In this document: in pieces, positions 1 through 64,000 of the stretch | How positions within the stretch are numbered: the stretch's first letter is position 1 | Layout of the letters: the number at the start of each line of letters is the position of its first letter | NCBI GenBank assembly: GCA_022510385.1 | Contig: JAFLTQ010000015.1 | Coordinates: forward strand, 1,451 to 65,450 | Direction of reading: 5' to 3' | DNA from: Muribaculaceae bacterium | GTDB lineage: Bacteria; Bacteroidota; Bacteroidia; Bacteroidales; Muribaculaceae | Length of the DNA: 64,000 bases | The notes under the pieces: generated by a model | The model's input: the letters and a program-made list of their open reading frames with translations, nothing else | Databases searched by the model: none | What the model was told of the DNA's origin: nothing | Position numbers and translations under genes: made by a program

Positions 1-1558
1 GGATGCAAGATTTATACTCTTCAATGTAAGCACTGAAACCTGCCACTTCTTCAGGAGTCGGTGTAATACTTATGCCAGTATTCCCATTGAAGACTACCTT
101 TTCAAGGTAATCCGGGAGATTTAGACTTTGACTATTATTGACCATATAAGCTGCAAGCAGGGCCATTCCCCAGGCTCCACCTTCTCCGGCAGTCTCCATC
201 ACTGATATCGGGGAGTTAAGAGCTGCTGCGAGGATTCTCTGACCCACTCCCTGGGTCTTGAAGAAACCTCCGTGTCCGGTGATTCTATCTACTTTCACTT
301 TCTCCTCATTAAAGAGGATATCATTCCCAATCTTGAGGCAAGCCACGGCTGCATTGAGGTTGGTTCGTATAAAGTTAGCCAGATTGAAATTATTATTGAC
401 AGATCTCACAAAAAGGGGTCGTCCTTCAGCGAGGCCGGTGATGGGTTCGCCGGAGAAATAATTATAACTGATCAATCCCCCGCAGTCGGCATCCCCTTTG
501 AGGGCATGATTATATAATTTGCCATAAATTTCATTGATATCGGCCTTTATACCCATTAATTCGCTAAATTCTCGGAAGATAGCCACCCATGCGTTTAGAT
601 CGGAGGTGCAGTTATTACAGTGGACCATAGCTACAAGGCTTCCGTCGGGAGTTGTCACCATATCGATCATCTCATAGGGTTTACTCAATTCCTTATCCAC
701 AACAATCATAGAGAAGGAGGATGTTCCTGCAGAGACATTCCCCGTGTGTTGTTTCACTGCATTTGTAGCCACCATTCCGGTGCCTGCATCACCTTCAGGA
801 GGACAGAAGGGTATGCCGGGCTGCAACATACCTGACGGGTCAAGCAGTTTTGCACCCTCTTCCGTGAGCTTGCCTGCATTATCACCGGCCACGAGGATTT
901 TGGGAAGAATTTGCTCAAGAGTGAATGGAAGATTTTGCTCATTCAGCAGAGAGTCAAATTTCTCCAACATTTTTGAATCATAGTTTTTGGTTTTCGGATC
1001 GACAGGAATCATTCCCGAGCCGTCACCGATTCCAATCACCTTTTCTCCTGTGAGCTGCCAATGGACATAACCTGCCAAAGTGGTTAAGAAAGCTATATCC
1101 TTAACATGCTGCTCGCCGTTAAGCATAGCTTGATAGAGATGAGAGATGCTCCAACGGAGAGGTATATTATAATTGAAAAGATTTGAAAGAATAGCGGCTG
1201 CCTCCCCGGTGTTGGTATTTCTCCATGTGCGGAAAGGTGTGAGTAAATTCCCGGTCATATCGAAAGGCATGTAGCCATGCATCATAGCACTGATGCCGAT
1301 AGCTGCAAGATTTTTTATTTCCAGGCCATATTTATCTTTGACATCTTTTTTCAGGGAAGCATAACAATCTCGCAGCCCGTTTTTGATATCGTCAAGAGAG
1401 TAGGTCCAAAGATTGTTTTCCAACCTATTCTCCCAATCGTGTGTGCCTTGTGCGATGGGAATATTATTCTCGTCAATCAGAACAGCTTTGATACGGGTAG
1501 AGCCAAACTCTAATCCGAGTATGGCTTTACCCTCATCAATAATATTTATAGCGCTCAT
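1..1558 (-). CDS. araB: FGGY-family carbohydrate kinase (L-ribulokinase of the Bacteroides-type ara operon); 3' end runs off the window
   Basis: Not in the ORF track. Read manually from ATG at 1558: [29 protein letters not shown]...[13 protein letters not shown]. The same frame is read at the left edge ([19 protein letters not shown]). Directly downstream of araA. Confidence 0.85.
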
Positions 1559-1569
1559 GTGGGCTGATG

Positions 1570-3099
1570 TTAGCAAAGTGATTTATTCAGCATGTAATAG
1601 ACTTCGTTCCAGCGAAGCATATCTTTGAAGGCCGGGATAGTGGTATGAGCATTTATATGGGCCATCTCGATTCCGGCAATTTCGGCATAATCTTCCCAAT
1701 ATTCAGGCGAAATGACGTAAGAAAAACATGAATGGTGGGTTCCTCCGGCAAGAATCCAGGCAGCTGCCCCGGTTTCAAAGTTCGGCATTGGCACCCAAAG
1801 TGCGGATGCTACAGGAAGTTTCGGAAGCGGTTTTGACTTTATACACATGACATCGTTGACAATCAAGCGGAAACGGTTGCCAAGATCAACAACGGTAGCA
1901 GTCACTCCCGGTTTTGGAATAGAGGTGAAGACAAGACGAGCTGTGAGGCTCTTGCGGATGCCGATACCTAAGAAATGCACTTCCAATCTCGGTTTTTCCT
2001 CAGCAATAAGGGGACACACCTCAAGCATATGAGCCTGCAGTATAGAGCTGTTTTCTCCATCGAAGTTCAGTGTATAATCTTCCAGGAATGAGCAAGCCTT
2101 TCCTTCTGACATCACCCATACTGTTCTGTAAAGAGCCGCACTCTTCCAGTCTCCCTCGGCTCCGAATCCATATCCTTCAGCCATAAGTCGCTGGGATGCG
2201 AGACCGGGAATCTGATCGAACCCTACAAAATTTGGATCATTGATATCATGGGTGCCAAGGTCGTCGAAGTTGGTAGTGAATCCCTTGGCCCCTTTTTCTG
2301 TGAGAATGGCACGCAGAGCAAGCTCGGCCTTAGCGGAATTCCATATTTTCTGATATCCCTCGCTTTTAGGATCTTTCAGCCGGTCATCCACAACATATTC
2401 ACGGAAATAGATGTTCACAAGCGCATCGACATCCTCATCTTTCACCTTTTTATAATATTCCATGAGCTCACTCACAGGAGTATAATCCACATGATAACCG
2501 AGTCGTTGTTCAGCTTCCACCTTGTCACCATCAGTGACAGCAACGTTATTCATTTGGTCGCCGAAACGAAGGATAAGCATATCCTGAGAATCGGCCCAGG
2601 CACAAGCGACTCTTTCCCAAACGGCGATACGGTTTTGAGCTACAGGGTCGGTCCAATGCCCTACCACTACTTTTCTGCGCAGACGCATCCTGCTGCAGAT
2701 ATGTCCGAATTCCCGGTCGCCATGGGCGCTTTGGTTAAGATTCATGAAATCCATATCCATTTCATTCCATGGAATCTCTTTATTATACTGCGTATGAAAA
2801 TGTAGCAACGGCTTATTGAGCTGCTGAAGGCCGCGAATCCACATTTTCGCCGGAGAGAATGTGTGCATCCAGGTGATAACCCCCGCACATTTGGGTTCAT
2901 TATTTGCTGCAAGCATGATGTCGCTCACCTCTTTAGAAGAGTTAGCGGTGCCTTTATACACAATTTTTACAGGTAGATTCCCGGATTTATTCAATCCTTC
3001 CACCATTTCTTTAGAATGAGCATCCACTTTTACGACGGCATCGCCTCCATATAGGAGCTGGGCGCCGGTGACCCACCAGATTTCATAGTTTTCAAACAT
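1570..3099 (-). CDS. araA: L-arabinose isomerase
   Basis: Motifs [52 protein letters not shown] and GGTHH. Confidence 0.97.
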
Positions 3100-3147
3100 A
3101 TCGTTTATTTTGTTGGAGATTTATATCATTGTTAACAGTAGATAATT

Positions 3148-3834
3148 TTATTGTCCGTAGTAAGCATCAGGGCCATGCTTTCTGCTAAAATGTTTCTCTA
3201 TGAGGAGAGGATTCATAGTAAGATCGGGATTGACAGAGAAGGCTATGAATGCCATTTTTGCCACCTGTTCAAGCACGACAGCATTATGCACAGCCTCATA
3301 CGGAGTTTTACCCCATGTGAAGGGGCCATGATTGGTAACGAGCACTCCCGGAGTGTGGATGTGATTCAGATTCCGGAATCTCTCCACTATTACATTCCCG
3401 GTTTCAAGTTCATAATCCCCTTTCACCTCAGATTCAGTCATCAAACGGGTACAGGGGACAGCGTCATGGAAGTAGTCGGCATGCGTTGTACCAATATTGG
3501 GGATTTCCCGGCCAGCTTGCGCCCAAGCTGTGGCATATGTGGAATGAGTATGTACCACTCCACCTATTTCCGGGAATGTCCGGTATAAAACAAGGTGAGT
3601 AGGGGTATCGGATGATGGTTTTAGATCTCCCTCAACGACTTTGCCGCTAATAAGGTCGACGACTACCATATCCCGAGGTTTCATGTCATCGTAGCTTACT
3701 CCGGATGGCTTGATCACGACAAGGCCTTTTTCACGGTCGATGCCGGACACATTGCCCCAGGTGAAGATTACAAGGCCATGGTCAACTAATTCAAGATTAG
3801 CCTTGCAAACATCCTCTTTAAGTTTTTCAAGCAT
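3148..3834 (-). CDS. araD: L-ribulose-5-phosphate 4-epimerase
   Basis: [43 protein letters not shown] and KHG..AYYGQ. Confidence 0.97.
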
Positions 3835-3894
3835 TGAGTTTTCTGTTTTTCGTTATTCTTAGATATTAAGGGAATGTTTTGATTTGATACTTTT

Positions 3895-5580
3895 TTACCA
3901 GAAATAGATGTAAAAGCATACGGTTATGCCGATTATGATGCATGTATTGACGATATCCCACACATTCCAGCTTTGACGAGTCACGAGCCTTTGCTCAGCC
4001 GTTGAAGTGCCAAACACCAGCCCCTTAATCTTATGTTCTTCAGGAGCTTTTGTGAACAGGGAAACCACAAACACCACAGCCAGACAGAACATCAGCATCC
4101 ATCCGCAGAAGAAGAGCCAATTACAGTCGTAGAAGAGGTATTGGAACCAGCTATGATTTTCCGTAGGCATCACCGGCATATTACTGTAATAAATTTTAGC
4201 TCCGAGCCTCGTGATACCGACTACGAGGCCGGCAATAAGTCCCCACATTCCTCCTTGTGCGGAAGTGCGTTTCCATACTATACCCATGAGGAAGGCAGCG
4301 GCGATTCCCGGAGCCAGAACGGATTGGACATCCTGCAGGTAATTATAAAGCACATCCCCTACAGACCTCATCACCGGAATCCATAAGATTCCGAGCAACA
4401 CAATAATTACAGTGGCTGCCTGACCGATAGCCACAAGTTTCTTTTGACTTGTCTTGGGTTTAAACCTCTGATAGAAATCAATAGTGAAGAGAGCAGCTGA
4501 TGAGTTGAAAAGGGATGCCAATGAGCTCATAAGGGCAGCAAGGATTCCGCAGACAATCAAGCCTTTGACACCGGCAGGAAGGAGTCTGGCTACGAGAGTG
4601 GGGAAAGCGGCATCAGGAGTTGTAAGGCGGAATACCTCTCCATTTACAACCACCCCCTTGTTGGAAAGAGCAAAGGCTATCATACCCGGGATAAGGAAGA
4701 GGAACACGGGGAGTAGTTTAAGGTAGGCGCCGAAGATTGTGCCTCTTCTTGACTCTTTCTGATCCTTACCGGATAGAACACGTTGCACGATAAACTGGTC
4801 GGTACACCAGTACCAAAATCCGATAACAGCCGACCCGATCAGAGCTCCGAGCCAGGGATAGTCGGGGTCGCGGTTGTCGCGGATAAGATTCACCATCGTG
4901 TCACCATATTCATTGACTGTCTGCATCTTGCATATTTCCATCATCTGCTCCCATCCTCCGAGAGCCTTAAGACCCAAAACCAGAATTATCATCGAGCCCA
5001 AAAGTAGGATAGGGGTTTGAACTACGGAGGTGTATAACACAGATTTCATACCTCCGAAAATGGTATAGAAAGCGGTTATCACCACAAGCCCTATAGCAGC
5101 GATCCAGAAGAAATCTATCCCTCCTATCTGCTCAATTCCGAACACCTGCTGGAACACAAGTCCGCCGGCATAAACAGTGACTGCAACTTTGGTCAGGACA
5201 TAACTTATAAGGGAAATAAAAGATAGAATTGTTCTTGAGGCCGGATTATAACGTTTTTCAAGAAACTCCGGCATTGTGTACACCATAGAGCGTGCATAGA
5301 AAGGCACGAAGACCCAACCCAAAATCAGAATCATCCATCCCTGGATTTCCCAGTGAGCCATTGCCATACCGCTTGAAGCGCCGGCTCCGGCGAGCCCGAT
5401 AAGGTGTTCAGATCCGATATTTGATGCAAAGATAGATGCTCCGATCACAATCCATGTGGCATCTTTGCCGCCTAAGAAATAATCTGCGGCATTGTTCTGT
5501 TTCTGGCGCATTACCCACCAGATGATGCCAATAAGTCCGCCACAGAAAAGACCTATAACAATCCAGTCTAAAGCAGCCAT
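3895..5580 (-). CDS. Sodium:solute symporter, probable arabinose uptake permease
   Basis: SSS motifs ASNIGSEHLIGLAG, WYWCTDQFIVQRVLS and ALMSSLASLFNSSAALFTIDFY; many TM segments; inside the ara operon. Confidence 0.88.
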   Translation of the reverse strand: MAALDWIVIGLFCGGLIGIIWWVMRQKQNNAADYFLGGKDATWIVIGASIFASNIGSEHLIGLAGAGASSGMAMAHWEIQGWMILILGWVFVPFYARSMVYTMPEFLEKRYNPASRTILSFISLISYVLTKVAVTVYAGGLVFQQVFGIEQIGGIDFFWIAAIGLVVITAFYTIFGGMKSVLYTSVVQTPILLLGSMIILVLGLKALGGWEQMMEICKMQTVNEYGDTMVNLIRDNRDPDYPWLGALIGSAVIGFWYWCTDQFIVQRVLSGKDQKESRRGTIFGAYLKLLPVFLFLIPGMIAFALSNKGVVVNGEVFRLTTPDAAFPTLVARLLPAGVKGLIVCGILAALMSSLASLFNSSAALFTIDFYQRFKPKTSQKKLVAIGQAATVIIVLLGILWIPVMRSVGDVLYNYLQDVQSVLAPGIAAAFLMGIVWKRTSAQGGMWGLIAGLVVGITRLGAKIYYSNMPVMPTENHSWFQYLFYDCNWLFFCGWMLMFCLAVVFVVSLFTKAPEEHKIKGLVFGTSTAEQRLVTRQSWNVWDIVNTCIIIGITVCFYIYFW

Positions 5581-5589
5581 CTCCTCAAA

Positions 5590-6750
5590 TTATTTGGTTG
5601 AAAATTTATAAATAGTATGGGAGTTATAGGTTTCTCCAGGATTCAACTGAGTGCTTGGCCATTGAGGTTTGTTGGGCGAATCCGGATAATGCTGGCTTTC
5701 CAGACAAACAGCGGCATGTTGATTATAGGTGATGCCATTTTTGCCGGAGACACTTCCGTTGAGGAAATTCCCGCTGTAGAGTTGCACGCCGGGTTCTGTT
5801 GTATACATAGTGAGGAGAATTCCGCTTTCAGGGTTGTAGAGCTCCACAGCCGGAACGTTTATATCTCCCTGAGTGTTTAGCACGAAATTATGGTCATATC
5901 CATTTCCATTCTTTATCTGCTCGTTGTCGAAGTTTTTGATATTTTCACCCAAGGGTCTTGCATTACGGAAATCAAAAGGAGTTCCCTCCACGGGAGAAAA
6001 TTCGCCGGTAGTCATAAACGTTGAATCAACCGGAGTAAAGTGGTCGGCATTAACCATAATCAAATCATTAGTGACGGGTTGAGAGGGATTCCCTGACAGA
6101 TTGAAATAAGAATGGTTTGTCATATTCAATATTGTCGGCTTGTTGGTAGTGCCGGTGTATTGAATGTCAAGAGAATTGTCATTCTTTAGAGTGTAGGTGA
6201 CCTGCGCATTAACTTCTCCCGGGAAATTATTGTCGCCGTCAGGAGAAACAATTGTGAGAATAAGAGTTGAATCATTCGGTTGCTGAGCCTCATAGACCCT
6301 ATACTGCCAACCTAAGGATCCCATTTCGCCTCCGCCATGCAGGCAATGGCCGAAATTATTCCGGGGAAGCTGAATTGTGTCTCCCTCTATGACGAATCTT
6401 CCTTGATTTATACGGTTGGCATATCTCCCGATAGAAGCTCCGAAATCAGTGAGATTATTTTCCGGGAAATAGTCTTGGATACTGTCAAAACCCAACACAA
6501 CATCACGGAGTTCTCCATTCCTGTCGGCTACCATCAAAGAGACAAGCCTGCCACCGAAATTTGTTATACAGGCCTCTGTGCCTTGGGAATTCTCGAGAGT
6601 GTAAAGAGCTGTTGCTTTCCCTTGATATTGGCCTACGAAATTATTCGGATTAAGTCCCGATTTAGTAAGTTGCGGTCTCTCCTTGTGCGCTCCGCATGAC
6701 GACATGATAATAAGAGCCGATAGGCCGGCAAGCCTTGTAATCCTTTTCAT
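5590..6750 (-). CDS. Aldose 1-epimerase (mutarotase) with lipoprotein signal peptide
   Basis: GRYANRI, LHGG, NMTNHSYFNL, GYDHNF and CLESQHYPDSPN; N-terminal MKRITRLAGLSALIIMSSC lipobox. Confidence 0.92.
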   Translation of the reverse strand: MKRITRLAGLSALIIMSSCGAHKERPQLTKSGLNPNNFVGQYQGKATALYTLENSQGTEACITNFGGRLVSLMVADRNGELRDVVLGFDSIQDYFPENNLTDFGASIGRYANRINQGRFVIEGDTIQLPRNNFGHCLHGGGEMGSLGWQYRVYEAQQPNDSTLILTIVSPDGDNNFPGEVNAQVTYTLKNDNSLDIQYTGTTNKPTILNMTNHSYFNLSGNPSQPVTNDLIMVNADHFTPVDSTFMTTGEFSPVEGTPFDFRNARPLGENIKNFDNEQIKNGNGYDHNFVLNTQGDINVPAVELYNPESGILLTMYTTEPGVQLYSGNFLNGSVSGKNGITYNQHAAVCLESQHYPDSPNKPQWPSTQLNPGETYNSHTIYKFSTK

Positions 6751-6959
6751 GATATCAGTTGGTTTATTGTTAAAGCAATCTATAAATATATACTCCTATT
6801 GAAAGAGATTCACCCAATTTAATTATATCTTTTGGTTCTATCTTACAACCGAATATTTTCCGGCCTTGTAAATTATAGAATCCTTATCTCCCGGCATAGT
6901 CACTTCAGCAGAATTCATATATCGATTCGACATAATTCTGTGATGTCACGGTTATAATG

Positions 6960-6967
6960 CAAAGGTA
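6960..6967 (-). promoter_or_regulatory. Bacteroidetes -7 promoter box (TACCTTTG) for the ara operon
   Basis: Matches TAnnTTTG on the minus strand about 210 nt upstream of the mutarotase ATG. Confidence 0.6.
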
Positions 6968-7084
6968 ATAAAATAAGATTAAAAAAAGAATATAAACAAT
7001 TTATTAACAGATTATACGTTAATGAAATAGTTATATTATACCCTCAATTTATTTAGAGCCAGTATCCAATTTATTTTAGAAAAA

Positions 7085-8584
7085 ATGTTACGAAAAGTCA
7101 GAATAACATTAGGGATATTTTTTTTGATAGGAGCCACATTGCTGTTTTTGGATTTTACCGGCACAGTACATGCCTGGTTGGGATGGATAGCTAAAGTTCA
7201 ATTCTTGCCCGCACTATTTGCAGTCAACATAGCTGTAATAGCCGGATTAGTGGGAATGACCCTCTTGTTCGGAAGAGTCTATTGCTCGGTGATATGCCCG
7301 ATGGGAGTTTTACAAGATGTTATAGCGCGATTTGGGAAATGGAGCAAGAAGAACAGATATTCCTATTCTCCTGCATTAAATGTGTGGCGCTACACTCTTT
7401 TTGGGATTATGATTCTGGCTATAGTTTTAGGGATAGGGTCAATAGTGGGTCTTCTGGCTCCCTATAGTTCCTTTGGTCGAATTATCCATTCCCTATTTTC
7501 TCCTATTTATTTATGGGTCAACAATATCCTTGCCGGATTTGCTGAAAGAGCTGAGAGCTACTCCTTCTATTCAAGAGAAATATGGATCAAGAGTTGGGCT
7601 CTATTCGCCATATCCGCCGTGACACTCCTTGCCATAGGAATTCTTGCATGGAGAAACGGTAGAACCTATTGTAACTCCATCTGTCCTGTAGGGACATTTT
7701 TAGGTTTTCTGTCAAGGTATTCGTTATATCGTCCTACCATTGAAATATCCCGATGTAACAGTTGCGGACTCTGCGCTCGTAACTGCAAATCGGCATGTAT
7801 CGACAGTAAAGCTCACAAAATAGATTATTCGCGATGCGTAAGTTGCATGGATTGCATTGGAAAATGCAATAAACAGGCGATAAAATACACCTACAAGAGA
7901 GAGGAGGCAGCAATAGCAACTCCGGCGGTTGAGACAGTGGAAACGGAAGTTGATGATTCATCAAGACGTAATTTCCTTGGATTAATGGCTTTTGTAGGAG
8001 GGAGCGCATTGATGAAGGCGGCAGAAAAAACCGTAGACGGAGGGCTTGCAGTTATTGAAGACAAGAAGATACCGTTGAGAAATAAACATATATCACCTCC
8101 CGGTTCAAAGGGACATGTCAATATTGCCTCACGATGCACAGGTTGCCAGTTGTGTGTGACAGTTTGTCCGAATCATGTTTTAAGGCCATCCGGAAATCTT
8201 GAAAACTTTATGCATCCGGTAGCATCCTACGAAAGAGGATACTGTCGTCCGGAATGTACCAAATGTTCGGAAGTATGTCCTACAGGAGCAATTCAGAGGA
8301 TAGACCCTGCAGAGAAGTCTGCCATACAGATTGGGCGCGCCCAATGGGTAAAAGAGAATTGTATCCCCCTGACGGATGAGGTGGCATGCGGTAACTGTGC
8401 GCGTCATTGCCCGGTGGAGGCTATTCAGATGGTGGCCTCTGTGAAAGGGGATGAGGAAAGTCTCAAGATACCGGCTGTCAATACAGAGAAATGTATCGGA
8501 TGTGGCGCTTGTGAGAATCTTTGTCCGTCGCGACCCTTCAGCGCAATCTACGTAGAGGGGAATGAGACACATCGTGTCGTTTAA
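7085..8584 (+). CDS. Membrane-bound polyferredoxin (NapH/MauN-like TM region fused to a NapG/MauM-like multi-4Fe-4S region) with internal twin-arginine motif
   Basis: Two Cx3CP motifs (YCSVICPMG, YCNSICPVG); several CxxCxxCxxxC motifs; S-R294-R295-NFLG between the two Fe-S regions. Confidence 0.85.
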   Translation: MLRKVRITLGIFFLIGATLLFLDFTGTVHAWLGWIAKVQFLPALFAVNIAVIAGLVGMTLLFGRVYCSVICPMGVLQDVIARFGKWSKKNRYSYSPALNVWRYTLFGIMILAIVLGIGSIVGLLAPYSSFGRIIHSLFSPIYLWVNNILAGFAERAESYSFYSREIWIKSWALFAISAVTLLAIGILAWRNGRTYCNSICPVGTFLGFLSRYSLYRPTIEISRCNSCGLCARNCKSACIDSKAHKIDYSRCVSCMDCIGKCNKQAIKYTYKREEAAIATPAVETVETEVDDSSRRNFLGLMAFVGGSALMKAAEKTVDGGLAVIEDKKIPLRNKHISPPGSKGHVNIASRCTGCQLCVTVCPNHVLRPSGNLENFMHPVASYERGYCRPECTKCSEVCPTGAIQRIDPAEKSAIQIGRAQWVKENCIPLTDEVACGNCARHCPVEAIQMVASVKGDEESLKIPAVNTEKCIGCGACENLCPSRPFSAIYVEGNETHRVV

Positions 8585-8609
8585 TGTGTAATGCATAATT
8601 CGTAATTAA
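8582..8609 (+). repeat. Degenerate heptamer tandem array
   Basis: TAATGTG TAATGCA TAATTCG TAATTAA starting at the polyferredoxin stop codon. Confidence 0.7.
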
Positions 8610-8622
8610 GAGTAAGAATTTA

Positions 8623-10032
8623 ATGAATAAGGAGAATTTAGATAGGAGAGGGTTTCTTAAAAGATTGGGCCTTGGGGTTTCAGCAGCAGGCCTTACAATG
8701 GCCGGGTGTGGTAGTTCCGGGAAAAAACTTGTGGGAGCCGAAACCTCCAATATTCTCGACGAGGAGGGAGAGATGACCTATCGCATTAATCCACACACCG
8801 GTGATAAGGTGTCGATTTTAGGTTATGGATGCATGCGTTGGCCCTTTAAGGAGGCCAAAGAGGGTGAAGAGGAAGAGATTGATCAGGAAGCCGTCAATCG
8901 ACTCGTAGATTATGCAATAGAGCACGGAGTAAATTATTTCGATACCTCACCTGCATATTGTCGCGGGAAATCAGAGACAGCCACAGGGATAGCTTTAAGT
9001 CGTCATCCGCGTGATAAATATTTTATAGCGACCAAGTTGTCGAATTTCTCACCCAAGACATGGAGCCGGGAAGAATCTTTAAAGATGTATCATAACTCCT
9101 TCAAGAAGTTGCAGGTGGATTATATTGATTATCTGTTGCTGCATGGTGTTGGAATGGGATCTGACGCAATGGAGGAATTCCGCAACCGCTACGTGGATAA
9201 CGGAGTGCTTGACTTTCTTTTGAAAGAGAGGGAGGAGGGGAGAATCCGGAATCTCGGTTTTTCCTATCATGGAGATATAAAGGTGTTTGATTACCTGTTG
9301 GAAAACAATGACAAATATAATTGGGATTTTGTGCAGATACAGCATAATTATCTCGATTGGAATCATGCCAAGGATACAAATAAAAGGAACACTGATTCAG
9401 AATATCTTTATACGGAATTGGAGAAGAGGAATATCCCGGCCGTGATAATGGAGCCGCTTTTAGGAGGGAGGCTCTCGAATGTTCCTGATCATCTAATGGC
9501 CCGGCTTAAGGAGCAAGAACCGGAAAAAAGTGTAGCTTCCTGGGCCTTCCGTTATGCGGGCACTTTCCCTAATATTCTCACAGTGCTAAGTGGGATGACT
9601 TTTATGGAACATTTGGAAGATAACGTGTCGACATATAGCCCTTTGAAGCCATTGACGGATGAGGAGATAAAATTTCTCTATGACACTGCGGATCTTATGG
9701 TGCAATATCCCACAATAGCCTGCAATGACTGCAAATACTGCATGCCATGTCCATACGGGATTGACATACCGGCTATTCTGTTGCATTATAACAAATGTGT
9801 GAATCAAGGGAATATCCCTCAAAACAGCCGGCATCCCGACTATGCCAAGGCACGAAGGGCGTTTCTGATAGGGTATGACAGAAGTGTGCCGAAACTAAGA
9901 CAGGCAAGCCATTGCATAGGGTGTGGGCAATGCGTGCCTCATTGCCCTCAGAATATAAAAATTCCGGATCGCCTGCATGCTATTGATGCTTTTGTGGAGA
10001 AAGTGAAACAAAACAAAGAGGAATTAGCTTAA
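8623..10032 (+). CDS. Aldo/keto reductase with C-terminal 4Fe-4S dicluster; Tat-type lipoprotein
   Basis: Signal LDRRGFLK...MAG-C29; AKR tetrad candidates YFDTSPAY, IATKL and LLHG; CNDCKYCMPCP and CIGCGQCVPHCP. Confidence 0.9.
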   Translation: MNKENLDRRGFLKRLGLGVSAAGLTMAGCGSSGKKLVGAETSNILDEEGEMTYRINPHTGDKVSILGYGCMRWPFKEAKEGEEEEIDQEAVNRLVDYAIEHGVNYFDTSPAYCRGKSETATGIALSRHPRDKYFIATKLSNFSPKTWSREESLKMYHNSFKKLQVDYIDYLLLHGVGMGSDAMEEFRNRYVDNGVLDFLLKEREEGRIRNLGFSYHGDIKVFDYLLENNDKYNWDFVQIQHNYLDWNHAKDTNKRNTDSEYLYTELEKRNIPAVIMEPLLGGRLSNVPDHLMARLKEQEPEKSVASWAFRYAGTFPNILTVLSGMTFMEHLEDNVSTYSPLKPLTDEEIKFLYDTADLMVQYPTIACNDCKYCMPCPYGIDIPAILLHYNKCVNQGNIPQNSRHPDYAKARRAFLIGYDRSVPKLRQASHCIGCGQCVPHCPQNIKIPDRLHAIDAFVEKVKQNKEELA

Positions 10033-10037
10033 TTTTG
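10030..10037 (+). promoter_or_regulatory. Possible internal -7 promoter box (TAATTTTG) for tatA-tatC, overlapping the AKR stop codon
   Basis: Exact TAnnTTTG match about 65 nt before the tatA ATG; no -33 TTTG at canonical spacing. Confidence 0.4.
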
Positions 10038-10100
10038 CAGTTAATAATAAATAGAAGCTGTTCTTAGATTTTTATTACAATAAAAAAACAGATATATATT

Positions 10101-10298
10101 ATGTTGGATTTTATAGGTGGACTTGGATTTCAGGAAATTCTTTTGATCGCATTAGTGGTGTTGCTATTCTTCGGAGGTAAGAAGATACCTGAAATGATGA
10201 AGGGTCTCGGAAAGGGTGTAAAAGCCTTCAAAGATGGTATGAAGGAAGTTGACACCGACGTTAAAGTAGAGGCAACCGAGGAATCAAAAAAAGATTGA
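10101..10298 (+). CDS. tatA: Twin-arginine translocase TatA/E subunit
   Basis: [38 protein letters not shown]. Confidence 0.95.
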
Positions 10299-10322
10299 AA
10301 TCGGGGTTAATTGAGATAAAGA

Positions 10323-11147
10323 ATGGTTGATAAAGAGGGGGCAGGCTCTTTCTGGGATCATCTTGATGAATTGCGAAATGTGCTGCTTAAGATTACCCTT
10401 GTGGCAATTTTATGCGGCATAGTTGCATTTTTGTTTAAAGAACTGCTTTTCACAATAGTTCTCGCTCCCAAAGAGGAGAGTTTCATCACCTACCGATGGA
10501 TCGAAAAAATCGGGGGAGTTTTCAGTGCCACGCCGGTTGAGGGGTTTGATGTGAGTCTGATCAATACCGGACTTGCACAACAATTTGTTATACACATGAA
10601 GACTGCCTTATGTTTCGGAGTCTTGTGTGCCTCTCCCTATATCTTGTATCAATTGTTCCGGTTTGTATCCCCTGCTCTCTATGAAACAGAGCGCCGTTAT
10701 GCATTGCAGGTAGTAGGGAACGGCTACCTGATGTTTATAGTAGGAGTTATGATAGGGTATTTTCTGATATTTCCCCTCACGTTCCGTTTCCTTGGCACTT
10801 ATCAGGTGTCTGAAGAAGTTGTAAATATGATTTCTTTAGATTCCTATATGTCTACTTTGGTTCTGATTTGTCTGGCTATGGGCGTGGTGTTTGAATTGCC
10901 CGTTGTCTGTTGGCTCTTTGCCAGAATGGGATTCTTAAATTCCGCTTTCATGAAGAAGTATAGGAAACATTCAATAGTAGGTGTATTGATTGTAGCTGCT
11001 GTAATCACCCCTACGAGTGATGTCTTTACATTGCTTGCTGTTTCGCTGCCGATGTATCTTCTCTATGAAGCGAGTATACTATTAGTCTCATTCACTGAAA
11101 GGAAAAGAGAAAGGGAGGGAATTGAAAGCGATCTTATGACAACATAG
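10323..11147 (+). CDS. tatC: Twin-arginine translocase subunit TatC
   Basis: SFWDHLDELR, FVSPALYETE, GVVFELP, AAVITPTSD and PMYLLYEASI. Confidence 0.96.
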   Translation: MVDKEGAGSFWDHLDELRNVLLKITLVAILCGIVAFLFKELLFTIVLAPKEESFITYRWIEKIGGVFSATPVEGFDVSLINTGLAQQFVIHMKTALCFGVLCASPYILYQLFRFVSPALYETERRYALQVVGNGYLMFIVGVMIGYFLIFPLTFRFLGTYQVSEEVVNMISLDSYMSTLVLICLAMGVVFELPVVCWLFARMGFLNSAFMKKYRKHSIVGVLIVAAVITPTSDVFTLLAVSLPMYLLYEASILLVSFTERKREREGIESDLMTT

Positions 11148-11155
11148 CAAAGATA

Positions 11156-11209
11156 CGACCTGTCGGGTAGGCTACACATAGGTTGTTGCATAACGGACGC
11201 GACAGGTCG
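11156..11209. repeat. Inverted repeat (10-bp perfect arms) between convergent tatC and tkt; possible terminator
   Basis: CGACCTGTCG (11156-11165) and CGACAGGTCG (11200-11209); no U-tract. Confidence 0.5.
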
Positions 11210-11236
11210 GGTTACTATTGGTATCGGAATTGATAA

Positions 11237-13258
11237 TTACCTTTTCAGTAGGGTTTTAACTTGCTTCACCACATTCTCGGGAGTGAATCCCAATTTTTCA
11301 TCGAGCACTTTATAAGGTGCTGAAAAGCCGAATGATTCGAGCCCCCAAATAGAACCGTTTTCACCAACAAGTCCTAAAAGAGTGACGGGCAGCCCGGCAG
11401 TGAGACCGAATCGTTTGATTCCGGCAGGGAGCACTTCCAGTTGATATTCTCCCGGTTGCGAGCGGAATAAACCTTCAGAGGGTACAGAAACCACTCTAAC
11501 CTTAATCCCCTCTTCACGTAGCAACGGTGCGGCAGCCACAAGAGTTGAAACCTCTGAGCCGGAGGCTATGAGCACCACATCGGGATTGGCATCTGCTCCG
11601 GCCACAATATATGCTCCTTTTGCTGCCTTCCCATATTCATTTCCTGCAGGGAGGTCTTTAATATTCTGGCGTGAAAATATAAGGGCTGTGGGAGTGTAGA
11701 CATTCTCCATGGCCAGTTTCCACGCCTCGGTGGTTTCCTGTGCATCAGCAGGGCGAATCACCAGAATTGAATCACGTCCATGATGGTTCTTGAGTTTTTC
11801 CATCAGCCTTATCTGGGCCTCCTGTTCCACCGGTTCGTGAGTGGGCCCATCTTCGCCGACCCGGAATGCATCGTGAGTCCAAATGAATTTCACAGGCAAC
11901 TCCATAAGAGCAGCCATACGAACAGCAGGTTTCATATAGTCGGAGAATACGAAGAAGGTCGCGCATGCTGCTATCACACCGCCATATAAAGCCATACCGA
12001 TGCAACAACATGCCATCGTGAGCTCTGAAACTCCTGCTTGCAAGAATGAACCTGAAAAGTCTCCTCTCTTGAACGCCGTAGTGTTCTTGAGGAAGGAAAT
12101 TGTCTTGTCAGATTCCGAAAGGTCTGCTGAAGAGCAAATCATATTTGGTACTTGCTTTGCCAATTCTGCAAGGACGGCACCGGATGCATTCCGGGTTGCA
12201 TCATCCTCTTTTTGCACCACTTTGCTCCAGTCGATTTTTGGAGGTTTATTTTCAAACCAGAAGTTTAGTTGTGCTGCTTTCTCGGGTGATTGGGATGCCC
12301 ATTTTTTCTCTTCCTCTTTCCGTTGAGCCACAATCTCTTTCAAGCTTTTAGCCCTTTCTGCATAAAGAGCCTTGACATCATCAAAAATCACGAACGGATC
12401 ATCCGGATTGCCTCCGAGATTAATCACTGTATTGCGGAACGCATCTCCCCCGAGAGGAGCTCCATGAGTCTTGCAATTTCTTTCGTAAGAAGTGTTGTCA
12501 GCTTTGCGCGCACCTTTCCCCATTATGGTATGACCGATTATGAGGGTAGGTTTTTCGGTCTCTTTTAAAGCGTTATCCAAAGCCTTACGTATCTGCTCCA
12601 CGTCATTTCCGTCGATTTCACAGACGCTCCAGCCCCAAGCACGATATTTCATCGCTGTGTTTTCTGAAGTGACAGCTGATGTCTCGGTGGAAAGCTGAAT
12701 ATCATTAGAGTCATAATACATTATAAGGTTGTCGAGTCCGAGGTGACCTGCAAGCCTGCCGGCTCCCTGGGAAATCTCTTCCTGAATACCGCCATCGGAT
12801 ATGAATGTATAAATTTTCTCTTTGGCGAATCCCGGATTGGAGGTATGAGCGCTCAGGAACTTTGCAGCAATAGCGGCTCCGACAGCGTAGGTATGTCCCT
12901 GGCCGAGAGGTCCGGATGTATTTTCAATTCCTCTTGCAATCTCAAATTCAGGATGTCCTGTTGTGGGGCTCCCCCATTGACGGAGGTTTTTCAATTCCTC
13001 GAGAGAAAATTTGTTGATGAGAGCCAATTGGGCATAAAGCATTGGAGCCATATGACCCGGGTCAAGATAGAACCTGTCGCGACACTTCCAGGCAGGATCT
13101 TCAGGATCATAGACTAAATATTCGCTGTATAGTACATTTATGAAATCAGCTCCACCCATGGCTCCGCCGGGATGGCCTGACTTTGCTTTCTCAACCATAG
13201 AGGCTGCAAGAATTCTTATATTGTCTGCAGCTCTGTTCATCAATTCTTTGCTATTCAT
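11237..13258 (-). CDS. tkt: Transketolase
   Basis: AKSGHPGGAMG, SGPLGQG, SDGGIQE, GVSELTM and THDAFRVGEDGPTHEP. Confidence 0.96.
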   Translation of the reverse strand: MNSKELMNRAADNIRILAASMVEKAKSGHPGGAMGGADFINVLYSEYLVYDPEDPAWKCRDRFYLDPGHMAPMLYAQLALINKFSLEELKNLRQWGSPTTGHPEFEIARGIENTSGPLGQGHTYAVGAAIAAKFLSAHTSNPGFAKEKIYTFISDGGIQEEISQGAGRLAGHLGLDNLIMYYDSNDIQLSTETSAVTSENTAMKYRAWGWSVCEIDGNDVEQIRKALDNALKETEKPTLIIGHTIMGKGARKADNTSYERNCKTHGAPLGGDAFRNTVINLGGNPDDPFVIFDDVKALYAERAKSLKEIVAQRKEEEKKWASQSPEKAAQLNFWFENKPPKIDWSKVVQKEDDATRNASGAVLAELAKQVPNMICSSADLSESDKTISFLKNTTAFKRGDFSGSFLQAGVSELTMACCCIGMALYGGVIAACATFFVFSDYMKPAVRMAALMELPVKFIWTHDAFRVGEDGPTHEPVEQEAQIRLMEKLKNHHGRDSILVIRPADAQETTEAWKLAMENVYTPTALIFSRQNIKDLPAGNEYGKAAKGAYIVAGADANPDVVLIASGSEVSTLVAAAPLLREEGIKVRVVSVPSEGLFRSQPGEYQLEVLPAGIKRFGLTAGLPVTLLGLVGENGSIWGLESFGFSAPYKVLDEKLGFTPENVVKQVKTLLKR

Positions 13259-13305
13259 GTTTATTTTTTATTGAGTTTTTATGGTCCGCGATGGTATATG
13301 GAATC

Positions 13306-13313
13306 CAAAGATA
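13306..13313 (-). promoter_or_regulatory. -7 promoter box (TATCTTTG) for tkt
   Basis: TAnnTTTG match about 48 nt upstream of the tkt ATG. Confidence 0.6.
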
Positions 13314-13429
13314 ATGAAATTTTATGATTATCAGGCAGAATCTCCCCAAAGAGTTTGTCTTTAAGCGGTTTGGGTTCCGGTTGTGCCCGGTTTAGTAGCT
13401 ATGATTTCCGATTGTGACGAGGAGTTCTT

Positions 13430-14101
13430 TTATTTATCAAGACACTGTAGGATGGCTTTCCCCACACTTAAGGCTGATTGTGGATTTTGACCGGTGATTA
13501 ATCTACCGTCGACGACAACATGATCTGTCCAGGGAGCCGCTCCGTCAAATATACCCCCTTCCTCTTGTAAGGCAGTTTGAAGCAAAAAAGGAACAAATTT
13601 AGCTGTACCATTGGCTGTCTCCTCTGCATTGGTGAAACAGTCAAAATGTTTGCTTTTGATTAGATTGTTGCCATCCGGCAGAAGAATTGGAAGCAAGCCG
13701 GCAGGCCCATGACACACTGCGGCCACTATTCCTCCTTTATTATAAATTGTTTCAGCTATTTCAGCTATCTTTTTATTTTCGGGGAAGTCAAACATTGCTC
13801 CGTGACCACCTGCATAAAAGATTGCCTTGTAATCCTCTGCATTTACCTCTTCAGGCTTCATTGTGGCCGACATCTTGTCTTGCCATTCCGGATTATCCCA
13901 AAATTTTCGATTGATAGGGTCATCGAGGTTAAAACCGTCAACCGGAGATCTGCCTCCTTTAGGGCTTACTACATCGATCTCATATTTTTCCCCCAGAACC
14001 GACCAAGGATGAGTGACCTCTGAAAGAAAATATCCTGTTTTCTTCCCGCTGTCGCCAAGTTCTCCATGGCTTGTGATGACAAATAAAATCTTATCTTTCA
14101 T
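13430..14101 (-). CDS. DJ-1/PfpI (type 1 glutamine amidotransferase-like, Hsp31-type) protein
   Basis: TGYFLSEVTHP, FYAGGHGAMFDF, AVCHGPA (nucleophile Cys-His) and LITGQNPQS. Confidence 0.9.
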   Translation of the reverse strand: MKDKILFVITSHGELGDSGKKTGYFLSEVTHPWSVLGEKYEIDVVSPKGGRSPVDGFNLDDPINRKFWDNPEWQDKMSATMKPEEVNAEDYKAIFYAGGHGAMFDFPENKKIAEIAETIYNKGGIVAAVCHGPAGLLPILLPDGNNLIKSKHFDCFTNAEETANGTAKFVPFLLQTALQEEGGIFDGAAPWTDHVVVDGRLITGQNPQSALSVGKAILQCLDK

Positions 14102-14124
14102 AATGCTTTATATAAAGGATGTAT

Positions 14125-14922
14125 TTAAAAAAGATACATAAGATTAAGAGAGAATGATTGTTGGCTATAAGCCGGCACCGTTATCAGAGCCGATTTGTTA
14201 TCCTTTTTCTCCCAATGAAACCATTTACGATAGAGCGGGAGCATCCAATAGCCAATTTGCGCGGAAAGTATTCCGATTCCGGCACCTGCTATGACATCAT
14301 TCAGCCAATGGCTATTGTTATAAAGTCTCATGAAGGCCACACCTGTGGCCACAACGTAAGCTGCACTCCCAAATCCCCATCCGAATTCATGCCGGATTAA
14401 TTCCGCTCCTGTAAAGGCTGTAGCCGTGTGACCTGACGGGAAAGAGTTACGCCTTGTAGATGAAGGCCGTTGCTCCCGAAAGGAGTATTTTGCAATATTG
14501 ACCAGAGCAGCCATACTTAGATATGCGGTGGCTTCGACCGCAACTCTTTCTTTCCATTCGAGTTTTCGTTCTTTTTTATAAAATCCCAAACCCATATAAC
14601 CTACAGCCGGCAGGTATTGAATCCAGTCGTCGAAATGTAGGTAATGATCACCCCGTAAATTATCCATTCCTTTTTGAATTTCCCGGTTCAGCTTATGGAA
14701 ATCCTTCCAATAAACGCCAACTGTACCCACAGCCACCAAAGAAAGGGGGAAAATCAATTGCTTAGGTTTGAAATTTAGTCCAATATCGTTTTGTGAATCT
14801 TTCAGAATAGAGCCCGTTGCAATCCTTGAGATAGAGTCATTAACAGTTATCACATCATTGGCTTTTACAGAAGAGATACCAACAAACAGGGATAACAGTA
14901 TGGCAAGAATTTTTCGTGGCAT
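14125..14922 (-). CDS. PAP2-family lipid phosphatase with N-terminal signal peptide
   Basis: KYSFREQRP, SFPSGHT and RLYNNSHWLNDVIAG. Confidence 0.9.
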   Translation of the reverse strand: MPRKILAILLSLFVGISSVKANDVITVNDSISRIATGSILKDSQNDIGLNFKPKQLIFPLSLVAVGTVGVYWKDFHKLNREIQKGMDNLRGDHYLHFDDWIQYLPAVGYMGLGFYKKERKLEWKERVAVEATAYLSMAALVNIAKYSFREQRPSSTRRNSFPSGHTATAFTGAELIRHEFGWGFGSAAYVVATGVAFMRLYNNSHWLNDVIAGAGIGILSAQIGYWMLPLYRKWFHWEKKDNKSALITVPAYSQQSFSLNLMYLF

Positions 14923-14941
14923 AAATTCAGATTATTCCAAA

Positions 14942-15583
14942 TTATACTTCCTGTTGCACTCTCTTGCTTTGGTTTCTTAAAATCATCAGATTCCTTATAT
15001 AAGCAACGAGTCCGAAAGATTGCCCTACTATAAGAACGATATCGTGTCTTATAAGACCGTAGGTCACAATACAGAGGGAGCCTGCAAGACTTAAAATCCA
15101 GAAACCGGCAGGTAGCAATGATGTGTTGCGTGCCGATGAATAAATATATTGATATATAAATCTAAGAGTAAACAGAATTTGGCTTAGTGATCCGTAAATC
15201 AATAACCAAAGAGGAATATCTTCATTATTGAACAAATTGGAGAAATTAGTCTCAAAATCGCTCAAAGCAAAACCTATAGCAATGAAAGGCGTTATGAATA
15301 TGATGGTGCGTAGAATTGCCGGCAACTCTTTCCATACTCCCTTTATATTCAGGTTCCAGATATAAATGTAGTATGAGATTAACTGTCCTAAAATTATTGC
15401 GAAATCATTACGCAACCAACCGTAAACGCAAAGCAGGAATGAGCCTGCAATACTCAATATCCAGAACAGCGAAGGCGACAACACTCTTCGTGCCCTTTCC
15501 GACAGAATCCATTGCACGAGAATTCGAGCCGAAAAGAAACCTTGAGCCAGGAAACCAATCGCCATTATCAGGAGAGAACTCAT
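14942..15583 (-). CDS. Lipid-A-disaccharide synthase N-terminal (LAB_N)-domain membrane protein, two repeats
   Basis: Repeated GQ/SQ..FS/TxRF/ILxQW/Y...P..FWILSxAGS...YG...D motif. Confidence 0.85.
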   Translation of the reverse strand: MSSLLIMAIGFLAQGFFSARILVQWILSERARRVLSPSLFWILSIAGSFLLCVYGWLRNDFAIILGQLISYYIYIWNLNIKGVWKELPAILRTIIFITPFIAIGFALSDFETNFSNLFNNEDIPLWLLIYGSLSQILFTLRFIYQYIYSSARNTSLLPAGFWILSLAGSLCIVTYGLIRHDIVLIVGQSFGLVAYIRNLMILRNQSKRVQQEV

Positions 15584-16314
15584 GCTTTAAGATTTGAGTC
15601 GGCGACGTTGTAATTTATATATCTCTTTTTCATCCAACGGTAGGCAAAACAATCCATAAAAGGGGAGACGAGCCTGTTCCATAGATTATATTTCGACACG
15701 CCGGCCACCCGGGGGAAGTGTCTCACGGGAATCTGCTTTATCTTTCCTTCCTGAAGCAATATCAAAGCAGGGATAAACCTGTGCATGCCGGTAAAGAATG
15801 GAATTCTTTTTGCAAAGGAGGTGTTGATGATTTTCAAAGGACATCCTGTGTCTTGAACACCATCATTAGTCATCATTCTTCGGAATCCGTTGGCTATCTT
15901 CGACTGTAGTTTTTTAAAACCGGAATCTTTTCTGTCTGCCCTTATTCCCATCACAAGTTCATACTCTCCCGTGTAAGGCAACAACAGGTTAAAATCTTCC
16001 GGGGCGGTTTGAAGATCAGCATCAATATACCCGACAAGCTGTGACTCTGCATAATCTATACCCGCTTTTATAGCGGCACTCAGGCCCCTGTTGCGATCAA
16101 AAGAGATGTAATAGAAATCGTTGTTACGACGGCAAATATCTTTGATTTTGTCAAGGCTTGAGTCAGAACTGCAATCATTCACGAAAAGCACGCAACTTTT
16201 CTTGATTGCATTACCCAGATAAGCGCTTAACTTATCTTCTAAAGCCTGCATATTCTCTTCTTCGTTAAACACCGGCACAATGATTGTGAGGTCGTATTCA
16301 GAAGTCTTATTCAT
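15580..16314 (-). CDS. GT2 polyprenyl-phosphate glycosyltransferase (ArnC/GtrB/DPM1-like)
   Basis: IIVPVFNEEEN, FVNDCSSD, IDADLQ, DTGCPLK, HRFIP and RHFPRVAGVSKY. Confidence 0.9.
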   Translation of the reverse strand: MNKTSEYDLTIIVPVFNEEENMQALEDKLSAYLGNAIKKSCVLFVNDCSSDSSLDKIKDICRRNNDFYYISFDRNRGLSAAIKAGIDYAESQLVGYIDADLQTAPEDFNLLLPYTGEYELVMGIRADRKDSGFKKLQSKIANGFRRMMTNDGVQDTGCPLKIINTSFAKRIPFFTGMHRFIPALILLQEGKIKQIPVRHFPRVAGVSKYNLWNRLVSPFMDCFAYRWMKKRYINYNVADSNLKA

Positions 16315-16331
16315 AATCAGATGATTTCTAT

Positions 16332-17891
16332 TTATTGTATCACTGCCACGGAATATTTACCCACAGTGAATATCTCTCTACTATCTATTTCACTGCAATT
16401 TTTCTTATCTGTCACCAAGATAAAAGGAGATTTACCATAATTTTTGAAATCGTTGTTGTTTGCTTCGTTTTCAATGATCTCAACTTTTCTATGCAAATAT
16501 ACATCCAAATTTTCAGGTCGTCTAACATCGAGACATTTTATAGACGTGATTCCTGTGGTCTCTTCCACTTCTTTTATCTTGTCTGCCAAGTTTTTATAAC
16601 CGATATAGTCATTAAATTCCGGCACTGCGAAACCGGCAAAGAAAATAGCTGCTAACATTCCGTAAATAATAGCCATAGATCCATTGTTGAACGGTCTTCG
16701 GGCTCTTTTTTGAAAGATAAAAAAGAGGGAAATGCCTCCGGAAAGGGTAAACGTTATTGCCACAAGCCAACACCACACCGAATCTTCGAAAGGAAGAACC
16801 CCGGAATGTTTGGCGATTGCATAAGCGGGTAGCACAAGCAAAAATATTACCGCAATTACGGCAAGCCCGGATTTTACTGATGCTTCTTTCTGATATCGTG
16901 GGAATGAAACAGCTGCCGAATAAATCATAAACGGGATGGCAGGAAGGAGATATATCTGGATTTTTGAACTAACACAAGAGAGGAGAATTAATGTCGTCAC
17001 CGACACAACTATGAAAAAGGTTTGGAGGCTCTCTGTGAATCTCCGCCGGATTAAGCCGGTGATTATAAGTCCGATAATTGCCAATGTCCAAGGGATGAGG
17101 CAATATAACAAGCTGATTAAATAATAGTAGAATGGTCGGGCATGATGGAAGGAATTGACGGCTCGATCCATTGTTTGATGAAAGAGGAGGTTATTAAGGT
17201 ATTCGGGTCCTCCCTCCAAATAAACCATACTGAACCATAGGGCAAACAATGGAATAAGGATGACCCAACAACGCCAGCCCCATGCCCTGCCGAATAACCT
17301 CAAATTTCTGCATATCAAGACATAAATCAAGATACATACAAACGGTATGAGAAAACCGTAAGGACCCTTTGTGAAGACTGCTAAAAAAATGAAAACCGGA
17401 AACCAACACTTGGCTAAATTATTGCGGGGATTCAGCTTTATTTTCCAGAATTCATAAAATGCAAGCACGATAAAGAGACACATCAGCATATCCATTCTCA
17501 AAACGAGAGTGGAAGCTATAAACAATCCTGAAAGGAGGAGCATTCCTTGTGAAACTATCCGGCAGTCGGTAGGGATTATATCTGCAGTCCAACGATCGAA
17601 AATGCGTGCAATCAAAATTGCGGGAAGCACCACCAAAATACTATAAAGCAGGAAATAATGACCTCCGGAAACACTCTTCAATGCCATCATGCCCCAAAAA
17701 AAGAGAGGGGGCTTGTCGGCATATGGAATTGAATGATTCGTGAATGCAAAGTAAGTATGATTTTCCAACGCTTCGTCAATTATGCTCAAATAGCGAAGCT
17801 CGTTGTCGGGCGTATAGTCCCGAAAAACAAAGATCGGGATTAATGCTATGATATAAAAAATATAGAAATATATAGTTTTGGTTCTCAACAT
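16332..17891 (-). CDS. ArnT/PMT-2 family (GT83/GT-C) membrane glycosyltransferase
   Basis: PDNELRY, YADKPPLFFW, LRMDML, TKGPYG, HARPFYYY and KIQIYLLP. Confidence 0.88.
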   Translation of the reverse strand: MLRTKTIYFYIFYIIALIPIFVFRDYTPDNELRYLSIIDEALENHTYFAFTNHSIPYADKPPLFFWGMMALKSVSGGHYFLLYSILVVLPAILIARIFDRWTADIIPTDCRIVSQGMLLLSGLFIASTLVLRMDMLMCLFIVLAFYEFWKIKLNPRNNLAKCWFPVFIFLAVFTKGPYGFLIPFVCILIYVLICRNLRLFGRAWGWRCWVILIPLFALWFSMVYLEGGPEYLNNLLFHQTMDRAVNSFHHARPFYYYLISLLYCLIPWTLAIIGLIITGLIRRRFTESLQTFFIVVSVTTLILLSCVSSKIQIYLLPAIPFMIYSAAVSFPRYQKEASVKSGLAVIAVIFLLVLPAYAIAKHSGVLPFEDSVWCWLVAITFTLSGGISLFFIFQKRARRPFNNGSMAIIYGMLAAIFFAGFAVPEFNDYIGYKNLADKIKEVEETTGITSIKCLDVRRPENLDVYLHRKVEIIENEANNNDFKNYGKSPFILVTDKKNCSEIDSREIFTVGKYSVAVIQ

Positions 17892-17900
17892 TATCCGGAA

Positions 17901-17929
17901 ACTTAATTTTGTGAATCACAAAATTAAGT
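17901..17929. promoter_or_regulatory. Perfect 29-bp palindrome carrying a -7 promoter box on each strand
   Basis: ACTTAATTTTGTGA-A-TCACAAAATTAAGT; TAATTTTG at 17904-17911 (+) and 17926-17919 (-); 10 nt upstream of the ArnT ATG. Confidence 0.75.
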
Positions 17930-18051
17930 ATTTTTTCTTAAGTCGTAAAAAGACAAGAATATTCCAAAAATAAAAGTGAGAATCAAAATTATATCCCCTC
18001 TTTTACGAACCGACCTCTATGAAAAACTAATTCATAAAGTTTTAGGCAACA

Positions 18052-20340
18052 TCATTTCTTACGCTTTTTAGAAGAACCTTTCGCTCCTGATCCTTTCCGG
18101 GCCTTCTCCTTCTTGGTTTTCTCTTTTTTGGGTTTGGTCTCTTTTTTTGCCTTAGAGGCAGCTTCTTTCTTTGAAAGAGGAATATTGGGATTCCCTTCAT
18201 CCACCACAAGAGCAAAATCAAGCTGCTTCTTGTCAAGGTCAGCACGAGCCACTTGCACTCTGACGATATCTCCCAAAGTGTAAGTGTTATGATATTTCCT
18301 TCCGGTCAGGCAGAAATTCTTCTCGTCATAATCGTAATAATCGTCAGCAAGGTCTCTTACCGGCACCAGGCCTTCACACTTGTTTTCATCAAGTTCTACA
18401 TAGAAGCCCCATTCGGTCACTCCGGAAATAACTCCTTCATAAATTTCTCCCAATCTGTTTTGCATATATTCCACCTGCTTATAGCGGATAGAAGCCCTTT
18501 CGGCGTTGGCAGCAAGTTGCTCCATATCTGAAGAATGTTTACACTCCTCTTCAAGTCTCACCTTGTCGGCGCTTCGCCCCCCTTCGGCATATTTGCTGAG
18601 GAGACGATGCACCATCATATCCGGATAACGGCGAATTGGGGATGTGAAGTGAGTGTAGTAGGGCACAGCGAGTCCGTAATGGCCAATGTTTTCTGTTGTA
18701 TAGACAGCTTTCGCCATGCTTCGGATTGCAAGAATAGAAAGGAGATTCTCTTCTCCTCTACCTTTTACATCTTTCAACAATCTGTTGATGCCCGAATTGA
18801 TTTCCTTAGGATTCCCGTCAGTCTTTACCCTAAAGCCGAAACGGGCTGCAATCTGTGAAAGATTTGTAATTTTTTCAGGATCCGGGTTATCATGCACCCT
18901 ATAGACAAAATTCTTTGCTTTTTTACCTTTAGGCACTTTGCCAATATGCTCGGCCACAGTGATGTTTGCCAAGAGCATGAATTCTTCAATCAATTTGTTG
19001 GCATCTTTCGATTCTTTGAAAAAGACGCTTATCGGGCGACCCTCTTTGTCTATTTCAAACCTCACTTCAGCCCTGTCAAAATCAAGGGCGCCATTTTCAT
19101 ATCTTCTTTTGCGTAGCTCCTTGGCCAGCTTGTCAAGGGTCAGAATCTCCTCTTTGAAATCACCCTCTCCCGTTTCAATAATCTCCTGGGCCTCTTCATA
19201 AGTGAATCTTCTGTCAGACTTTATGACAGTCTTAACAATCCGGCTCTTGAGAACGTTGGCTTTATCATCCATCTCAAAGATTGTGGAATAAGTAAGTTTC
19301 TCTTCATTGGGACGGAGAGAACAAATGCCATTTGAGAGGTGCTCGGGTAGCATCGGGATTGTACGGTCAACAAGATATACACTTGTGGCTCTTTGCTTGG
19401 CCTCCTTTTCAATTATTGAAGTAGGAGAGACGTAATGAGTGACGTCGGCTATATGCACCCCCACTTCCCAGTGCCCGTTTCTTAATTTACGGATAGAAAG
19501 GGCATCATCAAAATCTTTTGCGTCACGGGGGTCGATAGTAAAGGTTGTGACCCCTCTGAAATCTTCACGTCGAGAAATCTCTTCAGGAGTTATCCCGGCT
19601 CCGATTGCATCGGCCGCCTTTTCTACATTTGCCGGATATTTGTAGGGTAGACCGAATTCGGCTAAAATTGCATGCATTTCAGCATTATTTTCACCTTTTT
19701 GGCCTAATATGTCGACTACCTCCCCTTTGGGATTCATCTCTTCTTCGCGCCATTGGGTGATGCGCACAATTGCCTTATCTCCTGTTTTGCCTCCTTTGAG
19801 TTTAGAGCGTGGTATTATGATATCTGCTGCAAGATATTTGGAATCTGTCACCAAAGATGCGTAATTCTTCTCCACATTCAAAGTGCCGATAAAAACTTGC
19901 TCTTTGGGTTCTACAATTTCTATCACTTTGGCTTCGGGCTCCTGACCGCGACGATGGGCAGATATCTCAACTCTTACCTTATCACCGTTGAGCGCATGGC
20001 GGGAATTCCTTTCTGCCACAAAAATAAGTTCATCATCAATCATCACACCGTTTCGGCCGTTGCTGCGCCTAACAAATTCTCCGACATTGGCAGTGCCTCG
20101 GTTGCTGTTTGCTTTATATTTGCCAAGCCCCACTTCCTGAATAAGGTCGGCTGCTGCCAATGTGTCGAGTATATTGATCACATCCATCCGGTTGGAGGGA
20201 TGGGTGGCATTTATTGCGAAAGCTATTTGTTTATAATTGAATGACTGCTTGTTTTCTCTCTCAAGGAAATTGAGTATTAAATGCTCCAAATCTTGTTTCT
20301 TTATCCTTGGAGCAGTGTCTTTATTCGTTTTTTTTGCCAT
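18052..20340 (-). CDS. rnr: Ribonuclease R
   Basis: TFTIDPRDAKDFDDAL, HIADV, LIEEFMLLAN, YTHFTSPIRRYPD, S1 domain and basic C-terminal tail. Confidence 0.97.
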   Translation of the reverse strand: MAKKTNKDTAPRIKKQDLEHLILNFLERENKQSFNYKQIAFAINATHPSNRMDVINILDTLAAADLIQEVGLGKYKANSNRGTANVGEFVRRSNGRNGVMIDDELIFVAERNSRHALNGDKVRVEISAHRRGQEPEAKVIEIVEPKEQVFIGTLNVEKNYASLVTDSKYLAADIIIPRSKLKGGKTGDKAIVRITQWREEEMNPKGEVVDILGQKGENNAEMHAILAEFGLPYKYPANVEKAADAIGAGITPEEISRREDFRGVTTFTIDPRDAKDFDDALSIRKLRNGHWEVGVHIADVTHYVSPTSIIEKEAKQRATSVYLVDRTIPMLPEHLSNGICSLRPNEEKLTYSTIFEMDDKANVLKSRIVKTVIKSDRRFTYEEAQEIIETGEGDFKEEILTLDKLAKELRKRRYENGALDFDRAEVRFEIDKEGRPISVFFKESKDANKLIEEFMLLANITVAEHIGKVPKGKKAKNFVYRVHDNPDPEKITNLSQIAARFGFRVKTDGNPKEINSGINRLLKDVKGRGEENLLSILAIRSMAKAVYTTENIGHYGLAVPYYTHFTSPIRRYPDMMVHRLLSKYAEGGRSADKVRLEEECKHSSDMEQLAANAERASIRYKQVEYMQNRLGEIYEGVISGVTEWGFYVELDENKCEGLVPVRDLADDYYDYDEKNFCLTGRKYHNTYTLGDIVRVQVARADLDKKQLDFALVVDEGNPNIPLSKKEAASKAKKETKPKKEKTKKEKARKGSGAKGSSKKRKK

Positions 20341-20619
20341 ATAGTCTTTTCTTATCTTTTAATTTATAACATTCTTCTCCTAAATAAAGTTAACAAAAAT
20401 ATTCAAAATGACCTAAACCTGATAAAAAAATACCTCAAGCTATTACAACTATTACAATTGCAATTCCTGCTTTTTTGGAATAATGCTCTTTTAGAATTTT
20501 AATATCCTCAAAAAACCATGTATAAACCTGTAATCTGATGAGCAAAGAGGTTCATAACCTGTATCCCAATCCCGGAGGGGTAGAATTGAGGGTAATTTTA
20601 CGGATATTCATTTTTTTGG

Positions 20620-20627
20620 TATCTTTG
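20620..20627 (+). promoter_or_regulatory. -7 promoter box (TATCTTTG) for the acidic-protein/purC unit
   Basis: TAnnTTTG match 34 nt before the ATG at 20662. Confidence 0.65.
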
Positions 20628-20661
20628 CCATATAATTTGATAGGTTTATCCATTTAAAATT

Positions 20662-20931
20662 ATGAACAGTACTGAATTCCTAAAGAGATTACGCGAAACA
20701 GTCGAAGACTATATTGAAGGGGAGGAGAGCTATAGCGATGATGTTCAACTCGAGATCAACACAACCGACTGGAGTATGGATATTGCCGATCCGGAAAATG
20801 ACCTTCCGAATTGTGACTATTATCCTATCTTGGATCTTGTGAAGATGAGCGTTGAAGAACCCGGTAAATGGGAACCGGATGAAGAGGCTATCGAGAGTAT
20901 CGCAGCAGAATATGTCTTTACCGACGACTAA
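20662..20931 (+). CDS. Small, very acidic hypothetical protein (89 aa)
   Basis: Own promoter box, AT-rich leader and ATG start; 27 D/E versus 5 K/R by manual count. Confidence 0.8.
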   Translation: MNSTEFLKRLRETVEDYIEGEESYSDDVQLEINTTDWSMDIADPENDLPNCDYYPILDLVKMSVEEPGKWEPDEEAIESIAAEYVFTDD

Positions 20932-20944
20932 CCCCTCAACTAAA

Positions 20945-21018
20945 AACTCACAACTCACAACTCACAACTTTTTCTTATAACTTAAAACTTATTACTCATT
21001 ACTCATTACTCATTACTA
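20945..21018 (+). repeat. Heptamer tandem arrays
   Basis: (AACTCAC)x3 at 20945-20965, then ATAACTT AAAACTT (ATTACTC)x3 ATTACTA at 20977-21018. Confidence 0.9.
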
Positions 21019-21030
21019 ACTCAACCCCTC

Positions 21031-21987
21031 ATGGCTACTCTAACAAAAACAGATTTTCATTTCCCCGGTCAAACCGCCGTTTATCACGGGAAAGTGCGTG
21101 ATGTCTATACTATACAGGACGACCTGATGGTTATGGTCGCTACCGACCGCATTTCAGCATTCGATGTCATTTTGCCTGAGGGTATACCATATAAAGGGCA
21201 GGTGCTGAATCAGATAGCAGCCTATTTCCTTGATGCTTCAGCAGATATTGTTCCTAACTGGAAAATGGGTGTTCCCGACCCGATGGCTACAATAGGGCTC
21301 AAAGCTGACGGTGTGCCCGTTGAAATGATTATAAGAGGCTATCTCACCGGAAGTGCATGGAGGGAATACAAAGCCGGCGCTCGAGAAATCTGTGGCGTCA
21401 GGTTGCCCGACGGTATGAGGGAAAATGAGAAATTCCCCGTTCCTATCATCACTCCTACCACCAAAGCTGCAGAGGGTCATGACGAAAACATATCTCGCGA
21501 GGAGATTATACGTCAAGGACTTGTGTCGGAAGATCACTACAGGGTTATGGAAGAGTACACCCGGAAACTCTTTGACCTGGGTACAAAAATGGCCCGGGAA
21601 AAGGGTTTGCTACTCGTAGATACAAAATATGAATTCGGAATCAGAGACGGCAAAGTGATCCTCATCGATGAAATCCACACCCCCGACTCTTCACGTTATT
21701 TCTATGCCGAAGGGTATGAAGAAAAATTTAAAAAAGGGGAACCACAACGTCAACTTAGCAAGGAATTCGTGCGCCAATGGCTTATAGAGAATGGCTTTAT
21801 GGGGAAAGAGGGTCAAAAGGTGCCTTATATGAGTCCTGAGTTTATCAACTCCGTATCGGAAAGATATATAGAGCTTTATGAACACATCACGGGGATGAAA
21901 TTTCATAAGGCTGATGAAACGGATCTCGCCGATCGCATCAAAACGAATGTGGAAGCGGCATTGATATCTCTTAGGAAGGATTTCTAA
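21031..21987 (+). CDS. purC: SAICAR synthetase
   Basis: [51 protein letters not shown] and SKEFVRQW. Confidence 0.97.
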
Positions 21988-22005
21988 TTTCCTTTACTTT
22001 CCGGG

Positions 22006-22548
22006 ATGGAAGCCTCCTGGCATACTCCTGCAGGTGATCTCACTATAATAGTAAATCGTGGTAGGATTGTCTATTGTAATTGGGATGAAGAGGACTGTAG
22101 GCGCAAATATGTCAAAATATGTAGGGAATGTAATGAAAATTACGACACCGTTTCGGAATCTGATCTGATGTTCAAGACAAATGAAATGGTGATGGAGGCA
22201 GCCAAATCCGGGCTGCAAGAATATTTCGAGGGCAAACGACGTGAGTTTTCTCTGCCACTTGGATTAATAGGCACCTCTTTTCAGATTAAAGTGTGGGAAA
22301 CACTTGCTTCCATAAAATATGGGGAGAAAGTTAGTTATAAAGAAATAGCGGAAAAATGCGGATGTTCGGGAGGAGTGAGAGCCGTAGCCTCCGCGTGCGG
22401 ACAAAATCCGATAGCAATTATGATTCCGTGCCACAGGGTAGTATCCTCTAATGGAAAACTCGGAGGGTATACGGGTGGCGTAGAAAAAAAGGAGTATCTT
22501 TTGGCACTTGAAACTCCCGAGACGACTGAATCAACTCCAAAGACTTGA
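22006..22548 (+). CDS. ogt: Methylated-DNA--protein-cysteine S-methyltransferase
   Basis: GTSFQIKVW, RAVASACGQNP, IPCHRVV, LGGYTGG and K..LLALE. Confidence 0.93.
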   Translation: MEASWHTPAGDLTIIVNRGRIVYCNWDEEDCRRKYVKICRECNENYDTVSESDLMFKTNEMVMEAAKSGLQEYFEGKRREFSLPLGLIGTSFQIKVWETLASIKYGEKVSYKEIAEKCGCSGGVRAVASACGQNPIAIMIPCHRVVSSNGKLGGYTGGVEKKEYLLALETPETTESTPKT

Positions 22549-22668
22549 ACAGAAATAAGACACCTAAAAAAGTATTTTACTCTATAGGAAATAATCGTAA
22601 GCCTGATAAACGTTGAATTTCTATAATGGCAAACCAGGGCATGAAATGCATAACTCAACTTTTTTAAG

Positions 22669-22676
22669 TAATTTTG
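22669..22676 (+). promoter_or_regulatory. -7 promoter box (TAATTTTG) for ychF
   Basis: TAnnTTTG match 15 nt before the ATG at 22692. Confidence 0.55.
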
Positions 22677-22691
22677 AAAAAAATTTATGTC

Positions 22692-23795
22692 ATGTCTTTG
22701 AAATGCGGTATCGTAGGATTGCCAAATGTCGGTAAATCCACTCTCTTTAATTGTCTGAGTAGCGCAAAAGCACAGTCTGCTAATTTTCCTTTCTGCACGA
22801 TTGAACCAAACGTCGGGATGATCACAGTGCCCGATGAAAGGCTCAACAAGCTCGTGGAGATGTGCCAGCCTCGTAGCATTGTACCGGCCACAGTTGAAAT
22901 AGTAGATATTGCCGGCCTCGTAAAGGGGGCTTCGAAAGGAGAAGGGCTCGGCAACAAGTTCCTTGCGAATATCCGCGAGACGGATGCGATTCTGCACGTA
23001 TTGAGATGTTTTGACGATGATAATATCACCCACGTCGACGGCAGTGTAGACCCGGTCAGAGACATGGAGATTATAAATTATGAGCTACAACTCAAAGACC
23101 TTGAGAGCATTGATGCACGGATTGCCAAAACTGAAAAAGCTGCAAAGAGTGGCGGCGATAAACAGGCAAAGATGCAACTCGGAGTTTTGCAGGCATATAA
23201 AGAGGCTTTGGAACAAGGGAAACCGGCAAGATCGGTGGAATTTGAAACTGCCGACGAACAGAAATTCGCAAAAGAACTATTTCTGCTCACTAACAAGCCG
23301 GTGCTTTACGTATGCAACGTAGATGATGCATCTGCGGTTGATGGAAACAATTATGTGGAAGCGGTAAGAAAAGCAATTGAAGGAGAAAATTCTCAGTTGA
23401 TGATTGTGGCCGCCGCCACAGAAAGTGATATAGCCGAATTGGAGACATCAGAAGAGAGAGCAGAATTCCTTGCTGAAATCGGCCTCACTGAAAGCGGCGT
23501 GAGCCGACTGATCAGAGCCGCTTATTCACTTCTTGATCTACAGACATATTTCACAGCCGGGCCCGATGAAGTCAGGGCATGGACTTTCTTAAGAGGCACT
23601 AAAGCACCTCAGGCAGCCGGAATTATTCATTCCGATTTCGAAAAAGGATTCATACGGGCTGAAGTTATCAAATATGAAGACTTCGTTAATCTCGGTTCGG
23701 AAAATGCCGTCAAAGAGGCCGGGAAAATGGGTGTTGAAGGGAAAGAGTATGTGGTTCAAGATGGAGATATTATGCATTTCCGTTTCAACGTTTGA
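22692..23795 (+). CDS. ychF: Redox-regulated ribosome-binding ATPase YchF
   Basis: GIVGLPNVGKSTLFN, NFPFCTIEPN, DIAGLVKGASKGEGLGNKFL and APQAAGIIHSDFEKGFIRAE; start reassigned to ATG 22692. Confidence 0.98.
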   Translation: MSLKCGIVGLPNVGKSTLFNCLSSAKAQSANFPFCTIEPNVGMITVPDERLNKLVEMCQPRSIVPATVEIVDIAGLVKGASKGEGLGNKFLANIRETDAILHVLRCFDDDNITHVDGSVDPVRDMEIINYELQLKDLESIDARIAKTEKAAKSGGDKQAKMQLGVLQAYKEALEQGKPARSVEFETADEQKFAKELFLLTNKPVLYVCNVDDASAVDGNNYVEAVRKAIEGENSQLMIVAAATESDIAELETSEERAEFLAEIGLTESGVSRLIRAAYSLLDLQTYFTAGPDEVRAWTFLRGTKAPQAAGIIHSDFEKGFIRAEVIKYEDFVNLGSENAVKEAGKMGVEGKEYVVQDGDIMHFRFNV

Positions 23796-23839
23796 AAATG
23801 TCGCATCACGGCTTGTCAATGGATGTTGCCGTGTATTAA

Positions 23840-23867
23840 TAATTCCTAATTCCTAATTCTTTATTCA
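23840..23867 (+). repeat. Heptamer tandem array immediately before the SprT-like gene
   Basis: TAATTCC TAATTCC TAATTCT TTATTCA. Confidence 0.8.
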
Positions 23868-23868
23868 T

Positions 23869-24591
23869 TTGAAACTTTCTCTTCCCTATCTCAACGAGCG
23901 TTACAACTATTGGAAACAGCGAATTGCTGAGGCCGGAATCTGGGACGTCGAAAAATTCGGTCCGGTAACGATTGTTATACGGCCAAACTGTAAAAGTTAT
24001 AATGGTCTTTTTATTCGCAGATACTTGACAGTAGATGGTAAAAGACAGCTCGTCGACAGAATTTTTATCTATAACAAGGTTGAAGATTTCGACCCTAAAT
24101 TTCTCGACAGCATCCTCGTTCATGAAATGATTCATCAATATATTTTTCAGAACCGACTTAAAGACAGAGGCCCTCACGGACCCTTATTCAGGGGTTTTAT
24201 GAACCGGATCAATCTCTCTTTCGGGAAGGAGCTGAATATAAAAGTGGCAGACAGAAATCCTGATGCTAAAAGGCCTGAAATGGATGTGGTCAAATTGCAC
24301 ATAATCCATTTGATGCATCTTGAAACCGGTTTTAGCTATTGCAGCGTAATAAATCCCAAGAAAATACGTAATATTGAACAGATAGTAAGGGATAACTCAG
24401 AATATTGGAAAATCAAGGAGCGACACTGGGCTTATTCCTACGATCCAATCTTTAATCGCTACACAAAGTGCACCCGTTCCATTCATGGAATAAGGAAAGC
24501 GAGAGACGAGATGGAAGAATTCTGTCGACAACACAATATAATACTAATAAACAAAGAGAATTCCAATAATTTACAAATTCCAACAACTTAA
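23869..24591 (+). CDS. SprT-like zinc metalloprotease
   Basis: ILVHEMIH (HExxH, aa 85-89) followed by GPHGPLF...MNRIN. Confidence 0.85.
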   Translation: MKLSLPYLNERYNYWKQRIAEAGIWDVEKFGPVTIVIRPNCKSYNGLFIRRYLTVDGKRQLVDRIFIYNKVEDFDPKFLDSILVHEMIHQYIFQNRLKDRGPHGPLFRGFMNRINLSFGKELNIKVADRNPDAKRPEMDVVKLHIIHLMHLETGFSYCSVINPKKIRNIEQIVRDNSEYWKIKERHWAYSYDPIFNRYTKCTRSIHGIRKARDEMEEFCRQHNIILINKENSNNLQIPTT

Positions 24592-24605
24592 CAAGATAAC
24601 TACAT

Positions 24606-26273
24606 ATGTGTGGAATAGTAGCAGTTTTCGATATAAAAAATAACCCGGAAGAGTTAAGGAGCGATGTCTTGAAGATGGCAAAGAAAATACGCCATCGTGG
24701 ACCGGACTGGTCGGGAGTCTACACAGGCGTGCATGCCATCTTAGCTCACGAACGTCTGTCGATAGTCGACCCCGAATCGGGTTCACAACCCCTCAAAACA
24801 TCTGACGGCAAGGTGATTTTAGCTGTCAATGGTGAAATATATAATCATAGGGGGATTCGTGAAAAATATAAGAATAATTATGAATTCCAAACCGGCAGTG
24901 ACTGCGAGGTGATTCTTCCGCTTTATTGCGAAAAAGGCCCGGATTTCCTTGAAGACCTGAACGGGATTTTCGCCTTCGCTCTTTATGACGAGGAGAAAGA
25001 TTATTGGCTTGTGGCTCGCGACCATATAGGCATAATCCCTTTATATACAGGCACCGATAAAGAGGGTAGGAGATATTTTGCGTCAGAACTGAAAGCACTT
25101 GAAGGCACTTGCAGTGTCATCGAGCCTTTCCCACCGGGCCACTACTTTGACAGCAAAGAAAGAAAATTTATCAAATGGTATAACCGGGAATGGTCGGACT
25201 ACGAGAAAGTAAAGGATAATCCGTCAAATGTTGAGGATTTGAGAAAAGGATTAAGCGACGCCGTGAAAAGACAGTTGATGAGCGATGTCCCCTACGGTGT
25301 GCTCCTTTCAGGGGGACTCGATTCCTCCATAATTTCTGCTCTGGCAGCCAAATTTGCTCCCAAACGTATTGAAGATGAAGGAAGAAGCGTAGCTTGGTGG
25401 CCTCGTCTCCATTCATTTGCCGTAGGTCTGAAAGACTCCCCGGATCTCGCGGCATCTCGAAAAGTGGCGGAGCATATAGGTTCAATCCACCATGAAATCA
25501 ATTTCACCATTCAGGAAGGAATCGATGCAATCAGAGATGTTATCTATTACATTGAAACCTATGATGTCACAACAGTCAGAGCCTCAACTCCCATGTATCT
25601 GCTGGCCCGCGTCATTAAGTCGATGGGTATAAAGATGGTTTTGTCGGGAGAAGGAGCCGACGAGTTGTTCGGTGGTTATCTATATTTCCACAAAGCTCCC
25701 AATGCCAAGGAATTCCATGAGGAAACTGTCAGGAAACTCTCAAAGCTTCACCTCTATGATTGCCTTCGCGCCAATAAATCCTTATCAGCCTGGGGTGTAG
25801 AAGGAAGAGTCCCATTCCTTGACAAGGAATTTATTGATATAGCCATGCGTTTTAACCCTGAGGGAAAAATGTCGGGCAAAAACGGTAAAATTGAAAAATG
25901 GGCATTGCGAAAAGCCTTCGAGGATATTCTTCCGGCAGAAGTTGCATGGCGTCAAAAAGAACAATTTTCCGACGGGGTGGGGTATTCATGGATCGATACC
26001 TTACGTGACATAGCGTCAAGTCAGGTCAGCGATGAAGAAATGAAGACGGCTCATTTACGCTTCCCCGTGAATCCTCCGAGGAACAAAGAGGAGTATTTCT
26101 ATAGAAGTGTTTTTGAAGAACATTTCCCTTCAGCCACTGCCGCAGCGTGTGTGCCCTCCGTGCCCTCTGTAGCATGTAGCACCGCTGAGGCTCTCGCATG
26201 GGATGCATCTTTCCAAAACCAAAACGAGCCATCAGGAAGAGCCGTGGCCTCAGTGCATAATGCCGCTTATTGA
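24606..26273 (+). CDS. asnB: Asparagine synthetase B (glutamine-hydrolysing)
   Basis: N-terminal MCGI, RHRGPDWSG, VNGEIYNH, LSGGLDSS and SGEGADELFGGYLYFH. Confidence 0.98.
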   Translation: MCGIVAVFDIKNNPEELRSDVLKMAKKIRHRGPDWSGVYTGVHAILAHERLSIVDPESGSQPLKTSDGKVILAVNGEIYNHRGIREKYKNNYEFQTGSDCEVILPLYCEKGPDFLEDLNGIFAFALYDEEKDYWLVARDHIGIIPLYTGTDKEGRRYFASELKALEGTCSVIEPFPPGHYFDSKERKFIKWYNREWSDYEKVKDNPSNVEDLRKGLSDAVKRQLMSDVPYGVLLSGGLDSSIISALAAKFAPKRIEDEGRSVAWWPRLHSFAVGLKDSPDLAASRKVAEHIGSIHHEINFTIQEGIDAIRDVIYYIETYDVTTVRASTPMYLLARVIKSMGIKMVLSGEGADELFGGYLYFHKAPNAKEFHEETVRKLSKLHLYDCLRANKSLSAWGVEGRVPFLDKEFIDIAMRFNPEGKMSGKNGKIEKWALRKAFEDILPAEVAWRQKEQFSDGVGYSWIDTLRDIASSQVSDEEMKTAHLRFPVNPPRNKEEYFYRSVFEEHFPSATAAACVPSVPSVACSTAEALAWDASFQNQNEPSGRAVASVHNAAY

Positions 26274-26310
26274 TATCATATAATATTTTGAGATCATATA
26301 ACATTCTCGG

Positions 26311-26348
26311 AAACACAACTGCATTATTTAGATGTGGTTGTGTTTTTT
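26311..26348 (+). terminator. Probable intrinsic terminator after asnB
   Basis: AAACACAAC...GTTGTGTTT stem followed by TTT. Confidence 0.55.
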
Positions 26349-26398
26349 CATAATATTCTAATATTTTTTTCGTTATTTTAGTGGATAATTTCACGAAA

Positions 26399-29300
26399 AT
26401 GCCTAATCTATCTTTTTTTAACAGAAAAAACCTGATCCTATTTTCGGCTATTTGCTTAGCCGGACAATATAGCCATGCGTTCGATGCAGATTATTATGCA
26501 ACCGGTTCAGCTCTTGCCGACGGTAACTGGGCAAAAATCGAAGTGACGGAAACAGGCATGCAATTCTTGAGCGACGCCACCCTCAGAAATCTGGGATTCT
26601 CAAGCCCGGAAAATGTCAATGTTTATGGGTATGGGGGTGTCATGATTCCTGAAAATCTTAACACGCCTGACGACTTGCCGCTTATTCCCTCTATAAGAAC
26701 AGATGGCGGGATTATCTTTTTCGGCGAAGCATCCGTTGGATGGGAGATTAACAGCACGGGAACCTCAGCTTTCTCTCATATTTCTCACCCTTATTCCGAC
26801 AGGGCTTATTATTTCGTGAGCGATGTAAACGAACAGCGACGTGCACCGGAAAAATATTCATCTCAGGCAGCTCCAAGTCAAACAATTACAACTTTCACTG
26901 AGCGCCTCGTGCATGAGCAAGACCTTTTCATGCCGATGGAGTCGGGGAGGTTGATGCTCGGAGAAGACTTCAAGACCCAAAGCTCGAGAAATTTCAATTT
27001 CTCTATGCCCGACAATACCGGCGATGCCACTGTTACCGTGGCTTTTGGTTGTAAAACATCTTCCGGCACTTCCTCAATTGTGGTGTCGGCCAACAACCGC
27101 CAACTCCCGGCTACAACCACCGACCAAATGGCATTTTCTTCATCCAAACTTATTGTTACAACCACAACTACAAAAACGGTGGAAAATCCCGGGAATTCTC
27201 TGAATCTTTCAATAAAGTTCAATGGATCCGGATCTGTCTCCACTGCTGCCCTTAATTATATTGAAGTTGAATATCCGAGAAATCTCCAAATAAATTCCGG
27301 AGAACTATATTTTTATATTTCTCCCAAGGAGGCTTCAGAAGTGGTCGTGTCAGGCGCCTCTGCAAGCACCTTGCTCTGGGACGTCACAGACCCGATTAAT
27401 CCGAAAGAAATTTCCACAGTAAAATCCGGCTCCTCGCTATCTTTTATCTCCGATGCGGGATATCATGAATTTGTAGCTTTCGATACATCACGAATCTCCA
27501 GAAGCGTCACTCCGTCATGGAAAATTGAGAATCAGGATCTTCACTCGATTGAGGCTCCCGATATGCTTGTGATATGTCCGGCAGAGTTTCTTCCGGCGGC
27601 TCAGCGATTACAAGCTTTCCATTCTCAGACAGATGGTCTGCAACTTTGCATCCTGACGCCCGAGCAAATTTACAACGAATTCTCGTCAGGTAAACCGGAT
27701 GTCACAGCTTTCAGAAAGCTTCTAAAAATGTGGTATGACCGTGCCGGAGGCGAAGTCGGTAAATTCCCGGCTTACTGCACAATAATGAGCAGGCCAACTT
27801 TCGACAACAAACAGATCACACCCCAAGTAAAAAATTCCGGTTATCCGCGCGTTCCTATTTGGCAATCACCTACAGGTGAAACCGAAACAACGTCCTATGG
27901 TACTGACGATTATATCGGAATGTTGGGCGATGTGCCCGGTCAATTCAATATCGGGTCAGCCGAAATTAATGTCGCAGTAGCAAGAATGCCATTCAAAACT
28001 CTCACAGAAGCCAACACCGTCTTAGACAAACTGGAGAATTATATCCTGAATCCGGATTTGGGTGCTTGGCGAAATAATGTTATGGTGATTGCCGACGACC
28101 AAGACAGCGGAGTTCATCTCGATCAGGCGGAAAAAGTGATAGCGGCAATGCAATCGCCTGCAAAGGGTACTGAATTCCAATATGAAAAGCTTTATCTTGA
28201 TGCATACCCATTGGAATATTCAGGAGTGGGAGCAACCTACCCTCAGGCCCATAATCGTCTATTGAACAAGTGGAATGAAGGCCTCACCTTTATCGACTAT
28301 ATTGGGCATGCAAATGCTTCCTCATGGGGTCATGAATATCTTTTAACTTGGCCTAACATAATTTCGATGAGCAACCCACGCCTGCCTTTCATCTATGCGG
28401 CCACCTGTAACTTTATGAGATGGGATGCCAATGATGTCAGCGGAGCTGAAGTGTTATGGCTCCTTCCCAACTCGGGAGCTATCGGGCTTATTTGTCCAAG
28501 CAGAGAAGTGCTCATATCAGCTAACGGAGTATTAAATATAAGCACGGCTAAATATTTCTTCGCACAAGATGAACAGGGTAATTACCTTAGCGTGGGCGAA
28601 ATTATGAGGCGTGGAAAAAATGACAGTAACACCGGAACCAACAAACTTCGGTACGCATTAATCGGAGACCCGTCATTGAGGCTCCCCTTCCCAAATCTTA
28701 ATGTGATTGTGGATAAAGTTAATGGTGTCGAGCTTGCGGAAGCTAAAGAGGCTCCAATCTTAAAAGCACGGTCCACTGTCACAATCTCAGGCCATGTCGA
28801 AGATTTCTACGGCAACCATTCAGATGATTTTAACGGGATTGCTGAGATTACTCTTTATGATGCCGAGAAAGTCATCACTACCAACGGTAACGGCTCTGAT
28901 GGAGTTCAATCTGTCTACAACGACCGTAAGACCCGTCTGTTCGTGGGAAGAACAACTGTAAAAGATGGTAAATGGGAAACAACCTTCACCATGCCCTCCG
29001 AAATCGAGAATAATTATTCGCCTGCCCTGATATCCCTCTATGCTTTCAGTGAGGATGGCCAAGAGGGAAACGGATCTTCTGATAAGATTTATGCTTATGG
29101 ATATGATGAGGATGCTCCGGATGATTTCGAAGGGCCTAAGATGATTGAATTCTACCTTAACAATCCTTCATTTGTGAGTGGTAATCAGGTTAGTCCCAGT
29201 CCGACCCTGGTAGCCAAATTCTTTGATGAGTCAGGCATAAGTGTCTCTGAAGCCGGTATAGGCCACAACATATCTCTGACTCTCGACGGGACTACTTTTT

Positions 29301-29782
29301 ATGATGATGTGGCTCTGTATTACCGACCGGATGAAAATGAATCGGGCACAGGAAGTCTCACTTATTCACTCGGAGAAGTGTCTCAAGGAAAACATACGCT
29401 CGAACTAACCGTGTGGGATAATGCCAACAATTCAACAACCGCCAGCCTTGAATTCTCAATTTCGGCTCTTTGGAAACCGGCCATCGAGATGCTGACCACC
29501 GATGTCAATCCGGCAGTCTCGAGTGTCAATTTCATTGTGGCAACAGATGGAAGCACTTCTTCTATGGAGTGTGCTATTGAAATTTTTGATATTTGGGGTA
29601 GAAAGGTTTGGAGAGATACGGCTCCCTCACTTACCAGCGCTTCAACGAGAACTTCCATGGGTTGGGATCTTTGTGACTTCGGAGGCTCAAGAGTTCCGGC
29701 AGGAATATATCTTTATAAAGCCACTGTCAAAACGGATTCCGGAGCAACTGTCACAAAAACGAAAAAACTTATTGTGAAATAG
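26399..29782 (+). CDS. porU: Type IX secretion system sortase PorU (C25 gingipain-like peptidase)
   Basis: Signal peptide; S.LA.GNWAKI.V.ETG, QIYNEFSSGKPDVTAFR, DDYIGML, DYIGH (His), YAATC (Cys), LIGDPSL and C-terminal CTD (GIYLYK...TKTKKLIVK). Confidence 0.93.
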   Translation: MPNLSFFNRKNLILFSAICLAGQYSHAFDADYYATGSALADGNWAKIEVTETGMQFLSDATLRNLGFSSPENVNVYGYGGVMIPENLNTPDDLPLIPSIRTDGGIIFFGEASVGWEINSTGTSAFSHISHPYSDRAYYFVSDVNEQRRAPEKYSSQAAPSQTITTFTERLVHEQDLFMPMESGRLMLGEDFKTQSSRNFNFSMPDNTGDATVTVAFGCKTSSGTSSIVVSANNRQLPATTTDQMAFSSSKLIVTTTTTKTVENPGNSLNLSIKFNGSGSVSTAALNYIEVEYPRNLQINSGELYFYISPKEASEVVVSGASASTLLWDVTDPINPKEISTVKSGSSLSFISDAGYHEFVAFDTSRISRSVTPSWKIENQDLHSIEAPDMLVICPAEFLPAAQRLQAFHSQTDGLQLCILTPEQIYNEFSSGKPDVTAFRKLLKMWYDRAGGEVGKFPAYCTIMSRPTFDNKQITPQVKNSGYPRVPIWQSPTGETETTSYGTDDYIGMLGDVPGQFNIGSAEINVAVARMPFKTLTEANTVLDKLENYILNPDLGAWRNNVMVIADDQDSGVHLDQAEKVIAAMQSPAKGTEFQYEKLYLDAYPLEYSGVGATYPQAHNRLLNKWNEGLTFIDYIGHANASSWGHEYLLTWPNIISMSNPRLPFIYAATCNFMRWDANDVSGAEVLWLLPNSGAIGLICPSREVLISANGVLNISTAKYFFAQDEQGNYLSVGEIMRRGKNDSNTGTNKLRYALIGDPSLRLPFPNLNVIVDKVNGVELAEAKEAPILKARSTVTISGHVEDFYGNHSDDFNGIAEITLYDAEKVITTNGNGSDGVQSVYNDRKTRLFVGRTTVKDGKWETTFTMPSEIENNYSPALISLYAFSEDGQEGNGSSDKIYAYGYDEDAPDDFEGPKMIEFYLNNPSFVSGNQVSPSPTLVAKFFDESGISVSEAGIGHNISLTLDGTTFYDDVALYYRPDENESGTGSLTYSLGEVSQGKHTLELTVWDNANNSTTASLEFSISALWKPAIEMLTTDVNPAVSSVNFIVATDGSTSSMECAIEIFDIWGRKVWRDTAPSLTSASTRTSMGWDLCDFGGSRVPAGIYLYKATVKTDSGATVTKTKKLIVK

Positions 29783-29822
29783 GGTAGAGCTTTACGGCTT
29801 AAAGGATTGAATCTGTGAATTT

Positions 29823-30398
29823 ATGAAAACTATTGTGATTGACAACAGCAAGAAAATCAACGCAGGTTCACGTCCTTTCTCATGGTTTCTTATAGCTGAT
29901 TCAGCAGTCAGCAACACCGGTAAACCCTTCTATTTACCCGATGAGAATGGTAGGATTTTGGCAACTCTCTCCGTTGCTATAAAGATTTCGCGTCTGGGTA
30001 AATCCATCTCTCCTAAATTCAGCTATAGATATTATTCCGAGATGGCTCCGGCTGTACATTTCTATATGGCTGATATGGAAAAAGAACTTCATGAAATGGG
30101 ATTGCCGACCGACCCGGCTCATAATTTCGACAGGGCCCTTATGGTGGGTGATTTTATCCCCTTTAACCATGAATCTAAATTCCGACTATCTCTTAACGAA
30201 AAACCGGCAGCTGTTTTCTCTTTTACGAATCTGTTTCCTGATATAGATGAATCAATCTCTCTCTTATCCTCTTTCAACACCCTTAAAATGGGTGATCTTA
30301 TCCTCCCCGGCCTCTCCGACCCTTTGGCTTTGAAACAGGGTGACTTGTTGGAAATTTATAACAATGGTGAAAAGTCTTTCATTATAAAAATCAAATAG
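29823..30398 (+). CDS. Fumarylacetoacetate-hydrolase-fold protein, apparently lacking catalytic residues
   Basis: ADSAV...GKPFYLP, ISRLGKSI..KF..RYY, FD and TLKMGDLI are recognisable; acidic metal ligands and TGTP are not. Confidence 0.8.
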   Translation: MKTIVIDNSKKINAGSRPFSWFLIADSAVSNTGKPFYLPDENGRILATLSVAIKISRLGKSISPKFSYRYYSEMAPAVHFYMADMEKELHEMGLPTDPAHNFDRALMVGDFIPFNHESKFRLSLNEKPAAVFSFTNLFPDIDESISLLSSFNTLKMGDLILPGLSDPLALKQGDLLEIYNNGEKSFIIKIK

Positions 30399-30444
30399 AA
30401 GAGAGCGTCAGGCAATAAAGATAGATATTTTTAGTTTTAAAAAT

Positions 30445-31668
30445 ATGTCACGCAAGATATTTTCCTCAATAGCATTACTGGCACTGGGCGGCATGGCGAC
30501 AATGCAAGCTCAGAATGACATCAAGGATGATGACTTCAATCCGGTCAATACCGGAGTCACAACCTTGAGCATCACGCCTGATGCACGTGGATCCGGCATG
30601 GGAAACCTCGGAGCGGCTACCGACCCTGATGTAAACTCCCAATTTTGGAATCCCTCTAAATATGCATTTGCATATAGCAAATCAGCTGTAGCGATTTCTT
30701 ACACTCCTTGGCTCCGAAAGATTGTAAACGATATTTTCCTTGCAGACCTTACAGGATACTATAAGCTCGGGAGCAACGACAATCAGGCTCTAAGCGCCTC
30801 TTTCAGATATTTCTCCCTTGGAGAAGTCACTATGGGTTATGGCGACACCGGTCTTGATGGAGTGCAGACCATTCATCCTTATGAATTTGCATTCGATTTA
30901 GGCTATTCACGAAAACTCTCGGAGAAATTCTCAATGGGAGTCGTAATGCGATACATATTGTCAGACCTCTCTTATGAGGATGCCTATTCCGGCGACACCA
31001 ACACGGCAGCCAGCGCCTTTTCCGCAGATATTTCCGGATATTTCGTCACATATCCTATGATAGGAAGAAGCGAATGTCAGTTTGCGTGGGGTTTTGATAT
31101 CTCAAATATAGGTACAAAAGTCAGCTATGACCATGGACAGAACTATGCGTTTCTTCCTACAAACCTGAGACTCGGAGCTCAATTCATGTTCCCTTTAGCC
31201 GACTATAACACACTCTCTGTAGGACTTGACCTTAACAAGCTCCTGGTTCCGACTATGCCACGCCTTAAAGACTTTAACAATGGCGAAACAATCGAAGATC
31301 AGCAGGCTTACGAAGAGGCCAAAGAAAAATGGGAGACAATGTCGCCTATAACAGGTATTTTCAAAAGTTTTTCTGATGCTCCGGGAGGTTTTAAAGAAGA
31401 ATTAGAAGAGATATCGGTATCATTCGGTGGCGAATATGCCTATAATCAACAATTTTTTGCACGCCTTGGATACAACTATGAAGCTGCCTCAAAGGGTGGA
31501 AGAAGCTATTTCACTTTTGGTGCAGGGTTTTCACTCAATATTGTGAGACTCGATGCATCATATATGCTGGCAACGGCACAAAGTTCCCCTCTTGATCAGA
31601 CTCTTCGGTTCACTCTAAGTTTCGATCTCGAAGGTTTACAAGACCTCATCGGTAAAAGACGCCGCTGA
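30445..31668 (+). CDS. porV: T9SS outer-membrane shuttle/channel PorV
   Basis: NPVNTGV..L.I.PDARG.GMG, DPDVNSQFWNPSKY, SYTPWLR, LPTNLRLG and PLDQTLRFTLSFD. Confidence 0.93.
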   Translation: MSRKIFSSIALLALGGMATMQAQNDIKDDDFNPVNTGVTTLSITPDARGSGMGNLGAATDPDVNSQFWNPSKYAFAYSKSAVAISYTPWLRKIVNDIFLADLTGYYKLGSNDNQALSASFRYFSLGEVTMGYGDTGLDGVQTIHPYEFAFDLGYSRKLSEKFSMGVVMRYILSDLSYEDAYSGDTNTAASAFSADISGYFVTYPMIGRSECQFAWGFDISNIGTKVSYDHGQNYAFLPTNLRLGAQFMFPLADYNTLSVGLDLNKLLVPTMPRLKDFNNGETIEDQQAYEEAKEKWETMSPITGIFKSFSDAPGGFKEELEEISVSFGGEYAYNQQFFARLGYNYEAASKGGRSYFTFGAGFSLNIVRLDASYMLATAQSSPLDQTLRFTLSFDLEGLQDLIGKRRR

Positions 31669-31709
31669 TGATCTCTCCCGTATTATATCTTAATTTTTAA
31701 ATTTTACCA

Positions 31710-32186
31710 ATGTTCAGAATCGGTCAAGGTTTTGATGTTCATAAGCTCGTGGAAAACCGCGAGCTTTGGTTATGTGGGGTATTGGTTCCACATTCCCATG
31801 GCCTTTTGGGCCATAGCGACGCTGATGTAGCAATCCATGCTCTCTGTGATGCTCTCTTGGGAGCTGCAGCACTTGGAGATATAGGTTTTCATTTTCCCGA
31901 CACCGACCCGGCATATAAAGGAGCTGACAGTAAGATTCTCCTTTCACGTGTCGTCGCCCTGATTGAGCAAAAGGGATACAAAATCGGGAATGTAGACGTC
32001 ACAATCATAGCTCAATCACCAAAGCTCAAAGATTTCATACCCTCCATGAGAGAGACTCTTGCCAAAATCATTGATATTGATGTTGACTCAGTTTCCGTGA
32101 AAGCAACCACAACTGAACACCTCGGATTCGAGGGTAGGAAAGAGGGTATTTCAGCCTCCGCAGTCGCTCTTATCTTCAACTCTTAA
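31710..32186 (+). CDS. ispF: 2-C-methyl-D-erythritol 2,4-cyclodiphosphate synthase
   Basis: [45 protein letters not shown] and GRKEGI. Confidence 0.98.
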
Positions 32187-32199
32187 TTTTCGACCAACA

Positions 32200-32610
32200 A
32201 TGCCCAAGATAGATTTCCGACTATCAGATATTTCTGAAGCAGCCAAGGCCTTTGTTGATTCTATAGGGGCTGACCGGATTTTCCTATTTCAGGGAGAAAT
32301 GGGGGCAGGGAAAACTACCTTTATCTCAGAAATTTGCCGCATATTAGGTGCTGAAGACTCACTTGGAAGTCCCACTTTCAGTCTTGTCAATGAATATGGG
32401 GATGCCAATGGAGACCCCATCTATCATTTCGATCTTTATAGGATTGACTCCCCTCGGGAAGCGTTCGACATGGGGGCCGAGGAATATTTCAATTCCGGAT
32501 GTTTATGTCTTGTGGAATGGCCCGACAGGTTAGGCGATTTTATCCCGGAGGAGGCTCGTTATGTGAATATTACAGTTAATTCCGACGGCTCGCGAACAAT
32601 TTCCTTCTAA
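32200..32610 (+). CDS. tsaE: t6A biosynthesis ATPase TsaE
   Basis: GEMGAGKTTFI, SPTFSLVNEY, YHFDLYR and LVEWP. Confidence 0.96.
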   Translation: MPKIDFRLSDISEAAKAFVDSIGADRIFLFQGEMGAGKTTFISEICRILGAEDSLGSPTFSLVNEYGDANGDPIYHFDLYRIDSPREAFDMGAEEYFNSGCLCLVEWPDRLGDFIPEEARYVNITVNSDGSRTISF

Positions 32611-32629
32611 TAAATTTTAGCCAAGTGTT

Positions 32630-33352
32630 ATGGAAATTATCAGGCTTGATTCCACGGACTCTACCAATAACTGGGCCTCGGCACATGAACATGAACTTCC
32701 TCCCATAGCGTTGGTTTGTTGTCATGAGCAGACAGCCGGCAGAGGTCAAAGAGGAAATGTATGGGAGAGCCAGCCCGGTAAAAACATCACAGCATCATTA
32801 ATATTTCATCCTCAGGAATTCCCTGCCGACCAACAATTCCATATATCAGAAACAGTGGCCCTTGCAATAGTTGATTTCTTGAAATCATATGGAGTAAATG
32901 CTCAAATCAAGTGGCCTAATGATATTTATGTAGGTGACAAGAAAATTTGTGGAATTCTTGTTGAACATGTAGTCTCAGGGAGAAACATTACCCGCTCGAT
33001 TGCCGGATTCGGAATAAACATCAATCAAACGCGTTTTTTAAGTGATGCCCCAAACCCAGTATCGTTGACTCAGATCACAGGGAAAGATCACGATCTTGAT
33101 GCGGCTATCCATTGCATAGCTTCAATTCTTGAGAAAAGACTTCAGTCATTAAATGATAAAAATAGCCTCCATCAGGAATTCCTTAATTCCCTGTGGAGAA
33201 AAGATGGAGCCTATTATAATTTTTTTGACCGTAAAAATAATGAGCAAATCAATGCATCAATCCAGACAGTAGAACCTTCAGGATTACTGCATCTACAGAC
33301 TCGCAACGGGGAAACAAGGACCTATTCATTCAAAGAAGTAGAATATCTCTAA
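32630..33352 (+). CDS. birA: Biotin--[acetyl-CoA carboxylase] ligase (class I, no HTH)
   Basis: STDSTN, QTAGRGQRG, KWPNDI, KKICGIL and GFGININQ. Confidence 0.95.
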   Translation: MEIIRLDSTDSTNNWASAHEHELPPIALVCCHEQTAGRGQRGNVWESQPGKNITASLIFHPQEFPADQQFHISETVALAIVDFLKSYGVNAQIKWPNDIYVGDKKICGILVEHVVSGRNITRSIAGFGININQTRFLSDAPNPVSLTQITGKDHDLDAAIHCIASILEKRLQSLNDKNSLHQEFLNSLWRKDGAYYNFFDRKNNEQINASIQTVEPSGLLHLQTRNGETRTYSFKEVEYL

Positions 33353-33385
33353 ACTCAGAATATCTCTCTACCCGAACACCTCTTT

Positions 33386-34507
33386 ATGAGCAATCAAGAA
33401 AAAATAATTGAAGAAACATTCGAGGAAACAATTCCAACGAAAGAACCGGTATGGAAGAAAATCTTATCTTTCTTCTTGCAATACATCCTTCCGGTTGTCT
33501 TCACAGTCTTGTTGCTCGTTTTTCTGTTCCACAAGGTGGATTTCCGGGAAATGTGGAGCTACATTCAACATGGAGTCGATTATTGGTGGATTCTTTTGGC
33601 CATGGGAATAAGCATTTTTTCCCATGTATTTAGGGCAGCACGCTGGCAGCTTCAGCTTAATGCCTTGAATATTCGGCCTCCTTTTATGGCGCTTTGTTGT
33701 TCTATTTTCGGCTGTTATGCCCTAAACCTTGTATTACCTCGTCTGGGAGAATTATGGAGGTGCACATACATATCAGGTTACAAAAAGAACTCCTTCCCAA
33801 AAGTATTGGGTTCGATGCTTGCCGACAGGGCAGCCGACACAACAACGGTAGTTCTCCTGTTTGTATTTTCTCTTATTGTGGCAACCCCGGCCATCCTATC
33901 TTTTTTAGATAAATATCCAATCGGGAAAGATTTTATCCATCTGATTTCCCAATTCTGGTTTTGGGCCGCCATTGTGGGAACTATCCTTCTGGTTGCTTTA
34001 GCGGTATACCTACTCCGTAATCATCCTTTCTTTTTGAAAACTAAAGGACTGGCTTCAAATGTGTGGCACGGGATAATAGTGATAGCGACAATGCGAGGTA
34101 AGTGGAAATTCCTCCTCTTCACTTTTGGAATTTGGGGATGTTATTTCATCCAACTTTATGTTGCTTTCTATGCTTTCAGTTTCACACGAGCCCTTTGCCA
34201 TGAAGATGGGCTTGTGGCCGGCCTCATTCCATGTCTTGTTGCTTTTGTACTCAGTTCAATAAGCATGGCTATTCCCTCGAATGGAGGGCTCGGACCCTGG
34301 AATATCGCGATAATGTTCTCTCTTGCTGTATATGGAGTGGAGGAACCGGAAGGGACAGCTTTCTCCATTGTGCAATGGAGTGGTCAGACAATCATGCTGA
34401 TCCTCCTTGGTATTTTCACTATGGTTTATATTTATATGCGACCGGCTTCCTCTTCAACTGTTCAGTCCTCCTCAGAGAGCCAGTTGAAATCGGAGGGTCG
34501 AGGATAG
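33386..34507 (+). CDS. UPF0104 / lysylphosphatidylglycerol synthase TM-domain (flippase-like) membrane protein
   Basis: SHVFRAARW, NLVLPRLGELWRC, GSMLADR and PSNGGLGPW; multiple TM segments. Confidence 0.85.
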   Translation: MSNQEKIIEETFEETIPTKEPVWKKILSFFLQYILPVVFTVLLLVFLFHKVDFREMWSYIQHGVDYWWILLAMGISIFSHVFRAARWQLQLNALNIRPPFMALCCSIFGCYALNLVLPRLGELWRCTYISGYKKNSFPKVLGSMLADRAADTTTVVLLFVFSLIVATPAILSFLDKYPIGKDFIHLISQFWFWAAIVGTILLVALAVYLLRNHPFFLKTKGLASNVWHGIIVIATMRGKWKFLLFTFGIWGCYFIQLYVAFYAFSFTRALCHEDGLVAGLIPCLVAFVLSSISMAIPSNGGLGPWNIAIMFSLAVYGVEEPEGTAFSIVQWSGQTIMLILLGIFTMVYIYMRPASSSTVQSSSESQLKSEGRG

Positions 34508-35226
34508 GTCGGATCAAGTTTCACCGGTACAATCGACACAAAACCATTTGAGAGGCACCATTCGTCTGTATCTTCGTTATCCGGCTCTTCATTCACGAAA
34601 GTGCCTGCAAGCCAATAGAATGGTCTACGTGCGGGATCCAGATATTCTTCGTAATGATCATCCCATCTGCCCTTACATCCGCGAGTCACTCTAATACCCT
34701 TGAATTCCTTTACATTAGCGGGCATATTTACATTCAGACACACTCCCTGAGGAAGTCCCTTCTCCAAAACTTTCCTTACAATCTTTTCAACAACGGGATA
34801 ACAGGGAGAGAAATCGGCATCCTCTCTATGACTCGTCAATGAAAATCCTATCGACGGCACCCCATAGGCACACCCTTCAAAGGCTGCTCCCATGGTTCCC
34901 GAATAAACTACATTTATTGCTGCATTAGAACCATGATTTATTCCTGTCACAACTATATCGGGCTTGCGTGGCAAGAGATTATCAACGGCTATCTTAATAC
35001 AATCAACCGGAGTTCCGTTAACTTTATACATCTGTGCGCCATGATAATCTTCAAGACGCTTCACACGTAAGGGATTGTTTACTGTCAAGGCCATCGACAT
35101 TCCTGACTGCGGCTGTTCCGGACAGATACAAAAAACATCTCCCAAAGTCTGAAGACTTTTCACTAATTCGTGAACGCCATGTGCCTCTATGCTGTCGTCG
35201 TTACTGACTAATATCAACTTTTTCAT
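34462..35226 (-). CDS. surE: 5'/3'-nucleotidase SurE
   Basis: ILVSNDDS, PEQPQSGMS, GTPVDCI and GINHGSNA..NVVYSGTMGAA.EG. Confidence 0.96.
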   Translation of the reverse strand: MKKLILVSNDDSIEAHGVHELVKSLQTLGDVFCICPEQPQSGMSMALTVNNPLRVKRLEDYHGAQMYKVNGTPVDCIKIAVDNLLPRKPDIVVTGINHGSNAAINVVYSGTMGAAFEGCAYGVPSIGFSLTSHREDADFSPCYPVVEKIVRKVLEKGLPQGVCLNVNMPANVKEFKGIRVTRGCKGRWDDHYEEYLDPARRPFYWLAGTFVNEEPDNEDTDEWCLSNGFVSIVPVKLDPTYPRPSDFNWLSEED

Positions 35227-36227
35227 TTCTTTTTATTTAATAAATAACGGTCGATGATGATGCATCTTTGAGAACCGGGAAAATCAACGGGGTGATTGTT
35301 CTCTTTCCCAAGATAATTCTTGCGCATTTTTCTGAAATCTTTATGAGCATTCAAGATTGCACCGGCATTCCTGAAATCAAATTTTACAAGATACATCAGA
35401 AAAGCCAAAGTATCAACCAATCGTCTGATTATAAGTTTTCTGTTTCTTCCCTTTTTTGGCAAGTTTTTATAAAGCAACAGAAGGTTATTCCTGAAATTCA
35501 GATATGTTTTCTTAGGATTTCCGGCATGCAATGAACCACCTCCCACATGAAATACCTCAGAATCAGCCAATGCACATACTCTATATCCGGCACTCAACAT
35601 CCTGCAACATAAGTCGATCTCTTCCATGTGGGCAAAAAAGAGCGGGTCTAATCCTCCAAGCCTGAGATATAGGTCTGTCCTTACTGTCAGAGCTGCTCCG
35701 GAGGCCCAACAAACATCGATAGCCTCTCCGTCATATTGTCCCTCATCTTTCTCTACCCTGTCGAATAGTCTTCCCCGGCAATATGGATATCCAAACCGGT
35801 CAAGATATCCTCCGGCTGCTCCCGCATATTCAAAGTATTCCCGGTTATGATAGGATTTAATCTTGGGTTGAACTGCCCCGACGTCAGAATTATTCTCTAT
35901 AAATTTCAATAAGGGTTCCCACCAGCCCGGAGTTACCTCCACATCACTATTCAATAATATGGTATAAGGATATTTAAAATGAGAGATCACCCGGTTATAA
36001 CCCTCCGCAAATCCATAATTCTTATCAAGACGGAATCTTATAACTTCCGGATAATTTTCCTCAACCCAATCCATGGATCCGTCGGTGGAACCATTGTCAG
36101 CAACAATCAGATCACTCTCTGAAGATATACTGTAATGAACAGCTATGGGGAGAAATTTCTTCAGCAGCTCCAATCCATTCCAATTGAGCACGATTATTCC
36201 TAACTTCTTCTCTCCAGTCATAGACAC
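35223..36227 (-). CDS. GT2-family glycosyltransferase (rhamnosyltransferase-like)
   Basis: IVLNWNG, ADNGSTDGS, NYGFAEGYN, LLNSDVEV, WASGA and FFAHMEEIDLC. Confidence 0.9.
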   Translation of the reverse strand: MSMTGEKKLGIIVLNWNGLELLKKFLPIAVHYSISSESDLIVADNGSTDGSMDWVEENYPEVIRFRLDKNYGFAEGYNRVISHFKYPYTILLNSDVEVTPGWWEPLLKFIENNSDVGAVQPKIKSYHNREYFEYAGAAGGYLDRFGYPYCRGRLFDRVEKDEGQYDGEAIDVCWASGAALTVRTDLYLRLGGLDPLFFAHMEEIDLCCRMLSAGYRVCALADSEVFHVGGGSLHAGNPKKTYLNFRNNLLLLYKNLPKKGRNRKLIIRRLVDTLAFLMYLVKFDFRNAGAILNAHKDFRKMRKNYLGKENNHPVDFPGSQRCIIIDRYLLNKKK

Positions 36228-37519
36228 TCCCCAATCACTATTTCATTACTGCCGGGTTTCATACCCGCAATTTTCACTTTTGAAATATGATTCACTATAC
36301 CCTCTTTCATCGGAGCCTCAACCCGGATATAATTGTCAGTGAAACCTTGAATCATATTAGAAGCGGTGGTATGTTCCCACAATACGTCTCTTTCTTTATC
36401 GAAATTCCTTCCGATAAAATTTAAAGTCTTTTTTTGTGACAATTCGTTGATAATACCTACTCGCCTGTACCTTTCATCCTGAGCTACAACATCCCCTAAC
36501 AGAATGGCTTTTGTGCCTTCTCTCTCAGAATAAGGGAATGCGTGAAATTTAGCTACATCCAACGACTCCATGAAATCTATGCTCCTCTTCCATTCGTCAG
36601 ATGTCTCCCCCCGGGCACCGGCTATTACATCAACACCAATAAATGCGTCAACAATCAACTCCCGGATACGTTTAATTCGTGATTCAAAAAGGGATGTGTC
36701 ATAACGACGATTCATCAATTTCAACACTTTATCCGACCCCGACTGTAAAGGGATATGAAAATGAGGCATAAATTTTCCGGATACGTTTGCTATCCAATCG
36801 AGAATCTCGTCGGTAAGGAGATTCGGCTCTATGGAGGAGATACGATAACGCTCTATACCTTCCACATTTTCGAGAGCCTTTAGGAGGGACAAAAAATCTT
36901 CTTCATGATCTTTCCCGAAAGTGCCTATATTTACTCCGGTAATCACGATCTCTTTGCCACCTTTCGCTGCGGCCTCTTGTGCAAGTGGAATCAATTCAGA
37001 AATCTTTCCTGAACGCGACCTCCCGCGTGCAAAGGGAATTGTGCAATAAGTGCAGAAATAGTCGCATCCGTCTTGCACCTTCAGAAAGAACCTGGTTCGC
37101 TCGCCTCTTTCACAGGATGGCATAAATTTACCGATAGAGAGTGGGGGTGTTGTTTCTACCTGCACACTTCCGGCCTTCATCCATTCGTCGATATATTGAG
37201 AGATTCTAAGTTTCTCATTAGATCCGATTACTATGGCAACATTGGGTAGCTTAGCCACCTCCTCCGGTTTAAGTTGCGCATAGCATCCGGTCACCATTAT
37301 AGCAGCTTCCGGATATCGGGAGGCCAAGCTCCTAATGAGCTGCCGGCCCTTCTTATCAGCATTGGATGTAACAGAACAAGTGTTGACTACACAAATATTC
37401 GGCGCTTCCCCTTTCTCCGCTCTTTCAATTCCTTTAGTTTCGAGCATACGGGCAATCGTGGCTGTCTCTGAAAAATTCAATTTACACCCAAGAGTATGAT
37501 ATGTAGCCTTCAAATTCAA
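36218..37519 (-). CDS. mtaB: tRNA t6A37 methylthiotransferase (radical SAM)
   Basis: TLGCKLNFSET, NTCSVT, VTGCYAQL and KVQDGCDYFCTYCTIPFARG. Confidence 0.95.
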   Translation of the reverse strand: MNLKATYHTLGCKLNFSETATIARMLETKGIERAEKGEAPNICVVNTCSVTSNADKKGRQLIRSLASRYPEAAIMVTGCYAQLKPEEVAKLPNVAIVIGSNEKLRISQYIDEWMKAGSVQVETTPPLSIGKFMPSCERGERTRFFLKVQDGCDYFCTYCTIPFARGRSRSGKISELIPLAQEAAAKGGKEIVITGVNIGTFGKDHEEDFLSLLKALENVEGIERYRISSIEPNLLTDEILDWIANVSGKFMPHFHIPLQSGSDKVLKLMNRRYDTSLFESRIKRIRELIVDAFIGVDVIAGARGETSDEWKRSIDFMESLDVAKFHAFPYSEREGTKAILLGDVVAQDERYRRVGIINELSQKKTLNFIGRNFDKERDVLWEHTTASNMIQGFTDNYIRVEAPMKEGIVNHISKVKIAGMKPGSNEIVIGECL

Positions 37520-37567
37520 TTTATATGGATTTTATCATCCTTTATTCTGCAAATTTACTGCTAAAAT

Positions 37568-37599
37568 TTTGGAGTATGAGAATTTTTTTCTTAATTTTG
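37568..37599 (+). promoter_or_regulatory. Full Bacteroidetes sigma-A promoter with no downstream + strand gene
   Basis: TTTG (37568-37571), 20-nt spacer, TAATTTTG (37592-37599). Confidence 0.7.
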
Positions 37600-37604
37600 C
37601 TCCA

Positions 37605-37810
37605 GTATGCCCCTACGGGCAATGACAAAAAAATTAGAGAATAATTCTTCTCATAAGACCAATTAATCGTTTCATTGATAATTTTATTGTTGCATTAGTA
37701 AAGTTATGGATTAATAGTTAAAATTAGGATTAGGACCATCAATGCGTTCCGAAGTGTTTCGTGATGCATTGGAAAAAAGGGACGCGTAGTGATTACGCAT
37801 CCCTTTTTTT
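37605..37810 (+). ncRNA. Candidate ~200-nt small RNA (or small-peptide transcript)
   Basis: Canonical promoter upstream, 5' GCCC-CTAC-GGGC hairpin, 13-bp hairpin at 37740-37771 and terminator at 37773-37810; both neighbours are on the minus strand. Confidence 0.5.
37773..37810. terminator. Bidirectional intrinsic terminator
   Basis: AAAAAAGGGA-C-GCGTA-GTGAT-TACGC-A-TCCCTTTTTTT. Confidence 0.85.
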
Positions 37811-37830
37811 GATCGACTACTCTTTAATTC

Positions 37831-39018
37831 TTATTTTAACTTTGATGTGGCTGCTTTGATTCTATCTATAGCTTCCCGGATATTTTCATCTGAGGTGGCA
37901 TAACTCAGACGTATATACCCCGGAGCACAAAATGCTTCCCCATCCACGCAGGCTACATGAGCCTCTTGCAGCAGATAGAGCACATAATCACCACTGCTCT
38001 TAATTTCCGTCTCTCCATATTTCTTCCCTATCAGATTTCGCACATCGGGGAATAGATAAAATGCTCCATCAGGCTTGTTTACTTTCCATCCGTCGATATC
38101 TCGGGCAAGTTCAACTATCAGGTCTCTACGACGTTCAAAAGCCTTTCGCATATCTTCAACACACTGCTGAGGCCCTTCGTAGGCTGCCTCTGCTGCCTTT
38201 TGGGCTATTGAGGATGCTCCGGAAGTGTATTGCCCTTGAAGTTTGCTACAAGCTTTTGCAATATCAAGAGGTCCGGCCATATAACCTATTCTCCAGCCTG
38301 TCATTGCGTAAGCTTTAGAGACTCCATTGATAATCACCGTCCTCTCTTTCATCCAATCATAATCGGCTATTGATGTCACTCCACCTATGAAATTGATGTG
38401 CTCATAGATTTCATCGCTCATCACTACAATATCAGGATGATTTTTCAACATCTCAGCAATCTCTCCCAGCTCCTTTTTAGAATAGACTGAGCCGGTTGGA
38501 TTACACGGTGAATTCAACAATAGCAAGCGGGTAGCGGGTGTTATGGCTGCTTCAAGTTGAGAAGCTGTTACTTTGAAGTCATTTTCTATTTCGGCCGGAA
38601 CCAATACTGATTTCCCTTCTGCAAGTTTAACCATCTCTACATAGCTCACCCAAGCAGGAGTCGGTATGATTACCTCGTCTCCGGGGTTTACAGTTGAGAG
38701 AATCACATTTGTAAGCTCCTGTTTTGCTCCATTCCCAACTACAATTTGATCAACAGAATAGTCAAGCCGGTTTTCTCTCTTCAATTTGTCGCAAATAGCT
38801 TTTCTTAAAGAAAGGTATCCGGGCACAGGAGTGTAACGTGAAAAATTCTCATCTATAGCCTTTTTGGCTGCCGATTTTATAAAATCCGGAGTGTCAAAAT
38901 CCGGCTCACCCACTGAGAGATTAATAACGTCGATTCCGGCTGCTTTCAATTCAGCACTCTTTTGCGACATTGCCAATGTGGCAGAGGGTGACAGATTTTT
39001 GATTCTATTGGAAATCAT
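37831..39018 (-). CDS. aspC: PLP-dependent aminotransferase class I/II (aspartate aminotransferase-like)
   Basis: LSVGEPDFDTP, NSPCNPTG, SDEIYE, NGVSKAYAMTGWRIGY and YIRLSYA. Confidence 0.88.
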   Translation of the reverse strand: MISNRIKNLSPSATLAMSQKSAELKAAGIDVINLSVGEPDFDTPDFIKSAAKKAIDENFSRYTPVPGYLSLRKAICDKLKRENRLDYSVDQIVVGNGAKQELTNVILSTVNPGDEVIIPTPAWVSYVEMVKLAEGKSVLVPAEIENDFKVTASQLEAAITPATRLLLLNSPCNPTGSVYSKKELGEIAEMLKNHPDIVVMSDEIYEHINFIGGVTSIADYDWMKERTVIINGVSKAYAMTGWRIGYMAGPLDIAKACSKLQGQYTSGASSIAQKAAEAAYEGPQQCVEDMRKAFERRRDLIVELARDIDGWKVNKPDGAFYLFPDVRNLIGKKYGETEIKSSGDYVLYLLQEAHVACVDGEAFCAPGYIRLSYATSDENIREAIDRIKAATSKLK

Positions 39019-39042
39019 TAATGTAGGAAGTTATTAAAATTT

Positions 39043-39083
39043 AAAGGTTGGAAAGTTGGAGAGTTTGAAAGTTTTGAAAGTTT
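39043..39083 (+). repeat. Degenerate octamer tandem array
   Basis: AAAGGTTG GAAAGTTG GAGAGTTT GAAAGTTT T GAAAGTTT between aspC and pfkA. Confidence 0.65.
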
Positions 39084-39106
39084 AATTTTTAATGTCAGGA
39101 ATTTAA

Positions 39107-40087
39107 TCAGATTGAGAGACGGCGGAGCGTATTCATCAATTCACGGTCGATCGGTTTGTCGTTCTTTATTGCTTTTGTGAAAGGCACATAAACAATTTCA
39201 TCATTTTTGATACCGACCATGACATTCCGCTGGTCATCGAGAAGAGCATCCACAGCGGCAGCTCCCATTCTTGAAGCGAGGATACGGTCGTAGGCTGTGG
39301 GGGACCCTCCTCTCTGAAGGTGGCCTAAAATTGATACTCTCACATCATAGTCGGGATATTGCTGTTTAACTCTTTCTGCAAGCCCGAGAGCACCGCCTGT
39401 TTGGGGAGATTCAGCAACCAACACTATCGATGAGTTCTTGGACTTGCGGAATCCGTTGGCAATAAGTTCATCAAGCTGTTCAGCCTGAGTGGATATTTCG
39501 GGAATAATTGCAGCCTCTGCTCCGGAAGCTATCGCACCGTTGAGGGCTAAGAAACCGGCATCACGACCCATAACCTCAATAAAGAAAAGACGCTCATGGG
39601 ATGTTGCCGTATCTCTGATTTTGTCGACACAGTCCATGATAGTATTTAAAGCGGTGTCATAACCGATTGTTGAATCTGTGCCATAGAGATCGTTATCGAT
39701 TGTTCCGGGAAGCCCTACAACCTGAAAATTGAATTCATTTGCAAAAATTCGTGCTCCGGTCAAAGATCCGTCTCCTCCAATGACTACAAGGGAGTCAATA
39801 CCTCTCCTCTGCAGAACATCAAAGGCGCATTGACGTCCTTCCGGAGTGGTGAATTCTTTGCATCGAGCTGTCTTCAAGATGGTCCCTCCTCGTTGGATGA
39901 TATTAGATACATTCTGTGTGGAAAATTCTTCTATCTCATCTGTGATCAAGCCACGATATCCACGCATAACTCCGTAAACTTTAAAACCGGCCACTATTGC
40001 TGCGCGAGTCACCGCACGAATAGCTGCATTCATACCCGGAGCATCTCCTCCTGACGTGAGAATGCCTACTGCTCTCTGTTTGCTCAT
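39107..40087 (-). CDS. pfkA: ATP-dependent 6-phosphofructokinase
   Basis: [42 protein letters not shown] and LGHLQRGG. Confidence 0.97.
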
Positions 40088-40215
40088 ATTCCCGTTAGTT
40101 ATTATTTTTGTTTTCGATTAAGCAGGTGGATTTACCTACCCTTCCCTTACAAAATTATATATTTTAAGGTTACTGACAAAAAAAATGGTTAAATTTGCGT
40201 TTCAACGTGTTTCTT

Positions 40216-40851
40216 ATGGATAAAATCAAAAATATCATATTCGATTTGGGGGGTGTGGTGATAGATCTCGACCGGAATATGGCGGTGAAAGCTCTGGAAA
40301 ATCTCGGCCTTAATGATGCTGACTCGCTCCTTGGGGAATATGAACAGAAAGGTCCTTTCCTTAGGCTTGAAAAGGGAGAACTCTCTTCTTCCGAATTATA
40401 TGACCTGTTGTTACCCAAGTGTAAACCAGATACAAATTGCACCCATATTCGCGATGCTTTTGAAGAATTCTTGCGCGATATTCCGGAGGAAAGATTGATA
40501 ACCCTCGAAAATTTAAGAAAAAAGGGTTTCAGGCTTTTTGTTCTTTCAAACACTAATCCCATAATGTTTAATCACTGGATAGAGAATGAATTCCGTAAAA
40601 AAGGGAAAACTATCAATGATTATTTCGACGGAATTGTAGTGTCATTCCAAGAAAAGATGTGCAAGCCGGAACCTTCACTATTTCAGAAGGTTGTAGACAG
40701 GTATGATCTGAATCCTGAAGAGACTCTGATGCTTGATGACTCCGAGAAAAATATTAGGGCGGCCCAAAGTATCGGTCTGCAGGGCATACATATTTCCGAC
40801 CAACCGGGCCACACTTTCAATGAAGTGACGGAATCCCTGTTAAATCAATAA
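40216..40851 (+). CDS. HAD-superfamily phosphatase (YihX-like)
   Basis: IIFDLGGV, LSNTN, KPEP and LMLDDSEKN; start reassigned to ATG 40216. Confidence 0.88.
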   Translation: MDKIKNIIFDLGGVVIDLDRNMAVKALENLGLNDADSLLGEYEQKGPFLRLEKGELSSSELYDLLLPKCKPDTNCTHIRDAFEEFLRDIPEERLITLENLRKKGFRLFVLSNTNPIMFNHWIENEFRKKGKTINDYFDGIVVSFQEKMCKPEPSLFQKVVDRYDLNPEETLMLDDSEKNIRAAQSIGLQGIHISDQPGHTFNEVTESLLNQ

Positions 40852-40854
40852 AAC

Positions 40855-41766
40855 ATGAAAGAAAAGGATCAGATTCCCCGCGGAGCTTCTATAGCGGCGA
40901 TAGGCACCTTCGACGGAGTGCATCGTGGCCATCACGCTGTCTTGGATCTCCTTTCCTCTTTATCTAAAGAGAAAGGTCTGACTCCCCTGGCCTTCACCTT
41001 CCGGAATCATCCCCTTCAATTAATAGATGCCCGAAGAGTCCCTGCTTCTCTGACTCCCCTATGGAAAAAAAAGAAACTTATAGAAGAAAGGGGTGTTAAG
41101 CCTGTGGTTTTGGATTTTGATGATGAATTACGTTCCACCACGGCAAAAGAGTGGATGATCAGAATGCGCGACAGTTATGGGGTAGTGGCTCTTATTGTAG
41201 GATATGACAACACATTCGGATCTGACGGGGTCAATCATTCTTTAGAAGATTTTATCGCCATTGGAGAAAAATTAGGAATTGAAGTTTTTCCTGTTGAAGT
41301 CGTAACCGGCGTAAGCAGCTCGGCCATACGTAAAGCCGTGAAGGGGGGTGATATGGAGAAAGCCGGAATGATGCTCGGTCGACCCTATTCAATCACTGCG
41401 AAAGTTGTAAAAGGGAATAGTCTGGGCCACACAATAGGCTTCCCCACAGCCAATATAGAGACTCCTGACGGTCAGGCCGAACCTCTTCCCGGAGTATATG
41501 CGGCAATTGTCAAGACTCTCCACGACGGCAAGAAACATCCGGCTATGGTGAATGTCGGCACGCGTCCTACAGTCATGCGTGGTGACAATCTTGTTATTGA
41601 AGCCCATATTATCAATTGGCAAGGGGATCTTTATGGGAAAGATATAACTGTCAGATTTATAAAACGGCTTCGAGATGAAAAGAAATTTGACTCTATAGAG
41701 GCGCTGAAAGCTCAACTGACAGAAGATCGTGAGTTTGCAATGGATGCTTTGAAAGGAAGGTTATAA
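40855..41766 (+). CDS. ribF: Bifunctional riboflavin kinase / FAD synthetase
   Basis: IGTFDGVHRGH, VGYD..FG, VSSSAIR, IGFPTAN, NVGTRPT, EAHI and RLRDEKKF. Confidence 0.95.
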   Translation: MKEKDQIPRGASIAAIGTFDGVHRGHHAVLDLLSSLSKEKGLTPLAFTFRNHPLQLIDARRVPASLTPLWKKKKLIEERGVKPVVLDFDDELRSTTAKEWMIRMRDSYGVVALIVGYDNTFGSDGVNHSLEDFIAIGEKLGIEVFPVEVVTGVSSSAIRKAVKGGDMEKAGMMLGRPYSITAKVVKGNSLGHTIGFPTANIETPDGQAEPLPGVYAAIVKTLHDGKKHPAMVNVGTRPTVMRGDNLVIEAHIINWQGDLYGKDITVRFIKRLRDEKKFDSIEALKAQLTEDREFAMDALKGRL

Positions 41767-41807
41767 TACTCTCTTCAAAATATAGAATGATTATAAAATT
41801 TACTGAT

Positions 41808-43163
41808 ATGAAAATCAAACAAGTTTTGAGCGTTTGTCTCTTGACTCTTTTGTTAGTGACATTCAATTCCTGTAAGAAGGATACTATAGATGTGTCGCAA
41901 CTCCTCTCGACTGTTCCTTCTTCAGCAGGGGGAGTGGTGGTCTTTAATATCGAAGGGATGGCCAAGGATGCCGGTTGCGAGATTAAAAACCATATAATCG
42001 AGCCCGGAGAAGTCATTAAAGGCTTGTTGGAAGAAGCTTCTCCGACACAAAAGAAAGATTTTATGGTGCTTTTTGATGGCTCAACCGGAATAGAGCCAAA
42101 AGTGGCTGTTTTGTTTTATGATGCCAACCGCACATTCCTGACTGTGGCCCTATATGATGAAGTTAAGTTCACTCAATTCGTTGAATCTCAAGTTGGTACA
42201 AATTTCGAAGATGTGGGTAACGGTCTTAAAGTTTGTGGTCAGGTAGCCATGAAAGGGGGCCAGGCGTGGCTCTGTTTGCCCACCGGCAAGAGGCTCGATC
42301 CGGAAGGTATCGAAGCATATTCTTCACTATCCACAAGCCAAAGCTTCCTCGTGACCCCTATGGGTGAAAAACTTCTCACTGAAGAGTCCGACATAAGGGG
42401 TTGGGCATTGCTCAAAACATATCTTGGCCAGTCACTCAGCCGCGCTGACCGCGCATTGGCTTCAATCGGGTTAGATCTTATTTTTGAAAATGCAGAGTCA
42501 GTGAGATTTGAAGCAGATTTCAAGAAGGGTGAGTTTGAAGCGGAGGCAGTGATTCTGAATGATAAAGGTAATCCTGCAAAATCTCTTCTTCCTCTTGAGA
42601 AAATTGATGTTAAACCCATTAAAGAGCTTGGAGAAAGTTGTCAAGGTCTAATGGCTTTCACAATAACCCCGAAATTGGTGAAAAAATTTGAAGAAATAGG
42701 AAATTCACTCGGAGGTGGGCTGTTTGGAAATTTCTTTAAGGAGCTCAAAAATATAGATGGCACTACCGCGATGATCGTGAGTGGCAAAAATCTTGATGAA
42801 GAGGAAGCCATTAATGGAGTTATTTCCACTAAAGGGGATGTATCTCCGGCATTCAAGGAATTTGTGTCGGAATATCTGGGGGCAATTTCCATAGATGGAG
42901 ACAAGTTGAAATTCACAAAAGGGAATGTAGCTGGTTCTCTATCTGTTGATAAAGTTGCGGATGAAATAAAGGGCTCTTGCTTTGCTCTCGTTGTGGAACC
43001 CTCCGAACTTGCAGGCCTTAATTTCTTTAAATATTTGTCAACCGGATTTAGTATGGTGGAATTAAAACTCAAGCAGGATTCCGGAAGCCTTGAAGTTGAG
43101 ATAGAAGCCAAAACAAAGTCGCCGGACGAAAATGCACTTTTGACCATATTGAGGTCTAAATAA
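41808..43163 (+). CDS. Hypothetical lipoprotein (DUF4836-like, tentative)
   Basis: MKIKQVLSVCLLTLLLVTFNS-CKKD lipobox; no catalytic motif recognised. Confidence 0.7.
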   Translation: MKIKQVLSVCLLTLLLVTFNSCKKDTIDVSQLLSTVPSSAGGVVVFNIEGMAKDAGCEIKNHIIEPGEVIKGLLEEASPTQKKDFMVLFDGSTGIEPKVAVLFYDANRTFLTVALYDEVKFTQFVESQVGTNFEDVGNGLKVCGQVAMKGGQAWLCLPTGKRLDPEGIEAYSSLSTSQSFLVTPMGEKLLTEESDIRGWALLKTYLGQSLSRADRALASIGLDLIFENAESVRFEADFKKGEFEAEAVILNDKGNPAKSLLPLEKIDVKPIKELGESCQGLMAFTITPKLVKKFEEIGNSLGGGLFGNFFKELKNIDGTTAMIVSGKNLDEEEAINGVISTKGDVSPAFKEFVSEYLGAISIDGDKLKFTKGNVAGSLSVDKVADEIKGSCFALVVEPSELAGLNFFKYLSTGFSMVELKLKQDSGSLEVEIEAKTKSPDENALLTILRSK

Positions 43164-43166
43164 TAA

Positions 43167-45008
43167 ATGAAAGACCTATTCATATTCATGAGGCGCTTCG
43201 CGGCGCCCTATAAATGGAATATAGCGGGAAGCGTGTTGTTCAACTTCCTGACAATGGGTCTTACTGTCTTTTCTTTTGCTTTCATAATGCCAATCTTGAG
43301 GATTCTGTTCAATCTTGACACCACAAGCTATGTGTGGCAAGATTGGGACAGCGGTCAGTTTCAAGATGTCTTGATCAATAATTTCTATTGGTGGGTCACT
43401 CAAATCATCGGAAGAGTAGGAGCTACTGCAACCCTTGCATTAATGGCTTGTGCCCTTATTGTTGCAACCCTTTTGAAGGTTCTGGCAGCTTATTTTAGCG
43501 ACTATTGTGTCATACCGATGCGCAACGGGGTTGTGACCGATATCCGGAATCAGATGTATGCTAAAATAGTGTCTCTCCCTATCGGTTTCTACACTCATGA
43601 AAGGAAAGGAGATATAATGTCTCGACTGTTGGGAGACGTGGCGGAAATCGAAGCTTCTGTCGCCGCAAGCATAGCAGGGCTACTGAAAAATCCTATCCAG
43701 ATTGTCGGCTACCTGTTCGTTATGGTTGTATTGAGCTGGAAACTGACACTTTTCGTATTCATCCTCCTGCCGATTGCCGGATGGATTATGGGCACTGTCG
43801 GAAAGAAATTGAAAGTTAAGTCCTTGGCAGCTCAAAATATGTTGGGCTCAATACTCTCCACAGCTGAGGAAACCATTGGGGGCCTGAAAGTAGTTAAGGC
43901 TTTCAATGCAGAGAAACATATGGAGGGGGTATTCGACTCTCAGACTGACGAATATCGACGTCTTTCAAATTCCATTCAGCGGAGATGGAGCCTGGCCCAT
44001 CCTATGAGTGAATTCCTGGGTACTATAGCTGTCTGTATAGTTCTTTGGTTTGGAGGAGCCATCATTATCTCCGGAGAAACTTCCATTGATGCCCCCGGAT
44101 TTATTTATTATATGGTGATTTTTTATAGCATTATAAATCCGGCAAAAGAACTAACAAAAGTGGGTTACACCCTGCGTAAAGGTATGGCGGCTCTACAACG
44201 TATCGACAAAATCCTTGACGCTGACAATCCGATAAAAGACCCGTCAAATCCGCTAAATATACCGGCTGACCTCAAAGATGGGGCATCTTTATCTTTCAAT
44301 GATGTAAGTTTCAGCTATGATGGCCAACGGTATGTATTAAAAGATATAAATCTGGAAGTAAAATCCGGAATGACGGTGGCTCTTGTGGGTCAGTCAGGCT
44401 CCGGGAAATCAACGATGGTAGATTTAATTCCCCGATTTTGGGATGTAGTCCACGGGTCAGTAACAGTGGAAGGGAATCCTGTAGGAGATTACAGGATTGC
44501 TGATTTAAGAAGCATCATGGGAATTGTAAACCAGGAGCCTATCTTATTTAACGACACTATTTTCAATAATATAGCCTTCGGATGTCCGGGTGCTACCAAG
44601 AAAGATGTGGAGGAAGCAGCAAAAATTGCGAATGCATATGAATTCATCCTTGACACGGAAAAGGGTTTTGAGACTCTCGCCGGCGACCGTGGAGCCAGAC
44701 TTTCGGGCGGTCAGCGCCAAAGAATCAGCATAGCCAGAGCTGTCTTAAAAAATCCTCCTATCCTTATTCTGGATGAAGCAACCTCAGCGCTCGACACCGA
44801 GAGCGAACGTCTCGTGCAGGAGGCTCTTGAAAGATTGATGAAAAACCGCACAACAATTGTAGTGGCGCATCGCCTCTCAACAATTGCTAATGCCGATCTT
44901 ATATGTGTGCTCCAGGAAGGTAAAATCGTGGAACGTGGCACCCATAAAGAACTAATAGCTAAAAATGGTGTTTATAAACACCTTGTGGAAATGCAAAAAT
45001 TATCTTAA
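43167..45008 (+). CDS. ABC exporter, fused permease/ATPase (MsbA-like)
   Basis: Six-TM domain, GQSGSGKST, QEPILFN, LSGGQRQR, LILDEATSALD and VVAHRLST. Confidence 0.93.
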   Translation: MKDLFIFMRRFAAPYKWNIAGSVLFNFLTMGLTVFSFAFIMPILRILFNLDTTSYVWQDWDSGQFQDVLINNFYWWVTQIIGRVGATATLALMACALIVATLLKVLAAYFSDYCVIPMRNGVVTDIRNQMYAKIVSLPIGFYTHERKGDIMSRLLGDVAEIEASVAASIAGLLKNPIQIVGYLFVMVVLSWKLTLFVFILLPIAGWIMGTVGKKLKVKSLAAQNMLGSILSTAEETIGGLKVVKAFNAEKHMEGVFDSQTDEYRRLSNSIQRRWSLAHPMSEFLGTIAVCIVLWFGGAIIISGETSIDAPGFIYYMVIFYSIINPAKELTKVGYTLRKGMAALQRIDKILDADNPIKDPSNPLNIPADLKDGASLSFNDVSFSYDGQRYVLKDINLEVKSGMTVALVGQSGSGKSTMVDLIPRFWDVVHGSVTVEGNPVGDYRIADLRSIMGIVNQEPILFNDTIFNNIAFGCPGATKKDVEEAAKIANAYEFILDTEKGFETLAGDRGARLSGGQRQRISIARAVLKNPPILILDEATSALDTESERLVQEALERLMKNRTTIVVAHRLSTIANADLICVLQEGKIVERGTHKELIAKNGVYKHLVEMQKLS

Positions 45009-45012
45009 CAGA

Positions 45013-45909
45013 ATGAAAAATATCGCCATATTGGTATCCGGTGAGGGTGAAGCCACCGAGCGCATTGTGAAACTCTTTAACGAAGGGAACAGGGTTAAAA
45101 CTGTTTTGGTAGTAGTAGATAATTCGGCAATATCTTTAGTTGATGCTCTGCAAAAATATGAAGTGGAAGTGGTGCATGTGGCTGATGAGGAATGGATCTC
45201 AAAGGCTCCTGAAGTGGCAGAAAAAATTAAGGCAAAAGAAGTGAGCCTTCTTGTGCTTGATAATTTCGATAAAGTGTTGACGGATGAGATAATGGAATCC
45301 ACTAATGGAGAATTTCTTCGTCTTTCCTCAGCTCAATTAGCTCCGCGTGAAGTTGTGAATGCTCTTGAGGCTAATTTGATGAAACCTGTTGAAGAAATTA
45401 AACAGGAAGAAAATCGACCTTCTGAACCAACCCAAGAATCTGAATGGGCAGATGCCCTTAAAATTCAATTCACTCCTCCCAAAGTGCCTGACAATCCTCC
45501 TGCTATCCCGGGAAATGGTAATGCCCCGGAAGATAAGGCTTCTTTCTCCGGCAATAGGGCACCTTATGAATATGGGCCCGGATATCAAAATTCAAATAAG
45601 CCGGGTAATAATCAACTTTATGGCCCCACATCATTTGAGAGGCGACCGAATGGCAATCACAACGTAGAAAATATGCCATCCACCTGGCTGATATGGTCAA
45701 TCCTTGTGACAGTGTTCTGCTGCTTTATCCCGGGAATTATAGCTATAATATTCTCTTCTCAAGTTAGCTCCAGATTTTATTCCGGAGATATTGAAGGAGC
45801 ACGGCGAGCATCTCGCACTGCAGAAATTTGGATTATTGTGTCTTTCGTGCTCGGAGTCATATCTGCTACATTATATTTGCCTTTTATGTTGTTGGGGGAA
45901 ATAATGTAA
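45013..45909 (+). CDS. Fusion of a degenerate PurN/formyltransferase-like N-domain, a Pro/Asn-rich linker and a CD225/dispanin (IFITM-like) membrane domain
   Basis: MKNIAILVSGEGE..ERIV resembles the PurN N-terminus; C-terminal PSTWLIWSILVTVFCCFIPGIIAII.S.QV...GD..GA..AS is a CD225 signature; start reassigned to ATG 45013. Confidence 0.8.
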   Translation: MKNIAILVSGEGEATERIVKLFNEGNRVKTVLVVVDNSAISLVDALQKYEVEVVHVADEEWISKAPEVAEKIKAKEVSLLVLDNFDKVLTDEIMESTNGEFLRLSSAQLAPREVVNALEANLMKPVEEIKQEENRPSEPTQESEWADALKIQFTPPKVPDNPPAIPGNGNAPEDKASFSGNRAPYEYGPGYQNSNKPGNNQLYGPTSFERRPNGNHNVENMPSTWLIWSILVTVFCCFIPGIIAIIFSSQVSSRFYSGDIEGARRASRTAEIWIIVSFVLGVISATLYLPFMLLGEIM

Positions 45910-45916
45910 CCGGAGT

Positions 45917-46318
45917 ATGGAGGAAAGTTCTAATTTTAAAATAAATAGGCGGCTAACCATTTATTGGATTGCCGCCGTCGTTATGTTAGGACTTGCATCT
46001 TTCTATTTTTATTTTAATCCGGGAGAGAGCAGATGGATGCCACAATGTCTCTTTCATAAATTCACAGGCCTTAACTGTATGGGATGTGGGGCTCAAAGGA
46101 TGTTCCACTCCCTTCTTCATGGAGACTTTGTGGCTGCATTTCATGCAAATGCCCTTCTATTTTGCCTCCTTCCGGTCTTCGCTTTTATGGTTATTATTGA
46201 AGTTAAGCGAGAAAGTTTCCCTAATATTTATAAAAAAATACATACCCGACCCATAATCCTGGGTTTTGTGATTTTACTTACATTATGGATTTTTATTAGA
46301 AATATTATCGGCATATGA
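45917..46318 (+). CDS. DUF2752 membrane protein
   Basis: PQCLFHKFTGLNCMGCGAQR..HSLLHGDF..AF..N. Confidence 0.88.
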   Translation: MEESSNFKINRRLTIYWIAAVVMLGLASFYFYFNPGESRWMPQCLFHKFTGLNCMGCGAQRMFHSLLHGDFVAAFHANALLFCLLPVFAFMVIIEVKRESFPNIYKKIHTRPIILGFVILLTLWIFIRNIIGI

Positions 46319-46393
46319 AATTCTTATCTGCTTATTAATGTGAAACTTATCTTAATAATTCCAATTTTAACAAAATTTGGTAGTTGTTTTAAT

Positions 46394-46418
46394 GAACCTT
46401 TTTTATAACACTCTCGTT
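46394..46418 (+). promoter_or_regulatory. Candidate ECF-sigma promoter for the PepSY-like gene
   Basis: AAC (46395-46397), N17, CGT (46415-46417); no TAnnTTTG box noticed near the start. Confidence 0.45.
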
Positions 46419-46472
46419 ATAGTTTTATAATTAATCAATTTATTAATCAAAAACAATTAAAAACAAACGGTT

Positions 46473-46940
46473 ATGAAAAAGTTATTAAAAGTTTTAGGTC
46501 TTGCGTTAGTACTCGTACTTGGTTCATCAGTTGCAATGGCAGAAAGAGTCCCGATGCCGGTTGACAAAATGCCTGCTCAAGTGCAAACATTCTTAAATGA
46601 TTATTATCCCGGTGCAACTGTTGCAAAATCATGGGCTAAAATGATGCGCCCCACTACAGAACCAATGTGGTATCGTGTGAATCTTGATAACGGCACAAAA
46701 CTTTGGTTTGACCTCACAGGTAACTGGTATCAGGTAGATGCAAAAAAATCTTCAGTTCCTGCTTCTATTGACCTCCTTCCGAACGATGCTCGTAAAACTA
46801 TCACTGATCAGTTCGCAGGTGCTACCGTTAAAAGTATCAAGTTTAAGAAAGACCAATATAAAATTACTCTTTCAGACGGACAGAAACTCAAATTTGAAAA
46901 GGGTTACGGTTTGAAAGTCAAGAAAGCTAAGAAAAACTAA
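46473..46940 (+). CDS. Secreted PepSY-like (BLIP-like) repeat protein
   Basis: Signal peptide (..SSVAMA); two repeats of the P..V..F...YYPGA.V / Y.V.LDNG..L.FD..G.W pattern. Confidence 0.85.
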   Translation: MKKLLKVLGLALVLVLGSSVAMAERVPMPVDKMPAQVQTFLNDYYPGATVAKSWAKMMRPTTEPMWYRVNLDNGTKLWFDLTGNWYQVDAKKSSVPASIDLLPNDARKTITDQFAGATVKSIKFKKDQYKITLSDGQKLKFEKGYGLKVKKAKKN

Positions 46941-46963
46941 TAAATCTTTTATATATTTCTCAT

Positions 46964-46998
46964 AAAAAAGAAATTCCTTCGGGGATTTCTTTTTTTTA
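46964..46998. terminator. Intrinsic terminator with C(UUCG)G tetraloop
   Basis: AAAAAAGAAATTCC-TTCG-GGGATTTCTTTTTTTT. Confidence 0.9.
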
Positions 46999-47076
46999 TC
47001 ACTTTTCTCGCAAAAAAATTAAATCATAAGCTAACTGAATCTTACGAAATCTCTAAATTTGTAGAAACTTCCCCGG

Positions 47077-47988
47077 ATGGCGCGTGAATTAAAAAATATA
47101 GAAAAACTCATAGAGGATTTTGAGGCACATCTTTTGTTAGAAAAGGGATTGTCTTCCAACACTAATCTCTCTTATTGTAATGATGTGAGGCATTTAGCAG
47201 AATTTATGCGTCAGAATGGGTTAAGTGTTGAGACACTAAAGAATGAACATCTCCATCGGTTTCTATCCCTTGTCCATGATCTCGGAATCTCTCCTCGCTC
47301 TCAGGCGAGAATGATATCAGGCATAAAATCCTTCTTAAATTTTCTGATTCTTGAGGGGTATATTGAAGATAATCCGTGTGATCTTATTGAAATGCCACGA
47401 CTCACGCGGGAACTGCCTGATGTCTTGAGCATAGAAGAAATAGATGCAATGATAGCTGCAATCCCCTCAGACAAAGAAGAAAGCTTGCGAAATCATACAA
47501 TTATTGAAATGCTTTACGGTTCCGGGTTACGAGTGTCGGAACTTGTGGATTCACGACTTTCGCGCCTTGACCTCAAAGAGAGACTATTGATTGTGGAGGG
47601 GAAAGGAAGTAAGCAACGAATTGTGCCAATCTCTCCTATAGCTGCTGATTTATTGCCCGAATGGCTGCAACAGCGTCAACATCTGAAAATATCAAATAAG
47701 GGTCAAGATATTATATTTTTAAATCGGCGCGGTAATCCTTTAACCCGCGTTATGATTTTCTATATTGTGAAAAATCTGGCTGAAATGGCAGGGGTGAAAA
47801 AGAATGTCAGCCCTCATACATTGCGTCATTCTTTCGCCACTCATCTGCTTGAAGGGGGAGCAAATCTGAGAGCTATTCAGGAGATGCTCGGACATGAATC
47901 GATAGCTACAACTGAATTATATCTACATCTCGATCGGGGCAGATTAAGAAGAGAGCTAATAGACCATCATCCCCATTATTCATCCTGA
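47077..47988 (+). CDS. xerD: Chromosomal tyrosine recombinase XerD
   Basis: LYGSGLRVSEL, GKGSKQR and SPHTLRHSFATHLLEGGANLRAIQEMLGH.SI.TTELY (R-K-H-R-H-Y intact). Confidence 0.85.
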   Translation: MARELKNIEKLIEDFEAHLLLEKGLSSNTNLSYCNDVRHLAEFMRQNGLSVETLKNEHLHRFLSLVHDLGISPRSQARMISGIKSFLNFLILEGYIEDNPCDLIEMPRLTRELPDVLSIEEIDAMIAAIPSDKEESLRNHTIIEMLYGSGLRVSELVDSRLSRLDLKERLLIVEGKGSKQRIVPISPIAADLLPEWLQQRQHLKISNKGQDIIFLNRRGNPLTRVMIFYIVKNLAEMAGVKKNVSPHTLRHSFATHLLEGGANLRAIQEMLGHESIATTELYLHLDRGRLRRELIDHHPHYSS

Positions 47989-48010
47989 TAAATATAGAGA
48001 AAAGCCTAAT

Positions 48011-48059
48011 AAAGCAAAACAGCCGATATCCTAAAAGGATACCGGCTCGTTTTTGCTTT
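48011..48059. terminator. Bidirectional terminator between xerD and the small lipoprotein
   Basis: AAAGCAAAAC AGCCG..TATCC TAAAA GGATA..CGGCT..GTTTTTGCTTT. Confidence 0.8.
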
Positions 48060-48094
48060 TTGTCTTTTTCTCTTTTTTACGGCTGATTAATTGC

Positions 48095-48310
48095 TTATTG
48101 GCCTTGAACTTCTTGAGCTGCAACTGCTACAATAGTGTCAACCTGTTGTGAGTCAGTACCAGCATTTAAAGTGTCAACAGCAGCAACTGCATCAACAACT
48201 GCCTCTTCTGCAGGAGCTTCTTCCTGAGCTTCTTCAGCAGCCTTGTGACCGCCACAGCTTACCAGCGCTACGCTGAAAAGAACTGCAAGTGAAAGAAATA
48301 CTTTTTTCAT
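48095..48310 (-). CDS. Small Ala/Glu-rich lipoprotein (71 aa)
   Basis: MKKVFLSLAVLFSVALVS-CGG lipobox; highly biased codon use. Confidence 0.85.
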   Translation of the reverse strand: MKKVFLSLAVLFSVALVSCGGHKAAEEAQEEAPAEEAVVDAVAAVDTLNAGTDSQQVDTIVAVAAQEVQGQ

Positions 48311-48564
48311 CTCTTTTTAAATTAAAATAATAAAACAATTTTTCGCTATCAAAAACTCTGCAAATTTACAACTTATTTTTTGTTTCCAAATCATTTCATA
48401 AATTTTTTTTGCTATAAAACATATTTTTATGCACTTTTAACAGTAAAATGTTAAATAATTGCTTGTAATCTATCTATTTTTAACATTTGTGCTCTCGCTC
48501 TTTTTTCTTTTATTGATTCTATTTCTTATTTCTTTTCATTATTTTTGCCATTATTTCATTAATT

Positions 48565-49446
48565 ATGGACAGATATAGAAAAGTTTTACAAGAGAGTCAG
48601 GTGCCGGTCAATCCGGAATCTATCAAAAAGGAGCTTGAAAAAATAGTAGAGAAGCTTCCCGAGTATAGGAAGAGTGAAGTCTATGCAAAAATTTTTAACT
48701 GTATAGATCTCACTACGTTAAACACAACCGACAGCCAGGATAGCGTCACAGGTTTTATCCAAAGGGTAAATGATTTCGATAATGAGTATCCACAATTTCC
48801 TAATGTGGCTGCCATATGTGTATTCAGTAATTTTGCCGGCCTTGTAAGATCCGTGCTTGAAGTCTCCGGGGTCAAGATAGCTGTTGTGGCCGGTGGATTC
48901 CCTTCAGGGCAAACATTTACTGCAGTTAAGGTTGCAGATACTGCCCTTGCAGTCGCCGAAGGTGCCGATGAGGTAGATGTTGTTATGAATCTCGGTATGT
49001 TAAAGGATGGCAACTACGAGGAATTATGTGATGAGCTTATTGAAGTGAAACATGCGGCCAAAGATGCCTACATGAAGGTCATAATCGAATCGGGAGCATT
49101 AAAAGAACCGCAACAAATCCGGGATGCAAGTATTTTGGCAATGTATAGCGAAGCCGACTTTATAAAGACATCAACCGGCAAAGGTTATGATGGGGCTTCT
49201 CCCGAAGCGGCTTTAGTAATGTGTAAGGCAATACAGGAATATTACGAAAAGACAGGACGCAAGGTAGGGTTTAAGGCTGCCGGTGGCGTCAGATCGGCAG
49301 AAGATGCTATCCTTTATTATGCTATTGTCAAGGAAGTGCTCGGTGAAGAATGGTTAAATAATGAGTTCTTCCGAATCGGGGCAAGCAGCCTTGCAAATGC
49401 AATTTTTGCTAAAATGATAGATGAAGAGGAAGTGAAGTATTTCTAA
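48565..49446 (+). CDS. deoC: Deoxyribose-phosphate aldolase
   Basis: IDLTTL, AAICV, GFPSGQ, GADEVD, KVIIESG, FIKTSTGK, GFKAAGGV and FRIGASSL. Confidence 0.96.
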   Translation: MDRYRKVLQESQVPVNPESIKKELEKIVEKLPEYRKSEVYAKIFNCIDLTTLNTTDSQDSVTGFIQRVNDFDNEYPQFPNVAAICVFSNFAGLVRSVLEVSGVKIAVVAGGFPSGQTFTAVKVADTALAVAEGADEVDVVMNLGMLKDGNYEELCDELIEVKHAAKDAYMKVIIESGALKEPQQIRDASILAMYSEADFIKTSTGKGYDGASPEAALVMCKAIQEYYEKTGRKVGFKAAGGVRSAEDAILYYAIVKEVLGEEWLNNEFFRIGASSLANAIFAKMIDEEEVKYF

Positions 49447-49460
49447 ACGACCTTCCCGGC

Positions 49461-49988
49461 TTATAACCAGGGATACTCTATATCAAGGCTTTCGAGCATT
49501 AATAGGAATTTATCCTTTGGAATCTTTTTGAATGACTCAAAATACTCGGGATTAAGATTAAAGCCTGCCTGCGCTTCGTTTATTATCTTCCCGATTAATT
49601 GAGTGATGTCTTGCGTAGATTCAGCGGATTCAATATCTACCTTTTCCACCCAACACCAGGTGAGAGATTCCGACGTCATCTCCACAATCTCATAGACATT
49701 CAAAGAATGGCCGGCTGTCATGTAAATCACGAGGTTATACCCGGGTTCATAATAATAGACATCACGATCCCATAAGCCGATTGATTCTCCATCTTGATAT
49801 TCAATCTTTAAATTATAGACTGAATTATTGGTGGAAAACTCCAGATAGGTCGTCTCATCGGGCGACCAGACACCGAGAATATCTTCAGGCATTCTGATTT
49901 CATCCTCTTTATTGCATGATATGAAGAGGAGCGAAGAAATAAAAATCAAAGAAGAAAGATTAAAGAGAATGGTGCGCATGGGTCTCAT
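49461..49988 (-). CDS. Hypothetical lipoprotein (lipocalin-like beta fold, tentative)
   Basis: ..LLFIS-CNKEDE lipobox; ILGVW motif typical of lipocalin-like domains. Confidence 0.7.
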   Translation of the reverse strand: MRPMRTILFNLSSLIFISSLLFISCNKEDEIRMPEDILGVWSPDETTYLEFSTNNSVYNLKIEYQDGESIGLWDRDVYYYEPGYNLVIYMTAGHSLNVYEIVEMTSESLTWCWVEKVDIESAESTQDITQLIGKIINEAQAGFNLNPEYFESFKKIPKDKFLLMLESLDIEYPWL

Positions 49989-50051
49989 TTGGAAATTGTT
50001 TGAATGAGGTTTCCGGATTCGGGATTTATAATTATTGGCTATTTAATAATT

Positions 50052-50081
50052 AAGGGTGCAACCCTAATAGGGCGCACCCTT
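50052..50081 (-). terminator. Hairpin after fabF
   Basis: AAGGGTGC...CCCT-AAT-AGGG...GCACCCTT. Confidence 0.6.
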
Positions 50082-50106
50082 TATTTTTAGAGTCTGTGGT
50101 CTGTGA

Positions 50107-51372
50107 TTATTCTTTATATTTCTTGAAGATAATTGCTGCGTTGTGACCTCCAAAACCGAATGTGTTTGAAAGTACAGCATTGATATCGCGTTTTTGAGCC
50201 TTATTGAATGTGAAGTTAAGGTTATAATCAATTTCAGGATCGTTATCACCCTCTTCATGATTGATAGTGGGAGGCACGATTCCTTCAGCTAAAGCCTTAA
50301 CACTCAAAACAGCCTCTGCAGCTCCGGCAGCCCCCAGAAGGTGGCCAGTCATAGATTTTGTGGAGCTTAGATTCATATCGTAGGCATGCTTGCCAAACAC
50401 TTTCTTAATAGCCTTTTCTTCAGAGATATCTCCAAGAGGTGTTGATGTGCCGTGAAGGTTGATATAGTCGATTTCCTCCGGTTTCATGCCGGCATCCTTA
50501 AGAGCGTTTTCCATCACAAGGACAGCACCGAGTCCTTCGGGATGAGTGGCTGTGATATGATGAGCGTCAGCGCTCATGCCGCCCCCTGCCACTTCAGCAT
50601 AAATATGCGCACCACGGGCTTTGGCATGTTCAAGCTCCTCAAGCACGAGGGCTGCAGCTCCTTCTCCCATTACGAAACCGTCGCGACTTCCGGAGAAAGG
50701 ACGTGAAGCGCTCTTGGGATCCTCATTTCTTGTGGAGAGAGCTTTCATAGAATTGAAGCCACCTACTCCGGCGGGGAATATTGCTGCTTCGGCTCCTCCG
50801 GCCACAATTGCATCTGCCTGTCCCAGTCTGACGAGATTGAAAGCATCAATCAACGCTGTGTTTGATGAAGCGCATGCAGAAACTGTGCCATAATTCGGAC
50901 CTCTGAACTCATGTTCGATGGAAATATGACCGGCTGCGATATCGGATATCATTTTTGGAATGAAATATGGGTTGAATTTCGGACCCTGTTCCTTTCCGTT
51001 GACTGCGTAATATCCGGCTTCTTCTTCGAAGGTGTGAAGACCTCCGATTCCGGCAGCCAAAATCACGCCGATCCTGTTTTTATCAACATCTTCATTGTCA
51101 AGCTTTGCATCATCGATGGCTTGATTTGCAGCCACAAGGGCATACATAGCATATAAGTCGAGGGTGCGTGCCTGCTTACGGTCAAAAAACTGCGACGGGT
51201 CGAAGTCTTTTATTTCACACGCAAACTGCGTTTTGAATTTTGAACAGTCAAAATGGGTGATCGGGCCTGCTCCGCTGACGCCTTCAACTGCATTTTTCCA
51301 TGTGGTCTCGACATCATTGCCAAGCGGGGTGAGTGCTCCAAGCCCCGTCACTACAACTCTTTTTAATTCCAT
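50107..51372 (-). CDS. fabF: Beta-ketoacyl-ACP synthase II
   Basis: RVVVTGLG, VSACASS, PFSGSRDGFVMGEGA, NLHGTSTPLGD, KSMTGHLLGAAG and NTFGFGGHN. Confidence 0.98.
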   Translation of the reverse strand: MELKRVVVTGLGALTPLGNDVETTWKNAVEGVSGAGPITHFDCSKFKTQFACEIKDFDPSQFFDRKQARTLDLYAMYALVAANQAIDDAKLDNEDVDKNRIGVILAAGIGGLHTFEEEAGYYAVNGKEQGPKFNPYFIPKMISDIAAGHISIEHEFRGPNYGTVSACASSNTALIDAFNLVRLGQADAIVAGGAEAAIFPAGVGGFNSMKALSTRNEDPKSASRPFSGSRDGFVMGEGAAALVLEELEHAKARGAHIYAEVAGGGMSADAHHITATHPEGLGAVLVMENALKDAGMKPEEIDYINLHGTSTPLGDISEEKAIKKVFGKHAYDMNLSSTKSMTGHLLGAAGAAEAVLSVKALAEGIVPPTINHEEGDNDPEIDYNLNFTFNKAQKRDINAVLSNTFGFGGHNAAIIFKKYKE

Positions 51373-51499
51373 TATAAACCGATAGACCGGTATTCCCGGT
51401 GTTCTTTTAACCCTTGTCAGGGCTGATTATTTGTTTTTTATAATTAAAGGCAACCCAATCTTTTAAAATTGTGGCTGCCTATTCTCTTTGAGGCCTTGA

Positions 51500-51736
51500 T
51501 TAGCCAAGGTGCTCTTCGATATATTTTACTGCGTCGCCTACTGTAGTGATCTTCTCTGCTTCCTCATCCGGAATAGTGATTCCAAATTCTTTTTCGAATT
51601 CCATGATGAGCTCTACTTGGTCGAGTGAATCTGCTCCGAGGTCTTTGCTGAATTCAGCTGTTGGGGTTACTTCGTTTTCATCTACTGTGAGTTTGTCTAC
51701 GATGATCGATTTCACTCTTTCTTCGATATTGTTCAT
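51500..51736 (-). CDS. acpP: Acyl carrier protein
   Basis: [20 protein letters not shown]. Confidence 0.98.
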
Positions 51737-51939
51737 AGTTACTGTTATTTATGTTTATTTTTTTTAATTGTCCCCTTATTTTCCGGTGCAAAGTAATATA
51801 AAAAAAATCAATTGATAAAATATTTCCTTAAAAATTACACAAAAAACAGCAGAATGTGCATTTTTATCCCCTCTTAATGTCTCTTTTTTACTTAAATTTG
51901 CTTACTGATTAAAACTTGATTTAGGAAATTTTCTCTAAT

Positions 51940-53187
51940 ATGATTTTATTGCCTCCTTCCAAGAGCATTGCTGCGCGATATCTTGTGGCATCTTTTTTCT
52001 CCGGCACATTGCCGGGCGATCCCCTTTTTGAGGATAATGATGATTTGATGGTATTGCAATCTGCTCTTTTAGAAGTTTATTCTGATGAAGAGCCTATTGA
52101 TTACGGAGATTCTCCGATTGACTGTGGGGAATCGGGCACCGCTTTGAGATTTCTGACTGCGGTTTGTGCTTCCTCACCCGGGGCCGACTATGTTATCACA
52201 GGCTCTCCACGTCTAATGCAGAGGCCTATGCTACCCTTGTTGAAGGTCTTAAGAGAGGTGGGGGCACACATTGAAACCCTTGGCGATAATGAAACAGGAC
52301 CTTATCGGGTGGGGGGCAACAGGTTAAAGGGAGGAAACTTCTCAATACGTGGCGATATAAGCTCTCAATTTATTTCTGCCCTTATGCTTGCTGCTCCATA
52401 TTGGCAGGAGGGGATGAACCTCTCTTTCTCGACTCCCTTGGTGTCGCAGCCTTATATCAACATGACCGCTCGTTTGATGGAATCTTTCAAGGCTAAGGTG
52501 AAACTGACAGATTCATTCGTTGAAGTTAAACCGGGGAAATATGAAGTGGCTAAGGATTTTAAGGTGGAAGCAGACTGGAGTTCGGCCGCTTTCTTCATGG
52601 AAGCATGTGCTTTATCCGGCTCACCTTTGGAGATTGAAAAATTGACCCCGCCGGATTCCTCCCTTCAAGGGGATTCGGCAGCTGCCGGAATTTTCAGCAA
52701 AATAGGGGTTGTTACATCTTTTGATGATGACGCGACTCGTTTGAAATATGACCCTTCCATAGCGTTAAGAGAGGTGGAAATTGATTTTAAGGAGACTCCG
52801 GATCTGGTGCTCCCGGTAGCCGTAGGATGTCTTTTGACAGGAGTAAAATTCCGGTTCACTAATGTAGCTCATCTAAGGTTTAAAGAGTCTGACAGGATTT
52901 TATCGCTGGTTAACGAGTCTGCAAAAATTGGCTTTGTAATCAAAAGTGATGACAATACTTTGGAGTGGCAGGGAGAAAGGGTAGAACCGCAGAAGAGTCC
53001 TCTAATAAAGACGTACGACGACCATAGGGTAGCAATGGCTTTTGCTATGACAGTTTTCAAAACCGGAGAAATAAGAATCGAACACCCGGAAGTGGTTGAA
53101 AAATCTTTCATTGACTTCTGGAATCAATTGGCAAAATTAGGCGTTTCCCTTCATCAAGAGGGTGAAATCATGATAGTCAAAAAATGA
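51940..53187 (+). CDS. aroA: 3-phosphoshikimate 1-carboxyvinyltransferase (EPSP synthase)
   Basis: PPSKSI, DCGESGTALRFL, SSQFISALM, DWSSAAF, KESDRI and YDDHRVAMAF. Confidence 0.93.
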   Translation: MILLPPSKSIAARYLVASFFSGTLPGDPLFEDNDDLMVLQSALLEVYSDEEPIDYGDSPIDCGESGTALRFLTAVCASSPGADYVITGSPRLMQRPMLPLLKVLREVGAHIETLGDNETGPYRVGGNRLKGGNFSIRGDISSQFISALMLAAPYWQEGMNLSFSTPLVSQPYINMTARLMESFKAKVKLTDSFVEVKPGKYEVAKDFKVEADWSSAAFFMEACALSGSPLEIEKLTPPDSSLQGDSAAAGIFSKIGVVTSFDDDATRLKYDPSIALREVEIDFKETPDLVLPVAVGCLLTGVKFRFTNVAHLRFKESDRILSLVNESAKIGFVIKSDDNTLEWQGERVEPQKSPLIKTYDDHRVAMAFAMTVFKTGEIRIEHPEVVEKSFIDFWNQLAKLGVSLHQEGEIMIVKK

Positions 53188-53660
53188 CAGGTGCTCTTCT
53201 CATATTGGCAGTCACTGTGGTTGCAGGCCTCCTGCTCTATATCACCGATGTGAAATATTTCCGACATCATCATTCCCCGGATAGTCAGCCGAATGTTGAT
53301 CAAGCAAGTATTGATCAAGGGAGTATTAGCCAAACGACTGTAAACCCTACCTTGTCAGGAAAGAAGGAACCGGAAGTTTGTTGCGGTTTACATTTAGTAT
53401 GCGAGAAAACTTCTCTGGTGGTTACAGATAATGAAATTCTCTATTATGATGATGAGGAGCTCGACAGATTTGCAGGCCGTCAGGCCGAGAGTTACTCTGC
53501 TGATGAAACTGAAGAATTTCGGGATGTTTTGATGACCCTCTTGCCACAGGATATCCCCGGATGGGCAAAAAGCATGAATCTTCGACAAATTGAGTTGCCT
53601 ACCGAAGTGAAGGATGAGCTTCTTATGCTTATAGAAGACCTACGCAATCAATCTGCTTAA
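53184..53660 (+). CDS. Membrane-anchored hypothetical protein with CCGxHxxCE and YYDDEELD motifs
   Basis: N-terminal TM helix; ATGA overlap with the aroA stop. Confidence 0.8.
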   Translation: MTGALLILAVTVVAGLLLYITDVKYFRHHHSPDSQPNVDQASIDQGSISQTTVNPTLSGKKEPEVCCGLHLVCEKTSLVVTDNEILYYDDEELDRFAGRQAESYSADETEEFRDVLMTLLPQDIPGWAKSMNLRQIELPTEVKDELLMLIEDLRNQSA

Positions 53661-53692
53661 AAGAAAAGGGGAGACTTTTTACAGTCACCCCT
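53661..53692 (-). terminator. Intrinsic terminator for the galM transcript (possibly bidirectional)
   Basis: Minus strand AGGGGTGAC-TGTAAAAA-GTCTCCCCT followed by TTTCTTTT. Confidence 0.7.
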
Positions 53693-53724
53693 CAACATCT
53701 CAATTATTTAATATTGATTATCTT

Positions 53725-54771
53725 TCAGGCTATTCCAAAGGCAAAGCGAATAGTTTCCTGATACGGTTCGCCCGGTTTAAGCTCTTGGGACGGGAATTGA
53801 GGTTTATTCGGAGCATCGGGAAAACCTTGCATCTCTATAGCCACGCCGTCGTAGTCGTTATAAGATTTGCCGCTCTTGTTGAGAGGACACCCGCTCAACC
53901 AATTACCAGTATAGATCTGAACTCCGGGCTGAGTAGAACTTATAGTCAGGATTCTTCCCGAGGATGGAGCTTCAAGCACTACCGCATCCTCTATTAATTT
54001 CCCCTTCTGCCATTCGTCAATAACCCAGCAATGGTCATATCCTTTCCCTATCTTGAGGGGTTCAAAATCTGCATTGATATCCTTACCGATCTCCTTTGGT
54101 TCTAAGAAATCCATAGGAGTTCCCTCAACCGGGGCAAATTCTCCCGTCGGAATCTGAGTTGAATCGGTGGGTAGATATTTGTGGGCCTTCAATTGCAATT
54201 TATGCTTCAAAACGCTTCCTGAATCTGCACCCTCAAGATTGAAATAGGCATGGTTTGTAAGATTTACAACTGTCTTTGCGTCGGTTTCCCCTTTCAAGGT
54301 CAAAGTCAAGACATTATCATCACTCCATGTATATTCGGCCGTAACCGTCAAATTCCCCGGATAGTTCTCTTCGCCATCTTTCGCTCTATATATGAATCTT
54401 ACTCCGTTAGGAATTAGGGATGCCTCCCAGATATGGTTCTGGAAACCGGTAGGTCCTCCGTGAAGGGCGTTTGGGCCGTTGTTTATATTGAGCTGATAAC
54501 TTTTCCCATCAATCTCAAGATGCCCCTTGGCTATTCTGTTGGCATATCTTCCGGGTATCTTTCCCATGCAGGGTCCGTCAGCCATATAATCAGCAGGGTT
54601 GGCATAACCTAAAGCCACTTCTCCTAATTTCCCTGTCTTATCAGGCACAATCACTGAAGTTATGCCGGCTCCCAAGCTTGAAACTTCCACGGAAGCCCCT
54701 CCTTTATTCTCAATCCGGAAGAGACTTATAGTCCCTTCCGGTGAGTTTACAGTTGTTTGTGTTATTTTCAT
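53725..54771 (-). CDS. galM: Cytoplasmic aldose 1-epimerase
   Basis: GRYANRI, ALHGG, NLTNHAYFNL, GYDHCW and AIEMQGFPDAPN; no signal peptide. Confidence 0.93.
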   Translation of the reverse strand: MKITQTTVNSPEGTISLFRIENKGGASVEVSSLGAGITSVIVPDKTGKLGEVALGYANPADYMADGPCMGKIPGRYANRIAKGHLEIDGKSYQLNINNGPNALHGGPTGFQNHIWEASLIPNGVRFIYRAKDGEENYPGNLTVTAEYTWSDDNVLTLTLKGETDAKTVVNLTNHAYFNLEGADSGSVLKHKLQLKAHKYLPTDSTQIPTGEFAPVEGTPMDFLEPKEIGKDINADFEPLKIGKGYDHCWVIDEWQKGKLIEDAVVLEAPSSGRILTISSTQPGVQIYTGNWLSGCPLNKSGKSYNDYDGVAIEMQGFPDAPNKPQFPSQELKPGEPYQETIRFAFGIA

Positions 54772-55928
54772 TTCTTACCTTCTTTAACAAGACGAGCCCC
54801 GTCAGAAATCACTACATCGTAAATCATTGGCTCATGCCCATATTTCTCTTTGAATTTCTCGGTGACACTCTTTACAAATTTATCGTGAAGATCATTCTTG
54901 AGAAGGTTGATGGTGCAACCACCGAAGCCACCGCCCATTATACGAGAACCGGTCACTCCCAATTCTTTGGCAAGATCGTTGAGATAGTCGAGCTCTTCGC
55001 AGCTAACCTCATAATCTTTTGAAAGGCCCTCATGTGTCTCATACATCTTTTTGCCGACTGTGTCGTAATCCCCGGCATTAAGGGCATCGCAAACAGCAAG
55101 CACTCTGTCTTTTTCTTCGATCACATATTTTGCACGCATGAAGTCTTCAGCGGTTATGTCACTCTTCACCTTATTGAGATCATCCATTGTGGCATCACGC
55201 AATGTCTCTATTCCAAGGCGTTTGGCAACTCGTTCACATGATTCCCTGCGTTTGTTGTAGGGTGAATCCTTCAGTTCATGTTTTACTCTTGAATCAACAA
55301 GAACAAGTTGATAATCTTTCGGCTTGAATGGGAAGTATTCATGTTCCAACGACCGGCAGTCAAGTCTCATAAGGTTACCCTCTTTACCAAATACCGAGGC
55401 AAATTGATCCATAATACCGCAGTTCACTCCGCAATAGTTATGTTCGGTGCTTTGTCCTATTTTTGCCAGCTCGAATTTATCGATCTTGTTACCATTGAAG
55501 AGATCATTGAGGGCAAATGCAAAACATGATTCAAGAGCTGCCGAAGAGCTGAGGCCTGCTCCCAATGGAACATTCCCGGCGAATACTGCGTCGAATCCTT
55601 TAACCTCTCCTCCTCTTTTGAGGATTTCTCTACAAATTCCGAAGATATAACGTGCCCATGACTCCTTTGGAGCATCCTCTTCGTTGAGTCCGAATTCTAC
55701 ATATTCTTTTATATCTATAGAATATACGCGAACCTTGTCTGTGCCGTTAGGCCTTATATCGGCCATTATAACCTTGTCGATTGCACCCGGAAATACAAAT
55801 CCGCCGTTATAATCAGTGTGCTCCCCGATCAAATTGATACGTCCTGCGGAAGCGTATACGTTACCTTCTCCTCCGAATTTCTCTGCGAAGGTCTGCTCAA
55901 TTAATTTTTGCATGTCATCTGTTGTCAT
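54768..55928 (-). CDS. galK: Galactokinase
   Basis: GRINLIGEHTDYN, PLGAGLSSSAALE, CGIMDQF and GSRIMGGGFGGC. Confidence 0.98.
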   Translation of the reverse strand: MTTDDMQKLIEQTFAEKFGGEGNVYASAGRINLIGEHTDYNGGFVFPGAIDKVIMADIRPNGTDKVRVYSIDIKEYVEFGLNEEDAPKESWARYIFGICREILKRGGEVKGFDAVFAGNVPLGAGLSSSAALESCFAFALNDLFNGNKIDKFELAKIGQSTEHNYCGVNCGIMDQFASVFGKEGNLMRLDCRSLEHEYFPFKPKDYQLVLVDSRVKHELKDSPYNKRRESCERVAKRLGIETLRDATMDDLNKVKSDITAEDFMRAKYVIEEKDRVLAVCDALNAGDYDTVGKKMYETHEGLSKDYEVSCEELDYLNDLAKELGVTGSRIMGGGFGGCTINLLKNDLHDKFVKSVTEKFKEKYGHEPMIYDVVISDGARLVKEGKK

Positions 55929-55950
55929 GTCTTTCCTAATTTAAAGTTTT

Positions 55951-55978
55951 TAATTTCTAATTCTTAATTCGTAATTCA
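55951..55978 (+). repeat. Heptamer tandem array at the GH2/galK junction
   Basis: TAATTTC TAATTCT TAATTCG TAATTCA. Confidence 0.8.
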
Positions 55979-58387
55979 GCGAACCACCGGAATCGTAATA
56001 GTTGCCGGTTTCACTCCTTTAGCTTTTGCAGTGAAAGTTATTTCTCCGGGTTGGTCACCACTCTGCACTATTGCTGTGGCTGCTCCTGAGAAAAGATCCA
56101 TCACAGGCTCATGGAAGGGGCGCAGGCTTGTCGGATCTCCATTGGCGGTAGCCCTGAATTTTCCGGCCCCTTTTGTGGCGAAGCTAACCTCCCTTTCATC
56201 GGTCGGCACTATATTCCCATCCTTATCTGCCACTTGAACTGTGATATAGACTAAATCTTCTCCATCAGCAGTCAAAGAATTCCGGTTGGGCGTCAATACA
56301 AGATGATGAGGCTTTCCTGCTGTCTTGATAGTTTTACGACCTGTCTCATTCCCATTATCATCATATGCAACTACCATAACTTCTCCGGGTTCATAAACTA
56401 CGTCATTCCACATGAGTCGGTAACGTTCCATGTTGCTGCCTCCTTTCTTCTTTTCCCTGACTCCCTGACTCTTGCCATTGATGAATAGTTCTGCTTTCGG
56501 AGAATTTGTATAGACAAACACCGGAGTGATCTCGCCCTCTCTTCCTTCCCAATTCCAATGAGGAAGGATATGAAGGGTGTTGTCTTCTTTATTCCATTGT
56601 GAACGATATAGGTAATATCGGTCTTTCGGTATAGATGCAAGGTCGATAATGCCGAAGTATGAGCTATGGCTGGGCCAAGCATCAGTGTCGTAAGGATAAG
56701 GCTCTCCCAGATAATCAAAACCGGTCCATACGAATTGGCCGATATTGTAGGGGAGGTCATCATCCACTGCAAAATCATCATCCGGAATATTGCTCCAGGT
56801 TGCTGCCTCTATATCGTAGCTGCTCGATTGATTGTCATCGCGCATGATGCCTTTACCCACTTCCACCGGGAAATAATATTTACCACGGCTTGATACAGTA
56901 GAGGCTGTCTCTGTGCCCAACAGAAGTTTTTGTGGCAACTTCTGATATGCCTCATCATAACGATTCACCTTATAATTGAAACTCGGGATATCCGTCGAGG
57001 CGGCAAAACCATTATTAACCACGGCATCAAACTGGTCCATACCGTTTGTAACCGGGCGTGTGGGATCCTCTCTATGCACTATATCCTGGAGGAAGAGAAG
57101 CTCTGAGATTCCATCAGGTCCCCATTGAGACGGGACCTCGTTACCTACCGACCATATCACTACTGAAGGATTGTTCCTATAGTTTTTGACCATATTGACA
57201 ATATCCTTTTCCGCCCAGTCGTTGAAAAGTGTGCCATATCCATTTTCGCTTTTCGGTCGGAAGCCCCAATCATCAAAGGGTTCAATCATGAGCATGAAAC
57301 CCATTTCATCGGCCAAAGCCACGAGTTCCGGTGCCGGCATATTATGCGATGTCCGAATGGCATTCACCCCCAGATCTTTCATCAATTCCATCTGATAGCG
57401 CAAAGCGGAGGTGTTGACTGCTGCTCCCAATGGCCCAAGGTCATGGTGATTGTTTACTCCCTTAAACTTGGTTAGCTCCCCATTGAGGAAGAATCCTTCG
57501 TCAGGCCTGAATTCTATTGTCCGGATGCCGAAGCGTGTGGCATAGCTGTCTTCTACTTTACCATCTTTTATCACCTTGGTGGTAGCTGTATAAAGTGTCG
57601 GGGTGTTTGGAGTCCATAATGACGGATTATCTACCCGCAGATTCTGATAGACAGGAGCTCCCGGATAGAATTTATAGCTATGAGTGTCGCTGGCAACCTC
57701 TTTACCTTCTGCATCGGTAATAACTGTGTTGAGAGTGAAATTCTCTCCTTTAGAAATTCCTTCCACCTCAGTCTTAAGATGAACATTGGCATACTCTTTC
57801 GAAACGAAAGGAGTGGTCAGATAGGTGCCCCATACAGGGATATGAACCTTATTTCTTTCTATGAGATGTACATTTCTATAAAGGCCGGCCCCGGGATACC
57901 ATCTGGATGATTTGTCGGGATTCTCTAATGAGACTTCCACTTCATTAATGCCCGGCTTGACCACCCCGTCAAGGTCTACATAAAAAGAATTATAACCATA
58001 AGGCCAATAGGCCACATGTTTGTTGTTTACATAGACATTGGCATGGCTCATTGCTCCGTCGAAAAGCAATGCTATGCTCTTGTCGGTGGTGTCTTTAACC
58101 TCGAATGTAGTCTTATAGTAACCTTTGCCAACATAAGGGAGACCACCGGTGCGTCCTGTTTTCCAGGTCTTTTCCGTCTCTCCGTTCTGCTCTATAGCCA
58201 CCTCCTGCAGGTCATTGTTACGGCTAAAAGGCCCGTAGATTGCCCAATCGTGCGGGATGCTTACTTCCTTCCATTGGGTGCTGTCTTTGGAAAATTCCCA
58301 ATTCTTGATAAGAGTGTCGCTCCTTTGGGCATGAAGGGTAGGGACTATAGCAAAAACTGCTGTTATTAAAGCTATAACATTCCTCAT
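55976..58387 (-). CDS. GH2 beta-galactosidase (secreted)
   Basis: Signal peptide; IPHDW, RWYPGAGLYR, FGIR, GVNNHHDLGPLG, IRTSHN, WSVGNE (acid/base), GTET (nucleophile) and FVWTGFDYLGEP. Confidence 0.92.
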   Translation of the reverse strand: MRNVIALITAVFAIVPTLHAQRSDTLIKNWEFSKDSTQWKEVSIPHDWAIYGPFSRNNDLQEVAIEQNGETEKTWKTGRTGGLPYVGKGYYKTTFEVKDTTDKSIALLFDGAMSHANVYVNNKHVAYWPYGYNSFYVDLDGVVKPGINEVEVSLENPDKSSRWYPGAGLYRNVHLIERNKVHIPVWGTYLTTPFVSKEYANVHLKTEVEGISKGENFTLNTVITDAEGKEVASDTHSYKFYPGAPVYQNLRVDNPSLWTPNTPTLYTATTKVIKDGKVEDSYATRFGIRTIEFRPDEGFFLNGELTKFKGVNNHHDLGPLGAAVNTSALRYQMELMKDLGVNAIRTSHNMPAPELVALADEMGFMLMIEPFDDWGFRPKSENGYGTLFNDWAEKDIVNMVKNYRNNPSVVIWSVGNEVPSQWGPDGISELLFLQDIVHREDPTRPVTNGMDQFDAVVNNGFAASTDIPSFNYKVNRYDEAYQKLPQKLLLGTETASTVSSRGKYYFPVEVGKGIMRDDNQSSSYDIEAATWSNIPDDDFAVDDDLPYNIGQFVWTGFDYLGEPYPYDTDAWPSHSSYFGIIDLASIPKDRYYLYRSQWNKEDNTLHILPHWNWEGREGEITPVFVYTNSPKAELFINGKSQGVREKKKGGSNMERYRLMWNDVVYEPGEVMVVAYDDNGNETGRKTIKTAGKPHHLVLTPNRNSLTADGEDLVYITVQVADKDGNIVPTDEREVSFATKGAGKFRATANGDPTSLRPFHEPVMDLFSGAATAIVQSGDQPGEITFTAKAKGVKPATITIPVVR

Positions 58388-58401
58388 AATATCCTAACTT
58401 T

Positions 58402-58429
58402 TATATTCTATATTCTATACTTTAAATTT
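58402..58429 (+). repeat. Degenerate heptamer array at the PFOR/GH2 junction
   Basis: TATATTC TATATTC TATACTT TAAATTT. Confidence 0.65.
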
Positions 58430-58459
58430 CCTCTTTTTCTTCCTTATTTCACAAGAACA

Positions 58460-61400
58460 TCACACTCTCGGTGCCTTCTCTTCATAGACCATAAGGTCGT
58501 AGAGATTGTCGCATCTCTCTTTCAATTCAGGTCTCAGAATATCAGCTTCTTTAGGATCGCGTAGCTTCAAGTCGGCGTATCGGTCTTCTCCGTCGAGGAA
58601 ACCGGCCATGGAATCGTCAGGTTTGGCACAATCCACTGTCAATGGAGTATCTTTGGTAGGATTGTATCGATACAGAGGCCAGTACCCGCATTTCACCGCA
58701 AGTTTCTCCTCGACGATTGAGTGGGACATTCCTGCTCTGATGCCATGATTGATACAGGGACAATAAGCAATAACGATTGAGGGCCCGGAGTAGGAGTCAG
58801 CCTCCTCTAAGGCATTTAATCCCTGAATATAATTGGCACCCAAAGCTATTGATGCGACATATACGAAACCGTAGGTCATCATCATCCTGCCAAGATCTTT
58901 CTTGAAGGTACGTTTCCCATCGTATGAGTATTTTGCTGTCGACCCCAGCGGAGTTGCCTTGGATGTCTGGCCTCCTGTGTTGGAATAACATTCGGTGTCC
59001 ATCACCAAGATATTTACATCGACATTCTGGGCCAGAACATGGTCGAGCCCCGCAAATCCAATATCATATGCCCAGCCATCTCCTCCGATAATCCAGATGC
59101 TCTTCTTGCCAAAGAGATCGTGACATTCAATCATTTCTGTGACATTCGGCAGAGTGGAGTCGGCTGAATATTTCTGCATCACTTGTATAGCCGCCTGTCC
59201 AAGTTTGTAAGATTTCTCCTTGTCATCTTTAACGTCAAGCCAATTTTGCAAGGCTACCTTCAAATCAGCAGGACTCTTTTCATCACTGACAGTCTGAGTT
59301 GCCAGTTCAATTAATCTCTGACGTCGGTGGGCTATGGCTACAGCCATTCCAAACCCATACTCGGCGTTATCCTCGAAGAGGGAATTACCCCATGCGGGCC
59401 CATGTCCGAAGCGGTTAATACAGTAGGCATTACTCGGGAAGTTGGCTCCCCAGATAGAGCTGCATCCTGTGGCGTTAGCAATAAGTAAACGCTCTCCCAT
59501 TAGCTGGGTCATTAGCTTGACGTAGGGAGTCTCGCCGCATCCGGCGCATGCCCCCGAGAACTCCAGGAGAGGCTGATGCATTTGGCTCCCCGCTATAGTG
59601 TTGCGTGGCAAAAGATTATCCTTTATCGTCACATGCTGACGGACATACTCCAACAATGGTATCTGGGTCTCAAGCTGGCTCTCCAATGGCATCATCGTCA
59701 AGGCATGACCGGGACAAATCACAGCACAGGAACCACATCCCACACAATCCTCCGGATAAACCTGTATGCGCCATTGCAATCCTTTTGTCTCATTATATCT
59801 TGCATCTTTGGTAGACATTGCCGCAGGAGCCTTCTCTTTTTCTCCCGCATCCAATAAATATGGCCGGATTGTGGCGTGAGGACAAACGTAGGAACAAAGA
59901 GTGCATTCCACACATTTATCCACATCCCATTGAGGAATATTAATAGCTATCCGACGCTTCTCGTAGGCAGTAGTGCCCATTGGCATCACTCCGTCGGGGG
60001 AGAAAAGGGATACAGGCAACTTATCTCCCTCAAGTTTCATACAAGGATTCGCTATCTCCTTGACATATTCAGGCCACTCGGGATGTTCCTCAGTCTCTTC
60101 GGAGGCATCCATCCAGTCGGAGGGGTAATTTATGGGTGTCAAAGCCTGCAAGGCATCATCTATGGCTGCAAGATTCTGATCCACCACTGCCATCCCTTCA
60201 TGTTTATAGGTGTCGCTGATTAATTCTTTTAATCGAGATATGGAATCCTCGAAGGGCACAATAGGCACCAATTTTAGAAAACTGGTAAGCATTACGGTGT
60301 TGATCCTGACTCCCAAATCATGGGCTGTGGCAATTTTTACTGCGTCAAGATTATAAAGCTTGATTCGCTTCTCGGCTATACCTTTACGTAGAGAGGCCGG
60401 CAGCTTACTATTCATCTCTTCGGCACTCCAGTGACTGTTTATAACCAGAACGCCACCCTCCTTCAAATTCTTGATAATATCGAAACGACTTGTATATGTG
60501 TCTTTATTACACATCACAAAGTCGGCATTCTCTATTCCGTAGGCTGAGCTTACCGGGTCCGGACTTATCCGAAGTTCTGAAATAGTATATCCTCCGGATT
60601 TCTTTGCTGAATAATGGAAATATGCCTGAGCATATAGTTTGTCGGCATTCCCGATTATTTTGGCGGCCATCTTGGTAGCCCCCACTGTACCGTCTGACCC
60701 CATGCCATAGAAAATGGCCTGACTAATATTATCCGGAAGCGTGATGATATGGTCGTCGACTTCTAATGAGAGGTTGGTGACATCGTCGTTAATTCCTATC
60801 GTGAATATATCTTTAGGAGTATCTTTCTTAAGCTCGTCAAATACTCTTTTAGCCATTGAGGGATCAAACTCTTTGCTGCTCAATCCATATCGTCCGCCTA
60901 TCAAAGTCACGTCTCTTTTTGCTTTATATAAAGCTGTTGCGACATCAAGATAAAGAGGTTCTCCGGCTGCTCCAGGCTCCTTGGTGCGGTCGAGCACTGC
61001 TATCGATTTCACGCTTTCCGGAATTGCTGCAAGTAGATGTTTTGCCGAGAAGGGTCTGTAGAGCCTCACTTTTATCAGCCCCGTTTTTTCTCCCTGACGA
61101 TTGAGATAATCCACTGTCTCTTCTATCACATCGCAGCTTGAACCTATAGAGATTATTATGCGGTCGGCATCCGGAGCTCCCACGTAATCAAAAAGATGAT
61201 AATTCTTCCCGACTAACGGTGCAATCTGATCCATCTTTGACTGCACTATATCAGCAAAGGCATCATAATATTTATTGGCAGCCTCTCGATTCTGGAAATA
61301 AACATCCGAGTTTTGAGCCGAACCTCTCAAGTCGGGGTGTTCGGGATTCATGGCCCGATTCCGAAATTCCAACACTTTTTCATGAGGCACAAGTGGCTGT

Positions 61401-61972
61401 AGGTCTTCGTATGGCACCATTGAAATTGTTGACATTTCATTGGATGTTCTCCAACCATCGAAGAAATGGAGCACAGGCACTCTCCCTTCAATAGCAGCAA
61501 GATGAGAAACTATTGCGAGATCGTGAGTCTCTTGCACTGATGCCGATGCAAGGAGGGCAAAGCCTGTGGCCCGACAAGCCATCACGTCTTGATGGTCACC
61601 AAATATACTTAAAGCCTGAGTTGCCAAGGAGCGACACCCCACATGAAATACTCCGGGCAATAGCTCGCCCGATATCTTATACATGTTGGGGATCATAAGC
61701 ATAAGACCCTGGGAGGCTGTGAAAGTGGTGGCGAGCGCGCCGGCGCATAATGCCCCGTGGGTTGCTCCTGCAGCACCTAATTCAGATTCCATCTCTTTCA
61801 CTTGCATTGGACTGCCGTAAAGATTCTTCAATCCTTCGGCGTTCCATTTATCTGCCGTCTCTCCCATGGAGGCGATGGGGGTGATAGGATAAATGGTTGC
61901 AACCTCGCTGAATGCGTATGCGACATAAGTTGCCGCTGTACAACCATCAACTATTTTATTTATGTTCCCCAT
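58460..61972 (-). CDS. nifJ: Pyruvate:ferredoxin (flavodoxin) oxidoreductase, single-chain
   Basis: YPITP, TFTASQGLMLMIPNMYKI, FGDHQDV, two CxxCxxCxxxCP motifs, GACAGCGET and GGDGWAYDIG. Confidence 0.95.
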   Translation of the reverse strand: MGNINKIVDGCTAATYVAYAFSEVATIYPITPIASMGETADKWNAEGLKNLYGSPMQVKEMESELGAAGATHGALCAGALATTFTASQGLMLMIPNMYKISGELLPGVFHVGCRSLATQALSIFGDHQDVMACRATGFALLASASVQETHDLAIVSHLAAIEGRVPVLHFFDGWRTSNEMSTISMVPYEDLQPLVPHEKVLEFRNRAMNPEHPDLRGSAQNSDVYFQNREAANKYYDAFADIVQSKMDQIAPLVGKNYHLFDYVGAPDADRIIISIGSSCDVIEETVDYLNRQGEKTGLIKVRLYRPFSAKHLLAAIPESVKSIAVLDRTKEPGAAGEPLYLDVATALYKAKRDVTLIGGRYGLSSKEFDPSMAKRVFDELKKDTPKDIFTIGINDDVTNLSLEVDDHIITLPDNISQAIFYGMGSDGTVGATKMAAKIIGNADKLYAQAYFHYSAKKSGGYTISELRISPDPVSSAYGIENADFVMCNKDTYTSRFDIIKNLKEGGVLVINSHWSAEEMNSKLPASLRKGIAEKRIKLYNLDAVKIATAHDLGVRINTVMLTSFLKLVPIVPFEDSISRLKELISDTYKHEGMAVVDQNLAAIDDALQALTPINYPSDWMDASEETEEHPEWPEYVKEIANPCMKLEGDKLPVSLFSPDGVMPMGTTAYEKRRIAINIPQWDVDKCVECTLCSYVCPHATIRPYLLDAGEKEKAPAAMSTKDARYNETKGLQWRIQVYPEDCVGCGSCAVICPGHALTMMPLESQLETQIPLLEYVRQHVTIKDNLLPRNTIAGSQMHQPLLEFSGACAGCGETPYVKLMTQLMGERLLIANATGCSSIWGANFPSNAYCINRFGHGPAWGNSLFEDNAEYGFGMAVAIAHRRQRLIELATQTVSDEKSPADLKVALQNWLDVKDDKEKSYKLGQAAIQVMQKYSADSTLPNVTEMIECHDLFGKKSIWIIGGDGWAYDIGFAGLDHVLAQNVDVNILVMDTECYSNTGGQTSKATPLGSTAKYSYDGKRTFKKDLGRMMMTYGFVYVASIALGANYIQGLNALEEADSYSGPSIVIAYCPCINHGIRAGMSHSIVEEKLAVKCGYWPLYRYNPTKDTPLTVDCAKPDDSMAGFLDGEDRYADLKLRDPKEADILRPELKERCDNLYDLMVYEEKAPRV

Positions 61973-62043
61973 GGGTTCTAAGGTTTAGTGATTTGATGGA
62001 ATCAGAAAAAGAAAGTAAATAAGGCAGCTTTCCCTATCTACCT

Positions 62044-62961
62044 TTATTTTTTCATTGTGAAATGGCGTGATGCCAAACGATATCCGTCGGCAAACACTTC
62101 AACAGTATAGTCTCCTGGGGTTAGGGTGGTGTTAACATCCCAATAGACACTCACACTCAGCTCGTCATTTGCATATTCCATCTGCCGTTTGGCTGTGGCT
62201 GCTATTGTTGAGCCATCCATCTCGAAGGAATCGCCTCCTCCAAGCAATACACCTTCCGGAGTCAGAATACGGATATAGAAATCTTTCATCCCGGCGCTCG
62301 CCGTATTATTGGGGCTAACTATAAAACTAACACCCAATTGACGTGCCTTCGTTATATTTTTTTCAACTTTTCCTTTTTTGTTGTAAGCCTGAAATGTCAA
62401 CCCGGTTATATTGAGCTTCTTGGCAAGTTTAACTGTTTGCGTCAGCTCCTTATTTTGGGATGTGGCCTGGGTCACCTGACTTGTCAGCTTCTCATTCTTT
62501 TCGTTCACCTGGGCTATCTCTTGGCGTAATCCCTCATTTTCTTCTCCAAGACGCTTGATTTCTTCGAGATAATGTCTCACAATTCCTTTCAACGTGGCAA
62601 TCTGACCCTCAAGCTCTTTTATTCGTTTACGGTTGGCTGCATTATTCTTTTTCTGCTCGTCAAGCTCTGCCAACAGACCCTCCACTTTCATTCGGGCCTC
62701 GTTATACTGATGAATCAGGGAGTCGTTTTTTAGATAAATCTGCTGATCTTCATATTGGGAGAAATCTGCATTCAACTGATTAAACTCGTTTGTAAGGGCC
62801 AATCTGTCGTTGGCCAATCTCAAACTCTCCATCTCTGCCCGAGCTTCATTCACTTGCTCGGTGCGTTGAGCATTGTTGATGATTAATATTATCACCAACG
62901 CAATAAGACAGAGCACTGCCCCGCCTCCTCCGAATATTATTATTTTTTGCGTTTTGTTCAT
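62044..62961 (-). CDS. Membrane-anchored coiled-coil hypothetical protein with C-terminal beta domain
   Basis: One N-terminal TM helix, long heptad-like region, beta-rich C-terminus (VRI.TPEG, YTVEVFADG). Confidence 0.8.
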   Translation of the reverse strand: MNKTQKIIIFGGGGAVLCLIALVIILIINNAQRTEQVNEARAEMESLRLANDRLALTNEFNQLNADFSQYEDQQIYLKNDSLIHQYNEARMKVEGLLAELDEQKKNNAANRKRIKELEGQIATLKGIVRHYLEEIKRLGEENEGLRQEIAQVNEKNEKLTSQVTQATSQNKELTQTVKLAKKLNITGLTFQAYNKKGKVEKNITKARQLGVSFIVSPNNTASAGMKDFYIRILTPEGVLLGGGDSFEMDGSTIAATAKRQMEYANDELSVSVYWDVNTTLTPGDYTVEVFADGYRLASRHFTMKK

Positions 62962-63043
62962 ACCTATGCAAATATAAGATAAAGCTACTTATTATCCTAA
63001 ATATTTTCCTTCTTATTTGTAAATTTGCATTTTATTAACTGAT

Positions 63044-63556
63044 ATGAGCGATAAAAACATTAATAATCCACGCATTGGCATAATCGTGGCTATCGGTAGG
63101 GATGGTGCTATCGGAAGAAACGGAAATCTCATCTGGAGGATCCCGGCCGACCTGAAAAGATTCAAAGAAATAACATTGGGACATCCCATAATTATGGGTC
63201 GCAAAACCTGGGAGTCACTCCCGAAACGCCCGCTCCCTGGAAGAAGAAACATTATTCTTTCCAAGAATCCGCAATTTATGGCTGAGGGGGCTGAAATCGT
63301 AAGTTCAATTGAACAGGCCCTCGAAATCACTAAAGATGAAACACCCTTTGTAATAGGAGGGGCATCTATATATGAGACTTTCCTACCTTTTGCAGACGGA
63401 CTATATCTCACTGTTGTTGAAGGCTCTTGCGACGATGCTGATGCCTTTTTTAATCCGGACCTTAACGATGGTTGGCAACTAATCGAAGAATCAGAGCCGG
63501 CATCGACTCAGGAGGGCGTTGAATATCGGTATCTGACTTATAGGAGAAAGCCATGA
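63044..63556 (+). CDS. folA: Dihydrofolate reductase
   Basis: IVAI, AIG..G.LIW.IP.DLKRFK..T.GHPIIMGRKTWESLP.RPLPGRRNI and IGGASIY. Confidence 0.97.
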   Translation: MSDKNINNPRIGIIVAIGRDGAIGRNGNLIWRIPADLKRFKEITLGHPIIMGRKTWESLPKRPLPGRRNIILSKNPQFMAEGAEIVSSIEQALEITKDETPFVIGGASIYETFLPFADGLYLTVVEGSCDDADAFFNPDLNDGWQLIEESEPASTQEGVEYRYLTYRRKP

Positions 63557-64000
63557 AAGTGGTTATTATCAATAAAAGTGACACTACAGGTGGAGCAGCA
63601 GTGGTGAGCCGGCGGCTGACGGAGGCTCTCCGCAATGAGGGAGTGGATGCCCGCATGTTGGTGGCAGAAAAATTATCCGATTCACCTTTTGTAGAGTTAG
63701 CCGCTCCCAAATGGAAGATTAAATGGTGCTTTTTATGGGAACGGATTAAAATATTCTGTGCCAATGGCTTCAACCGTTCAACACTCTTTAAGATAGACAC
63801 AGGTGAAATCGGCCTCCCGCTATGGCGACACCCTTTAGTGAAAAATGCCGATGCCATTCTTCTGAATTGGGTCAATCAAGGAATGTTGTCTCTAAATGGG
63901 GTTGGAAGAATTCTGAAATTAGGGAAAACTGTAGTCTGGACCATGCATGATATGTGGGAGATGACAGGAATTTGCCATCATGCGGGAACATGTCTAAATT
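63553..64000 (+). CDS. GT4-family glycosyltransferase (WcaC-like), truncated by the window end
   Basis: Not in the ORF track. ATG 63553 (ATGA overlap with folA): MKVVIINKSDTTGGAAVVSRRLTEAL...ILLNWVNQGMLSL...VWTMHDMWEMTGICHH. Confidence 0.85.
   Translation, partial: MKVVIINKSDTTGGAAVVSRRLTEALRNEGVDARMLVAEKLSDSPFVELAAPKWKIKWCFLWERIKIFCANGFNRSTLFKIDTGEIGLPLWRHPLVKNADAILLNWVNQGMLSLNGVGRILKLGKTVVWTMHDMWEMTGICHHAGTCLN

Follow-up and report, generated by a model that had tools for sequence, protein, structure and literature searches.

The genes for a polyferredoxin and an aldo-keto reductase (AKR) form a conserved unit in Bacteroidales: the two directly adjoin each other in 70 of the 74 informative genomes of this order and, in either gene order, in four of the five informative loci with AKRs that are 34-44% identical. 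We tentatively propose that the encoded proteins are two subunits of one membrane-anchored, periplasm-facing oxidoreductase that would be fed by menaquinol and reduce carbonyl compounds. The pair is widely conserved yet uncharacterized, and it suggests an enzyme that operates outside the cytoplasm and uses electrons supplied by the membrane, not free NAD(P)H. The polyferredoxin class (Tooke et al. 2017) and the gene context that combines an AKR with TM1506 and a protein with five predicted transmembrane segments (5-TM) (Iyer et al. 2011) are already known; we found no published description of a Tat-exported AKR with a polyferredoxin partner.

Organization of the locus

The window analyzed here, a 64 kb (64,000 nt) stretch of DNA from a gut-dwelling Muribaculaceae bacterium, contains four genes on the + strand at positions 7085-11147, with gaps of 38, 68 and 24 nt between them, exactly as claimed in an earlier note on this DNA. 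These genes and their features are as follows.

7085..8584, + strand: polyferredoxin gene (ORF1), 499 aa; polytopic, NapH-like membrane part fused to NapG-like, predicted exported part
7103..7651, + strand: four Sec-type transmembrane helices of the polyferredoxin, aa 7-25, 44-62, 105-123 and 171-189; strongly hydrophobic
7754..7867, + strand: two CX2CX2CX3C [4Fe-4S] motifs of the polyferredoxin, aa 224-234 and 251-261, from a motif scan
7961..8014, + strand: internal Tat signal of the polyferredoxin, S293-R-R-N-F-L, 15 uncharged residues (aa 296-310), K-A-A-E-K
8135..8527, + strand: NapG-like domain of the polyferredoxin, four Fe-S motifs starting at aa 351, 387, 426/435 and 470
8623..10032, + strand: AKR gene (ORF2), 469 aa; aldo-keto reductase, lipoprotein with a Tat signal and, at the C-terminus, a domain for two [4Fe-4S] clusters
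8623..8709, + strand: Tat/lipoprotein signal peptide of the AKR, D-RR-GFLK at aa 7-13, hydrophobic stretch, M-A-G-C29
8818..9672, + strand: (alpha/beta)8 barrel of the AKR, catalytic tetrad D107, Y112, K138, H174
9721..9948, + strand: ferredoxin-like domain of the AKR, C367-X2-C-X2-C-X2-C-P and C431-X2-C-X2-C-X3-C-P
10101..10298, + strand: tatA (ORF3), 65 aa; TIGR01411
10323..11147, + strand: tatC (ORF4), 274 aa; PF00902, TIGR00945
11156..11209, no strand: perfect inverted repeat of 10 bp, between tatC and the convergent transketolase gene

The polyferredoxin and AKR reading frames are the only ones in the window with plausible N-terminal or internal Tat motifs and, since these motifs are also kept in homologs, they stand above chance. 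The inverted repeat, with an RNA fold of -25.7 kcal/mol, is possibly a bidirectional terminator that would close the four-gene unit.

The polyferredoxin: a predicted NapH-NapG fusion

In Pfam, the polyferredoxin matches Fer4_5 and many Fer4 profiles. Residues 52-273 are covered by NapH models and residues 291-481 by the NapG model, the latter from profile position 8, so that the Tat-signal region of NapG itself falls within the match. Against the equivalog models of NapG and NapH, the protein scores 57 and 63 bits, far below the respective cut-offs of 269 and 234, and oxidation of quinol by this protein is thus suggested by analogy only.

The elements that the earlier note had recognized in this protein, namely, NapH-like helices, two plus four Fe-S motifs and an internal RR at aa 294-295, are all present. 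Each of the four helices shows a dGapp of <=0.8 in a Hessa-scale scan, with medians of 0.0, -2.2, -2.4 and -1.5 for helices 1-4 in 120 homologs. There are two NapH-type CX3CP motifs, C67/C71 (aa 67-72) and C196/C200 (aa 196-201), the second of which (nt 7670-7687) lies just beyond the helix span. The cysteines of the two [4Fe-4S] motifs at aa 224-234 and 251-261 are invariant in 49 homologs; judging from the published topology of NapH (PMC5449189), these motifs are predicted to face the cytoplasm. The RR at aa 294-295 (S-RR-NFLG) is the only one in the protein and, as a check for conservation showed, is RR in 113 of 120 homologs and KR in the remaining 7. The adjacent stretch, aa 296-310, has neither the length nor the hydrophobicity to register as a Sec transmembrane helix, and [IVLM]-x-A-[AQE]-[ED]-K is conserved after it in homologs; a short, weakly hydrophobic fifth segment followed by Lys is the pattern of the handover rule of PMC5449189. 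Beyond it, all sixteen cysteines of the NapG-like domain, which is predicted to be periplasmic, are invariant in the homolog alignment.

Taken with the NapH and NapG matches, these features support the earlier placement of the polyferredoxin in the dual Sec/Tat class, and here among the NapH-NapG fusions that, by experiment, require both Sec and Tat (Tooke et al. 2017, eLife, PMC5449189). The protein resembles the PFD of the delta-proteobacterium MLMS-1 from that study in its NapH-like N-terminal membrane part with cytoplasmic Fe-S clusters, the conserved twin-arginine motif before a weakly hydrophobic fifth segment followed by positive charges, and the NapG-like C-terminal part with four clusters; it differs in the shortness of its hydrophobic segment, about 15 uncharged residues, and in the motif after this segment, which resembles a signal-peptidase site. 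PMC5449189 lists the PFD family in Chloroflexi, Nitrospirae, Euryarchaeota and others, naming Bacteroidetes only for a different (YkuE-like) family, and names no catalytic partner of PFD, the words 'aldo' and 'operon' being absent from its text.

The aldo-keto reductase

The AKR, in which aa 66-350 match PF00248 (1.5e-36) and aa 366-444 match Fer4_9, has the Tat lipoprotein signal, the intact tetrad and the two 4Fe-4S motifs noted earlier, with the qualification that the first motif is CX2CX2CX2CP rather than the canonical CX2CX2CX3CP. Among 120 close homologs, RR is found in 119 and a cysteine after the hydrophobic stretch in all; R8, R9, G28 and C29 do not vary across 60 sequences, and R-R occupies the aligned columns in 23 of 25 diverse representatives of the Tat clade. 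The acidic motif for surface export in Bacteroidota is absent from the sequence following C29. Homologs of the AKR number at least 8000 at 90% clustering, with at least 600 hits among species-representative genomes. None of the eight Fe-S cysteines (367/370/373/376 and 431/434/437/441) varies among 85 diverse representatives. In the AlphaFold2 model, the barrel has a pLDDT >90 and the Fe-S domain is of low confidence, as is the model of the whole polyferredoxin.

The tetrad is invariant in close homologs and conserved in both the Tat clade and a cytoplasmic clade of proteins of ~375 aa that lack a signal peptide, the N-terminal extension being missing. These cytoplasmic AKR-2x[4Fe-4S] proteins (COG1453 type) share the barrel, the D-Y-K-H tetrad, the family motifs and the eight cysteines, which implies a shared electron port in the Fe-S domain instead of soluble NAD(P)H; the clade described here has, in addition, the Tat/lipoprotein signal and the polyferredoxin as a partner. 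In the AKR neighborhoods of relatives, no further redox enzyme recurs, which would make the AKR the terminal partner.

A proposed mechanism

The topology, electron path, quinone coupling, direction, bound nicotinamide and substrate that we infer are as follows. Sec would insert the four NapH-like helices, with the first two Fe-S clusters staying in the cytoplasm, and the internal twin-arginine signal would pass the folded, four-cluster NapG-like domain to TatAC for membrane crossing. The AKR would fold in the cytoplasm, acquire two [4Fe-4S] clusters there, probably along with a non-exchangeable nicotinamide, and be exported by Tat and lipid-anchored at Cys29. Electrons would travel between the menaquinone pool and the AKR active site by way of the NapH-like part, the four NapG-like clusters and the two AKR clusters, allowing turnover in a compartment that lacks free NAD(P)H. 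In the NapGH-like direction, menaquinol would reduce a periplasmic carbonyl compound, conceivably as a detoxification reaction or as a step in processing a small molecule that has been imported. The tatA-tatC genes would encode the minimal Tat machine of the cell, retained beside major clients.

Parts of this arrangement have parallels. The glucose-fructose oxidoreductase of Zymomonas mobilis is Tat-exported and periplasmic, with tightly bound, non-exchangeable NADP(H), although it has the Gfo/Idh/MocA fold, lacks Fe-S clusters and recycles its cofactor with a second substrate, not a membrane chain. MsrPQ of E. coli (cited in PMC5449189) likewise is a Tat-exported periplasmic reductase that receives respiratory-chain electrons via a membrane partner, for repair or detoxification in a compartment without NAD(P)H, although it pairs a molybdenum enzyme with a membrane protein that carries haem b instead of using an AKR and Fe-S clusters. 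The NapGH and NosGH modules (E. coli, Wolinella succinogenes) employ the same two domain types, one Sec-inserted and one Tat-exported, to carry quinol electrons to a Tat-exported periplasmic enzyme; there, NapG and NapH are separate polypeptides that work with a molybdenum or copper enzyme (NapAB, NosZ), whereas here they are fused and the partner is an AKR.

Direction of electron flow

Transfer from menaquinol (about -74 mV) to a carbonyl or bound NADP+ (about -320 mV) is thermodynamically uphill, which counts against the reductive direction, as does the fact that the closest solved AKRs are sugar dehydrogenases acting in the oxidative direction; against the mechanism as such, we know of no enzyme that couples Fe-S clusters to nicotinamide without a flavin. 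The same architecture could run in reverse, the exported AKR acting as a dehydrogenase in the periplasm, perhaps on an aldose or alcohol, with a bound cofactor re-oxidized via Fe-S clusters, menaquinone and fumarate reductase. Bacteroidales use menaquinone-fumarate respiration (the subject of PMC10739449), the passage of electrons from substrate to menaquinone is downhill, and L-galactose dehydrogenases are the best matches of the AKR barrel both in sequence and, along with other AKRs, in Foldseek. Nevertheless, we consider this reversal somewhat unlikely: the identity to L-galactose-type dehydrogenases is just 20-24%, no sugar-utilization genes are conserved beside the pair in relatives, and all characterized NapGH-type modules send electrons outward (PMC5449189). 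The reductive direction is narrowly favored over the reverse. The arabinose cluster described in the earlier note as divergent from the four genes does exist, but it is not kept beside them in any other species examined and so provides no functional clue.

In some relatives, the pair lies behind rubredoxin and SOD genes, or within AraC-regulated clusters with flavodoxin-like, SDR and AKR genes, a context that fits a reductive or detoxifying role.

Additional partners in relatives

Recurrent neighbors that the earlier note missed are found in relatives of this locus. Genes for a DUF1893/TM1506 protein (PF08973, 1.2e-50) and a 5-TM protein lie between the AKR gene and tatA in 23 of 60 loci, and a BtuB-like TonB-dependent receptor occupies the same interval in 5. 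The AKR/TM1506/5-TM context, Firmicutes included, was recorded for cytoplasmic COG1453-type AKRs in Iyer et al. 2011 (PMC3239186), where NAD or ADP-ribose was proposed as the ligand of TM1506; many Bacteroidales loci share it. The pair might belong to an uptake and processing route dedicated to a single small molecule, for instance a vitamin or cofactor, in which the receptor would deliver the molecule to the periplasm, the AKR alter its redox state, the 5-TM protein, akin to an ECF S component, import it, and the cytoplasmic DUF1893/TM1506 protein bind it or load a nucleotide cofactor. This idea, which concerns the role of the module and is compatible with either electron direction, appears unlikely: the genes for DUF1893, the 5-TM protein and the receptor are all absent from the 64 kb window, searches for a riboswitch in the window and in 8 related loci found none, and the 5-TM protein matches PF12822 weakly, under the Pfam threshold, with no PDB relative found.

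A possible cytoplasmic electron donor

Quinone coupling could also be dispensed with if the two cytoplasmic clusters of the polyferredoxin took electrons from a donor in the cytoplasm, such as ferredoxin or flavodoxin, and the protein relayed them across the membrane to the AKR. A low-potential source would lift the thermodynamic problem, and the two conserved cytoplasmic [4Fe-4S] motifs and the four CX3CP cysteines have no assigned role. This route is, however, improbable, because the sequence of the four helices contains no motifs for haem or another membrane-spanning cofactor, leaving no evident path through the bilayer, and because NapGH is described as a quinol dehydrogenase (PMC5449189).

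The tatA and tatC genes

TatA scores 61.8 bits against TIGR01411 (TatA/E; cut-off 53.9), and TatC matches PF00902 at 2.9e-65 and TIGR00945 at 162.7 bits (cut-off 132.7); with one match each (tblastn for tatA), they are the sole TatA-family gene and the sole tatC in the window. The pair has tatAC in its flank in 18 of 60 AKR-centered loci and is linked to it in 7 of 20 fully flanked TatC-centered loci, that is, in ~30-35% of cases from either starting point and in at least three gene orders, against a chance expectation of roughly 0.1%. The linkage is, then, facultative and above chance. That the proximity is accidental and both RR motifs are non-functional, with the polyferredoxin and AKR acting on the cytoplasmic membrane face, is very improbable, even though 65-70% of relatives lack tatAC beside the pair, given this excess over chance, the near-invariance of the RR motifs across deep divergence, the simple lack of the N-terminal extension in cytoplasmic AKR homologs, and the experimentally demonstrated Tat dependence of the MLMS-1 polyferredoxin of the same fusion class (PMC5449189).

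Of the earlier view of a self-contained module with its own TatAC, the non-incidental linkage stands and the exclusivity is overstated: in other relatives, tatAC lies beside different Tat clients. A minimal TatA-TatC pair without TatB beside a client gene is also found in phoD-tatAd-tatCd of Bacillus subtilis, where TatAdCd is a second, dedicated, phosphate-regulated system, whereas nothing here points to a second Tat system, and only about a third of relatives keep the linkage. The association with other clients indicates that the tatAC genes of this locus are probably not a private system but the general Tat system of the organism, kept near major clients.

Organization of the four genes

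Four genes located on the forward strand at positions 7085-11147 of the window encode a polyferredoxin, an aldo/keto reductase (AKR), TatA and TatC; the ORF calls agree exactly with the arrangement claimed in the earlier note, including the intergenic gaps of 38, 68 and 24 nt.

7085-8584, + strand, ORF1, polyferredoxin: 499 aa; Fer4_5/NapH-like membrane part fused to a NapG-like part (Pfam, NCBIfam)
8623-10032, + strand, ORF2, AKR: 469 aa; PF00248 barrel at aa 66-350 and dicluster ferredoxin domain at aa 366-444
10101-10298, + strand, ORF3, tatA: 65 aa; TatA/E family, TIGR01411, 61.8 bits (cut-off 53.9)
10323-11147, + strand, ORF4, tatC: 274 aa; TIGR00945, 162.7 bits (cut-off 132.7)

TatA and TatC are ordinary, and the class to which the polyferredoxin is assigned below is already known. 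The window harbors a single tatA and a single tatC, with no further copy of any of the four genes; neither TatB nor a second tatC was found within the 64 kb, in which plausible Tat motifs are present only in the polyferredoxin and AKR ORFs.

Conservation of the polyferredoxin-AKR pair

The polyferredoxin and the AKR form a conserved unit. This pair is very widespread: when one genome was scanned for each species, at least 600 AKR matches were obtained, and the best 80 of these, from which neighbourhoods were taken, belong to assemblies that either bear a Bacteroidales label or resemble this order, and span the main gut groups, namely, Muribaculaceae, Duncaniella, Prevotella, Bacteroides, Phocaeicola, Alistipes, Parabacteroides, Odoribacter and Butyricimonas (the taxonomic names of a few records differ from these and are probably wrong). 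The polyferredoxin gene immediately precedes the AKR gene in 75 of the 80 loci, or in 70 of 74 if only those with sufficient upstream sequence are counted, the median gap being about 37 nt, and clustering of the neighbouring ORFs of the pair loci revealed no other recurrent redox enzyme. The AKR comprises at least 8000 protein clusters at 90% identity; among the matches listed, the nearest homologues of both proteins, with 82-87% identity, are from Muribaculaceae metagenome-assembled genomes.

A profile search started from distant AKRs with Tat signals again retrieved Bacteroidales-like sequences only, and distant contexts were reached by exact look-ups. Six such AKRs are 34-44% identical to the window protein, and four of the five informative loci contain an adjacent NapH/NapG-type polyferredoxin, in three of the four in the reversed order, that is, AKR followed by polyferredoxin. 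The internal twin-arginine (RR) motif of the polyferredoxin is present in the two distant loci with this region on the contig (K-T-RR-AVL and M-T-RR-ELL), and the host of one distant pair encodes SepF, a Gram-positive-type division protein. Adjacency in these distant loci, in either gene order, indicates that the partnership is old and outlasts rearrangement. In the SepF-encoding organism (fetched contig L166, 2506-9860), the pair is found beside three more Tat-signal lipoproteins, namely, a metallo-beta-lactamase fold protein, an FMN reductase and a Flavodoxin_4 protein.

The polyferredoxin and its internal Tat signal

On its sequence features, the polyferredoxin belongs to the described dual Sec/Tat class of NapH-NapG fusions, one member of which was shown to be Tat-dependent (Tooke et al., PMC5449189). 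The features of this class, that is, a NapH-like part, an RR preceding a weak fifth segment and a four-cluster NapG-like domain, are all found in the window protein. The NapH models and Fer4_5 match aa 52-273, and a motif and hydrophobicity scan detected four strongly hydrophobic helices and two NapH-type CX3CP motifs in the N-terminal part, along with two CX2CX2CX3C [4Fe-4S] motifs that are predicted to face the cytoplasm. The NapG model matches aa 291-481 from profile position 8 and thus covers NapG's own Tat signal; the only RR of the polyferredoxin, at aa 294-295 within S-RR-NFLG, is directly followed by 15 uncharged, hydrophobic residues. The NapG-like domain contains four Fe-S cysteine motifs, all of which are invariant in the homologues. 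Thus, the NapH-like helices, the two plus four Fe-S motifs and the internal RR signal noticed in this protein in the earlier note were all recovered, and the RR is conserved in 113 of 120 homologues and replaced by KR in seven.

Across the homologues, helices 1-4 have median insertion energies of 0.0 to -2.4 on the Hessa scale, whereas the segment after the RR is much less favourable for insertion and is not scored as a Sec transmembrane helix. In the window protein, this segment is followed by K311 and K315, and lysines are found there in the homologues too. This combination corresponds to the handover rule for dual Sec/Tat proteins, in which a weakly hydrophobic segment after the RR is followed by positive charges (Tooke et al., PMC5449189). 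By contrast with the proteins of that study, the segment in the window polyferredoxin is short, at about 15 residues, and after it comes a conserved motif, [IVLM]-x-A-[AQE]-[ED]-K-x-VDGG (window 8015-8035, aa 311-317, and homologues), reminiscent of a site for signal peptidase I. Conceivably, export could be followed by a cleavage that frees the NapG-like domain, which would then not remain membrane-anchored.

The scores with the equivalog models are far below the cut-offs (57 bits against 269 for NapG and 63 bits against 234 for NapH), so the polyferredoxin is an orthologue of neither; no nap gene is recurrent across the 80 loci. The AlphaFold2 model of the polyferredoxin has a pLDDT of 46.

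An AKR with an iron-sulfur domain and a predicted Tat lipoprotein signal

The match of the AKR to PF00248 is strong (126 bits, cut-off 24) and spans profile positions 2-284 of 291. In the AlphaFold2 model, the barrel has a pLDDT above 90, the Fe-S domain of the same model being unreliable, and Foldseek matches the barrel to AKRs at E about 1e-14, with L-galactose dehydrogenases at the top. Structure and sequence searches retrieved ordinary AKRs only, and no solved PDB structure was found in which an AKR is joined to an Fe-S domain. The C-terminal domain, matched by Fer4_9 at aa 366-444, resembles that of the COG1453-type AKRs with two [4Fe-4S] clusters in that it is ferredoxin-like and has eight conserved cysteines. 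These cysteines are invariant in 85 representatives; the first motif, CX2CX2CX2CP, has non-canonical spacing.

The N-terminus, MNKENLD-RR-GFLK...LTMAG-C29, combines a twin-arginine motif (D-RR-GFLK), a hydrophobic stretch and a lipobox cysteine (M-A-G-C29), so the AKR is predicted to be a Tat-dependent lipoprotein. Among 120 close homologues, the RR is present in 119, the lone exception being N-terminally truncated, and a cysteine follows the hydrophobic stretch in all; R8, R9, G28 and C29 are invariant in an alignment of 60 sequences. The catalytic tetrad (D107, Y112, K138 and H174) is likewise invariant in 60 homologues. The signal, the tetrad and the two 4Fe-4S motifs described from the window alone are therefore conserved features. 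The cofactor loops E-P-L-L-G-G and S-G-M...H-L-E-D-N are retained, and the asparagine that usually makes the carboxamide contact (G-x-S-N) is replaced, the corresponding motif being S-[FY]-H.

An exhaustive search of 50%-clustering representatives yielded 818 proteins with E below 1e-30, which comprise two groups. The longer proteins, of about 450-490 aa, contain RR motifs, and their alignment to the window AKR begins at residue 2-7; the shorter ones, of about 375 aa, align from residue 51-63 and are devoid of a signal peptide. Both share the D-Y-K-H tetrad (kept in 22-23 of 25 representatives of the Tat clade and in 56-58 of 60 of the cytoplasmic one), the motifs S-[FY]-H, Q-x-N-Y-x-D, E-P-x-x-G-G and S-G-M...N, and the eight Fe-S cysteines. 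The clade predicted to be exported is thus the same enzyme type, relocated to where no free NAD(P)H is available, which argues that the Fe-S domain is the electron port of the entire AKR-Fe-S family.

Linkage to tatAC

The earlier note had viewed the four genes as a self-contained Tat redox module with its own minimal TatAC. Conservation of the linkage in relatives was examined from both sides. Centred on the AKR, a same-strand tatA-tatC is found within the flank in 18 of the 60 loci whose downstream sequence extends for at least 4 kb; centred on TatC, the AKR and/or the polyferredoxin lies beside tatAC in 18 of 80 metagenome loci, and in 7 of the 20 with full flanks. Given that the estimate for chance linkage is roughly 0.1% (assuming a single tatC per genome and a genome size of about 3 Mb), the association is not incidental. 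It is kept through several rearrangements, the gene orders including polyferredoxin-AKR-tatAC, polyferredoxin-AKR-DUF1893-5TM-tatAC, tatAC-polyferredoxin-AKR and AKR-polyferredoxin-DUF1893-5TM-tatAC, yet it is not universal. The notion of self-containment does not hold to the same extent, since in loci without the Fe-S AKR, tatAC is often near other Tat-signal genes. We read tatAC as a general minimal Tat system, not a private translocase, and exported AKR-type enzymes as being among its main clients.

In Bacteroidales metagenome contigs, classical AKRs of 374-395 aa that lack the Fe-S domain and carry clear Tat signals are encoded a few kb upstream of tatAC (L094:2552-3676, L115, L101:7454-8641 and L139:6262-7443; L-numbers denote fetched related loci, with coordinates within each), so AKR export in this order seems to extend beyond the Fe-S type. 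Other observations concern individual loci. A 336-aa amidohydrolase-like Tat-signal protein is encoded about 4 kb upstream of tatAC in L083 (3702-4712), L086 and L087, where the Fe-S AKR is absent, and in a close Muribaculaceae relative (L007, 9716 to the contig end), a second Tat-lipoprotein Fe-S AKR paralogue directly follows tatC. The 2.09 Mb of fetched Bacteroidales DNA, a sample biased to these neighbourhoods, contain 143 Tat-motif ORFs, nearly all of which are this AKR or the polyferredoxin.

Additional genes in the relatives

In 23 of 60 loci (L008, L015, L017, L025, L079, L088 and others), two further genes are inserted between the AKR and tatA. [quoted passage not shown] A small BtuB-like TonB-dependent receptor is also present in five loci. 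All three genes are absent from the window. In one prevalent species (L162-L164, 7096-11401; at least 77 contigs), rubredoxin and Fe/Mn superoxide dismutase are encoded directly upstream of the pair, and the contexts in other relatives include AraC-type regulators, flavodoxin-like lipoproteins, short-chain dehydrogenases and ordinary AKRs. These contexts hint either at processing of one specific imported small molecule or at detoxification, without naming a substrate. In L162-L164, genes encoding an NMN transporter of the PnuC type and a TonB-dependent receptor are found further upstream, in divergent orientation, and a SIR2 gene is located downstream.

A model for the pair and the direction of electron flow

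In the best-supported model, Sec would insert the NapH-like helices of the polyferredoxin, and Tat would export its folded NapG-like domain and, separately, the folded, cofactor-loaded AKR, which would then be lipid-anchored, so that the active site of the AKR could be connected with the membrane part through six periplasmic clusters. By comparison with NapGH, the polyferredoxin may be coupled to quinone. The layout would be that of the quinol-dehydrogenase-type modules that feed a Tat-exported periplasmic enzyme, except that the catalytic subunit here is, unexpectedly, an AKR.

With respect to direction, we favour, only narrowly, outward flow of electrons and reduction by the AKR, for which NapGH, NosGH and MsrPQ are precedents and to which the stress-gene neighbours in the relatives also point; however, menaquinol is a poor electron donor for carbonyls and for bound NADP+. 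Oxidation by the AKR, with electrons flowing in the opposite direction, is narrowly less favoured and is backed by thermodynamics and by the fact that the nearest relatives with solved structures are sugar dehydrogenases.

A literature search (Tat and AKR, COG1453, Tat clients of Bacteroides) found nothing on such a system: none of the publications searched mentions an Fe-S AKR exported by Tat, the near-obligate presence of a NapH-NapG fusion beside it or the recurrent tatAC linkage. If the model holds, the pair would be a new terminal module for respiration or detoxification in dominant gut anaerobes, and the AKR would be the first physiological partner of the dual Sec/Tat polyferredoxin class. 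The pair would also allow a direct test of an Fe-S-driven AKR barrel, equally relevant to the large cytoplasmic COG1453 family, and would provide a concrete answer as to the purpose of the Tat pathway in Bacteroidales. A bolder proposal, which we regard as rather unlikely, is that a large clade of periplasmic AKRs has no need of exchangeable NAD(P)H, since single electrons from the menaquinone pool would be delivered to the active site of the barrel through six Fe-S clusters, via a permanently bound nicotinamide or with none, and that exported AKRs, with or without the Fe-S domain, are a principal reason why gut Bacteroidales keep Tat; a periplasmic clade of this kind, if real, would represent new chemistry for the AKR superfamily. 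Given the abundance of the pair in gut Bacteroidales and the question of how Fe-S clusters drive an AKR barrel, experimental follow-up appears worthwhile.

Genomic setting in the window

The four genes are flanked as follows.

Upstream, opposite strand: araA, araD, a sodium/solute symporter and a GalM-type mutarotase
Downstream: transketolase, a DJ-1-like protein, lipid A and cell-envelope genes, PorU and PorV

The divergent orientation relative to the arabinose cluster is as originally described. A link to arabinose or pentose metabolism was rejected, and this side of the neighbourhood is treated as incidental, because GalM, the SSS symporter and transketolase adjoin the pair in none of the 80 other genomes (the best 80 of at least 600). 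Recent horizontal transfer was also rejected: GC content is even across the window, the values for the module (0.41-0.46) being those of the rest, and the flanking genes are housekeeping ones.

The exact Bacteroides -7 box (TAnnTTTG) is absent from the 334-nt upstream region and from the intergenic gaps, and a sigma-70 promoter scan gives no meaningful readout for Bacteroidota. As for RNA clues to a ligand, such as riboswitches, Rfam had no match in the window and only tRNAs and small RNAs in eight related loci. Between the convergent tatC and transketolase genes, there is a perfect 10-bp inverted repeat (window 11156-11165 / 11200-11209; fold energy -25.7 kcal/mol), which may terminate transcription in both directions. 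In keeping with a Bacteroidota chromosome, the window also encodes the type IX secretion components PorU (Peptidase_C25; 26381-29782) and PorV (30445-31668). The GalM-type mutarotase beside the module (5590-6750, - strand) has a lipoprotein-like signal (...IIMSSC), and a paralogue with 40% identity is encoded elsewhere in the window, at 53725-54771 (- strand).
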